From assembly GCF_964204645.1 (NCBI RefSeq), contig NC_134033.1:3678131-3742130 (forward strand): 64,000 bases of DNA, in the 5' to 3' direction. The DNA comes from Tubulanus polymorphus. Its lineage: Eukaryota > Animalia > Nemertea. This document shows positions 1 to 64,000 of this stretch, piece after piece. Below the pieces are notes generated by a model. That model did not search any database. It was not told the origin of the DNA and saw only the letters and a program-made list of their open reading frames with translations. The first letter of the stretch is position 1, and every line of letters begins with the position of its first letter. The translations under genes were made by a program, and so were the position numbers.

Positions 1-1244
1 TTAGAATTTAAAAGGCGTGCGAATTGGTCTGGTAATCTCCAAAAACGAGGGTGGATGAATTTTAGACGTAGATCCGAAAAATATGTACAATTTAATAGAA
101 AATGTTTCTCGTCACCAACAACATTAGCTTGGCATTTGACGCAGTATCGATTTTCCCTGGCAACACCCTGGTATCTACCTAACTCTATTGGCAATTTATG
201 ATTAGAGCATCTAAATCTGCACATTAAGGCAATTCTCGAATCTTGTGGCAAGCTATTAAGGTAATTTTCGTAGCCCCAATCTACTAAATTTGTATGTTGA
301 GGCACCCGGACTTTCTTTAACTTTACCTTGCCAATTTTGGATATATCGATCTCTAATCCTTTGTTGTATTAAGGTTTTGAACAAATTTACATTTACTACT
401 GACTGGTCAATCCAAAAATGACCTAAGCCAATAGTTTCTCACAGATTCTGTATATACATAATCCACTGATTTGAGTTACCCCTCAAATGTGATCTATATA
501 AATAGCGATACATCATAGACGACATATTATTTTCATCATTCACTAGTTTTGCCCAAAAGTTAAGCATACGTATCTTAATAGTAACCTCCAGGGGAAAACG
601 ACCCAGTTCCCCATATACAAATATACTGGGGGTCGACCTTCTCAACTTTAAAAGATATTTACAAAAAGAGAGATGCACCTTTTCCAATATCCCTAGATTT
701 TCGTGCCCCCATACTTCAGAACAAAATGATAAAACAGATATGACCATTGGGTCAAATAATTTTAGGGCAACGTCTATATCTAATGAATGCTCCTGTACTT
801 TCTTAAGAACAAAGAAAGAGGCTTTCGTAGCTTGCTCAGACAAACTCTTGCGACATTTGGCAAATGTCCCGTTATAGGCAAACAGGATGCCCAGGTACTT
901 AAATCTATCGACAATTTCGATGATTTTATCACCAATGTGGAACTCCGGCGTCCTTCTGGTTTTCCTTTTTTGGAAAATGACCGCTTTAGTTTTTCACAAT
1001 TAATTACTTATTTCCATTGTTTACAATATACAATTAGCTGGTCTATCATACATTGAAGCCCTTCCGGACTGTCAGCCACCATAACCATATCGTCTGCGTA
1101 CATAAAAAAAAATAATCTAAACCATAGCTCAACTTGGCCATCATCGGCAAAAAAAACTTAGTGAAGGGCAATTATTATCCTGTAAATGCTGTTGCAGGTC
1201 GTTTACATATATGGAAAAGAGTACCGGGGACAAATTTTCGCCTT
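1..1244 (-). mobile_element. Decayed non-LTR retrotransposon (LINE): RT domain and C-terminal Cys/His region, 5'-truncated
   Basis: The minus strand reads GENLSPVLFSIYVNDL (~1197-1243) and FMYADDMV (~1083-1105). ORF 439..843 (KLFDPMV..VLSFCSEVWG..VYGELGRFPL) follows, then CRFRCSNHKLPIE and C-x2-C...GDEKHFLLNC near 90-240. Frameshifts are present and the element runs off the window start. Confidence 0.9.
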
Positions 1245-1261
1245 TTGTGAAATACAGTAGG

Positions 1262-1400
1262 TTCAGTGCGGTTACAAAATTATCGGGCGGCAATTGTCCG
1301 CCGGTTTAAAAGTAATCCTCTTTACCATGAAATACGGATGGTAAGATCATCGAAGCGCGAAATTGGTGACAAAAGCCACGATTCCGAGGGACGCAGTTTC
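1262..1400 (-). pseudogene. Unprocessed fragment of ESD exon 7 plus intron 6
   Basis: Aligns by eye to 9245-9385. Translates GKEDYF*TGGQLPPDNFVT versus the functional [19 protein letters not shown]. The acceptor CAG is mutated to CAT and the intron sequence is retained. Confidence 0.85.
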
Positions 1401-1654
1401 TTCTCATGAGCAATTTTCTCGTTCCCGATGCGTTCGTTGGATGGCTCGCTATATAGCTTAAAAACTGATAAAGATGATTGAAAATTGTAGAAAGCATACA
1501 AAACTACATATAATGATCCTGCAAATTTCAAAAATCCGATCGAATCATGAGCTATTGAATGAGATGAACAATGATTGAAGTATATCTATCGAGAATATGC
1601 TATCAATGCTTATTATATCGTCATTAGCGTGCATCGTTGCAGTAAGCCGATAAC

Positions 1655-1866
<212 letters not shown>

Positions 1867-2651
1867 GTTTCTCGTTTTGGCTGAATTTATTGTGGGATTT
1901 CTCTCGTTGCAGTAAATATTCAAATAAGTGACGTCATATATAAAAGGTAATTATCAGCTGGTTCGATCGATATTTTCAGTTCGTGTCTTTCTGCATTTTA
2001 TACTGTAGAGATATGAACGAAATAGAATAATAGATCCGAAAAAATCCAACGATGCGTACCCCAGCGGGTACCCCAGAAACACGACGCCTGGTAATTGTAA
2101 AAAAGGCTGGCTCAAGTCCATTGACACTGATGGCTGGCTCAATTAAGTCCTGTGAAACTGAAAGTTCAAAAATGCAAAACTCATTCATTTCAATTCATAT
2201 CATCGTCATTTATTGCGTGAAATTTACATTAAATCAATATTGTTCCAAACCGGTCTCATTTTGTAACCCAAATAAAGAATATTCTGAAACTGTGGACCTA
2301 ACTTTTTTTATTTTAGATGACGAATTTTCACAAATAACATCATTATCATTTATTGAGCGGAATGTCCATATTGTTGAATGCTGCTAAAACTGTCAAAATC
2401 CATCAAATCAGGGACAGATGAAATATGATACAACACGCATCACAAATAGTTTTTAAAAAGGAGAAAAATGACCCAACCATACAGGACAAAAGTACACTAA
2501 CAAAATGGCGGCTAGCAACTGTAAAATGGTTTAGCATGGAAAGGGTTAATTCGGGTAAATCGGTCACATTTTGTAACTAATATTTGAAGCCACGCGGCTC
2601 CTTATCAAATCATATGTTGATGTTTTTTTTTGTTTTTCTTCGCTGTCGGGT

Positions 2652-5600
2652 TCAATAATACCAGACTTCTGCTGCAAGATTATCCAGCACAGCACCCTGA
2701 CTTGAACGAACACGGAACATTGTATGGTCTGCCATCCCCTCGGCGATATCCTTACGCTGACTGTATGATACGCGCGCGTCGTTAACGTACAAATCCCCGT
2801 TAACGCATCTCAACGAAACCCATTTCTTTTTTACCCATGAATACTTATCGATTTTATATATCAGTAATTGTTTAGCTGGGAATTTGACACACTGGATAAA
2901 AGCAAATTGGCGTTGGAATATTAAGTACTTCTTCAAATAAATCATTATCGCGCCGCTGTCAAGGCATGAAAGTGAAATCGAGTAGTTTTTCAAATAAATT
3001 TCATCCGTTACGTCACCGAAATGAAAAGAAAGATCGCGATTCGACGCTACAGTTTGGCTGCCATCGACCCCTTCGACCAGTTCGAGTTTCATGTTGTTTC
3101 GTCTGGCATCACGCGCTGTTATATTGGCTCCCTCTCCGAACACGATTCCGCGTTCAGCGTCAACTTTCTCGAAATCGAAGAAACAACGAAGTTTGCACAA
3201 TTTTGGTTTCACGGTTGCAACAGCTGAAATAAAGGAAAACGTAGATAGTATCGTTCTGAAGACATGCTATGTAAATGTGGTTGGGCGGGCGAGACGTTTG
3301 CTTCCCAGGCTTGTGGGTTCGAATCCTGCTGCATAGTTCGGTAGATTGTTATTTGTCATGTGTGTAATTCTTTTTGTTCAATAGCAGGGGCGGATCTATC
3401 CTGCCGCTGCTACCGCTTGAGCGTTACTCGCGTTTGTAGAATTGCCCTTCTATTTTTTGAGTTCTGGTAGAAGTCATTAAAAAGGACTCATAAAAAGTCC
3501 GAGCTCATAAAAATAAAAAATAAATTCTCGCACGCTCGAATTTATTTTTATTTTCTAATCACTCTCCCCTTCAACCTTTGATCTAGAACAACATATATAC
3601 AATTACTCTAATAATTCCATATATTAAAAGTGTGAGTAAAATGTTAGCATAATAGTTTAGATAAATATAGATTTCGAATAATAAAAAATTTTAAACATAA
3701 AAAGTGTGAGTAAAGTGTGAGTGAAGTGTGAGTAGTGCAAACATAAAAAGTGTGAGAAAAAAGTAACGAGTAATTAACGAGTTGTTAGAATTAAAATCAA
3801 TTTGACTAGAATTGGATAAGAATTATAATAAACCAACTAACTTAGTATCACTCTTAAATCACTCTAGTTAAATGTAAAGAATTAAAATATCATACATGTA
3901 TATGAATAACTTAAGTTTTTTTAATTTGAATTATATAATTTTTCATATTATTCACTTGAGAACGAAAACGTGCAGTTTTAATCAAATCTTTATTAGGAAT
4001 GAAATTTTTAATTGTATAATATTTTTCTAATTCATTTAAATCAATATCTTTGAATTGTAGTATCTGTTCATTCATTTATTAGTCATTTTTTATTAAAATT
4101 GATATTTTCATCAACTCGTTAATTAGTTAATTACTCGTTAGTCTTTATATTTAAAAATTTGATTAATTTACTCGTTATTTACTCGTTAGTTTTTTGTATT
4201 AATATATATAATTATTTCTCTATATTTGGGCTTATTAATTTATATTATTTCACTCACACTTTTATGTTAAAAATTGATTTTAATTCTAACAACTCGTTAA
4301 TTACTCGTTACTTTTTTCTCACACTTTTTATGTTTGCACTTTACTCACACTTTTTATGTTTAAAACTGATTTTTTATTCGAAATCTTTATTTATCTAAAC
4401 TATTATGCTAACATTTTACTCACACTTTTAATATATGGAATTATTAGAGTAATTGTATATATGTTGTTCTAGATCAAAGGTTGAAGGGGAGAGTGAGTAG
4501 AAAATAAAAATAAATTCGAGCGTGCGAGAATTAATCTTTTATTTTTTATGAGCCCGACCGTTTGACCTTTGATCTAGAATGACATATATACAATTACTAA
4601 TTTGAATAATCGAAACTGGTTAACTTATTAATTTATTATCATTATCTTATTTAACAGGTCGAAATGCAATATATGTTTTGCTGTTGCATAGAAGTATAGA
4701 TTTGATGCCCCAAATGCTTAGATTTCATGTCAGATTCCTAGATATTCAAAATTATCTACGATAACGATAAGGTGCCCTTCGCCACAGCTGAGCAGTACTC
4801 ATAAACCTAGGTGCGTCCCTGCAGTCTATATTGCTATATTGCTATATATTCTATATTGCTATATTGCTAGTCTATATTGCTAGTCTATATTGCTAGTCTA
4901 TATTGCTAGTCTATATTGCTATATTGCTATATTTTCTAGTGGAAATGGGTTTGCATTATGGGCAAAGGACTTACCTGTTGTCATAGCCGTGGAACTACTG
5001 CTGCTGCTGCTGGTGCTGCTGCTGGTGCTGCTTCTGCTGCTGGTGGTGGCGGTGGTTGGTCCATCATTACTCTTCTGAAACGAACACGAATAATGAGGAA
5101 TGATCAAGGAAATCATTGCGCGCATTCGCCTCAGAAACATGAGCGCAATACTGTGGTTCTCAAGGAACCAAATTGAAATTTGCAATGATACAATTAAAAC
5201 CCGCAATTCTAAAAATTAAACACACAATTTTTTTAATCGAATCAAAAATGCATTTTTCTGTTTTTGATTTTTTGGAATTGATAAATACATTTTAATCGCT
5301 TTTAATCTTTTGATTCCTATATAACGGACTCCTATTATTCAGGTTTAATTCATTTCAAGTTTGCAAAATAGTAATTTAATGAACCTACCTTGTAGTACTT
5401 GGTTTTGCCGTTCGCGGTGCTGCACGCGTTGTCAGCGTTGACGTCATACAGGTAACAATGCCCTCCGTCGAACGACATCGCCGAACATTTCTGATCGTTC
5501 ATACAATCAGCTCCGCACTCGACGACGCTGCGAACGTTTCTGTTTGCGATCACGCGGTTTATTTTCGCCCAGTTTTCTGGGTTTTTCTCGCCGCGTTTGT

Positions 5601-5715
5601 CGCCTCCCGAACATTCTGGCAGTCGAGTGAATTGTTGAAAGCGGAACTCGGCGAAAACCTCATCGGCGACGACGAGACAGAAAACACCGACCAGTAAAAT
5701 GTTGATCGCGTTCAT
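2652..5715 (-). CDS. Secreted protein: signal peptide, PAN/apple domain, Ser/Thr linker, divergent LamG/ConA-like domain (~332 aa, 3 exons)
   Basis: Exons 5715-5389 (MNAINILLVGVFCLVVA.., ECGADCMNDQKCSAMSFDGGHCYLY = PAN pattern), 5074-4975 (KSNDGPTTATTSSRSS..) and 3223-2652 (ORF 2652..3212). All introns are GT-AG and phases 0/1 join in frame. The last exon has CFFDFE, LVEGVDG, W..L....LYVND and LDNL, resembling LamG-3/pentraxin motifs (inference). Confidence 0.8.
3501..4555. mobile_element. AT-rich foldback element with ~300-bp inverted arms
   Basis: 3501-3803 is the reverse complement of 4271-4555 (e.g. ttctcgcacgctcgaatttattttta / taaaaataaattcgagcgtgcgagaa). A related terminus occurs at ~48175-48262. 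Confidence 0.85.
4823..4932. repeat. Tandem repeat of ATATTGCT / AGTCTATATTGCT units
   Basis: Seen directly. Confidence 0.9.
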
Positions 5716-7046
5716 GATCGTGTAATGTTGAATGTGGCGGATGACACCAAATACTGATAGCAACAAAAAATCTAGGCCCACCCCTTGATTAATGTACCGA
5801 TTTCGTCAGATACGCATTGAAATCTTATTGGCTCTTTTGATTAAAATCAGTTCCATATTTCAACACTACCCGAATGTATCTCTAGAGTAGATGAAACATG
5901 CTACATGTCTAAATCTGATTGGTCCAACAACGCCTCTTCATAGCTCGTGTTGTTCAAATTTCTAAAATCCGATTGCCTGAATTTATCCCCTGTGAACTAA
6001 ATCGTTTAGTATTATCAAAACTTGAAATGAAAACATTTTTACTAAAATAGAAAACGTGACAAAGAAAATACCGGACCTAAACAATGAAAACTATAAAAAT
6101 AAGCCTCTTTCTTAAATGATTAAACACGCGTTTCGTACTATCAACAACTTCAAACGAAAGCGGCACCCGCAAAGAATATTCATCGATTCTTTTCTAAACA
6201 GGATTTCCTTGCTGTTCAACTCGGTGAAACTTGCAAAACGGAACAGACGGATTCTGAATTGAAAGATAGAGCTTTCAGTATGAATCGAGTTGATCGGGTT
6301 CGACGTCTGTGAAGAAGGTGGTTTTTCTCGTCCTCACAATATTTCCCCCGCAGTCAAAACATTAGTCTGAATCGAACCATGGACTCTAAAACGTTTTAAT
6401 ACCCAGTCCATGAATGAGCAATGCGAATGTAGAGAACTGATTACGAATTAACTTTTGTTTCGTTACAATGATTCCAGTGTTTGAAGCTGGTAAGTATTGC
6501 CCTGTAGCCAAAACCAATCATCTAACGATGGGATACTCATTGAGATAATTGGTCGTAGCCAAAACATTACCAAATCAACAAACATTGTATGCATGTATTA
6601 ATAGAGGATTCGATGGATTGATTTTTTTTCTGTATAGACAAGCATCGTGCGATGACCCCGTGCTAAACACCTCTCAGGCCCGTAGCTTGCTATGTCTTTG
6701 AGTTTGATTTTAAATCAAGTAGAACTTTTTTGTTGAAAGCGGAACTTTTTTAAAACGCTCACGCAAATTTCGGGTCGTGTAGGAAATTTTAGAAAATTAG
6801 ATGCAATTTCACCGCGACTTTAAGCATATTTAGAGTGAAAATGTTGCTTCTTTTTCATAAAATCTAGCCACTTAATCAACCAAGTTTGGAAGCATGTGAA
6901 TATTTCGAACAAACATTTATGAAAAAATGTTACCAATGAGCGAATCTTTTGATTTTGAAGCTCAATTATTTTAGGGTCGGCATCTGGTTGGAACTTCGTC
7001 AGTGGTTCGTTCTTTTCACGCGCTAAGTTTTTTTTGTCGTCTGCTA

Positions 7047-7242
7047 GTTTGTTTGTTTGTTTGTTTGGCTTTACGTCGCTTGGATCTTGGATTCCCAAGA
7101 CTAGTCCTAATGGATTATTCATTTAACTTCACGACGGGACGGGCTTTGAAGTGTTTCCCGCACACAGCAGTACTCCGAGAACCCACTTGTCACTCGGTAC
7201 TGGATAGTGCAGCACGCCTTATCCCACTGAGCTACTGAGGCC
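7047..7242 (-). mobile_element. tRNA-derived SINE with (AAAC)n tail
   Basis: The minus strand starts GGCCTCAGTAGCTCAGTGGGATAAGGCG (A-box-like) and ends GACGTAAAGCCAAACAAACAAACAAAC. Confidence 0.7.
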
Positions 7243-8036
7243 GTATTTCTACTAAGCCCGTGTGATTCCGACTGGTCGAGTCGGCGGGTCAATCCAAATC
7301 TGATGCGAAATTAAAATAGAATCAATAAAACCGTACATATTTCTTACAGAAAATCAGATTATTAATAATTTAATACGGTGATGTTTTCACTAGTAGCACA
7401 TATCAATTTATGGAGACTTACAATAAAAAATTCATTTAACATGATTCGATTTTATTCGAGACGCAATTGAGACGGTAAGATTCGCGTTAACCCTTTCCGT
7501 GCGTCTGCACCGCAGTACGGTGCATACATCGGTGACTAAGCTACTACATCGCACTGCGGCATATTGGTTTACTAATTAGTGTTCCTTCTATTGAAAGATG
7601 GCAGCACCTGTCAAACACAGTTAAATACTAGTAACTAATAATACACCGCACAACGGTGTAGACGTACTGTAGCAGGATGCCTGTTAGACAACACACTGGG
7701 GCCGAATTCTTTTTGATTTTGAATTATCTCCACCCTTTTAGGGTATTGTTTAGTCTGACATTTTTGGTTGGGCCAAATTCGACCTGTCGACCAGGAACGC
7801 ACCAATTTCGGCGCCAGTCTGAACCAACGTTTAGCCCGGGTCTGCAACAGGCCAAATTTGACCTGGCCAAAAACATTCGTTTGATCGCGACTTTCGTAAC
7901 CGTCGTTATACCAAACTACCAGATGTTATTTTGCAACGCGTGAGTTCATTCGAAAAGTCTATTCAGTTGCGCTCAGCGGTGAATCCTCGAATCAAATATT
8001 TGACGGGGGTTCGGGTCGGCCTTCTTCGAGACGGTT

Positions 8037-11000
8037 TTAAGCGTTCAGCACTCTCGCGTGATGACTTACGTGTTCTTCCATAAACGTTGCGATAAAAAAG
8101 TAACTGTGATCGTAGCCCTGAAAATGGAATCATTTTTTAAGACTGGTGATCTCTTACTGCGGTGAACTTTACACTCTCTTTACATTCTACCTCGCGCTAG
8201 TGTCAAATACCGAGTAGGAGTTTGTGAAATACAGTAGACTCTGTCTCTTACTGCGGTAAAGTTGAGACTGGTAAAATTCTACCCCGAGTCGGTGTCAAAT
8301 ACTGAGTAAGAGTTTGTGAAATACAGTAGACTCTGTCTCTTACTGCGGTAAAGTTGAGACTGGTAAAATTCTACCCCGAGTTGGTGTCAAATTCTGAGTA
8401 AGAGTTTGTGAAATAGAGTAGACTCTGTCTCTTACTGCGGTAAAGTTGAGACCGGTCAAATTCTACCCAAGTTGGTGTCAAATTCTGAGTAAGAGTTTGT
8501 GAAATACAGTAGACTCTGTCTCTTACTGCGGTAAAGTTGAGACTGGTAAAATTCTACCCCGAGTTGTTGTCAAATTCTGAGTAAGAGTTTGTGAAATACA
8601 GTAGACTCTGTCTCTTACTGCGGTAAAGTTGAGACTGGTAAAATTCTACCCCGAGTTGGTGTTAAATACTGAGTAAGAGTTTCTGAAATACAGGGCTCGG
8701 TTTCACAAAAAAGTTTAACTTTTAACATTTTTAGTGCAATTGCCATTGGTTACTTCATGTTTTCAGTGAGGACAACAATTCGAACTTACCTGATTTCAGC
8801 TTTAAAACTTTTTCATGAAACCGACCCAGCAGAATATGTTCCTAACTCAGTTTTAACCCTTTCAGTGCTGACTAATAAATTAATACCCTATTAGTGCTGG
8901 AGATAATTTGAAAATTTTAAAAAATTCCACACTTGCGTGTTGAATAACGGGAATACCACTATAGTGCGTCTACACCGCGGCGCGGTGTATCATTAGTTAC
9001 TGGTATTTCACTATGTTTGACAGGTGCTGCCATCTTTTAATAGAGATAAAATCTAATTACTAATTACATCAATACACCGCAGTGCGGTGGACTAGCAAAA
9101 TACATCACCGATTCGTACACCGCACTGCGGAGTAGACGCACTGAAAGGGTTAAGTTGTATCAGGTTGAGTCGAGGGAATAAAACGCTTTTTTTATGAACT
9201 CACCTCTTCCATCTTAAGAATAACGGGGGCTTTCGCCTCTGCACAGGCGGCTACGAAATTATTGGGCAACAATTGTCCGCCGGTCAAAAAGTTGTCCTCT
9301 TTACCCTGAAATTACGGATGGTAAAAGATTATCGAAGCGCGACGTCGGCGACGAACGCCGCGATTGCGACGGGCGCCGTTTTTTACCTGTGACACGAGCA
9401 CGTCAAACGGCAGTCCGCCGTATTTCTTCACGAGACACGAGGCGTCATACTCCTGAAAATAGAAAACATCACGACGAAATCTGAATCATTCGATCATCAT
9501 AACTTCCAATTCCTGCAAAGTATATCATTATGAATGGTGTATAAACTTAAAGAGATTTTAAGCCCTAGTAAGAACCAAAATGAGTTTAGACGGGTCTCTA
9601 GTTGTTAGATTGGTTATAGAACCAAGATGAGCGTAGACTGGTCTTAAGTTGTTAGATTGTCTATAGAACCAAAATGAGCTTAGACTGGTCTTAAGTTGTT
9701 AGATTGTCTACAGAACCAAAATGAGTTTAGACGGGTCTCTAGTTGTTAGATTGGTTATAGAACCAAGATGAGCGTAGACTGGTCTTAAGTTGTTAGATTG
9801 TCTATAGAACCAAAATGAGCTTAGACTGGTCTTAAGTTGTTAGATTGTCTATAGAACCAAAATGAGCTTAGACTGGTCTTAAGTTGTTAGATTGTCTATA
9901 GAACCAAAATGAGCTTAGACTGGTCTTAAGTTGTTAGATTGGTTATAGAACCAAAATGAGCTTAGACTGGTCTTAAGTTGTTAGATTGTCTATAGAACCA
10001 AAATGAGCTTAGACTGGTCTTAAGTTGTTAGATTGTCTATAGAACCAAAATGAGCTTAGACTGGTCTTAAGTAGCTTAGATTGGTTATAGAACCAAAATG
10101 AGCTTAGACTGATCTTAAGTTGTTAGATTGTCTATAGAACCTAACTCAGCTGGGACCAGTCTTAAGTCGTAGTTAATTGGTTATAGAACCGAAGTGAGCT
10201 TGCTAAGACTGCTTTTAGGGCATATGCCATCAAAATTTCACATGACCAGATTCAGAAAAGCTTCCAATAGGATAAAAGACCCGATGAAATGTCTAGTGAA
10301 ATGACTGCGAACTTTTGTCAGAGATCATGTCAGAAACGCGCACCAGCTTACATGCAGGTAATAACAGTGAACACATGCCGAAATTGCCGATTTAAAAGCG
10401 GTAATGACTGAACTATAATTCAAACCAGTTGCATATTCGATATTTGTGAATACATCAAATTTGAAAATACATTTTACACAGGATTCTATTTTTATGGCAT
10501 ATGCCCTTTAAAGGAATCAAGGAGTCGTAGGGACACTACGTATTATCTAGAACTTTCCTTACCTTCCACGCTTCCTTGTTATCTCCGAGGTAGCCGGCGA
10601 ACGCCTTCAGGCCCCACGGGCACTCGGTCGGGTTACAGATCGGCGCGAATGCCGACACCGAATTGTATTTGCCCGGATTTTTCAGCGCGCAAATCAACGC
10701 GCCGTGACCGCCCATGCTAGAAAATAGAATTTCACTAGGATTTAGAAATTCGATTTTTCGGCGTAAACTAGGCCTATAACTTTAATCGACGGTCAACTTT
10801 TTTCTTCAAATGATAATATCGTAACTATTACCAGTATTTCATATACAAACTATAAAGATTTCAGTGATACAAATGAATTCATAGTCAGAAGTCTCTCACC
10901 TGTGGCCGAATATCGACTGTTTGCCGATTGCAACGGGAAAATTTTCATTGATCAAAGCCGGTAACTAGAAAATAAGAACAAGATGATGATGTTGAATAAA

Positions 11001-13703
11001 GGAATCCATCAATTTTATACATTCGAGTTTTCAAAATTTGACGCAGGGGTCAATCTGCAGCCGCAGAACCAGCCCCCTCCGACCGCGAAATGTGTGGGCG
11101 ATCATTTTTTGAAAGTGTGCTGATAAAATGTCTGGGGCCAGTTGCTCAAAGGTTGGTTAGAGCTAACCAGTGGATAGTTGATATGGTGACAATTGAAATT
11201 TCATTGTTACTATGGTATTTAACGGCCGGTTATCTTTAACCAAACTTTGAGCAACTGTCCCCAGGTGTTTGTAGTTCATTTTCAATTAAAAATGTCTCGG
11301 GTGAAGTTTTGAACACATGTGAAGTGTGGACGATCAGTTTTTGAAAGTGTGCTGATAAAATGTCTGGTGTTTGAAGTTCATTTTCAATTAAAAATGTCTC
11401 GGGTGAAGTTTTGAACACATGTGAAGTGTGGACGATCAGTTTTTGAAAATGTGCTGATAAAATGTCTGATGTCCAGTGTATTTAGTTCATTTTCGTTTAA
11501 AAATGTCTAAAGTGCTGCGCTGAACACAAGCGAAGTGCGGATGATCAACTTTCTTAAGTCTGCTGATACCCGAGGAGGTACAAGGGCCCAGCAGGCGCGG
11601 TGATCCAGAATTTTTTCCAGGAGGGGGTTCGTAAAAATGTTAATGTTAAACTACCGACTAAAATCTCTAATGAAGGGCCTATATGGCATATTGTTTTCGA
11701 CCAAACATGTGATACTCGATTAAGTGGTACTCTCTACCCGCTTTGTCTTGAGTAGGCCTACATTGCTTCAAGAAAACGATTAAAATTTTTTTTAGCTGAG
11801 CAGAGGGGGGTCACGATCCCTAAAACCCCCTCTGGATCCGCGCCTGTTGTAAGGCCCGCGCTGCCGGCTCGTCTCTGCGACTCACCTCTTCAGTAACGTA
11901 CGAATACATGCGATAGTTCGTTTTCCACTTTTCCGCCGTCGCGTCGACGTAAAATCCGGCTCCGCTGCCGAAATCGTAGCTATCGTCCTCGCCCTCGATG
12001 TTACAGCCGCGCGGACTCGTATCGGGCGCCACTAAAATCAGGCCGTGTTCGGCCGCGTATTTTTGCGCGCCGGCCTTCGATACGAAGTTTTGTTCCGTAC
12101 AAGTCAACCCTAAAATTTCAAAGATAGTAATTTTTCTACTTCTATGTCTGGAAATGCATCAGTTGGACTAATAAACACCTGAGTCATCTAAGGAGTCAAT
12201 TCATACCCGCTTATCAGAGAAACTGTGGAGTCTTTGAGTCATTATGCCAAACATAATAACTCTGGAGTCTTTTTCAACCCATGAACGAACCCACTTCCAC
12301 AAACAGAATTATTCACTTCGAGACTTTTTTCGGGATGTTGGACCCAAAACCAGAATCATTCCTATTGTTAAATCGTTTTTCTAGTTTAATTTACAAGGAT
12401 TTAGGGGTGGACAGGGTGGACTGGTCAACCTCCTTCGTAATTCGACTTGGTCCTCCTCAGTCTTGAAAAGTATTACAAATAGACGAAATGTAAATCCAAA
12501 TCAGCCATATCATAAATTTTCTGTCGGAGGTCGACCACAATGTTCAATTGCAAACTTTGCCCTTTTCAAATTAAGTGCCCAATCCAATTTTCAGGTCCAC
12601 CCCCTTCAAAGAATCCGCCCTCGATTTGATTCACAAAGTCATATATTCAAGATAATTACCTGATAGCCAGTAAAGAACAGGGCATTTCTCCGAATCGGCT
12701 TTCGGAGGCAGATAAATACCGAAATTCATCTTACATTTCAACTCCTTACTGAAAATAAATAGTATTTAACAAGGCTTTAGATTCAGCAGGAATAATCTAT
12801 CAAACCTGACTGGAATGGTAAGATTTGTTTTGATAAGCCTTTATTAGACAACATAATATAATATCAAGCTACTAAATTGGAGTAGACCCTTCCTCACTTG
12901 CCGGGGTTTGACTGCTGCCCGCTGAAGCTCACGCCACCTAATGTCTATTTATTAATGGATGAGACCTGTTTTTCTTGTTTTTCTCATCAATTAATAAATA
13001 GACATTAGTTACAAACCCTTTATTGGTCTATCACATTGCCTAAGGTGGACAGGTTCCCACTCAGTGGCCACCAGTCTATGTATTAAGCCAATCAGATGCA
13101 TTTTATATTTTACGGGCAGGTTTGCTCTACCAATTCAATGCATCTGATTGGCTTAATACATAGACTTGTAGCCACTGAGCGGGAGCCTGTCCAACTAAAA
13201 TAATTTGGGTAATGTAATGGACCATTGAAGGGTTTGTGACCAGGGCCCAATTTCACAAAAAAGTCTAATTCAACATTTTTGGTGTAATTGCCTATGACAA
13301 TGTTCATGTTTTCAATGAGGACAACAATCTAATCTAAACCATTTTTAGGCTTACACTTTTTCGTGAAACTGGGCCCACCAGTTAAATTTCAGTTAATTCA
13401 GACCTTAATCCTTTCTGCGAAACTGGGCCCTGGGTTTATCTGTTTACGTTGGGAGGCAATCAAACCCCGGCAAGTGAGGGTTGAGTACACCGAGTAGGAC
13501 AGTTTCAAACACTTTGTCACGAAAGGTTTGAAAAAATATCCGATAGTAAGATTAAATTCATCGAGGGGTGGTGTTGACCCTCGCGAGCCTCCTCACAGTC
13601 CTCGGAGGCGTCGTCCGAGTCTGTCATTTTACCTTTCATGGCTGAACACTTTCTGAAAGCCGCCGAACATTTTATTGCAGGAAACCTGAGTGACGACTGC
13701 CAT
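8037..13703 (-). CDS. ESD: S-formylglutathione hydrolase / esterase D, 283 aa, 8 coding exons
   Basis: Exons 13703-13633, 12748-12660, 12109-11886, 10964-10900, 10716-10563, 9452-9387, 9305-9204 and 8117-8037 total 852 nt, all GT-AG and in phase. Hallmark motifs: [35 protein letters not shown], nucleophile GHSMGG (split by intron 4), [18 protein letters not shown]. Candidate AATAAA at 7451-7456 (-). Confidence 0.98.
8150..8693. repeat. Minisatellite, ~92-bp unit x ~6, ESD intron 7
   Basis: tttgtgaaatacagtagactctgtctcttactgcgg (minor variants) recurs at 8221, 8313, 8405, 8496 and 8588, with a partial copy at 8680. Confidence 0.95.
8857..9149. mobile_element. piggyBac-like MITE (TTAA target site)
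   Basis: TTAA|CCCTTTCAGTGC ... GCACTGAAAGGG|TTAA. Related full or partial copies at ~7491, 16258-16528, 23220, 37275-37356, 54580-54755 and 56352-56594. Confidence 0.85.
9571..10200. repeat. Minisatellite, 47-bp unit x ~13, ESD intron 5
   Basis: The unit agaaccaaaatgagcttagactggtcttaagttgttagattgtctat repeats at 47-nt spacing. The same family occurs inverted at ~50900-51190. Confidence 0.95.
11592..11846. mobile_element. MITE with CAGGCGCGG(TG)ATCCAG-type terminal inverted repeats
   Basis: caggcgcggtgatccag ... ctggatccgcgcctg. A second copy with a homologous interior lies at ~15295-15536. Confidence 0.7.
12890..13482. mobile_element. Palindromic MITE with a nested Harbinger-like MITE (13243-13431)
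   Basis: TIRs cctcacttgccggggtttga / tcaaaccccggcaagtgagg, with near-duplicated flanks gagtagacc / gagtacacc. An uninterrupted family member lies at 47281-47581. The nested element is bounded by gggccc...tttcac / gaaactgggccc. Confidence 0.75.
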
Positions 13704-16700
13704 GTTTATAAATCGTTTCTGACGAGTGGCGCAAACTAGAAACGAAAGAAAACAACGAACTATTTATTTGGGAGGAATAAAGACAGACTACTTGTCGCCG
13801 GTAGTTTCTCTGTCATAAGCTCGATAAACCGAATGTCAGTCGCTAAATCTTTTCTAGAATTTAAGATTCGATACTTATTGTTATTCGAATAATCTATTTA
13901 TGAAGTTTTACTAATCGATTTCTGTTCTTACCTATTTTAAACGAAGTTTTCAACGAGAAAGTGGCTTTCTTCAACCCGGAAATCATACAGCCAGTAGATG
14001 GCAGCACCGTACGGAGTTGGGTTAGTAGAAGCGGGTTTGAACCCGTTTCGACATAAAAAATATACCGCCTAAAAGCTTATACCTTATTCTACCCCTAAAA
14101 AAACCACATACCCCTACCCTTGCAGCTTTTACTCTTCCCAAAGTTTGTATCGAGATATCATTAGCCCAAACCTCTACCACAGGGCCAGGACTCGGGACTC
14201 GCGGATCCAGCACGATCGCCGATCTAATCCAATGACATCCACTTTTGGGGGATCTATTAAGATCTTTATCGCTTTTTATTGCTACTAAAACAACAGAATT
14301 GCTGTAAGGTGACGGTTATCGGGAGATAAAGCTAGTCAGCCATAATATAAAGCCATAATACATCAAGTCATTTTAAATTGTTCGGGTGTGACAAGTTGGC
14401 CAAGTCAGCCAGCCAATCACTTATGATCGCTGTTCTATTCAAACCACAAATTTCTTTGACCACCACTGACCAATTCAAACTTGAATATGAGAACGATACC
14501 ACTAGAAAGGATTCACCATTGTAAATTCATAAATCGACCGCAATGACCAATTCAGATGCGTTGTATTGGTAGGTAATTGGAGGAACCAGCTCGTAGAGCG
14601 CGGCGTAATCGCGAGGATGATCACCAGGATGATCGCCGGGATGAACGCCATATTCGAAATCCTGTCAGCACAGTGTGAAGATCAAGAGATGAATGACTGG
14701 CCTAGTGATTCTACTCACGGTCGGCCGGTGGCGTATTTCAATATTGACCAATAAATGCAGCCGCGCTGTTGTCTTTGTTGAAAGGGTTTACATTGATGTT
14801 TGTAGATCGTTCCGGGCGCTATTGAATATTGATCTATAGAAATATCATTGAACGAACATTTCGAATTGTCGAAGTTACCGCATGATAAAACACTGACGCG
14901 ACGTCACCTTTATGCAACCGGCATATGGAATAAACTTGATCGAAAACTAATAGCAAACAATTTGAATCCCCACTGCTTCCATGCTGCGATGATGCTGCCA
15001 TGGAAATAAACTGGCCGTTTTCAGACCCTTCGTTGCAACGAAGTTTACCATTTACCGACGGTTATACTTCGTAATCAAATGCAAAAAACATCAACCAACT
15101 TAATTATATTAAATGAACGTAAATTTCCTCAAATGGTGAACGCAGTTTTTCTAGGAAAGCTTTACCATTAATTGAATAATGTCTACAGTTTCGGTGTTTT
15201 TATGTTCTCATGTTTTGCAATGGCATTTTAATAATTTTAGGTCGATAACTGCAGAAGATTAAATTCGCCTCAGGGCGGTTGATATCTGCAGAAGCTAGGA
15301 TTTTTCCAGGAGGGGGCCTTCATAAAGAATTAAACCGCCGACAAAAATCTCTTATCGGGGGCCTATACGGCATAATGTTTGGCCAAACATAAGATGATTT
15401 GGTCCCGAGTATGTGGTACTGTCCGCCCGCTTTGTCTTGAGTACAAGTCATCCAGATGAAAAATCAATTAAACAATTTTTTTGGTAGCTGAGCAGGAGGG
15501 GAAACGACCCCTGAAACCCCCTCTGGATCCGCGCCTCGACTTCCTTGTGAATAAAACCAATATCAATGACCAATCCCAGTATCCCTGTTTTATTTCTGTC
15601 ATACAGGGTTACTGGGGTTGGTCATTGATACTGGCTTCATTCATCCACTATCAATTGTGACAAGTCCCTACAAAATGGCAGAGTAGAGTAAGACATCTAT
15701 GAGCTCAAAAACAATCGCCAAAAAAAGAACAAGGGGTCTCGTGATGAAAACAATTTATTTTCCGACTAAATTAACTTGTAATATACTTCAAGAAAAGCAC
15801 AAATCATACTATTGACTCTAAAATAGATATAATACATAATAATATTGAATATTAATTGTAGAAAATACAAAAATTATTGTTAAAATTTCTGGATGGATTT
15901 TTATCAAGGAAATGAAAAATCAGACGAGTTGTTGCCGAGGACGGATTTTGATTTTTTGTTTGTGTGGAACAAAAAACGTAAACAAAACATTGAAAACTGT
16001 TCAATTAGAGATCTTTGACACATCGAAAATACATCGAATAAATGTTTAAACCGAAACAAGAAAATCGATTTAAGATGTTTGAAATGCTGAAACTACGCAA
16101 TAAAGATCTTTGAAAATCAGGCATGAAAACCATTTGAGTTACGCTTCAAACATACAGTAGACCAGGGAAGTGAGTAGACATTGCCTATAGCGGTAGCAGG
16201 GTTACCGGTAAAATGTTTAGGCTTTAAGACAAATATCGTGGATTATTTTAACATTAACCCTTTCAGTGCTGACTAATTAATTCTCGAAAGTGCCGCAGGT
16301 GATTAGAAAATTCGAAAAAATTCCACCCCAGTGCGTTGGATAGCAGCACACTGCTATATTGTCAACACTGCGGTGCGGTGTATTGTTAGTGCTAATAGTT
16401 GATCCACTAAGTTTCATCACAGATAAAAATTGATAACCAATTACATCAGTACACCACAGTGCAGTGTTCTAGTTAAGTGGATCACTGATTTATACACCGC
16501 ACTGTGGTGTCAAAGCACTGAAACAGCCTTAACAAGCAATAGGGACAGAATATCTTTTTATCATTCTACCAGTTTGAACAGATTACCGATTAGACCGGCA
16601 CTGCTCGAGTCTACTGTATATTTCACACAGTCCCGCGAGCTACTCCCCCTAATTACGGGTGATATCTACATTAATCAGCACATCTCGAGTGTAGTATCTA

Positions 16701-16762
16701 CAGATAGCGAGGGGGGTCGGGTTGTTTGCAGTCGAATCTGCGGTGACACGATACGCGAAGGT

Positions 16763-19700
16763 TCAACGCAACGCTTCAACTTCCGCCTCGTCGTTTATCT
16801 GTTCATCGAGTTCTTCGTTCAATAAATCCCTAGAAAATAAAATAAATAAGCTAAAGTAGACATCTTTATTCAGGATCGGCAATTTCCTACCATTTAAAAC
16901 TTCCCATAGTTTTCCCTGATTTCTCCACGTTAACACAAAATTCCCCTTGAGTGAATCAGAGAAATTTCTAGCTTTAAATGTTACAATTCATTTTTCATTG
17001 AATCGCGTATTGATAAAAATACGCATGGTCGATAACGTTATCCTAATTTCCTGGGCCCGGTTTTATAGACCGGTATTACCTTTAACCCAAGGGGCTAACT
17101 CAATTGAAAATGAATTGAGTTAGCCCCCGGGTTAAAGGTAATGCCAGTCTGTAAAACCAGCTCCTGAGTTTTCCAGGTTATTGGCAAAATTTGAATCCTC
17201 CCTGATTTTTTCTAGGTTTTTCTGATTTCCTTAGTTTTCAAGGTCAGTGGCGACGCTGTTATTGGAGAAGGGGTAACTGATAGGATCATCTGGGCGGACA
17301 TCAAAGGACGGCGGTCAGCAGACTTGGTTTTGGCGTTAATGGGTTAATGGGTTTAAACTCCGTTTCTAGTTCAGGGAAATACTTACACCATGAACTCTTC
17401 ATTTTGATCGGGCGAATCGAGACCTCGTCCCGGGCTGTAATCGTTAGTGATTCCCAATTCTTTATCTTCCTCGTCTAAACTGTCATCATCGGCGTCCTCT
17501 AGCCACAGTGACAACCGCGATATCTTACCATCATCTATAAAACACAGAAAACGAAAACGAAATTTTTTTAAAATTGAAAATGAACTGCAAACACCAGACA
17601 TTAGACATTTTATCAGCACACTTTCAAAAACTGATCATCCACACTTCACATGTGTTCAGAACTTCACCTGAGACATTTCTAATTGTAAATGAACTACAAA
17701 CACCAGACATTAGACATTTTATCAGCACACTTTCAAAAACTGATCGTCCACACTTCACATGTGTTCAGTGCTTCACCTGAGACATTTCTAATTGTAAATG
17801 AACTACAAACACCAGACATTAGACATTTTATCAGCACACTTTCAAAAACTGATCGTCCACACTTCACATGTGTTCAGTACTTCAACTGAGACATTTTTAA
17901 TTGAAAATGAACTACAGACACCAGACATTAGACATTTTATCAGCACACTTTCGAAAATTGATCTTCCACACTTTATATGTGTTCAGTTCATCACCTGAGA
18001 CATTTTAAATTGAAAATTAACTACAAACACCAGAAATTAGACATTATTTTTATGAACTCACATTTTAAAACTTAGCGTTAACTCACACAACAATAAGTCT
18101 GCAGGGGTGAAAGTTCCAGGCTGCGGATTAATACAAACATTAGAAATAGGTATCTAAATAGATATTTACCAGTAATATGACCGGTTTGCGAAGCTAGTTC
18201 CCATTCTAATTCGCCGAGCGTGCGGTCGTCTTGCGTCTGTTGATATCGACGAGCCGTCGACGGGCAGACGTCGTCGTCGTATTCGGTCATATCTTTACCG
18301 TCGACCACTGAAAGTGTGAAGATCATTAATTCATCTATGATCTCTTCATCCCTTTAGAGTAGTAGTAGCAGGGAGGCCACTTTCCACCGATTAAGAATTC
18401 CCTAAGTTTTCTACGTCACAACACAACACAAAATTCCCCGAGTGAATCCGAGAAAATTCCTTGGTTCGTAACAATTCATTCATTTTTCATTCAATCAGGG
18501 GTCATTTATTTATTACGTACGCATTAGGGGAGGGGGAGGGGTCAGTGCAATTGCATACTGTAATGCTTAATGTAGATGAAAAAATGGCCGATTTTGCGTA
18601 GAGGGGGAGGGGGGGTTGAAAAATCCAAATTTTATGCGTACGTAATAGATGAATGATCCCTCGAAACAACGAAACACGTGGCCGATAATGTATCCAAATT
18701 TCCATAGTTTTATAATAATAACAATAATAATAATAATTTATTAAGCCTGAATTCCATATAAAACAATACATAGACAGACATCAGCATATATGCTTAAATA
18801 TGTCTTAAGACAATTTTCAAAAGGTTTCTGGTATGATTTTTTCTAGACTTTTCTGATTCCCTGAGTTTTCCAGGTTTTTCAGGTCAGTAGCGCCACCCTG
18901 TAATTGGCCCTGTGGACCAATTTAACTACCATTACAGTAAAAATGAATTAATTTCATATCCGCACCGTAAATTTAACTCATTATCGAACTAGATTCAACT
19001 GATATATTTTCACTTACTAATCATCGTCGATTCACGGCCGGACGTCGAAGATTTGTAGACGTCGTTTCTTTCGCCGGCGGCCGAGTAGCTCAACGACGAC
19101 GCCGACCGGATGAAACTTTTACTCAGTCTCGGAGAATTGACGTCGCGGACGGATTTAGTCGGTGTGCGTCTGCCGACGAATGACGAGCGGCTCGCGTTCG
19201 GTTTCGGCGACGCCGGTTTGCGAGGTCTGAAAAAAATACATCCATGAGTTCGGTCAAGACTTGATGAAATCAACAAAATGGGTTTAGACTGGTCTTGGAT
19301 AAAATGTACAGGTATCAATCTGAGCCTGGCTATAACCATTCAAACATTCACGATTGAAGCGTGAAAAGTGGACGATGAAAGTGTGCTGATAAAATGTCTA
19401 ATGTCTGGTGTTTGTAGTTAATTTTCAATGTCTCAGGTGATGTTCTGAACACATGTGAAGTGTGGACGATCAGTTTTTAAAAGCGTACTGATAAGATGTC
19501 TGTCTGAGGGGGTGCAACAGGTTTTGACTGGTCTTCAATCTACGGCTCCCCCAACAAAATTAAAATGACTGCATATCTGATCAACTCACTGTTTGACTGT
19601 CGTTGTTTGTTCCGGTTGCCATTCTTTCGGCAGACGCGGCGTCAACGTCTCCAATTCTCGTAAATACGTCCGAGTTTCCGACGTCGATTCGACGTCTTCT

Positions 19701-22700
19701 TCTAAGGCGACCGAATAACTGTGACCTTGAACGTCATCAACACTCACGCAGTCACCGAGACTGCTGTCCGGGCGCCAAGCTTTCGGCGACATTTGATAAA
19801 CTGAAAATAACAAAATGTCAGAATTCTTTTTCTTAAACAAGACAGTAAAACCAAGGGGGTAACACCCTCAGTAACATCTTTCATATTTTTGTTCAAATTA
19901 ATCAGTTATCAACAGTAAGACCCTCAGTAACATCTTTCATATTTCTGCTCAAATTAATCAGTAATCAACAGTAAGACCCTCAGTAACATCTTTCATATTT
20001 CTGCTCAAATTAATCAGTAATCAACAGTAAGACCCTCAGTAACATCTTTCATATTTCTGCTCAAATTAATCAGTAACCAACAGTAAGACCCTCAAAAAAC
20101 ACCTTTCATATTTCTGCTCAAATTAATCAGTAATGAACAGTAAGAACCTCAAGAAACATCTTTCATATTTCTGCTCAAATTAATCAGTAACCAACAGTAA
20201 GACCCTCAAAAAACACCTTTCATATTTCTGCTCAAATTAATCAGTAATCAACAGTAAGAACCTCAAGAAACACCTTTCATATTATTGTTCAAATGAATAA
20301 GTAATCAACAGTAAGACCCTCAGTAACATCACTCATATTTCTGTTCAAATTAATCAGTATTCAACAGTAAGACTCTCAGTAACATCTTTCATATTTCTGC
20401 TCAAATGAATGAGTAATCAACAGTAAGACCCTGAAGACACACCCTTCATATTTCTGCTCAAATTAATCCATAATCAACAGTAAGACCCTCATTAACATCT
20501 TTCATATTTTCAAATGCATCACACAAATGAAATCAGTATTTATTGTTAGAAAATAGAATCAAATACTGAAAATCAGAAACAGTTGACAGCTATGTAAATG
20601 GTAGATAAGTCAATTGTAAATTGTTGGCAATTGTTGACTGGCATGACTGTGGATACATACGTTTAAAACTAACAGGTTGTTTCTTCGCCGCCGAATGATT
20701 GCGGCGTTCACCGCTCGGTGTTAAAGTGCGTTCAACCGGTTCGCGGATTTCTACTCCGGCCATCAGGAATTCTCCGATTCCGCTCCGATAGTTCGACGCC
20801 GCCGCGCTCGGAGCCGTCATTTTTGCGATCGCCGATAAACCGGCCGACGGCTTCTTAGTTAGAACTCCTTCGCTACAAAATAAATAAATCTCGTTAAAAA
20901 AAAACGATCAGATACATTTGTTACAAGATTCATATAAGACTGAGCCTTGTAACTGGCATGAAAAAAAGGGAATCTAAATATTCAGATGGACATTTTTCAC
21001 AGATCTTGAAATTTCTATGCTCCTGCACCCCTCTTATGAGCACAACTCTTAACAGGGGTTGATTGAGGGGGTGGTCTCAGATGTCTGTAGCCCTGCCTTC
21101 CCATTGTGGTGGCAAATAGATCCGCCCCTGATTAAGAGGAGTCTCTGTTGAGGTTTACGACGGTAGGCTTCTATACTATGTCCTACATTTATAAGCTAAT
21201 ACAAAATTATGTCCTAGTCTTAACTCTAAATCGCAATAAACTGCTGTAAAATCTTACATTTTGATTCTAGAACTCGGCCTCGAGTTTCGCGATTGAGGTC
21301 GTGAGTTCGCCCGTGATTGAGGTCGCGAGTTTGCCCGCGATTGAGGTCGCGAGGTCCCCGTGCTGATCGATTTCGCGTGAGACCGCGGCGTCGCGCGCGG
21401 AGTCCTCGTCGTCTGCTGACCTTTACGCGATTGCGACCTCGGTGGCAGCGACGCGTTGTCGTTCGTCGACGCGATCGTTTTAGGCGCGGGGCGGTGCACG
21501 TCGCTAGCACCAGGTGGCGTCTGTGACTTAGATTCTGATTTGATTGTGGCGACGGGAACGTTCTTCGCCCGTGAAGAGACATCTGGTGTCAATCGTGAAA
21601 TTTGACCATTTTCACTGGAAATAGAAATAAAGATGACCAACAATCAGTTCAATAGATGCCTATGGAACTGTAGAATACTTTTTCAAAAATTGTCATAGGA
21701 TGATGTAATCGGCGGATTTATGGGGAAGCCATCTTTAATGGAAGGTTTCATACAATTAACTAGCAGTTGATGTCATAGGGGGATTTATAGGAGGCAGCCA
21801 TATTTTTAGGATACATCTACTGGTATAGAATGAATGACCAGAGAATCTGATGATGTCATAGGGGGATCTAATGGGGAAATCATGTTCAGTGAAGGGTTTA
21901 TAGTTCAAATCACTAGGTAGATAATTTGATGATGTCATAGGGGGATTAATAGGCCATCTTTCCTAGAAAGGTCTGTAGATCGAACCACTAGACAATTTTT
22001 AAGTTATACGGGAACAACATTCTGGTAGGATCTCTCCTCTTGCTCCTTATATATATATATATATATTTACCTCGTTTGATTCAGATCTGTATTTGATCCG
22101 TATAAATCTTCGATTTTGTATCGCGACGACGACTGATTCAATATTGAACTACCCTGAAAAACAAATAAAAAATATTCCCAATAAATGTAGCAGGAAAGTT
22201 GATACGATTCCAATTTATAGGAAGAAATCGAAGTGCGGAAAACTGAGTAACTACTAGCGACATCTGGCGACACCACTGCAATAGTTAATATCCTACTGCA
22301 CACTAGCGACACCTGGTGGATCCTCCCTTATCACAAGTGGAATCCTCTATATTGCAGCAGTATCTGGTGCCCTACTGCACACTAGCGACACCTGGTGGAT
22401 CCTCATTTGCCACAAGCAGAATCTTGTATTGCCGCAGAATCTTGTATTGTCTACTGTCTCGCAACAACTGGAATCCTCAATTGCCGCAGTAGTTGATGAT
22501 CTACTGCACACTAGCGACACCTGGTGGATCCTCAGTTGCAACAAGTGAAATCCTCTATTGCCGCAGTAGTCGATGATCTACTGCACACTAGCGACACCTG
22601 GTGGATCCTCACTTGCAACAAGTGAAATCCTCTATTGCCGCAATATAGTTAATGTCCTACTGCACACTAGCGACACCTGGTTGAATCCACTATTGCCGCA

Positions 22701-25700
22701 GATATTTGTATTGTGAACTTACTAGTGTATTTTGTAGTTCTATGACTGATAATTGTGAATCAGTAGATTGTGATCTTTGCTGCTGTTGGTCCTGACAGCA
22801 GACGGCAGTTTCGTGGAGAGAACGGAAATCTACTCGTTCGTCATTCTGCGTGAGTAACACTAAATCTAGGAGAGGAAAGTATCAACTAATCTCAAACATA
22901 TCGATTCGACGAATCTACGCGGTTCGATTCTATTCCCGTAAATTCAACGACGGAATCAATTTTTCGCTTACCCGTATTTTCCCGCGACGCGTACGATGAT
23001 TTCGACTCGGACCAGTCGATACCGGCGCACTCCGGTGGCAGCGACGCCAACTCGGTGCGTCGGTTTTGTTTCAGTAATAGGCGGTCGGCGTACGATATGT
23101 TCGGATTGTGAAATACTATTTCGTCGTCGCGTCGACGTCTCGGCGAGGATGACGTCTGCTCGGTGTTACAACCTTCGTCTATACTCACTACTACAACGAA
23201 TAGTTCCGCAAACGTTTAACCCTTTCGGTGCATCTACATCACAGTGCGATGTATAAATCGGTGGATTTGGCTAGTACACCGCTAGTACATTATGGTGTAT
23301 TGGTTTAATAAGTAATCCTAAATAAGTTCCTACCAATAGCAACGGCTAATTCAATTTTTTGCAACCGAAATATATGGCCCGAGTAAAAGTGCTAATATGG
23401 TGCAGCACGCCATACAGAGGTATTTATTGTTTAGCAGAAGACTGTCTGCTTTCATTATAAGTAGCCACTGAAGTAGCCATGTCTATAGATCAAATCACAA
23501 ACAGGCAATTTGATGTCATAGGGGGATTTAAAAGGAAGTAGCCATGTTTATAGATCAAATCACAAGCAGGCAATTCGATGATGTCATAGGGGTAATCAAT
23601 AGAAGTGGCCATGTCTATAGATCAAATCACAAACAGGCAATTTGATGATGTCATAGGGAGATTTAAAAGGAAGTAGCCATGTCTATAGATCAAATCGAAA
23701 ACAGGCAATTCGATGATGTCATAGGAGGATTTACAGGAAACAGCCATATTCAGTTTTAACAACTCACCGGGTGATTTAACAGGTGAAGCGACTCGGCGGT
23801 GAGGGGGGACAGTCCGTTGATCTTGTTTTCGACCCGCCCCGCGCCATTCGGCGATGGCGCGTTGAAAATCAGCGGCGCTTTCCTGTTCGTTATAACCGGG
23901 TCCGTCCCACAACGACCCACCGGTAAAACCATTCTATAGAAAAACACAAAAAATTTACACATTCGTAATAGACATTCTTCAACTTATCTATGAAAAGTAT
24001 CTAAATCTTAGATCTCAGAATTCATTGGATCGCCTTTGAAACTGATGTATGCAATTGAGTTCTGGGGCCAGTATCACGAAAAAGTTCAACTCAAATTTTT
24101 GATTAAATTTCTATTTGGTTGAATCACATTGTCACCTACAAATTGAATTAAAACGATTTTAGGATAAGCTTAAACCATTTTATGAAATTGAAGCCCGCCG
24201 TGAATTAAGTACGGTAAGCATAATTATGCTGATTTTCAAGGCCGAATCTACAATGGGTTTAAGTAAAGACTGGCAACACAAAAGAGGCGTATGTAAATGG
24301 CTGAAGTCAATCGCTGGGGCTGGATTTACAAACTGGCTTAAAATCTAACCTGGGGTTCATTCAATTGACTCGAGCTAGTAGTTTATTCGATGGTCTTACT
24401 TCAACCTAATACCGGTAGTCATCAATAAATATTCAGTTATTTATTCATTCTTAGCGTGCAGGGATTTCCTATATTTTTGTTACAACATGGACTCAGAGTG
24501 TCTCAGTAATGGTTATTGTGAAGACAATATTTACCTGTTGAGTTTCAATTGAAGTTTGTTGTTTATTGTTAGACGTCTGCTGATGATTAGATTGCTTCTG
24601 CTGCTGCTGCGTCGATGGAGGGTAAACTCTCTGACTATTGTACTCGATGTGTAACTGAACGTCGGAACATTTCACAGCTGTCAAATCAGAATTGCCATCA
24701 TCGCCACTGCGGTGGTTGCCATTTTCTGCTGAGGACCGAGGCGTTTTAACGCGAGGTCCATTTGCCTGTAAACAGATACAATAGACTGGTTACGATGCTA
24801 TTAATTAAATCAACTACTGCAGCTATAAAGGATTCTGCTTGTGGCAAGTGAGGATCCACCAGGTGTCGCTAGTGTGCAATAGGGCATCAACTACTGTGGC
24901 AGTAGAGGATACCACTTGTGGCAAGTGAGGATCCACCAGGTGTCGCTAGTGTGCAGTGGGACATCAATTACTGTGACAGTAGAGGATTGCACTTATGGCA
25001 AGTGAGGATCCACCAGGTGTTGCTAGTGTGCAGTGGGACATCAATTACTGTGACAGTAGAAGATTCCACTTGTGGCAAGTGAGGATCCATCAGGTGTCGC
25101 TAGTGTGCAGTGGGACATCAATTACTGTGACAGTAGAGGATACCACTTGCGGCAAGTGAGGATCCACCAGGTGTCGCTAGTGTGCAGTGGGACATCAATT
25201 ACTGTGACAGTAGAGGATACCACTTGCGGCAAGTGAGGATCCACCAGGTGTCGCTAGTGTGGAGTAGGACATCAACTACTGTGACAGTAGAGGATTCCAC
25301 TTGTGGCAAGTGAGGATCCATCAGGTGTCGCTAGTGTGCAGTGGGACATCAATTACTGTGACAGTAGAGGATACCACTTGTGGCAAGTAAGGATCCACCA
25401 GGTGTCGCTAGTGTGCAGTAGGACATCAACTACTGCAGCAATAAATTTCATTTGTGGCAAGTGAGGATCGAAAAAAACCTATTTGCCCCGAGCAACTTTA
25501 AGTCATGGCATTTGGTGGTAGGTAAGCTAATTTACATGCAAGAATTGAGGCACTTACATGGAGCGGAATGGACCGATGCTTACGCAGCGCCCCCTTCAGG
25601 TGAAACGAAGCGAAACATGCGCTGCAATATTCTTCGGAACATTCTTGACAAACCTGAAAACAGAGGAAAAAATTTCGGGAATTTTCCGTAACGAAAACTT

Positions 25701-26712
25701 TTACGCCGAATAAAGGTAGAATCATTCCCTGAACTTACCACCGCTGCCCCCTTGCGCTCGCACTGCCCACATTTTGGGCCCTTGATTTTATTTTTCGGAG
25801 GCGAAGGGTCCATTTGGGCGATGTGGGCGAACGTGCCCGGCTGGGCCGGCGCTGTCTTCTTCAGCGGTTTCACTACAATGAAAATACGAATCAAGATCAG
25901 ATAATTGTTTTATTCTCAAAAACTGAAGTGTAGGTAGATTTTCCTTCCTAGGTTCCTTTTCCTCATTTCAGTCACCGAAATATGAATTAAGGGCAAGTAA
26001 TTTAGAATTTCTCCAAAAGATTTAAAGTAAATTTCTAAATCTAACACCCAACTCACCATTTTTTTCATCCTTCAAGATCTTTATTTTTACCGCTTTATTA
26101 GACTGAAATCAAATTAACAAAAAAAATAGAGAAAATAGAAATATTTATCCGAAAAAAAAATCCAAAAAAAACTGACAAAACATCATACAAACATTTAAAG
26201 AAAAAATGCACAAAATTTCGGCTTTTAACGAGGTGGTTTAGAATTCACAACAAGGAGAACACCGACCTTTTTCTCTTTGTTCAGGACATTTTTCGGATGG
26301 TTCGCCAGAGGACCCGGTTTTCCCGCCGACCAAAACATGCCGCCTTGTTTCCTGAATTCGAGAAAAGGAAAAAGATTTTAAATGTTTTCGATAATTTTCT
26401 TTTTGTGCGATCGAACTGATCCCGATTCCGACTTACTCCCGTTCCTCTTTTTCACGAGTCATGGCGATCTTCAATTCCATCAGCCGTTGCTCCAAGCGGT
26501 TCGTGTCGTCCTCCAGTTTCGCCGTTTCGCTTTTAGAATGGCGCACATTTCTAGAAAAAAAAAAAAGGAAAAACAATTCATACCGAATGCAAAAAATAAA
26601 TCTCCAAATTTCGCAAATTCGAAAATAACGTTTTATTCGCAAACACTTACTGGACTTTAAGTTTCATGGAGAAATCTTCTTTACGCGTTGAAAAATTGTT
26701 GAACCCAGACAT
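16763..26712 (-). CDS. ZBBX: Zinc finger B-box domain-containing protein (ZBBX-like), ~906 aa, 18 coding exons
   Basis: Exons 26712-26651, 26550-26437, 26351-26267, 26102-26057, 25872-25739, 25653-25558, 24765-24535, 23933-23768, 23190-22972, 22865-22723, 22153-22071, 21614-21258, 20872-20661, 19800-19590, 19226-19018, 18307-18170, 17534-17387 and 16829-16763 total 2721 nt with consistent phases. The N-terminal coiled coil (..[16 protein letters not shown]), the B-box [38 protein letters not shown] and the [18 protein letters not shown] motif match recalled ZBBX features. Confidence 0.9.
17574..18047. repeat. Minisatellite, 109-bp unit x ~4.3, ZBBX intron 16
   Basis: tgaac at 17581, 17690, 17799 and 17908. 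Inverted family copies at ~11090-11570 and ~19365-19500. Confidence 0.95.
18498..18661. mobile_element. Small MITE (GGGTCATT.ATTTATTACGTACGCAT termini)
   Basis: ggggtcatttatttattacgtacgcat ... atgcgtacgtaatagatgaatgatccct are inverted termini. Confidence 0.65.
19865..20510. repeat. Minisatellite, 56-bp unit x ~11.5, ZBBX intron 13
   Basis: The unit ccctcagtaacatctttcatatttctgctcaaattaatcagtaatcaacagtaaga repeats. Confidence 0.95.
22250..22700 (-). repeat. 77-bp-family minisatellite (reverse orientation), ZBBX intron 10
   Basis: cactagcgacacctggtggatcctc recurs about 5 times and is the reverse complement of the 24810-25470 array. Confidence 0.9.
23460..23750. repeat. ~61-bp-family tandem repeat (gatgtcatagggggattta...)
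   Basis: Related copies at 21640-22000 and, inverted, at 46140-46250 and 46920-47280. Confidence 0.8.
24810..25470 (+). repeat. Minisatellite, 77-bp unit x ~8, each with a CTCF-like core, ZBBX intron 6
   Basis: gtggcaagtgaggatccaccaggtgtcgctagtgtgcag recurs at 77-nt spacing from 24841. Further copies at 55705-55955 and ~57628. Confidence 0.95.
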
Positions 26713-29700
26713 AATTTTGTTCTTCCTAAAAAAGGAATTTTTCAGAAAATAATAAAATTGATCAGAAAAACTATTCAGAACCTAGTTTCGGTTACCCTCC
26801 TAAAAATCCTCTACACCTACGATATACAAGTGAATTACGGTATACAATCCGCGATTCCGATGTACCCTATTACGCATGCTCGTACTTTGAATGCAAAATG
26901 GCGGCTTTTTCAATTGGATTCAGGGTCTAGAGGGTCCAGAGGTTAGGGTCCGGGGGGTTAGGGTCCAGAGGGTCCGAAGAGATAGGATTAGGGTAAGGTG
27001 AGGTACTATATCTTGTTAAAACATTCGGTTGGTTTTCAGCGAGCTCGGTGATCTAGTGGGACGACGCTGCGCTAGTTATTTACTGGCCCGGGTTTCGAGT
27101 CTCGCTCTATCTGCTCTATTTTCTCTAACTCTGTTCTCCACACTTTCCTTGAATTTTCGCGCACCTCAGTGCGCATGCGCGGCGGAAATCAGCCAATCAG
27201 CGACGATGTACGGTAAAATAGGCGGAAATAAACATTCTGCCTCTGCTATATACCGTAAAATATTCATCAACATGCTTCTTAAAATCTCCGAAGAAATCTT
27301 TGAATCTGGTAATTTTTTCCCCCAAAAAAAATTTCACTTAGGCCTACCCTGGTTTATTTGTCTAAATTCGAAACAATGCGACTTATTTTTAGACAAATAT
27401 GAAATAGTTTTCGTATATGGACGGGTTTTTGCCAGACTAACTGACAGATTTTTATGACATTTTTGATTAGGATGAATTTCAGACTTTTTCGCAGATTTAT
27501 ACAGAAATCAACCGATCCAAAATGGCAATCTAAAATCTTACTTAGTTTCTCTAATAACTGGATACAAGTCTACGGCGCGTATCCTAGAGATTTTTGGCGA
27601 AATTCGACATTTTGGGCGGTTGTCAACCCAAACAAATCAAAATATTTATTTCCGGGTTCCGAAGACCGGGAGGTGCTGCCGCCTACCGTGACAAATACAA
27701 ATGCAAATAATCTTTATTGAACCGAGCAATACAAGATCGCCGGGCCTTCGGAATGATGACATTGTGATCATAGAGTAAGAAATTTCAAAAATTATCTAAT
27801 TTATTGATAATAAGACACGCATTTAGCCACCACCTGTTCAATAAGCTTTCGGTGGTGAGTAGAGTTTCATGTCCGGGTTCAAGTATCAGCAAGCCACGCG
27901 GGAGCCAGTCTCGGAGACTCCCCAGAGCGGAACCGGGTACATGGACGATCAGATGCCTCACCATTCGCTATTGATCATATTGGTGGCCCTAAAATAGATT
28001 TTAAATGACAACATAAACCGTGTCTTTGGGCCTCAGGTGGTGGATGCTTTGACTTTCTCTTTTATTTTCTGCCAATCTTAAATTTCTTTTTTTCACGCGC
28101 ATGTAACATCAAATCTTTATAGACAAACAGTTAAAGAATTGTGAAAAAAAATTAGAAAAAATGCTGTCAAAGCACACAGCTATTCCATTAAGAATCGTGT
28201 CCGTTGTGTTGTTGACCATGACTTACTGAAGCACAACGGTATTTATTTTCGCACACGACAATTTAGTTCAAATACGAGAAAAAAACCTTTCATGATACAG
28301 GTTAAAACATGATGCATACGTCTTTTTTTGAGATAGAAAAATCTGCTGATGAGTTTTTAACTTAGTTTAATGCTCTCATTGCAAAATTTGCTGCTTCTCC
28401 TCATCGCCATGATCAGTCGTGACCAAGCAGGCAATGTCCGATGTACGACGTCGGATTTTGGTAACGTCACGACATTATCAAAAAGTGCCGAATTGTCCCG
28501 TCGTAAGTGACGCAAGACCGACGTCACGACATTGAAAATTATTTTTCAACATCTTTCTGCATACCCGGTAACTTCTGCACCGTAATTTCAGTTAACGTTG
28601 AGTCTTGAGTTGTGTCGTAATCAATGAATCAACCAAAATCCGGAAAAGAAATAACTCTGACCCATTTCGGGGACCGCGCGGTAAAATCAGTCCGAGGTAA
28701 ACGAACTCCGAGTGATTGCGGATCGAAAATTACGTCAGGAGACGAGAATACTTTTTCGAACAAAGATCGAGTAAGGCGAGGTTTCTCTTCAGAAAGGTAT
28801 CATACGTTTAATGAACGTCCAAGGAAAACGTAAAGAATAAATTATTGTTCTGTTATTTTGGTCGAGTCATAAACCAGAGTTCCCGCTGTAAGCCTTTTTG
28901 ACCAGGTTCCAGTTTCACGAAAAAGTTAAACTCAAATTCAAATTTTTGTTGTAATTGCCATTGGTTACTTCATGTTTTCAATGAGGACAATAATTCAAAC
29001 TTAACCATTTTAAGCTTAAACTTGTTCATGAAACCGAATCCAGGCCCCGATATATATAGTTTGTCCGTAAAGTTAATGATTCTGGAAAGGACTAACTCGC
29101 TCCCGACTAAAGGCCATCGCTGATCCATACGTAGTCCGTTACATTCCAAGTCCAAAATTGGTCCGAGTTCAAAATCTTAAGACTGGTTTTAAGTTGTTAC
29201 GGAACAAAGATGGCAAGAATAAGTCTTGAAAAGTCTTTAAATCGTCTTAAACTACTCGACTGCGTAGTTGGACCAAGGGGCCAGTAATTCAAAGGTTGGT
29301 TACGTCTTGGTGTAATCATTTGACAAGCGTTGACTTGAGGTGAAATAAAATGATTAGGTAATCACTTTGGCATTCATCCAATGTTTAACCTAAACGAACT
29401 CCCGAGCTCCTGGACAATTTCAGTATAGCCATGAATTTATCTACTATGTCATGAGGGCGGATCCAGGAATTTTGAATAACGGCCGAAAAAATCCGGGGCC
29501 TAGTCGTACACGTGTACTTGGTACATGAACGCGACACCTTTTTGGGCCCCAGAGGAAATTGTTTAAAAGTAGATTATTTTTAATAAGAGGGGTTGCGCAC
29601 AGGAGGAATAGAAATTGACCATTTTCTAAGCATCTAGAGTGATTCTAGAACAAAATTACCGGCAAGAATTTGCCACTGTATGTAAGTGTTTACTTTCATA

Positions 29701-29847
29701 AGCCAGGTTGTGAATATGTTATCTAACTGATTCTATCGTTTGTATCGTTTTCTCTTCTCATTCTAGCGAGTGCGGCATCGATGATCGGTCACCAGGGGGC
29801 GCCACGTTATCCAGATGGTTTTAGTGATTAAGACATCCGATAACTGG

Positions 29848-30798
29848 TTATTTGTTCGTATTTCTACAGCGGATTTTCATACAGAAATATTCACGAATTT
29901 CTCGTCCTAATAAAAGATATACGTAAAAATTTACCAAATAATTACAAACTTGAAACTGAGCAAAAATGTCATACAAAAAATCTGTCTGTTCCGGTGAGAT
30001 CGGTAAAAATATGGTAATAGTGGATGGAAGTGTAAATATTGCGAATGCGAGTGAAACTGTTACAAGCATTATTGTCGTACGTTTTGATTTTGTCGTTTTC
30101 TGATCGGACGAAACCAGTTTTGAACCTCTGAATAACTGAATTATTATAACAGAATTTGATGTCATGATAAAAGTCAATGGTACAAGATAAGAGTGAATGA
30201 CAAATATGGTGAAATATCTTATTTGGTCAAATAATTCATAGTAACACCCGAAAGACTGGTCGGTAAAATGTATCGACAAAGCCGGTGATAGATATATCAG
30301 CAGTATATTTACTGCAGTAATTATCAATATAACAAATCTAGCGAATCTCGGTGTACATATCAAACGAGATGTGAACGGGAAGAGCACAACTGCCGCGCGT
30401 TCTAGAGATATCGCTACTATCAACCACGAACTATTGCTTATCGCAAGCCCCATTACAAATTCATAGATTTGACAACTGATCGATGAATTCATGATGAATG
30501 TAGGACCGACGTTTGGATGTAACAGAACAAACTGTAAAACAGGCATAAGTGTACAATTGGTACAGTACATGGAATCACTGAGAGACAAAACGATCAGATA
30601 GTTAGCGTAAGATAAACTGCGGAATCTGCGACTTATCATTATCAGGAAAGTAGCCGAATTGCCGAACGCTCCGAAAAAGAAGAAAATAGGCAGAGTGACC
30701 AATGACACTGTACGGTAGCTTCCATACCTGTTCACCACAGACATGAGGATGATGTAACTGTCATATGTTCGACCGATATGTATGCCAGTTGTATTCAT
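29848..30798 (-). CDS. Intronless rhodopsin-family (class A) GPCR, FMRFamide-receptor-like orphan, 316 aa
   Basis: Seven hydrophobic segments with GxFGN (TM1), YLxxLSxSD (TM2), ISLER (TM3), FAIFTLP (TM6) and VNFYVY (TM7, NFxxY variant), plus Cys residues at the top of TM3 and in ECL2. Confidence 0.92.
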   Translation of the reverse strand: MNTTGIHIGRTYDSYIILMSVVNRYGSYRTVSLVTLPIFFFFGAFGNSATFLIMISRRFRSLSYANYLIVLSLSDSMYCTNCTLMPVLQFVLLHPNVGPTFIMNSSISCQIYEFVMGLAISNSSWLIVAISLERAAVVLFPFTSRLICTPRFARFVILIITAVNILLIYLSPALSIHFTDQSFGCYYELFDQIRYFTIFVIHSYLVPLTFIMTSNSVIIIQLFRGSKLVSSDQKTTKSKRTTIMLVTVSLAFAIFTLPSTITIFLPISPEQTDFLYDIFAQFQVCNYLVNFYVYLLLGREIREYFCMKIRCRNTNK

Positions 30799-31717
30799 GA
30801 TTCATGAGGCTCAAAATCTAAGTCGGTCTGTCCGGGTGTACGGAGAGTATTAATGTGTTCACTAGAACATCTTTTCGCATATTGGAAGATTAATTCAACT
30901 TTATTATATAAAAGTAAATCGCTAGGGTCTTTATTACAGCTGCAACTCATTCGTTGAGATTTATTGTTAACAGCAAACGGAAAATCAATATCAGAAATTT
31001 AACACAATTTACTCAGTTTCAGTGAGAATTGATTATCATTTGAAATATAAACGAAACTGATTAATCAATTTTCACTGAATCTGAGTAAATTGTGTTATAT
31101 GTAAATATCCATTGTACAAGAATTCAGCGTAAATCGCGAAATATCTCATCAAGATATATATTCTTTGTGAAGAGGTTAACCGATATTAATAACAGACCAT
31201 GAGCTTTCAAAGAACTTGTTTCACTGTCCGGGGAGCGACGCTGTAACACCTACGTACCCGACGACAAGCTTGGCTTTAGACGATTCCCAACAACAGTGAG
31301 CAAACAACAATAGAAATATATTATTCATTAGATATGACATACACCGCAGGCTAGATCTAGGGCTCTTCAAACGTATCGGAAAACATAAACTTTACTTTCA
31401 TACTCTATTAAACCATACAATCTAAAAAATTGGAAAAGATTACATGAATTGAAGAAAAAATTGAAAAAAGTTTTTGAAGCAATTTTTAGGGCACTTGAAG
31501 ATTCTAGGGGGAATTTTCCTCAGATGTTTCCTCAAAGGAAAATCTTTACAACGAAAAAAGGAATAAGAAAATGATTATAGAAAATTCTGCGAACAAAGGC
31601 GTCAATAAACTTTCAAATTAGTTTTCCTGTTCTAACTGGCTCCTGTGGATAAAGTTCCTTAGTTGTGAGTTAGATTTTACAATAATCTGAATCAGTTCCT
31701 TTTCTCAAAACCCCGAA

Positions 31718-34700
31718 CTATTTTGTGCTCCAGAAGTCGATGCCGTCGTGGCTGTCGTCAGCGTTCATTCCGTCGTCTAGTGCAACAGTTTCACGCCCGG
31801 TTATTTCCGGCTGTTTATGTAAACATATATTCGGGGAATAGCTGAAGAAGGTATCAAAACACAATTCGGGTAAAATCTCCTCATTTACCGCCGCTATTTT
31901 ATCGGCTTTCTTTATGAGCACCGATCCGATGTAGTCCATCATGAGAGCGCGAATGCTGTTCCTACAACCGATATACAGGTCGGATAGGCGCGGGAGACTT
32001 TCGATTAATTCGACGATTAGTTCGACCGATATCGTGTCTTGCGTTTCGATGGCGTCATCGTCGAAAGAGACTCCGAGAAATCCGTCCAACTTCAACCGAC
32101 GAAGCGACGAGGCGTTTTTAAGTTGTCGTAAGATGGCGTCGTGCTGTTCCGTTCTGTCGATACCTTTCATTCTATTCATACCGTGAATCAAGCTTATAAC
32201 AACCACTTCTTGCAGCTCATTCGCCACATCTGACGATAGATACCGAACAAGCGCGTCGCCATCAGCTTCTGAGCGCAAGTATACCGATAATACAGTCAGC
32301 CGCGGTATTGGACCTAGAATGCGGCCTATTTGTAGATTATATCCTCTAGCGGCGAGATGCTTTAGTTTCGGCATCGAACCGACGCTGTCGCTGATTTCTG
32401 TCCACTGATTCGTCGTTAGTCGGTCCAGGTGAAGCTCGATCGTTTCGATCGGCGAAGTTTTTAAGGCGCCGTTGAAACTTTTCAATTCTTCGTCGGTCGA
32501 ATGTCCATCGAACAACCGCACGCCGTTAGGCTCGTGTATGCAGTCGTCTCGAAGACGAAGGCTTTTTAATCGCGGAATCAAGTTTGTCAGCTCTCCGATT
32601 ATATTTTTGTTCGCAGTTGCCGAGTAGAGAAATAGATGCTTTAAGAACGGATAGGATTTCTGAATATCGCCTGAAAGTTTCGCTCCTAAAGCCGGAGTTT
32701 TAATAAACAGACTTTCCCCTCTATTTTGCAAGGTAGTAACACAAGTCAACTGATCTTCATCTTCATGTGAAATCGCTTGACTCGTTCCAATCCATTCACA
32801 ATCGACTTTCTCGTAACGTAAACCGAAGTTGATTTCGTCTCTCCAAACAAACCAGTTCATATTCTCGCTCTTCCGACACAAAGTCAAGTATTGGTCATAT
32901 TTGTTTAAAGACGACGAATGCCACGGGTCCCTAACATGGAATATCACACCCTGGACGCTGGCGTTATTCGCTATGGCTGTTACTAATGGATCAAGGTATT
33001 CGTCAGGGCATAATTCGTCGGGTTCCAGTTCGTCACTTATAATAAGAAACCGATTCATTACGTAAACTACCTCGACTCGGCATCGTTCGTGTTCGAGTAT
33101 TTTCGCGAGCGTGTTTACTTCGAATCTGTATTCGGGATCTACGATTAACATTTTCCAGATGTAGTGAACGATTTCGCCGATGGCGTCGTCCGGACAGTCG
33201 GCTTCATCTAGGTAGAGTAACAACTGATTAGGTAACCAATAATAACTTTCGGATCGGAGTTCGACGAAGCGTTTGTAATCGGGGATGAGCGCCGGCAGGA
33301 AGCTATCTCGACGGTCGAATATATTCGCGAAAACTGGCTCATCTTTTAGGACTGCTTTTAAGTCCTTATCTATCAAAGTCTTGAAAAGTTCACCGAGGCC
33401 GCGGTTATGCTTGTAACGATGCAGCAGCCCTGCCATGAATCTCGGGTATAATTCACCATACTTTTCAAGTTCGCCCGTTAGTTGTTCAAACGCGCAATTA
33501 TTCCACGGTGTTTCGCCAATTTCGTTGAATTGCACCACCGAGTGTACCGCCGCCAGAAATTCTTGCACAGATTTGTTAATGAATCGTAGCTGGACGGAGC
33601 GGTCCGATTTCTGTCGCGGCGACATCTCTTTGCACGTCAAAGCCGTCATCTTCGATTCGTACGGTTCGAGACGATTTTCGCTGAAGCTGTTTTGACGCTC
33701 GATGAGCGTCTCGTACGCAACCTTACAAATTTGTGTAAGCGCTTCCGAATGTTCGATGTCACCGAAAAAATGATTCTTCGACACCTTGATGCCCTCGCGT
33801 TTACTGATCAGAAAACATGTCAAATCGATGTAGATATCGGTGAGTTTGGACGGGACCGTAATTTCTTCCTCGTCCATATAGAGAAAACTAAACATATGTA
33901 GTATCAGCGGGTTGTAGTAGATATGTTTGGATAAAGGTGATTCTTTGTTACTAAGCGTTTCAAATAGCTGTTCTGCATCGCGCTCGGGGAAATTTCTCTT
34001 CATGATATCGATGACTTCTTCTTTTTTGAAGCCGGATATCGATACAACGGTGAATTCGGGATTGTTGACGACCATGTTACCCCCGGACTCACGTGTTGTT
34101 ATGACGATAGGCGCTTTTGATAATTCATTAGTCACGCGTACGATGTCTTCCTTCGCTTTATCGTTTTTTAACTCGTCGAAGCCGTCCAGAAAGAATATCG
34201 CTTTTTCTGCATTTTCACGTGCGAATCTCTTAAAACCACCGAACGACAGGTCCTTTTTGATTTCTTGACTTACAAGGTTTTCGAAAATGTACTTATAAAT
34301 GCATGCGTTATCAGCAGGCAGATCGTTTAGCGGTATATAGAATAACATAGGAAACCCCTTCAGAAACTCCGTCGGTGAGCCCGTCCATCTTAAGACCAGA
34401 TTGATTATCTGGGTTGTCTTACCCATACCGGGCTCGCCAACGAGGCACACGCGATTCGCATCCCGCTGGCCATAAGTAAAAAGCTTCTCGAAATCATCGG
34501 GTAAAATCACTGATTGTTCCTCGCTTTCTTCATATCTCAGCGGATTTCGGGGTCGAATTACCGCGTATTCTCTGGTGAAGAAGTCGTGGAAATTGATGAA
34601 TTTATCGCTCCACCAAACCTCTTTGTAATATTCAACATCGATCATTTGTTCGTACGTTTCTTCCAGACATTTCCGAATTTGAGTGACATCTGTAAAATGA

Positions 34701-35149
34701 AATAAATTTACGACTTTTCAAGTTTACGATAACTATATACCGTATTCAGGATCAGAGAAATACTGATTTCATATTTTTTACTTTTTGAATTGAATCCATT
34801 ATAGGCAACGTGGCCGTTCAATATCTCAAAGGATCTGGTGGGCGGGGTCCCTCTTTGACTTCATTTTGAGAGACAAGGTGTGTTTTCTTGCCTCAGAACA
34901 TTAGACCATAGTCTCATGACTTAAGATCACATTTGGACTCAGTTCATATCTGCGCAACGAGATTCTTAGATTTAAATGGTTAAAATCTATAGTTACCAAG
35001 ATCCTCGCGAGCTCTGTCGATGCCTTGCTCGTCTTCATGGTAGTGAACTTCATGTACATGTACATTCATTGTACATTTGTCACCGATTCGAACCAGTTCA
35101 GAATTTTCTACACTTATTTTTTGGACTTCTCTCCTCCATAGTACATGTG
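31718..35149 (-). CDS. NACHT-LRR protein (NLR) with an N-terminal RHIM-like motif; start codon uncertain
   Basis: Exon 34689-31718 has Walker A GEPGMGKTT, Walker B AIFFLDGFDEL, sensor-1 IVITTR, NPLIL, winged-helix FINKSVQEFLAA and ribonuclease-inhibitor-like LRRs (LKHLFL, LKSLRL, LRRLKL). Exon 35149-34997 joins in phase 1 (GT-AG). A probable non-coding exon donor lies at 35331. Confidence 0.88.
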
Positions 35150-35693
35150 CTGAAAAACAAAATATAAAATGCAGACATTTCATCGCAAAAGAACAAACGT
35201 TCAGATATTTTTCCTGACCTAATTTTCTTGTCCAGTTATTCCACAATTAGCCTCTAATCACACAACTACGAAACAGGTTTTCCAAACATGTCGATTCATT
35301 AAATACCGAATCAATCGTTCCTATTATTCACCTTTAAGGCTGTTTTCGATTGAACGTATTCCGCTATAGCAATATTAACTCGTTGATTACAAACTCACTA
35401 ACGGCTCTTTCTCTCAGGTTTACGAGTGATGCTATTTCGGAAAAGGCAGGGTGTATTCCGGAATCGGTGTAGGGACCACAAAACGAAACCTACCAAACTA
35501 TCTATTTTGTCCTTTTGATAAATCCTCTCCTATATACTGATATCCCGCGTATCCATAAAAAATGCGTAGTGCTAGTTTCAAGGGTTTGTCACGTATCAGT
35601 CGAGTATTATGTATATACATAATTCAACAAAGGACAATATCGACGCAGCCCTAATTCCGAGTTTAACTTATCTGTAAGTTCCAAATTCCATTA

Positions 35694-35695
<2 letters not shown>

Positions 35696-35762
<67 letters not shown>
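35696..35762. repeat. (TA)n microsatellite
   Basis: Seen directly. Confidence 0.99.
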
Positions 35763-35763
<1 letters not shown>

Positions 35764-37588
35764 GGCGTCATTGCAAAGTAATGAAACTATTTTTACAAAA
35801 TGTGAATAATGTTCAATCCTCAAGAGCTGAGCTGGTCGGTCTCGATTTAGGGTGAGAACCTGCCGATGACGCATCTAGGGTTGACCACTGTAGCGCTGAT
35901 TGCAGGGAATGGCAGGGACCTTTAGGATTCGAAGTTTTCTTCAAGAGGACCCCAGACCCTTCCCCTGTTAGGGCTTTTTTAGCCGACCAAAACCCCCGCC
36001 AATATTTCTCTTGCAGCCCTCGTAGGCCTATTGCAAAATCTTCTGCCATTTTCAAATGAAGTTCCCGTTTCAACTTCCAGGTCCACCCCTTCAATCCTTT
36101 GAAGACCACGAAGCTCTTCGATGGAATTAGTTTATGGCTTTCTTTCACTTCTCTAACTCCCTTAAAGGAAGATTAAATGCCCAGATTTTGGGGACTACTA
36201 TTGCCAGAAGACTAATTGGATGGGAACTGAATATCAGATGACAAAATGTCACAAGACTTAATGTACTGAATTCACGAAAGAATAAACCTTTGGTCATTTC
36301 ATAACAGCTTATATTATTCATGTGCCAAAAACGAATTTTTGAAATTGAAAGAACAGATAATTATAATTGGATGGGAACCAGTTGTCAGACGACTAAATGT
36401 CAGACGACTAAATGTACTGAATTCATGTAAGAATAAACCTTAGGTTACTTCATAACAGCTTATATTCATGTGCCAAAAACTAATCCTTGAAATTGAAAGA
36501 ACAGATAATTACAATATTTGGCCGGATATCAATGTAATATTTGATACAAATATTTTCAAAGAAAATCGATTCGTTATGTGTCCTTTTTTTGTGTCCGGAA
36601 AATCTTCGGGTGTATGGAATTAATAGAACTCGTTTTTTAATAAAGCGGGAATTGAGCACTGTTTCGCGACAGATCAAACCTGACAGTTGTCTGGCACTGA
36701 CATACAGAAGGTCGATGGTAGGTGTCTTCCTTAATTGTTTTTCTAAGATTTATGTGACGGTTAAAAATTTGTTCATTCTTGTATCTTAATGATTAATCGG
36801 TTCGGGATCAGAAATGCACCCAGCATGACCGTAAGATTTATGTACGTATCTTTGGTGGTAGACACGCTTTGTAACGCTTCCACTCACGAAGGATGGATCA
36901 ATGGTGAAACATTTAGTTTTGAATTTCATAAAAAAGCAGCAGTTATAGTTGATAAATCTACGGAAAAATATGTTCAAGACTCGCTCAGAATTATTTTTAA
37001 CACTTCTTTTTGGCAAACTAATTTGCTGGGGGAGGACCCAGACCTCACGCTGTCGGCTTCGCCTCCATAAGGTATCAATTTTGCGGAAAAGAACACCCCA
37101 CGCCAATATCACGTTACGGTCCTGAAAATGGTTACTTGACGCCTGTTGCCCAGAAGTTGAATCGAGTGGAATCGTACCACAGTTGCAACGAAGTTTAAAA
37201 CTTTCCAATATATTTAAGAGTCGTTGTCAGGTGATGTCAGCTTTCAATACATATAAAAACTAATAGGCCTAACATCAGTACACCGTGGTGCGATGTACTG
37301 GCTAAGTTCATCGCCGATTTATACACCGCGCTGCGGTGTAGATGCACTGAATGGGCAAATCCGTTTCCCACTGGTTAATTAAACAAACTTTAAGCAAACT
37401 GAGCCCCATATTACATATTATGCATAACTAACTTAAGTTTCATTTCACTACACTACATTACAATATAAATTCAAGGTATCTTCTACGGATAATACGATAA
37501 AAACCCCCACTATAAAAAACCACCTACAGATTAAAAGAATTTTAAAATCAAGAATTTATTTATTCGAATAATTTAAAATATATAAAAT

Positions 37589-37630
37589 ACACGACGTTTC
37601 GATCTCACCCCAGAGATCATCGTCAGGTGT
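37589..37630 (-). ncRNA. Minimal hammerhead ribozyme motif (PLE 1, inverted pLTR)
   Basis: Minus strand: acac-CUGACGA-u-gaucuc-uggggu-gagauc-GAAA-CGUC-gugu. Confidence 0.8.
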
Positions 37631-38569
37631 GAGATATAGACTAGAAACAGGGGTATATATTTTTCTATTCACTTTTGAATGGGAACAAAATGACCAAATT
37701 CCGTTTTTAGATGTTCTAATTCACAATAAATTTTCTCATTTGATTTTCTCAGTCTACCGCAAACCTATCAACGCCGAGGCATACCTTCACTTCTTTTCGT
37801 TTACTGCTAAATCAATCAAAATTGGTCTCGCTCAAGGCCTCTTTCTCCGTGCACTGCGGATCTGCGATGAAACCTTCCTTTCGGCTGAATTTGAACATAT
37901 ATCCAACTCTCTTAAAAAATTGGCTTACCCTGATCACATTTTGAAAATCGCTATTTCTAGGGCTAAACGAACTTACTTTAATTCTAAACCTCCTGAAAAT
38001 AAAAAAACACATTTCAGAATTCATTGTAGTTCCGTATGTACCTGTTTTGGAAAAGTTTCGCCACTCTCTCCCTTTATTGGAAAAACAAATTATTTTCAAG
38101 TATGAAAATAAAATTAGTAAGACTTTAGTAAAAACAATCAATCTAAACCTTTGGACTGCGGAGTTTACAGAATTCCTTGTTTTGGCTGTGATAAAATTTA
38201 CTTTGGAGAAACTGGTCGTGAATTAAAAACTCGAATTTCGGAACACAAAAAGGATATAATAAATCAAAAACCGGCTAGTGGCGGAGCCAATCACGTTTGG
38301 AACACTGGTCATCGTTTTAATTTTGATAAAGCCGAAATTATTTATACTTCCAGCAATTACACTAAACGCCACATAGTTGAGTCTGCCCTAATTACTCGTC
38401 ACTCAGATATTAGTACCAATTTAAATAATGGCTTTTCTCCGCGCAATTCCCTTCTTTCTAAGTATATTACTTCATGCCTTGCCAAACACTAATTATTTAC
38501 TCACTCACCAATTTACTCAATTAACCTGTCCTCCTCTGTATATATACCCCTGTTTTTAGTGAATATCTC

Positions 38570-38611
38570 ACACCTGACGATGATCTCTAGGGTGAGATCG
38601 AAACGTCGTGT
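38570..38611 (+). ncRNA. Minimal hammerhead ribozyme motif (PLE 1, 3' pLTR)
   Basis: acac-CUGACGA-u-gaucuc-uagggu-gagauc-GAAA-CGUC-gugu. Stem I is acac/gugu, stem II gaucuc/gagauc, with palindromic ACGU in place of stem III. Confidence 0.85.
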
Positions 38612-39056
38612 ATTCTATATATTTTAAATTGTTCGAATAGATAAATTCTTGATTTTAAAATTCTTTGTATCTGTAGATAGCGGGTTTTTATCTTATAAAC
38701 AATTACTTAATTACCTCGACAGACACCCCAGAGAAAATTTGATATCATGTGTGGTCAGCACCACTACACAATAGGTGTAATATAATAATAGCTTAGACGA
38801 CGCATAGATAATACGGACAAGTCCAGCCTTAAAAAATGCATTATGGACCATCCGTACAAAGCGTGTTCATTTACTATAGAAGTGAATAGGAGATCGTAAG
38901 ATATTACATCGAATTACGCCGGGAATCCCGTATTAACGAGAACGCGACTAAGCAAACATTTTCACAGGAAAATGCTTCAAGAAAAGTCGGGAATTATTAG
39001 ATTCATCGTAAGTAACCAGACGAGTAGTACTGCATAGGTTAACTATTTATTTGACG

Positions 39057-39097
39057 CACGAGCTTTCGCTTCTAACGAATAGAAGCTTCATCAGCTG
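39057..39097 (-). ncRNA. Minimal hammerhead ribozyme motif (stem I imperfect)
   Basis: Minus strand: cag-CUGAUGA-a-gcuucua-uucgu-uagaagc-GAAA-GCUC-gug. Confidence 0.65.
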
Positions 39098-39107
39098 AGT
39101 GATCATT

Positions 39108-39149
39108 CACCTGATGAAGCTTTTATTCATTTAGAAGCGAAAGCTCGTG
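39108..39149 (+). ncRNA. Minimal hammerhead ribozyme motif
   Basis: cac-CUGAUGA-a-gcuuuua-uucauu-uagaagc-GAAA-GCUC-gug, with palindromic AGCU in place of stem III. Confidence 0.8.
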
Positions 39150-39520
39150 CGTCAAATAAATAGTTAACCTATACTCAGTACTACTCGTCTCGTTACTTAT
39201 TTTTAACCTGGTTAACACGGCTACTCCACGGATCGATTCATCGTATTGCTGAGGTCTTCGTTGTAAGCCGAAACGTACTAACGAGACTCGACTGTGAATG
39301 AGGGATCCTGCGCCGGTCTTTGACGGCTGAACTTACAAATTTCGAGGTCCCGGAAAAGTGCACTTTCATTTTGAATTCTACAAAAGTTAACCGACGTGTT
39401 ATGTGACTAGTCACCCTCGGCTCAGAACTATCGATGCTTTTTCCCAAATAATCAGTGCGAGGAGGAGAGAATCCCACAAAGATAATAAAAAGTCCGAAAA
39501 TGAAACTTCGAGATAGTAGT

Positions 39521-39567
39521 TTATTTCAACGTTTCGACTATATCCTAATAGTCATCTTCAGGAATAA
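39521..39567 (-). ncRNA. Minimal hammerhead ribozyme motif (CUGAAGA variant)
   Basis: Minus strand: uuauuc-CUGAAGA-u-gacuau-uaggau-auaguc-GAAA-CGUU-gaaauaa. Confidence 0.75.
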
Positions 39568-40065
39568 TGAGATACTACAGAAATTATGAGATATATATAT
39601 ATACAATCCAGGGACAAATTCAGAGACTAATTCAAGTAATCAGAGATGATACAAACTAAAGGAAAATTAACGTAGAAACAGTTACACGCTGAAAAAGATT
39701 AAAGGGAAGCAAACTAAGGGGTGATTATAAACAACAATAGTGAGTATAAATATAAATGAAACTTAAAGTCAGTAGTAAAAAGAAAGACAAACTAGGGGGC
39801 ACTTAATTAAATTAAACCAAATGTGAATACAAGTTAAGTCAGAGACGAAATTGATGAGAGAACAATTAACAAATAATCAAAGGGGAAATCAAGTGTTGAG
39901 TTTAACCAGTTTACAGAGGAATTTTGATATAAGTTTATTATGGGGTGAAAAACCATTGTTAAGGTTTACAACGTTGTTCGAATTTTCAATAATTAATGCA
40001 GATTCCAAAATATGTTCCTCTTGGACATATGTTCCTCTATCTCTCATAATTTCTGTAGTATCTCT

Positions 40066-40112
40066 TTATTCCTGAAGATGACTATCAGGATATAGTCGAA
40101 ACGTTGAAATAA
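40066..40112 (+). ncRNA. Minimal hammerhead ribozyme motif (CUGAAGA variant)
   Basis: uuauuc-CUGAAGA-u-gacuau-caggau-auaguc-GAAA-CGUU-gaaauaa. Confidence 0.75.
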
Positions 40113-41035
40113 ACTACTATCTCGAAGTTTCATTTTCGGACTTTTTATTATCATTGTGGGATTCTCTCCTCATCGCGTCAACACGGATATTGTGTTCTAC
40201 CTATCGTAATCAGTGCGAAAATTGCATTTAACCGGAAAGATAACTAGTGCGTCAATATTAGGGTTTATTGCAAATATCGACATTTAAATGTTAAGAGGTC
40301 GATCCCATTAATGCGATGTATTTTTTATTGGTGTTGTTTGTTGAACTGCGTCAGTTTTATAGCTATTGTCAATAAAGGAAATGTAAGTTGTATAATTGCA
40401 GTCTTCAGTTTGAATACATGTAATCCTTTGAATGACGGAAACCCGTTTTTTCAGTGTCGATGAAACCTAGGCCGTTATAGGTATTGATAATTGAAGCCAC
40501 GTTCAAAATGTTGAGCGGAAAAATGGGCAGCCTTTTCAGAATTTTTTGGCATACCCTTTGTAGGATTTTTGGCAATTTGAGCCTGCCCTTGTTATGATAT
40601 TTGACAATAAAGAAGTTTCCAGTTTCTAGGCGCCATTTTTAAGGGCATTATTAACAATTCTTTACAATTCTTGTGATTATTTCTGGCCATTCAGGTTTTT
40701 TTAAAACTACTTTTGGCAAAGAATGTGCGCCTTTTCTAAGAATACAAGACCCTCTATTTATAGTTTTTTTCAATACCATAGGCTACTTACTTACTGAAAG
40801 TACTTTTTAGCCATTCTTTATAGATTTTTTGTTTGTTATAATTTCTGGCCTCGCAGGATTTTAGAACAATTTTTGGCGATGAATGTGCCCTTTTCTAACG
40901 AACCCTATTGAAATGCTCAATTATAAAAAAATATTAAAAATTTCTTTTTAAATCCTAGGCCACTTCTTTAGAATTTTCTTGTAATTATTTTTGCCCTCTC
41001 AGCACTTTTTTGATTCAAGGACTAAGGACTTCCAT

Positions 41036-41323
41036 CAGTCAGTCAGTCAGTCAGTCAGTCAGTCAGTCAGTCAGTCAGTCAGTCAGTCAGTCAGTCAGTC
41101 AGTCAGTCAGTCAGTCAGTCAGTCAGTCAGTCAGTCAGTCAGTCAGTCAGTCAGTCAGTCAGTCAGTCAGTCAGTCAGTCAGTCAGTCAGTCAGTCAGTC
41201 AGTCAGTCAGTCAGTCAGTCAGTCAGTCAGTCAGTCAGTCAGTCAGTCAGTCAGTCAGTCAGTCAGTCAGTCAGTCAGTCAGTCAGTCAGTCAGTCAGTC
41301 AGTCAGTCAGTCAGTCAGTCAGT
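41036..41323. repeat. (CAGT)n microsatellite, ~72 units
   Basis: Seen directly; it lies just upstream of the acceptor at 41373. Confidence 0.99.
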
Positions 41324-41450
41324 TAACTACGAGTTAAAATTCGAATGTTTTTTCTCATCATTTTCTTTTCTAGATGCTATTGAAACCGTTGTGTGAAATC
41401 GGCGGGACTCAGTGAATGAGAATCTAAAAATCGACGGAAACTCTCCGAAA

Positions 41451-44400
41451 ATGACTACGATTAGAATATCGCTGCTGGTGGCGTTGTTGATGGTTACCGC
41501 GGCGTCGCTCGTTTCTGCGCTAACTGAATTACGTCTGCCCGGCGCGATCACTGGCACTCACGTGGTGACGAAAGCGGGTGGGCCGTATTTGATAAAAACG
41601 CATCAAACGGTGAACGTGACGGGTTCGCTGAAAATCGAACCGGGCGCGATCATCCATTTCTGGCGCGGAGCCGGGCTCGTTTTGAACGCGAGCGGCGGCG
41701 CGCTGGAAATAGTCGGCACGGCCGCCGAGAAAATCTCGTTCATCTCGAACGAGACGTCGCCGATTCGAGAAGGTAATCGCACGAGGCGATGGGTCGGGAT
41801 TACGATTACGGCGACGGCCGATAATCGAGCGCTGACGATCGGACACGTGATTGTGCAGAACGCCGGGCAGACGGACGCGACGCAGACGGATCGAATCGCC
41901 GCCCTCAATATCTACGGTCACGGGGCGGATTTACGCGTTCATGACGTCAAAATCGAAAACTCATCTGCCGCCGGACTGTACGTCGATAGCGTTTGGATGA
42001 AAATCGCGTTGACGAACGTCGCGGTCGAAAACTGCAACGGCACCGGCGTGACGGTGTCTTCCTGGCGACGAAACGCGGTTTTGAAATCGGTGAAAGTGGT
42101 CGGGTGTAAAAACGGCGCGAAAATCCAAACGCCGACGAAGTTCCCGAACTCGGCGATCTCGTTTTGTAATTCGCAACCGAAATATCGACGTTTATCCGGA
42201 AGGGGAGTTTTAGCAGTTTCTTTCGATGCAAAGTACAATCCGAACCGAAACAGTTGTCAAATGGTACGTATATCCTTGAATAAACTACTGATGAACCCAG
42301 TTGCACAGTTACTGAACCCTGTTCCCAGTCCCGCTCTTCAGAACCGAATGGCGCATTGAACCCTATTCCACAATTATTCTGATCCCGATTCAACAGTTCA
42401 AGGGCACTTTGGTGTCCACACAGACGATGCTATTGGGAAACTGCGGCAGTGAAGTGCAACAATTATCTTTGTTGACAAAATAGAAATGTGCTGTCGAAAA
42501 AATTTCTGACGGACTCGTACAAGTCTTACTAGTCCCCCTGTATCATCCGCCCCTTGGTGGTTATTTACAAAGCTCAGGTCGAATTCTGACCGGTCGAATT
42601 CTGACTGGTCGAATTCTGACCGGTCGAATTCTGACCGGTTGAATTCCGACCGGTGGAATGCTGACCGGTCGAATTCTGACCGGTCGAATTCTGACCGGTC
42701 GAATTCTGACCGGTCGAATTCTGACCGGTTGAATTCCGACCGGTGGAATGCTGACCGGTCGAATTCTGGCAATAAATAAAGACATAGTTTGGTCAAAAAT
42801 TAAACAACTGGGCCCAAGTTCACAAAACTGTTAAACTCTAATGTTTGGTGTGATTCCGATTGGTTACTTCATGTTTTCAATGAGGACAACAATTCAAACT
42901 GAGCTGTTTTAGGCTTAAACTTTTTCGTGAAACTGGGCCCTGGGAACTGTTGAATTATGATACACCGAATAGATTTCGTATAATGATCCGGATTAATCGG
43001 TATTCGTTTATTCGTTGTTTTGCAGACGTTTGAAAGTGAAGCGGGAGACGTGGTGGAACTGTTACGAATCGATAAGAAGTGGTCTTCAAGTAAGATAGAA
43101 GTTCGAGACACCGCTTCCAGCGGCGCCTTGTTATATTCGGGAAGCATGACACAGTTTGAAACCGTCAAGAGTCCCTCGTCGAAAATGTGGGTCAACATGA
43201 CGGGGGGTTATTACTATAACCATCAATTTTGGGTTATTTCGCAGAAAAAAGGTAGAATATTTCGATGTTTTTTTTTTTTAGCTCTATCAGATTTAGACGA
43301 CAGTGGCCACTATTTCAACACGTTGACCGCGCGAGCCACGTGTATAGCCGCGATCATACCGAGCCGATTTGGCCCGTGTCCAATAAGAGAGCGCGTTCAT
43401 ACGTAAACTACTCACTCGATACTAATGCTCAAAAAATCGAAGTGAGCCATTTCCGGAAGCAGTTGCAATTCAAACGCAATCATCTGCCCCGTGCTAACAT
43501 TTGGCTCGGGTCTGGTCCGACATTATTGTTCGGGTTAAATTTCGCCCGATTTTGCCAAAATTTGCCTAATTTAGCCAAAAAGGCACGGGCAAGTTTTGGC
43601 ACCCGTGTGAACATCGCGGCTTATATGTATACGTGCCTGAGGTTTTCTGTACATTTGCCATACATATTCAGTGCGCACGTGTACACGTGTTGGCGTGGTG
43701 CCTACCCTACTGAAAGAATTTAATGGTTTTTTGTCTAATCCATACATGCGTACATTGAGAAAACCTGCCGTTAGGTGGGGTGGAGTAAGCAGGGGCATTA
43801 TATCGGATTTTTCTTCAGATTTCAAGTCAAATGTTTGGTAGATTGAGAAAACCAGGCGTAAGGCGGGGTTGGCAGTATGGAAGGGCGGTATATCGGGGGT
43901 TGATCTTATGTTTTCAAATCGGTAATTACGAAAGTCGACTAAACTGGTAATTAGAAAAATGTTAAGTTTTTCATCGATTTGTTTTTAGGTCATCAAATTT
44001 CGACGATCGAAGATTTCATCGCGCGAAACAACACTGAAAACGGACTGACGTTCGCCGGTAAACTCGGCGCCGTCTGCGTGAAGCGATCCAGTATCGACCG
44101 GTCGCGAATCGGAATCAAGTCGTCCGCGAATTCGCTCCTCGCGCTCAAACTCACGCGAACGAAGGTAACGCGCAGCGGCGAGTACGGAATATTCTTCGCG
44201 ACGAATTACAGAAACTTTTCCGAAATCGTTTTTCGCAATTGTGAATTCGTCGAAAATCGCGATTCGGCCATTCGATTCAACATCGATTTGTACAACAAGG
44301 TCAGCGTCGTAGTCGCCGATTCGAAGTTCGAATCGAACGGAAACGAGACGTCGAGAAACTCGATCGTCGAAGCGCGTATTTGCGGGAATTTAAATCGATC

Positions 44401-47400
44401 CAGGTTCGATTTGACGAATAATTCGTTTGTCAGAAATTCCGCCGCGATGGCAATCGTTAAGATATACTACGAATGTCCGAGTTGGTGGCCGCGAACCGAA
44501 GCGCGGTTGATCGCGAACGAGTTCGTCGAGAATAACGCGCGTGATGCCGTCGTGACGCTGTACGGCGGCGACGAGACGGTCGTCAGACGTAACGTATTCC
44601 GCAATCCTGCGTCGAAATACGAGTGCACGTTGTTACCGGAAAACACGGGCGAAATGTTCGATTTGTCGTATAATTATTGGGGCGTTGATACCGATATTGA
44701 GAATCGGATACTCGGTCAGAATACGAAGATTTCGCGACCCGCGTTTAAACTCGTACCGTATTTCACCGATTCAACGCTGACCCGAACGAGTTGGGTGTTG
44801 GTGCACGATTCGAGCTCGTTCAAAAACGGAAGTCGCCTCGGTGGAAGTTTATACGAAGCGTTGACCTTGACGTCGAGCGGAAGTCCGTTTACGGTCGAAA
44901 GCGACGTGATGGTTAGACGCGGCGGTTCGCTGCGCATCGAACCGGGCGTCGTTTTGAACGTGGCGCCCTACGTCGGATTTCTCGTTGGCGGCGGCGGTCG
45001 TCTGCTCGCAGACGGTGGCGCCACCTCCGCCGCGCGTATACGCCTCCGACTCGGCGAGCGGACGCTCGATTCGCGACTCACGATCTTTAACGCGACGAAA
45101 ATTACCGAATACGAATTCCAAAGACATCATGGTCATCGACAATATCGTAGACGGAAGCGGCAGACGGCTCCTCGCAGACGGAAGCGGCAGGCGTCTAACA
45201 TGCTTGGTTCTGCGGATGTTGTACAGTTCTATATCGAGAGTGAAAACAGAACCGTCTGCGCTCCTAGATTTCGAAGTGATGTTGAAACCATAGGCTTGAC
45301 ACTTTGTCGATTGATGGGCAAAGGTCAGTACTTATCGAGCTACCATTACAAGGGACCACCGTACAAGGGACGTATAGCGTATAGAAGTATACACTGCATA
45401 GAGGGCGCTAAAACACTCGACGATTGTCAATTTGAAAAATGCCCCGACAACAGACGGTGTTGCAGCGACCCATTACGGTTGAAGTGTTTACCGCCGGCCT
45501 GGGCCGGAATTCATCTAGCGGCTGACGCCAAACAAAGCGTTTTACGTTACGTCGATATCTCTGGCGCCGGGTTGAACAACGGCGGTAACCTGGCCGCGAG
45601 TTTATCGATCGATTTTCATCGGCACCGAATCGAAAACGTCCAGATCGAGCAGGACATGCCGGGTGTCGGCGTGATCGCGAGCGCCTTCGTCATCAAACGC
45701 ACGAGCCGAGCGATCGATGAATCTTTACGCGATGTCGGCGTCAACGTTTCGCAATTCATAAGCGGTTTGAAATTGCCGGTGTCGTCTGCGAGCAAACTCA
45801 CGAATGTCACGGCAACGAAAACGAATAGCAGTTGGTCACCGTCGCGATATCCGTCGCCGTACGCGAATACTTACGGAATCGGTTTCGAAGACTCGGCGGT
45901 GAAGTTAATTCCGACGATTCAATCGTGTAATGATCAGAATCCGGTACGAGTCGACGCCGACGGCGCGTTCTATTCGTTGACTAATCACGTGCCGGCGACT
46001 AACTCTACACTAGCTGAATGTACAGTCCGTCTGATACCCGATAAGCAGACGGATTCGATCGTTATCGATTTGCTCGAAATCGACGTTTTAATGAGGTTCG
46101 TTTTAAAAGAATGCTTGCTTGAGGCCCGAACACCCTATACGATATCAACATCAAACTACTTGTACATACAGCCCGTTGGGAAAAAGAAGGTGGCCGCCTC
46201 CATAAAATCCCCCTATGGCATCAACAAATAGCCCGGTGATTGATCTACGTGTGAATAAGTGTTTTCGGAAAGGATGTCTGTCCCCACTGATCCCGTAAAG
46301 ACATGCTTGGATTTCTTAGTAATATCGTGCGCGCAAAGACCTTTCCAGAAAAAATATATCTGGCTCAGACACCCTTAAGAGTAAATGACATCATTGCTAT
46401 ATCTAAATTTTGATAATTATTTACGGTCATCTTTATCAGTATCATATTATCGGAGAGAAACTCGTTCAATTCTCTCGGAAGCTCCGAGTTGAAAGAGTCC
46501 CGAATTGGGCATTGTCTTATGTACAGAAAACTATAGGGATTCAGAAAATGAATTGCTTTTTGTCCGAGTTGGTCGTGTCCGAGTAGGGCGAGGTTTACTG
46601 TAAGATGTTAATGATTGACGTTTTGTAGGAATCATAGTTCAGTTGACCCCGGTAAAGGAGACGGCAAATCCAAAGTCAAACGGAGTACGACAACATCTAA
46701 ATGTAAGAAGAATTCGTCGGTGCAGTTGTATGCCGGAAGTCAACTGATCACTGGAGAACTGACCGCTAGAGACGGGTTTAGGTATGAACCGACAAGCGGA
46801 AATCAGGAACTCGCTTTGAAGATCGTAACGGGCGCCGATAACTGCGGATCTGTTGATATCATCATTCACGCAATTGCCGTCAAACAGGCGACATTGTCAC
46901 CGAAACAAAATACCGGTATGCATCCACCGTATCTCGAGTCTCCCTGCATTGAGCTGTCCAGTGATTTAAAGTATAGACCATTCGAGAAGAGATTTCTTCT
47001 TCCATAAATCCCCATATGACATCATCAAATTGCCTACTAGTGATTTGGTCTACGAGATTTGGTTTCTGAAGAGACGTCAGCCGCCATGAGTCCCCCTATG
47101 ACATAATCATCGAACTATCCACCGATTTAATCTATGGTCCGTTCTAAAATCCCATTATGACGTCATCAGATTACTTACAAGTGAGATCTATTGATCTATA
47201 TGAGTGTTTCCAGATAAAGTGTCTGCCTTCTTAAAATCTATCTATGACGTCATCAAATAGCCTGGTGATTTTGTCTACCTATCATCCTCGCTTGCCAGGG
47301 TTTGATTGCCGCCCGCTCGAGCTCACGAGCTCTAACAGCTAATTCATCGCCCCAATACCAAACCATGGCTGCAAAACCCAACAGTCTATATATCTAGCCA

Positions 47401-50400
47401 ATCAGACGCGTGATGTTTACAGAGCAAACGTCGTGCCGGTAAAAACGCATCTGATTGGCTAGATACGTATAGACTGGTGGACACAGAGCGGGAACCTGTC
47501 CGAAGAAATCGTGGACGGTGTAATAGACCATGAAGGGCTTGAGCTACAGCGGGCGGCAATCAAACCCTGGCAAGCGAGGATGTCTACCTGTATGAATTTT
47601 TCCTGCACCTGTATTATGTGTACGGAACCAGAAAAAAAGATGCCCGCCTCCATAAACCCACGCGTAAAAAGCTTCCATAGAGTTTTATGCCTTAAACTGA
47701 AAGTCTTTTTTTCCAGATAAACCCGAGATAGAACTCGATCTAGTGAAAATCCACGGTGAATTCAATACAGGAATATTTTTCAATTATACGTATTGTAAGT
47801 ACACGTTATTTCTGTGTTGCTGAGGGCCAAGGTTGTTGTTGAGAGTCAAGGTTGTTGCTGAGAGTCAAGGTTGTTTGTCTGTTCTGAGTTCCAATTTCTG
47901 GCAGAAATTTCGCACGATAAAATTTAGATAATTTTGAATATTTATCCGCCCACCCTGAATCACTGCCTGCCCTGTGGTGCGATGTATCCACGTAATTATA
48001 TGTATTAGTTAAATCAGGGAGGTGGTAGGATGAAAACTCTTTGATCATGAATAGAAAATTGCCGACTAGCTGATAACATATCTAACTCGTTCATACTCCA
48101 TTCACTCCCATTTCAATGGTTAAATTCTCTACCGAAAGATGGCAGCACCAAATATAAGAGTAATTGTATAAATAGGTCAAAGGTTGAAAGGTTGAGTGAG
48201 TAAAAAATTAAAAAATAAATTCGAGCGTGCGAGAATTTATTCTAATTCTTTACGAGCTCGACCTTTGGCCTGAACGCCTATTTATACAGTTACTGGTATG
48301 CCCGTTATACACGACGCTGCTTGGAGAGATGACTATTACATGGAATAGAGTTATAAGCTAGGGGGAATAATACCAAATTTGGAGCGCATTGAACTGGTTA
48401 GGATACCTGCGCTATATAAATCGACTTTATCATCATTATCAGTATCATTATTATTAATATTATTATTACTATTATTATTATTATATTTTCAGCCAATGAA
48501 ACTGGCATGAATCTAACAATGCGGAACGTCACCATTTCGAATGTGATCCGTCGCGCCGTCTACGGGAGATTCACGGCATTCGACGTTCGCGACTCGACGT
48601 TCAACGGCAGCCGCGTCGAGGTCGAGCCGACGGGAAATTCGAACGCGACGGTGCGCGTCGAAAACTGCACGTTCACGAACGGCAGCTTCGTATTAATTCG
48701 TCTGACGCCGACGAATGAAACGAGAAAACCCGATCATCGGCAGCAGACGGTCGCAGCGCGCGTCGAAATATTGCGCAATATATTCGAATCCGATTTAGCG
48801 ATTTATTCGTCGAATGCCGAATGCGGCCCGATCGATTGGACGATCGCGAATAACAGGTTCTCGAATTTGACCGCCAACGAATTTGCCTCGATCGTCGACG
48901 TCTGCGGAGTCGGAAAAATCGCCGACAATAAATTCCGCGGAATCCGCGCGCGAACGCGAGGATCGACCGCGGCGATCGTGAGCGTCGCGCAGAACGGGCG
49001 GGCGTCGTCCGCCTCCTCGACCGAGCGGAGCGTAGCCTGGGAAATCATCGGCAACGAGTTTCTCGATAATCGAGATATGATGAGTTTGGTGCGAGTTCGA
49101 CGCGCATCGAACAACGTCACGTTCACGCGGAATAAACTCGTCAATAATCGCCGACTATTCGACGATTGTCGACTGCCGCTAGGTGGCAGCACGGCTTTAG
49201 AAATCGGGAGCATCGGAAACGTCGCTGTTCGTTTGAACACGTTCGACAACCCGGGACTCGATTCGGAAGTCGTTTCGCAATTTCGACGTTCGCTCGTCGA
49301 TTTCGAAACGAATTTCTGGAATTCGACAGACGCGGAAGCGATCTTTAGTCGTCTGCCGGGGACGATCCTCTCACCGCGTCAAAAAACCTTCAAAATCTGC
49401 ACCGATCCCGATTGTAAAATCGTCCGCGATTTTATAACGCAAAATCAACCGTCTGTGTACGTGAGTCGCGATGAGCCGTACGTCATTAAACAGGATATCG
49501 TCGTCACCGCAGACGATCTGTTAACGATAGAAGCCGGCGTAACGCTGCGTTTTCGACCGGGGCGATCGCTGATCGTTTACGGCCGGTTGTCCGCGGCGGG
49601 TACGCGCGATCAACCGATCTTGATGAACGTCGAGCGGCGTTCGCAAGCGGAAAAGCCCGTCTGCCCGTCGGGTTACCCGCGCGCGGTGCTCGTAGGCGGA
49701 AACTCGTCGACGGAAGGCTATGTTCTGATCGAGCGGCATGCCGGAGGTCGTGTTTACCGACCGTGCGGTGGCGATTTCTGGACCGCGGCGGAATCGGAAA
49801 TGATTTGCCGGTCGCTCGGATTCGGACCGCCGGTTCTCTGGGAGAATCTGGCGTCGTTCGCGAAGAACAAGAGTTTACTGCCGGTGACTATGAGGTGTTC
49901 GGGTGGAATTGAATTGAGCGATTGCTTTCAGACGAATCGTGGTTGCAGAAGGTATTACGAAGACCCCGATGTATTTGTCCGCTGTCAGCCGAGAGGTTGG
50001 GGCGGCGTGAAGCTGCGCGGTGAAAAATCACGCGCAGATTTGGAACACGTCAAAATCTCGAATACAGTAAATGGTGCCATAACTCTCAGTGGTGGTACCA
50101 GGGGTACAAGTGGTACCGCTGGCAATCCTCCATTGATAATCAGAAACACCGACATCATCAACGCGGCGAACGGAATTCAGATTTTCCGCTCTGTAACCGG
50201 TCTCGAAATCGACGGAATCAATTTCGAAAACGTTTCCGATAAAGCGATCGTGGCGAGCGTCGTCGTGCCGATGAGCGTCAAACGCGCGCGTCTGAAAAAC
50301 GTCGGCGACACCGGCGTCTATATTTCCCCGCCCGACAACGACCTCGAGCGATACCTCGGTGAATTATCGATACAGATGCCGGTCGGGTACGACCCGGGGA

Positions 50401-53400
50401 TCGGCGGCGGCGATTTCGTTCTTTGTCGATCGAACGATGTCAAGGTCAAACCGCGGCAGACGTTACTGTTGAAATCGCCGAAAATGGCGAGTTGGAAATG
50501 GCGAGAGACGACGGCATTTTCGAAAGAGGGGATATTTTGCGGACCGACCGTTCTCGTTACCGACCCCGGTTACGTGCTACGCGTTTTTGTACGGTACTCC
50601 TTGACGGCTCGGGAGCAGCCGTTTTTGTTCGACTTTTTCAACGTCGACGGAAACGGTGCGCGCGTCGAGAAAATCGATTACAAACGGAATTTCCGGCATA
50701 CAAGGAAACGAACGTACGAGGTGTGGTCGAATTCGTCGCGGTTGGAATTATCGTCATTTTACAACAGAGCTGGAATGATTAGATTCATCGAATACATGGA
50801 AGTTTCAGCGCACAATGCGTCGTGTAAGTATTGCGCGAATCATCGGGCTTATTTAGATTTAGTTTCAAAACGTAGTGACCAGCAGCCGATTCCTTAATAG
50901 TGTCTTAGACCGGTCGTTTTGGCTCTGTAACCAATCTAACAACTCAAGACCAGCCTAAGCTCTTCTTGATTTAACCAGTCAATCTAACAATTTAAGACTA
51001 TATTATACGCTCATTTCGGTTCTATAACCAATCATGTTGATTCTATTACCAATCTCACAATTTAAGACCACAGTCTAAACTCAATTTGGTTCTATAACCA
51101 ATCTAACAACTTAAGACCAGTCCACGCTCATTTTTGTTCCACAACCAATCTATCAGCTAAAGACCAGTCTAATCTCATTTTGGTTCTATTTGGAACTAAT
51201 ATTTTCGGAGATAATTTTGTATCAGTTTTTGTATATTATTTGTTTGTAGTTGCTAAGTGTACGTTTGACTGGAGCAGTCCGTTCTGTCCTTGGAAATCTG
51301 ATCCGAACCCCGACATCGAGTGGAAAAGAGGAAATGGCAGTCACTTGTTTTCCTATGAAGATAATACTGTAGGACGGTCCGGTTTGTATTATTTGGTTTA
51401 CTGTCCCCTGATTGTCAGGAACAGTGTCTGAAGATGGTTTACTGTTCCCTGGTTATCATGAACAGTCTCAAAAAATGGTTTACTATCCCCTGATTGTCAG
51501 GAAAAGTCTCTGAGTATGGTTTACTGTTCCCTGGTTATTGGGAACAGTCTCTAAAACTGGTTTTCTGTCCCCTGATTCTCAGGCACAGTCTCTGAAAACG
51601 GTTTCAAAAAATGGTTTACTATCCCCTGATTGTCAGGAAAGGTCTCTGAGTATGGTTTACTGTTCCCTGGTTATTGGGAACAGTCTCTAAAACTGGTTGT
51701 CTGTCCCCTGATTCTCAGGCACAGTCTCTGAAAACGGTTTACTATCCCCTGATTGTCAAGAGCAGTCTCTGAAAATGGTTTAATGTCCCTTGAGTGTCGA
51801 GAACAGTCTCCGAAAATGGTTTACTGTTCCCTGATTGTCAAAGGGCTCTTCTGATGTCTGCTTCATCATGACTTCGAGCATATCGTGTGGCCTAGCCAGC
51901 CGGCCCGGCCCGCGGGCCCGGTTTGGCTGTCACTCGATATCCTATCTTGAGTCGGGGTTGAAGTAGACATTGTTTTTTAAAATAAATTGTTTATGTTATT
52001 CTGTATGAATTACCCGTGTGTATTGTATGTTGTATTATTAAAATTTGTAACTTTATTGAATTTGGGAATTTTATCCCGGAATTTCTATATAATAAGTATC
52101 AATAAAGAATTGAATTGAATTGCCAACTAATACACATGCCATCAGAGGACGCGGAGCCGTATATGGCAGCTATGCTATTATACATGCATATATGCTAATC
52201 TCATAGAACCTGCATACCCATAATATCGAACATATTTTCTAAAACATTTTAATATTGAAATTATTTATTTACACATTTTTATATGGACTGCTTGTAGCCG
52301 CTGATGAAATTCACGCCGGCCCTAAACAGATTGTAGATATAGCTTCGTCATTTCACCAGCATCCCCATGTCAGGGTATGACTTTTATATCAGACTTCCGT
52401 ATCGTGTATACATCCGCCATTTAACCGAATTATCCGATTTACTTATCATTTCTATTTATGCCTGCCGCTTCTGATATAATCATACATCCTTTACTATTAC
52501 AATACGTCTTCTAATGATATTCAATGCAATATAACATTTCGACGTTCAAAAAGAGCTCATTATATAATCACAGGAATCCATTCTACATCTTTATCAATAA
52601 TATTTTGCCAAATAGCTTGTATGCGTACACATAGACCTGTGACGTTTTGCACATCGATTTACGGCTGTCGTTTGTTAAATGACGCTGAATGGTTAACATT
52701 GTTTAGGTTTTATAATGGTAACGTTTTATAAGGCATCAAAACAACTGATCCTTACTTAATCATTTTCAGGTAAATCGATTTCGGTGGTACCTAAAAGATC
52801 AGCTAGACTAACTTCGACGTTGCGCAGTGGCTTGATCCCGGTCGGAGCGTGCGGTATTGATTTTGCTTACTCGGTGAAAGGCCGACGAAGTCAATCGCAC
52901 TTAGAGGTATGGGAGAGAAAATAACAAATGATTACTGCAACTCGCTTTAGATTGGCCGGGCGAACTTCGGTTTTCGTATAGTTAGCCTCGACTTATGGTC
53001 GGAGCTCATAGTCATATGCGTCAAGTTCGGTCTTCATGCATTTCACATTGTCGGCTATCTTAGAACTAGTCCGAACTACTAGTACTAGCGAAGACGCTCA
53101 ATCCAATGGTTTGATATTTCCGGACTATAGTTCAAACTAAACAGCATCGTTCGATTTCTCGTAGTTCGCAAATAGTCGACTAACTCCGATGAGCGAGGTT
53201 CATCTGCTGGCATATTGAAAAAAATGAAATTAAAGAAAAAATTAGAAAAATGAATAAATAAATAAAGAAATTAAAAAAGAAATTAAAAAAAAAATAGATC
53301 TGCTGGCTGGCTGGTAAAAAATCGAGACTGTGCCGGGATGGAGGGGGGGGGGGGGTTAAAGATCTCCATGTTACAACTAAGAAGAGGGGCTTTTTGTTTT

Positions 53401-56400
53401 GATTTTCGTAGGTTTTCGTTGGAGACGGCACGTCTGATCAACTGATATGGACGTACCGCGGTCCGTACGTAAGGACCGAGCCTGCAAAATTCCTGAACGG
53501 CAAGGCGTGGTTCAACCCGGTCAGTCCTGATAGCGGCGCCGAACTGAAATTCGTAGCTAGATTCGAAAACGTTACGAATACCGGAATCGCGCTGGACGAT
53601 ATCGCATTTTTAGAATGCGACTCTAAACCAGGTAAAAACCGATATTAACTGAAATTGCCCTGATGTTTACTGATCTCGTAACATTACTGGCGCCAGTTTA
53701 AAACTAAGTCATTTTCCTAACAAAACGGTGCAGTTAGCAACAGTTAAATGGTTTATTATTGCGTTAGCCTCTGGGTTAAAGTTGATACCGGTCTGTTAAG
53801 CCTAGCGCACATCGACAAAGCGACTGGAGACAACTAGTTGCTAGTGAGCGAGTACCCCGCGCACATCGAAAATTTAGTAAACCCCAGCAACTGCGTGGCT
53901 CATGCCGGTCGCTAGGTCCATAGCGCACACATCGACAGCGACTGAGATGTGGTTTAGCAAATATTCTTGAGAGCATCACAAGTCACGTGACAAATAGCTT
54001 TGTTTTAGTCAGTTACAACCATGTGTTGTTGATTAGGGAGCGCTCACATCGACGGATATGAGAGCAACTGAGTACAACTAGTTGTTCAAAAGTAGAACAT
54101 GAGCAACTGGGTGGAACTGGAAATAGATGGACGCTAACCAGTCGTAAGCTCTCTCACATCGACAAATTCGAGCAACTGATTGTATCCAGCCAGTTGCTCT
54201 CATGCGCCGAAAACTGCCTGGCAACTAGTTGTCTCCAATCGCAGTGTCGATGTGCGCTAGGCTTAAAACTGGGCCTTGGGGACAAATCAGAAAAAAATAC
54301 CTTAAATGGTTGGAGATATCGGAGGTCCTGAGATGACACAAAGTTTCTAAAAGTTGTATGAAAACAATATGACAAGAAGCATTGGTTATTCCCTGTGAAG
54401 CGCAAAAAGGCCATATGAATTTGTAGGGCTCGACCCATAGATACCATGTACGGTACCGACTCTCAGGAAATGTAGGGCTCCGAAGCAATTTAAAGCTAGA
54501 TTTGACAAACTGGGCATAATTTGAAATTTTCACGCAAGTGCGGTGTATAACGGGCATAACGAAACATTGCAATATTCTACACTGCAGTGCGGTGTATCGT
54601 TGGTTACTAATATTCCGCGATTTTGGACAGGTGGTGCCATCTTTCGAAAGAGATTTTCATTTACCAACCAATAATTACTGTCATGGTGTATAGGCTACTG
54701 GTGAAGTCCATCACTGATTTATACATCGCATTGCCGTGTCGATGCGCCGAAAGGGTTACGATGACAGAGTGTGAGAGAATCTAATAATCTAATCTAATAT
54801 TGCAGCAGAATTATTGTATCGTTGCGTTTCGGGTGGTTTAAAAGATTTGATTTCCTTCTTGTGTTTCAGCGAGTTTAACCCCGAAGATTGTGTTCGAAGA
54901 CGTAGAAATGGTCGACGTCCGCAACCGAGCTATCAACATGACGTCACCGGACCCGGCGCTGCGCCCGCAGATCCTGCTCGATCGCGTGCACTTGCATCGG
55001 TTCGGGGTTTGGCGCAAGTTTTATATGCCGAACATATTCGACGCGTACGCGATACAAATCGGCGTCAAAAATGCCAACGTAACTTTACGTAACGTCGCGA
55101 TGTACGACCTGAACGTAGCGGGTATTCGCGTCGACGCGTACGCGCTCGATTATTCGAAATTCGAACTGATCGGCTCGACGATCAACGGAACTCTCGGACC
55201 CGCTCTGTTCGTCGCGTACGGTTACCGTTACCCGCACGAAGGCCGGTATCCGTTCGTCGCGCGTATTCGCAATTCTTCGATTACGCGCACGCTGCGGTTT
55301 ACAATGTCTGACAGGGCGATTTATTTAAACGGCATCGCTGTGAATATCACGAATAGCCGCATCAACGAGAACCGCGGATACGGGGTGATGTATGCGTACC
55401 ACGCGGACACGATCATCCGCGAAAGTCAGCTGTTGATGAACGCGCCGCGGGTCATTCAACTCTTATCCGCGAATATCTTAATGGCGAATAGCTCGTTTTA
55501 CAATCCGGGATCGTCGATACCGATTCGATGGCAGGATATGAACGGGCGGGAAGTGAGCGTCACGTGGAACTGGTGGGGACAGGCGTCTTAATCGGTGATC
55601 GGCGACGCTTTCAACGCTGCGGCTAAGTACGGTGCGAGACCGAATATTGAATATCTACCGCTCATACCGTTCGACGACCCGGCGCATATATCAGGTGAGT
55701 AAACTAGCCACACCTGGTGGATCTTAACTAGCTTCACTTGGATTACATGATCGTGACAGTGGGTAGTTGATGTCCTACTGCAATTAGCAGAAACCTGGTG
55801 GATCCTCACTTGCCACAAGTGGAATCCTCTATTGCCGTAGTATTGATGTCCTACTGCACAATAACGACACCTGGTGGATCCTTAATCCTCTTCTGCTGCA
55901 CTAGTTCATGTCCAACTGCACGCTAGCCACACCTGGTGGATCATCAATTGCCACAGTAACTTTGAGTATCTTTTTCTCTATACAGTTATAATTTGTCCGA
56001 TTGGTTGGTATATCTCGGGATCGAGTTGTTTGTTCTATCACGGCGGCGCCATGTCATTTTCAAACGCCGCTAAAACATGCGCGGTAAGAATGTTTTTAGA
56101 AATACCGTTCTCGAGTTTTCAGTTGTTTTCTGCCCTCATTGCATGACAGGAAATGGATTCGTTGTTTTTGTAGAAATATGCCAGTAGTTCCGTATTGAAA
56201 TCAACCAGCGTCGCGAAGGCGAAACATTTATGGCAGAAGACCGTCGACCAATCGGACAAAATTTGGATCGTAGCGGAACAGGTGAATGAATTGGCTAATT
56301 GAAAAATAAAATATTCATTATCTAAAATACTCAATTGCTACATGGAAAACTCCCCTTTCAGTGCGTCTGCACCGCAATGCGGTGAATAAATCGGCGATGT

Positions 56401-58190
56401 ATTAGCTAGTACACCACACTGCGGGGTGAAAATGTAAATACTTATAAGTTTTTTATTTCGATTGAAAGATGGCAGCAACTGTGATGTTAAATACTAGTAA
56501 CTATAAATACACCGCACCTCGGTGTAGACGCATTATCGCGGTATGATGCCTGTTTTTCAACACACGGGTAGAGATTTTGAAAATCTTCAAAGGGTTACGA
56601 CGAAAACGTGGAGGAGACTGAAGATCTAAAGTCTCTATTCTATGTTTTTAGGATGTTGGTTCTTGTTACACTCGCTCCGTATTCGGTGACGATAAGAGTA
56701 ACTCAGAAGATTGTAACAGTCTTTACCCGTTCATCTGTGATCACCAGGTGCCCGGTGAGTTCATATATTACCTATTGGCCTTGGAAGTCTACTGCGGGCT
56801 GGTTTTTGAAAATTCACTGGGGTTCAAAAGTTGATCTAATGATAATGCGCTGAATCCAGGGAAGTTGCTCTGAGCGCTTTACGTATTACCTCCAGCCTAT
56901 AAACTCTAACCATATATCAGACCTGGACTCTACCGGGGAGATGCAACATCCCTGCAACCAATACGCACTCGGGAGTCGTCTTATCAGGCCAGGGTGGAGA
57001 GAGACAATGAGGATAAGTGTCTTGCCCGAGGAAACTACTCGGCCACACCGCCCCAAAAAAAGTTGCCACACGTCAATCTCTCCAAACACGCACATGCCAA
57101 ATATTTATTCAAACACGAACGTGTCAATCTGCAGTATTTCCTAAACATGCACGTGTTCCATAATCTCCATACATGTAGATGTAAATCTCGAAACTTGCAC
57201 ATGTAAATCTGCGAACATAAACATGTTTCATAATTCCTAAACATGCACATGTCAATATCCTCTATATGGTCTATATTGTTGTTATTTCAGCAACATGCCT
57301 AGCAGTGAACAACTGTTCCAGTAACGGAGTTTGTAAAGCGATCGATACTTGTCTATGCAATAAAGGGTTTTCCGGTACGTTTTACACCGAGCTAATGGCA
57401 CGCACCACCAGATGGCGCGACTGTACAGTTAACTCATTTCTAACCTTTGACCTGAAACTTTTGGCTCCCGAATCCAAATATCATAAAACTAATAATCAAA
57501 AAGATATGAACTTTCTACTCAAAGCGTTTGGTTTAGTTTTCATTGATATTTGATTTGATCAAAAGGGTAGAAAAGCGAATTCAATTTTGATTGAAACGTT
57601 AAGAGAAATTGAAGACCGAGTAATCACTGGCGACACCTGGTGGATCCTCACTTGCCGTAGTAGCGATGGAGGTTCCCTGTAGAAATACATGGAAGAAAAA
57701 GGGTAATTTTCTTGTTATCATTTAAGCTTTGTTTTTATAAGGTGCTGATTGTAGCGTAGCGGTCACTTGCGGAAATGTATCGTTATGTTCGGGTCACGGA
57801 GATTGCGTCGATTTCGACGTCTGCCGCTGTTTCACCGGATGGACGGGATCTAACTGCGCGACGCCGGCTACAACTACGAAACCCACTCAACCCGCTACAG
57901 TTACTCAATTCTCGGCTACGCGACCCACTACAACCAATCGACCCACTACAACCAATCGACCCACTACAACAACGGTCGCTCGATCAACAACAACACCACT
58001 TCTCGCTAAACCGGCGCCAACTCCAGCCGCAAACCAAGACGAGTTGTTCATTACGGTGCTCGCCTCGTTGGGAGGTGTGTTGGGATTGCTGATGCTCGTC
58101 GCGATCGGCTGCCAAGTGCACAGTAGCCGCCAAAAACCGAAACTGGCCGCGAAGGAAAGTCAGGCGGTGGTGGATTTCGAAGCGATGTAA
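41451..58190 (+). CDS. Bark beetle/Anakonda-like type I membrane protein (signal peptide, parallel beta-helix repeats, CUB-like, SRCR x2, MAM, C-type lectin, EGF x2, Thr-rich stalk, TM), ~2665 codons with one internal TAA
   Basis: Exons 41451-42263, 43026-43251, 43989-46095, 46629-46915, 47717-47794, 48493-50823, 51250-51381, 52770-52906, 53412-53631, 54870-55694, 55986-56083, 56174-56281, 56652-56754, 57291-57374 and 57742-58190 total 7998 nt, phase-consistent and GT-AG. Motifs: PY.I...L.IEPG..G (three times), [59 protein letters not shown], and [25 protein letters not shown]. Confidence 0.85.
42577..42768. repeat. 15-bp tandem repeat (gaccggtcgaattct) x ~13 with a higher-order duplication
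   Basis: Seen directly. The variant pair gaccggttgaattcc-gaccggtggaatgct recurs 90 nt apart. Confidence 0.95.
42810..42942. mobile_element. Harbinger/PIF-like MITE (GGCCC termini, CWG flanks)
   Basis: ctg|ggcccaagttcacaaaa ... tttcgtgaaactgggcc|ctg. Family copies at 8692-8829, 13243-13377, 24066-24195 and 28905-29047. Confidence 0.7.
47281..47581. mobile_element. Palindromic MITE with an 8-bp flanking duplication (gtctacct)
   Basis: atcctcgcttgccagggtttgattgccgcccgct ... agcgggcggcaatcaaaccctggcaagcgaggat, with an internal agccaatcaga/tctgattggct pair. Confidence 0.8.
51394..51842. repeat. ~41-bp minisatellite (ggtttactgtcccctgattgtcaggaacagtctctgaaaat)
   Basis: Seen directly, about 10 diverged units. 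Confidence 0.9.
53795..54277. mobile_element. MITE with inverted taagcctagcgcacatcgac ends and internal cacatcga repeats
   Basis: taagcctagcgcacatcgac (53797) pairs with gtcgatgtgcgctaggctta (54246-54265). Confidence 0.7.
56862..57045 (-). mobile_element. SINE fragment (CORE/Deu-like central domain)
   Basis: The minus strand reads cctcgggcaagacacttatcctcattgtctctctccaccc ... gtaaagcgctcagagc, typical of metazoan SINE cores and tails. Confidence 0.5.
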
Positions 58191-58601
58191 TCGGGTGGAA
58201 AATATTGATCACCGACACAATCATTCTTAATCTGGAATTGTTAACTGCACTTTTATCTAAATATTACATTATATTTAATTTAATTCAACGATATATTCTT
58301 ATAATTATTCAACCTTGTTACGAAAGCGTCTGTGATGTCGGTTTTATTTTTGTGAAATTCATATTTTTCTATTCAATTTTTCGAAGGCACGAGTTTTTCA
58401 TGGTTCTATGCAATAATGCGAAACAATACCGAGTAGACTGCGCTTGCGTCGCTAATCTCGCGAGACCAATAAATCTTTTTCTCCGAGGTACGCGATTCTG
58501 GGGTAGACGGAGCAGTAGAGGTGGTTTATCACGCGACGGATTGGTATATCAGGAAAATCTGCTATATTTTTTTCAGGCGCTTTACATAGCTCGGGGAATG
58601 G

Positions 58602-58954
58602 TATGACGAGATAATACGTCACAGGCTATGATGCCGGGCCGCGTAGACGTCTACGTCACGAGACAGTTGAAATAGTATAAAAAGGGTTTGGAGCTCTAAG
58701 AAAGAGGGTGGCCTCAGTTTAGTTTTGAGAAGAGATTGTAGTTAGTCGAGTAGGGAGAACTTATGGTGGCGGAGCTGGAGTGAGCCATGAGGCCGTGGGC
58801 TATGAAAGAATTTGAATGGACATTGTATGAAGAAGCTATATGGAAATAAATGATGGAACGATAGACCAAACGTTTGTATAGTCATTGTCAGTTGATAAGG
58901 TTTACATGAAGAACTCGTCTTGGCTGAATTTATTGTGGGATTTCTCTCGTGACC
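58602..58954 (+). mobile_element. Probable solo LTR
   Basis: Short inverted termini acgaga/tctcgt, TATAAAA at 58676 and AATAAA at 58845. Its 3' ~37 nt recur at 1871-1911, ending in CA. The TG..CA ends are degenerate and no clear TSD is seen. Confidence 0.45.
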
Positions 58955-59130
58955 CCATGGACATATAAACTAGATTATAAGTCCACGAACACCCGCAACA
59001 CGGTGGCCAACGCAACAACCGCAGCAAGGGACAGGACGACGACTCTGTTTCGCTTTTGCTGCTTCAATCAGGGAACTCTGCCCGATTCGCTTATCTGCAT
59101 CTGCCGCCTGGTGACCCGCCTGGTTTAAGC

Positions 59131-59533
59131 CGGGCAGAAGCAGAAACGTTTCTGCTTCTGCCCGGCTTTGCTCATCCTCCCCCGGCAGGGATTCGAACCT
59201 GATGGCATCGAGATTGCCACGGCACGAAACCCTGCCATAATCGACCGTGTGCGCAGATACATGCGCAGTTCAGATGATGTGATTTTTAGCCAATCAGAAA
59301 TCCCGTTTTATTTTAGCTCGGGTTTTCCCATTTAAAGTTCTTCCTTGAAATTTGCCTCAACGATTATACAACGAGCAATCTGATTGGTGCCGCCAGTTTT
59401 CGTTCGGAAAGCTGCGCATGTACCTGCGCACCCGGTCTACTGATGCAGGGGTTCGTGCCGTGGCTGAGTGTAGTGATGCCATCAGGTTCGAGTCCCTGCA
59501 GAGGGAGGATGGGCTTTGCTTTGCTTCTGTCCG
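59131..59533. mobile_element. Foldback/MITE with ~150-bp diverged inverted arms
   Basis: gcagggattcgaacctgatggcatc / gatgccatcaggttcgagtccctgc and gtgcgcagatacatgcgcag / ctgcgcatgtacctgcgcac. The central part recurs at 63858-63990. Confidence 0.75.
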
Positions 59534-59849
59534 AGAGTGAGCCCAAAATCCCGTGGTGTTGGATTGCGAACCCTCCCAACAGCTATTTTGACTTGTATTT
59601 TACCTGCAAAGAACTGATAGATATTTGTCAACGTACATTCATTTCGCTATATTTTACAATTTGTATTTTACAAAATAACAAATTTACACAAAATCTCAGT
59701 AAATTGGTATGAATTTATGAGTATTGATTTTCTACTCGCTGTTAACAGTAAATCTTACAAATGAATTGTAGCAGAAGACTTCAATAATTTCTTTATACTT
59801 AAAGTTAAAGTTAAATCAATTTTCCAATACGCGAGATGACGCAGTCAGT

Positions 59850-60100
59850 TCCAGTATATTCTCAGATAGTCTACACTCAGACAGCACACTCTCATACAGT
59901 CACACTCTCAGACAGTCAGTTCACTCTCAGCAGTCAGTAAATTCTCAGACAGTCAGTACACTCTTAAGGCAGTCAGTACACTCTTAAGGCAGTCAGGACA
60001 CTCTTAAGGCAGTCAGGACACTCTCAGCAGTATGTAAACTCTCAGGCAGTCAGGACACTCAGACAGTCAGTACACTCTCAGACAGTCCTCAGACAGGCAG
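59850..60100 (+). repeat. 19-bp minisatellite (cagacagtcagtacactct) x ~13 upstream of GPCR copy 2
   Basis: Seen directly; the units are diverged. Confidence 0.9.
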
Positions 60101-60127
60101 TGCACCCTCATTTGATCTGCATGAATC

Positions 60128-61081
60128 ATGATGAATTCTACTCAGATGCGAATTGGCCGACCTTACGTCAGTTACATCGTTCTCATGTCTGTGGTAAACA
60201 AGTCCGGAATATACCGTACTGTGTCACTGGTCGTTCTGCCCGTCGTGTTCCTGTTCGGAGCGTTTGGCAATTCAGCAGCTTTCCTGATTATGACCAGTCG
60301 CAGATTCCGCTGTTTATCTTACGCTAACTATCTTGTCATTTTGTCGGTCAGTGATTTCACGTTTTGTATCAATCTTATTCTGATGCCTGTTTTACAGTTT
60401 GTCCTCTTGCATTTGAAAACAGGTCCAATATTCATGATGAATTCACTGATCAGTTGTCAAATCTATGAATTTGTAATGGTACTTTCAGCCTTCAATAGTT
60501 CGTGGTTGATAGTAGCGATATCTCTTGAACGCGCGGCAGTTGTGCTCTTCCCGTTCACATCTCGTTTGATATGTACACCGAGATTCGCTAGATATGTTGT
60601 ATCGATGATTACTGCAGTGAATGTACTGATTCTCTATCTCACACCTATTTTGTCGATGTACGTTTCTGACCAGTTTAGTGGATGTTACTACGAACTTTCT
60701 GACCAAATGATCCTTTTCACTTTAAGCGGTATCTACGTTTTCCTTCTGCCGCTAGCTTTGATTATAACATCAAATACTGTTATAATAGTTCAGTTGTTCA
60801 GAGGTTCAAAAATGGTTTCGTCCGATAAGAAAACTGCAAAATCAAAAAGTACAACAATAATGCTCGTAACGGTTTCACTCGCATTTGCAATATTCACACT
60901 TCCATCAACTATAACTACATTGTTACCAGTCTCGCTAGAACAGGGCGAATTTCTATATGACATATTCGCACAGTTTCAAATGTGGAACTATGTTGTTAAT
61001 TTCTACATATATCTTCTACTGGGACGAGAAATTCGCGAATATTTCTGTATGAAAATCCGCTGTAAAAAGTCCGTTAAATAA
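60128..61081 (+). CDS. Intronless class A GPCR, paralogue of 29848..30798, 317 aa
   Basis: Colinear with the minus-strand copy, sharing identical blocks SSWLIVAISLERAAVVLFPFTSRLICTPRFAR and TTIMLVTVSLAFAIFTLPSTIT. Confidence 0.92.
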   Translation: MMNSTQMRIGRPYVSYIVLMSVVNKSGIYRTVSLVVLPVVFLFGAFGNSAAFLIMTSRRFRCLSYANYLVILSVSDFTFCINLILMPVLQFVLLHLKTGPIFMMNSLISCQIYEFVMVLSAFNSSWLIVAISLERAAVVLFPFTSRLICTPRFARYVVSMITAVNVLILYLTPILSMYVSDQFSGCYYELSDQMILFTLSGIYVFLLPLALIITSNTVIIVQLFRGSKMVSSDKKTAKSKSTTIMLVTVSLAFAIFTLPSTITTLLPVSLEQGEFLYDIFAQFQMWNYVVNFYIYLLLGREIREYFCMKIRCKKSVK

Positions 61082-62139
61082 CCACTGATTTCAAGTTTAC
61101 CCGTCATAAACTCAAGGAAATGGTTACAACTTACAAATATCTATAAACGTATCCATATACAATTGATTATCAAAAATTGTCAAGATCTTTTTGGTGGACT
61201 GCGATGAGCGGATCTAGCTTCGTCTTAGATTTTTCCTAATCCTCGGAACTTATGGCGGTTCTTCAGATGCGACCATTTGAGAGTGTCCTGTGATCTCCTG
61301 TCGGGGCGCAGCATGGAGAAAAAAGCATTCCCATATTTCATCGAGGTTTATTTTATGATTGAAATTTAACCAAAATAGCCATGAAAACCTAACCCCAATA
61401 TATATATATTGATATTCAATAATATGTCAGTCAAGAATGAAATACTGTAATTCGTGTCAACTGAAGATGGCAATGCCCAAAAGTCCCGCATTAGAATTTT
61501 AAGATTATACGCAATGTCCTTAAATTTGCAGGAGACGACATTTCCCGGGCTGGATATTGTGTCACCGCTATTGGACAGGAGATCACTCTCCCGGTCTGGA
61601 CAGCGTCTCCTTAAATTTCACGTGTTTACGCCACAATTCACTTCCTATACTGATTACTGGTCTGAAAAATCTATTCGAAAAACCCACAATGTTTCGGCAC
61701 TGTTGACTATAGTATCACGTGAACTAACCTGAAAAAGATAACCTGAAAAAGATTTGAATCCCCACACATTGAATCCCCCCAACTGAGAGTTACGTATCAA
61801 TTGAACGCCCTTCTTGATGCAGAAAACACAAAAGCAACTGCATTCGCCTGTATTCTCCCTTTTTAGAACTGTTAACATATTACAACCTATCCAGATATAT
61901 TTTCAATCGAAGCTATTTCACTATTTACAATGAATTCTCGCACAACGAATATTCTTTTTTCAATTTAGTTACATTTATATTCTATCCAATGATAGACATT
62001 CACAAAATTTCAGTAAATTGTGTTAAATTTCTGAGAATTGATTTTCTTCTCGCTATTAACAAAAAACCTATGAAGGCTTTAATGATGGCTTTATACCGAA
62101 TAATTTCCAATACAAGAGACACCAGTTCCATCACTCCTA

Positions 62140-62858
62140 GACAGTTCCCTCAGGCAGTCAGTGCATTCTAAAACAGTCCGTGCACTCTCAGACAGTCAGT
62201 ACACTCTAAAACAGTCCGTGCACTCTCAGACAGTCAGTACACTCTAAAACAGTCCGTGCACTCTCAGACAGTCGGTACACTCGCAGACAGTCAGTACACT
62301 CTCAGACAGTCAGTACACTCTCAAACAGTCAGCACACTCTCAGACAGTCAGTACACTCTCAGACAGTCAGTACACTCTCAAACAGTCAGCACACTCTCAG
62401 ACAGTCAGTGCACTCTCAGACAGTCAGTACACTCTCAGACAGTCGGTACACTCTCAGACAGTCGGTACACTCTCAGACAGTCGGTACACTCTCAGACAGT
62501 CAGGACACACTCAGACAGTCAGTACGCTCTCAGACAGTCAGTACACTCTCAGACAGTCAGGACACTCTCAGACAGTCAGTACACTCTCAGACAGTCAGGA
62601 CACTCTCAGACAGTCCGTGCACTCTCAGACAGTCCGTACACTCGCAGACAGTCAGTACACTCTCAGACAGTCAGTGCACACTCAGACAGTCAGTACATAC
62701 TCAGACAGTCAGCACACTCTCAGGCAGTCAGTACACTCTCAGGCAGTCGGTGCACTCTCAGACAGTCAGTACACTCTCAGACAGTCAGCACACTCTCAGA
62801 CAGTCAGTACACTCTCAGGCAGTCAGTACACTCTCCGACAGTCAGTACACTCTCAGAC
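62140..62858 (+). repeat. 19-bp minisatellite (cagacagtcagtacactct) x ~38 upstream of GPCR copy 3
   Basis: Seen directly. It explains ORFs 62256, 62408 and 62617 with their 19-aa periodicity. Confidence 0.97.
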
Positions 62859-62894
62859 ATAGTCGGGATATTTTCACTTGATCTACATGATATC

Positions 62895-63068
62895 ATGAAT
62901 TCTACTCATACGCAAATCGGCCGAACTTATAACAGTCACATCGTTCTAATGTCCATCGCGAACAGATCTGGAAGCTTCCGAACCGTTTCACTGGTCGTTC
63001 TGCCGAATGTGTGCCAATTCGGAGCGTTCGGAAATTCGGCTACTAACCTGATAATGATACCCCAATGA
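62895..63068 (+). pseudogene. Truncated third GPCR copy (N-terminus and damaged TM1 only)
   Basis: MNSTHTQIGRTYNSHIVLMSIANRSGSFRTVSLVVLPNVCQFGAFGNSATNLIMIPQ* matches the first ~55 aa of both paralogues, then switches to sequence homologous to 35945-36088. Confidence 0.9.
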
Positions 63069-64000
63069 GGACCCCACACCCTTCCCCTGTTAGGGCTTTT
63101 TTCAGTCGACCAGAACCCCCACCGATATTTCTCTCGCAGCCCTTGTAGGTCTATTGCAAAATCGTCTGCCCTTTTCAAATGAATGGTTCGAATCGGTGAC
63201 AAATGTACAAATGAATCTACCCGTTTCAATCTCCAGGTCCACCCGGCCCCTGGTGTGATGAAACACAAACCAACTGGTTTCATTTAGAGTAGGTCTACTA
63301 AATACTGTCAGCTAATCGCTTATTATACCACAACAGTAAACTATGTATTAAGATATAAAGATATGAATGCAAACCCTAAATTCGGATATGATATCTGGTA
63401 ACTTTGAGTGGCAATAGTAATACATGTAGGCCTATAATGCACGTGTATGTCTCAAATTGTTTGTTTGAACATATTGTATCTAAATCATGTAACGAATTAT
63501 TTTGTATCGAACGAATGTTGCACATTATCATAATTCTCAATCAATTTATATATAATTAGTGTGTAAACATCACCGTATTATATAGATCATTAATGATCCG
63601 GTTTTCTGTGAGAAAAATTTCTTTCGTTTTGGTTTCACTCTATTTTGCATCAAAGGAATTCTCTCGCACCTGGGACGACCGTTATGTCGATGGCTGATAT
63701 ATTTGGACTAATACAGTGATAACTCGAGTAATGCGATGACTTCCTTACCATGATCCAAACGAAATTGAAAAATCTTTAATTTTAAACTGCATTTTATAAA
63801 AGTAAAGTTCTAAAATTTTTTTTCTAAAAGAAATTACGAAATCATCTAAGCTCAGCTTAGATGACGTCATTATTAGCCAATCAGATATCCCGGTTTATTT
63901 TAGCCCGGGTTTTTCCCATTTATAGTTTATCCGTGAAATATGCCACTTTGCGATTTTACAACGGGCAATCTGATTGGCGCGGAAAGTTTTCGTGCAGCAA

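Follow-up and report, generated by a model that had tools for sequence, protein, structure and literature searches.

Proteins in which a RHIM is combined with a NACHT domain and repeats have been described in Branchiostoma floridae on the basis of their sequences, e.g., BF82280 (Kajava, Klopffleisch, Chen & Hofmann 2014; PMC4262963), and other invertebrates carry subsets of the Branchiostoma RHIM families (PMC4262963). Some amphioxus proteins contain two or three RHIMs, and other RHIM-bearing immune proteins are found in the same animal. In the fungal pairs NWD2/HET-S and PNT1/HELLP (PP motif), the receptor, of the NACHT or NB-ARC type, uses its short N-terminal amyloid motif as the template for the matching motif of a separate effector (PMC4262963, PMC12881547). 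Divergent RHIM-like motifs are also carried by the Drosophila innate-immune receptors and adaptors PGRP-LC, PGRP-LE, PGRP-LA, and IMD (PMC4262963). The RHIM core tetrad is (V/I)-Q-(V/I/L/C)-G (PMC9444067), and the nucleation of amyloid by RIPK1 and RIPK3 is dominated by aliphatic residues at the interface of the first strand (Y531/I533/I539/I541 in hRIPK1) and by the Gly after the core (bioRxiv 10.64898/2026.02.19.706818).

The ribbon worm Tubulanus polymorphus (Nemertea) has a NACHT-LRR gene family with 18 or more intact members, most of them with one or several RHIM-encoding first coding exons. By description, these genes are similar to the amphioxus ones in that an N-terminal RHIM takes the place of a death-fold domain and is followed by NACHT and repeats. 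This architecture is not new; what the locus described here adds to it is a member whose RHIM module has probably decayed. The ribbon-worm genes differ from those of amphioxus in belonging to a nemertean and in carrying their RHIMs on duplicable phase-1 mini-exons, in up to 10 tandem copies, and the copy studied here differs further in being frameshifted and having VRIG as its core. Similarly to RIPK1, RIPK3, ZBP1, and TRIF, the modules of its paralogues match the RHIM profile and have the core tetrad and a ...G-D-N-N-T-M tail. Unlike the mammalian RHIM proteins, the ribbon-worm genes were found in no RIP kinase context, and in the copy studied here, which is probably untranslated, the Gln is replaced by Arg. 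The Drosophila RHIM-like motifs reside in cytoplasmic tails of peptidoglycan receptors, whereas those of the ribbon worm are found on NLRs.

The window analyzed here is a 64,000-nucleotide stretch of the T. polymorphus genome (C9:3678131-3742130), and plain position numbers below refer to it; the genome searched comprises 268 Mb. The RHIM-like motif noticed in the preliminary description, ISVENSELVRIGDKCTMNV, is the translation of positions 35117-35061 of the minus strand and is present there letter for letter, which confirms that it is real as a sequence. It lies within a 153-nt exon (34997-35149, minus strand) that ends in phase 1 and was delimited by DNA alignments with paralogue exons and by the RefSeq junction; its acceptor AG (35151-35150) comes with a polypyrimidine tract, and its donor GT is found at 34996-34995. 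This RHIM-type exon joins in phase to the exon of LOC141910915 that starts at 34689, the junction codon being composed of G (34997) and AT (34689-34688) and specifying Asp, as in the RefSeq product of this gene, P0001 (...AREDL-D-VTQIRK). The previously proposed 34997/34689 junction is accordingly of phase 1 and agrees with the P0001 sequence, a predicted model. The two exons were searched separately, and the joined product is represented by the P0001 database entry. DNA contigs from four runs span the intron of this gene contiguously and contain no spliced junctions. In the motif frame, the encoded peptide reads ...VQKISVENSELVRIGDK, and the segment encoded upstream of Met 35069 includes VQKISVENSELVR.

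The second of these exons (31718-34689, minus strand) has an intact frame of 989 codons plus a stop, according to the open reading frame list and the Pfam search. It encodes a NACHT domain at residues 79-235 of the exon translation (33983-34453, minus strand; Pfam E=4.7e-14) with the Walker A motif GEPGMGKT and a Walker B motif, as well as a weak match to the NLRC4_HD2 helical domain (Pfam 2.2e-4). Sequence models detect the LRRs weakly (Pfam LRR, E=0.09; phmmer against PDB, E=0.33). In an AlphaFold2 model of the C-terminal 375 residues, made with the paralogue alignment (pTM 0.71), these residues form a strand/helix repeat, with alternating strand/helix units encoded at 31877-32782 (minus strand), and the best Foldseek matches of this model are the LRRs of NLRC4, NLRP1, NLRP3, and ribonuclease inhibitor (best E value, 9.5e-7, ranging to 1e-4), so that the label "NACHT-LRR" is correct. 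The encoded sequence combines the two features that define an NLR, a central NACHT NTPase with Walker A and C-terminal LRRs. The Pfam search of ORFs upstream of the NACHT exon found no death, CARD, or TIR domains, and the earlier statement that the RHIM-like motif is the only visible N-terminal module stands for what is visible. An intronless ORF of 316 residues for a rhodopsin-type GPCR (29848-30798, minus strand; Pfam 7tm_1, 1.1e-16) sits ∼0.9 kb downstream of the stop codon of the NLR gene.

With a motif profile built in a leave-one-out fashion, the window ORF scored 26.5 bits, compared to at most 8.1 bits for 2000 shuffles. At the DNA level, the window exon aligns with the paralogue exons over the acceptor, the start codon, the motif, the donor, and ∼110 nt of the upstream intron, and these alignments indicate that its resemblance to RHIM is homology by descent rather than chance. 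The Pfam RHIM model (PF12721; 22 positions, curated cut-off of 20 bits), by which the preliminary description proposed to score the peptide, gave no match even at E<=10, placing the window copy below the cut-off that three paralogue modules exceed. Its core, V-R-I-G, departs from the RHIM tetrad by a one-base change, CAA to CGA, at 35090-35088 (Q to R). The aliphatic pattern I-x-V-x5-V-x-I-G is kept (alignment A2); with residues equated to those of RIPK1/3 through the register of Pfam and the consensus, the four aliphatic positions and the Gly are intact, so the peptide, if produced, might still be prone to aggregation. A stray duplicate of the RHIM exon core, 42 nt long and with 93% identity, is found at 63180-63220 (plus strand); it encodes ...VRIGDKCT..., including the window-specific Arg codon, and is not followed by a NACHT exon within 10 kb downstream.

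A six-frame search of the genome with the exon peptide retrieved paralogous exons with canonical cores, such as MAESNPQINVDNSESVQIGDKCTM. The profile search yielded 51 module matches, clustered on C6, C8, C9, C12, C32, and C56, and the NACHT search detected 18 intact and ∼5 broken paralogues. RHIM-type modules are located upstream of the NACHT exon, on the same strand and at a distance of 0.3 to 6.5 kb, in ∼13 of the 18 intact paralogues and in 2 of the broken ones, so the motif does recur on NLR paralogues. Their cores are VQIG or VQMG, and the family consensus is MAxSNPGINVxNSxxVQIGDNNTMNV, of which phase-1 cassette exons carry between 1 and 10 copies. The modules that score above the Pfam RHIM cut-off are C56:25435 (20.9 bits), C6:17608530, and C6:18094833 (22.1 to 22.3 bits); the others fall below it. 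The RefSeq models P0002, P0003, P0004, P0006 to P0008, P0010, and P0013 begin with 1 to 7 RHIM motifs and place RHIM and NACHT in a single polypeptide, which is the case neither for P0001 nor in the reading-frame analysis of the window. The term "RHIM-NACHT-LRR sensor" that had been applied to the window gene is therefore apt for the family, given the Pfam-passing modules and the RefSeq N-termini, and probably does not hold for the window gene itself, whose start is frameshifted.

Several other arrangements were observed in the family. Approximately 72 kb before the window, at C9:3605409-3606065 (plus strand), ten tandem repeats of 63 nt (21 residues each) encode MAESNPGINAENAEIVQIGDK; each unit covers the initial half of the motif, as far as the core, the array adjoins a NACHT-LRR exon (P0004), and 7 of the 10 repeats are annotated in RefSeq. 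P0009 and P0012 (NACHT matches C6:22259903 and C6:22307639, respectively) have a signal peptide, a long ectodomain, a transmembrane helix, and NACHT-LRR; the ectodomain looks Ig-like by eye, and this layout would be that of a membrane-anchored NLR. P0005, by contrast, has an N-terminal region of 330 residues. The RefSeq start of P0011 (LOC141914658 isoform X2), a gene with an intact RHIM module, is a Met inside the motif tail (MNVYQGD...), which reflects either RHIM-less isoforms made from intact genes or RefSeq models that are short at the 5' end.

The reading that best accommodates the window copy is that its motif represents a decayed, most likely untranslated relic of a real RHIM module; judged on the sequence data, this reading is probably correct. 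The conserved start codon of the family (actATGg, 35137-35139, minus strand) is found 10 nt after the acceptor, the same spacing as in the P0002 and P0004 genes, and in its frame the window exon encodes MEERSP, which matches MAESNP of the paralogues. The A6 run at 35117-35122 (minus strand), however, has one extra base, located after TCC, relative to all aligned paralogue exons in the DNA alignments. This inserted base takes the conserved ATG out of the motif frame, and the ATG now starts a uORF of 13 codons, MEERSPKNKCRKF, terminated by the TGA at 35100-35098. A compensating frameshift in the form of an acceptor-ATG spacing one base shorter was considered and ruled out, as the spacing is also 10 nt in the P0002 and P0004 genes. 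Contigs from the assembly sample are identical to the window at the A-run, and a contig from a second sample has the same A-run along with differences nearby; the extra base is not an assembly slip of a single data set.

The window exon lacks an in-frame ATG in the stretch from its acceptor to the VRIG core. The first in-frame ATG of the long ORF, at 35067-35069 (minus strand), encodes the Met of the motif's own "...CTM" tail, which follows the core, and it is here that RefSeq places the start of P0001 (1014 aa, MNVHVHEV...). By itself, this RefSeq start is weak evidence because the P0011 model, too, begins at the corresponding Met, although its module is intact. Together, the reading frame and the RefSeq start suggest that the exon is most likely untranslated in the motif frame, which is one of the outcomes by which the preliminary description would be refuted, and translation of the motif in any form appears unlikely. 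The window exon is also 36 to 40% identical to the P0002, P0003, and P0004 modules, which are at least 66% identical to each other at equal NACHT identity (72 to 74%), and has diverged about twice as fast as the paralogue exons. A plausible course of events is that the module was disabled by the single inserted base that separates the conserved ATG from the motif. Translation from that ATG would stop after 13 codons, and the NACHT-LRR frame would be entered solely at ATG 35069; with that entry, the LOC141910915 protein would begin with MNVHVHEV... and lack the I-x-V...VRIG core. The replacement of Q by R and the rapid divergence of the exon would both be consistent with relaxed constraint after the frameshift. 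In that case, LOC141910915 would either encode an NLR without a RHIM, whose translation bypasses three upstream ATGs, or be a young pseudogene in which the large exon has so far stayed open.

The competing proposal, made in the preliminary description, is that of a working RHIM-NACHT-LRR sensor whose translated N-terminus is the motif, with the VRIG core and the Cys endowing it with a distinct amyloid specificity. It draws on the motif frame being open from the acceptor in the reference allele, on the retention of the aliphatic tetrad and Gly, and on the clear use of such motifs in the family. These points are countered by the out-of-frame position of the conserved ATG in an exon that offers no other entry before the core, by a RefSeq coding sequence that begins after the core, by the failure of tblastn, Pfam, and the phase scan to find an upstream coding exon, and by the lack of a Pfam RHIM match for the window peptide. 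A second individual provides a further argument: its contig has a 7-nt deletion at 35137-35143 (ATGTACTATG to ATG), between the acceptor and the motif, which alters the phase of the motif relative to the acceptor. The same contig has an in-frame CCT insertion (+3) after 35022, downstream of ATG 35069, and ∼1% single-base differences. In an unspliced reading, ATG 35183 is in frame in the reference allele and a neighboring upstream ATG is in frame in the deletion allele; the use of the 7-nt deletion as proof of the noncoding status is weakened by that other ATG. As for the separate specificity class, P0003, whose core is VQIG, has the same Cys-containing DKCTM tail, and the Arg occurs in no other listed module, its only carrier being the copy that has lost its reading frame; the class is therefore unsupported. 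On balance, a working sensor with its own amyloid specificity seems rather improbable at this locus.

It could also be argued that the whole gene is a young pseudogene, which would yield no functional protein and in which the 989-codon exon is open because the frameshift is recent. Three out-of-frame upstream ATGs (35146, 35139, and ∼35077) with short ORFs precede the annotated start, ∼5 members of the family are clearly broken, and a 2015 run of T. polymorphus, presumed to be RNA, contains almost no sequence words of this gene. Conversely, the 2970-nt frame is intact and retains Walker A and Walker B, RefSeq models the gene as protein coding, and the indel that follows the annotated ATG preserves the frame. 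Loss of the entire gene is a fairly remote prospect; the pseudogene explanation overlaps with that of a decayed RHIM module, which leaves either fate for the RHIM-less product.

A third possibility is that the motif frame is entered from farther upstream, through a coding exon that escaped detection or an unspliced leader with ATG 35183 as its start, yielding an NLR with a charged-core VRIG RHIM that could serve as a poisoned, non-propagating cap or a private nucleator. No stop codon interrupts the motif frame of the reference allele from the acceptor onward or over the 43 codons upstream of the motif, so an unrecognized phase-1 coding exon would indeed translate the motif. The only in-frame ATG upstream, however, is the one at 35183-35181, which lies inside an ancestrally intronic stretch: positions 35150-35260 (minus strand) are homologous, by blastn and alignment, to the intron DNA that precedes the RHIM modules of the paralogues. 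A tblastn search of the window with all paralogue N-termini found no RHIM-type exon on the minus strand within 28.8 kb upstream; a scan of 1.45 kb upstream for phase and ATG found no decent phase-1 donor with an ATG-open frame and just two poor donors; and the Pfam search of the upstream ORFs returned no domains. Two blocks, 35482-35581 and 35652-35717 (minus strand), detected by blastn, are conserved with the region upstream of the P0003 RHIM exon. The P0003 coding sequence begins in its own RHIM exon, and the blocks, 330 to 570 nt upstream of the window acceptor, are common to the P0003 gene; they likely represent a noncoding first exon or a promoter. Entry from upstream is therefore quite doubtful. 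If it did occur, the VRIG-containing NLR would act within a RHIM network together with the TIR-RHIM adaptor and the RHIM-tailed ORF of the GC-rich island described below. The sequence upstream of the NLR gene also contains a (TA)n microsatellite (35690-35760). Farther upstream, a 12-nt tandem repeat (41016-41352) reads SQSV in one frame; reads pile up heavily on repeats at 37200-39800.

Finally, a chance match to a short, low-information pattern, for which one could cite the motif length of just ∼19 residues and the missing Pfam match, has virtually no probability, being refuted by the profile score relative to the shuffles and by homology in DNA, splice sites and flanking intron included, to modules above the Pfam cut-off.

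In the mechanism proposed for the ribbon-worm family, by analogy with the amphioxus RHIM-NACHT proteins, for which it has been suggested, and with NWD2/HET-S and PNT1/HELLP, for which it is established (PMC4262963, PMC12881547), ligand-driven oligomerization of NACHT would cluster the N-terminal RHIMs of the ribbon-worm NLRs, and the clustered RHIMs would nucleate a cross-beta fold that is templated onto RHIM-bearing adaptors. The cassette structure, with an ATG in each module and phase-1 splicing in the multimodule genes, would tune the RHIM copy number. The mechanism would be the same as in the fungal NLR/amyloid pairs, although the fungal partners are encoded by adjacent genes and include a pore-forming effector of the HeLo/HELL type, whereas the ribbon-worm candidates are unlinked and one of them is a putative TIR-RHIM adaptor. 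Neither a HeLo/HELL-type effector nor an adjacent partner of the ribbon-worm NLRs was found. The earlier observation that the window contains no partner was correct; RHIM carriers other than NLRs are located elsewhere in the genome.

The best candidate comes from a scan of the genome with the Pfam RHIM model, which detected on C3 an ORF of 418 residues, contained in a single exon, whose RHIM scores 21.7 to 26.2 bits, above the Pfam cut-off (VINIYHAKGVQLGNSNTMT; C3:26755833-26755889, minus strand). In an ESM Atlas comparison, the first 185 residues of this ORF are similar to the TIR domains of TICAM1, TICAM2, and MyD88 (feature score, 0.91; TM score normalized by query, 0.65 to 0.69), and the combination of a TIR-like N-terminus with a RHIM gives this protein the domain order of TRIF. 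It can be considered a lead for a TRIF-like TIR-RHIM adaptor and candidate partner of the RHIM-NLR family. The tail of this ORF is acidic, with KND-x-TERKTVD repeats. A PDB sequence search with this ORF returned nothing useful, and word searches with it and with the RHIM-tailed ORF from C8 found no relatives of either.

The weaker carriers include that C8 ORF, whose 229 residues end in a RHIM-like motif (19.4 bits); an acidic-tailed ORF, also on C8; and an exon at C7:3977744-3977797 (minus strand) that encodes a hydrophobic stretch, transmembrane-like in character, and directly after it the RHIM-like motif IIHVNKCKNVQIGNNNF (...NVQIGNNNF; 16 bits). A death domain suspected in the ORF next to the C7 exon had no Pfam support. 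The 229-residue ORF is found in a 10-kb stretch, C8:4545000-4554999, with a GC content of 51 to 53% in the first 8 kb and 45 to 47% beyond, compared to 41% for the window. This stretch contains 13 intronless ORFs on a single strand, with no Pfam matches, and some of these ORFs are distantly paralogous to one another. The stretch may represent an island of foreign or virus-like nature, and its RHIM may be a decoy.

The ribbon worm provides a second, independent case among animals, after amphioxus, of NLRs that have a RHIM in the place of the death-fold effector domain. The proposed ancient link between the animal RHIM and the NLR-amyloid signaling of fungi and bacteria thereby becomes testable in a spiralian, thanks to the variable RHIM cassettes, in 1 to 10 copies, and the possible TRIF-like TIR-RHIM partner. 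The window copy serves as a caution that not all RHIM-like exons in this ribbon-worm family are functional: here, the RHIM module has probably been lost through a single-base frameshift, while the NACHT-LRR body has stayed open. LOC141910915 would thus represent a natural RHIM-less allele for comparison with its intact paralogues.
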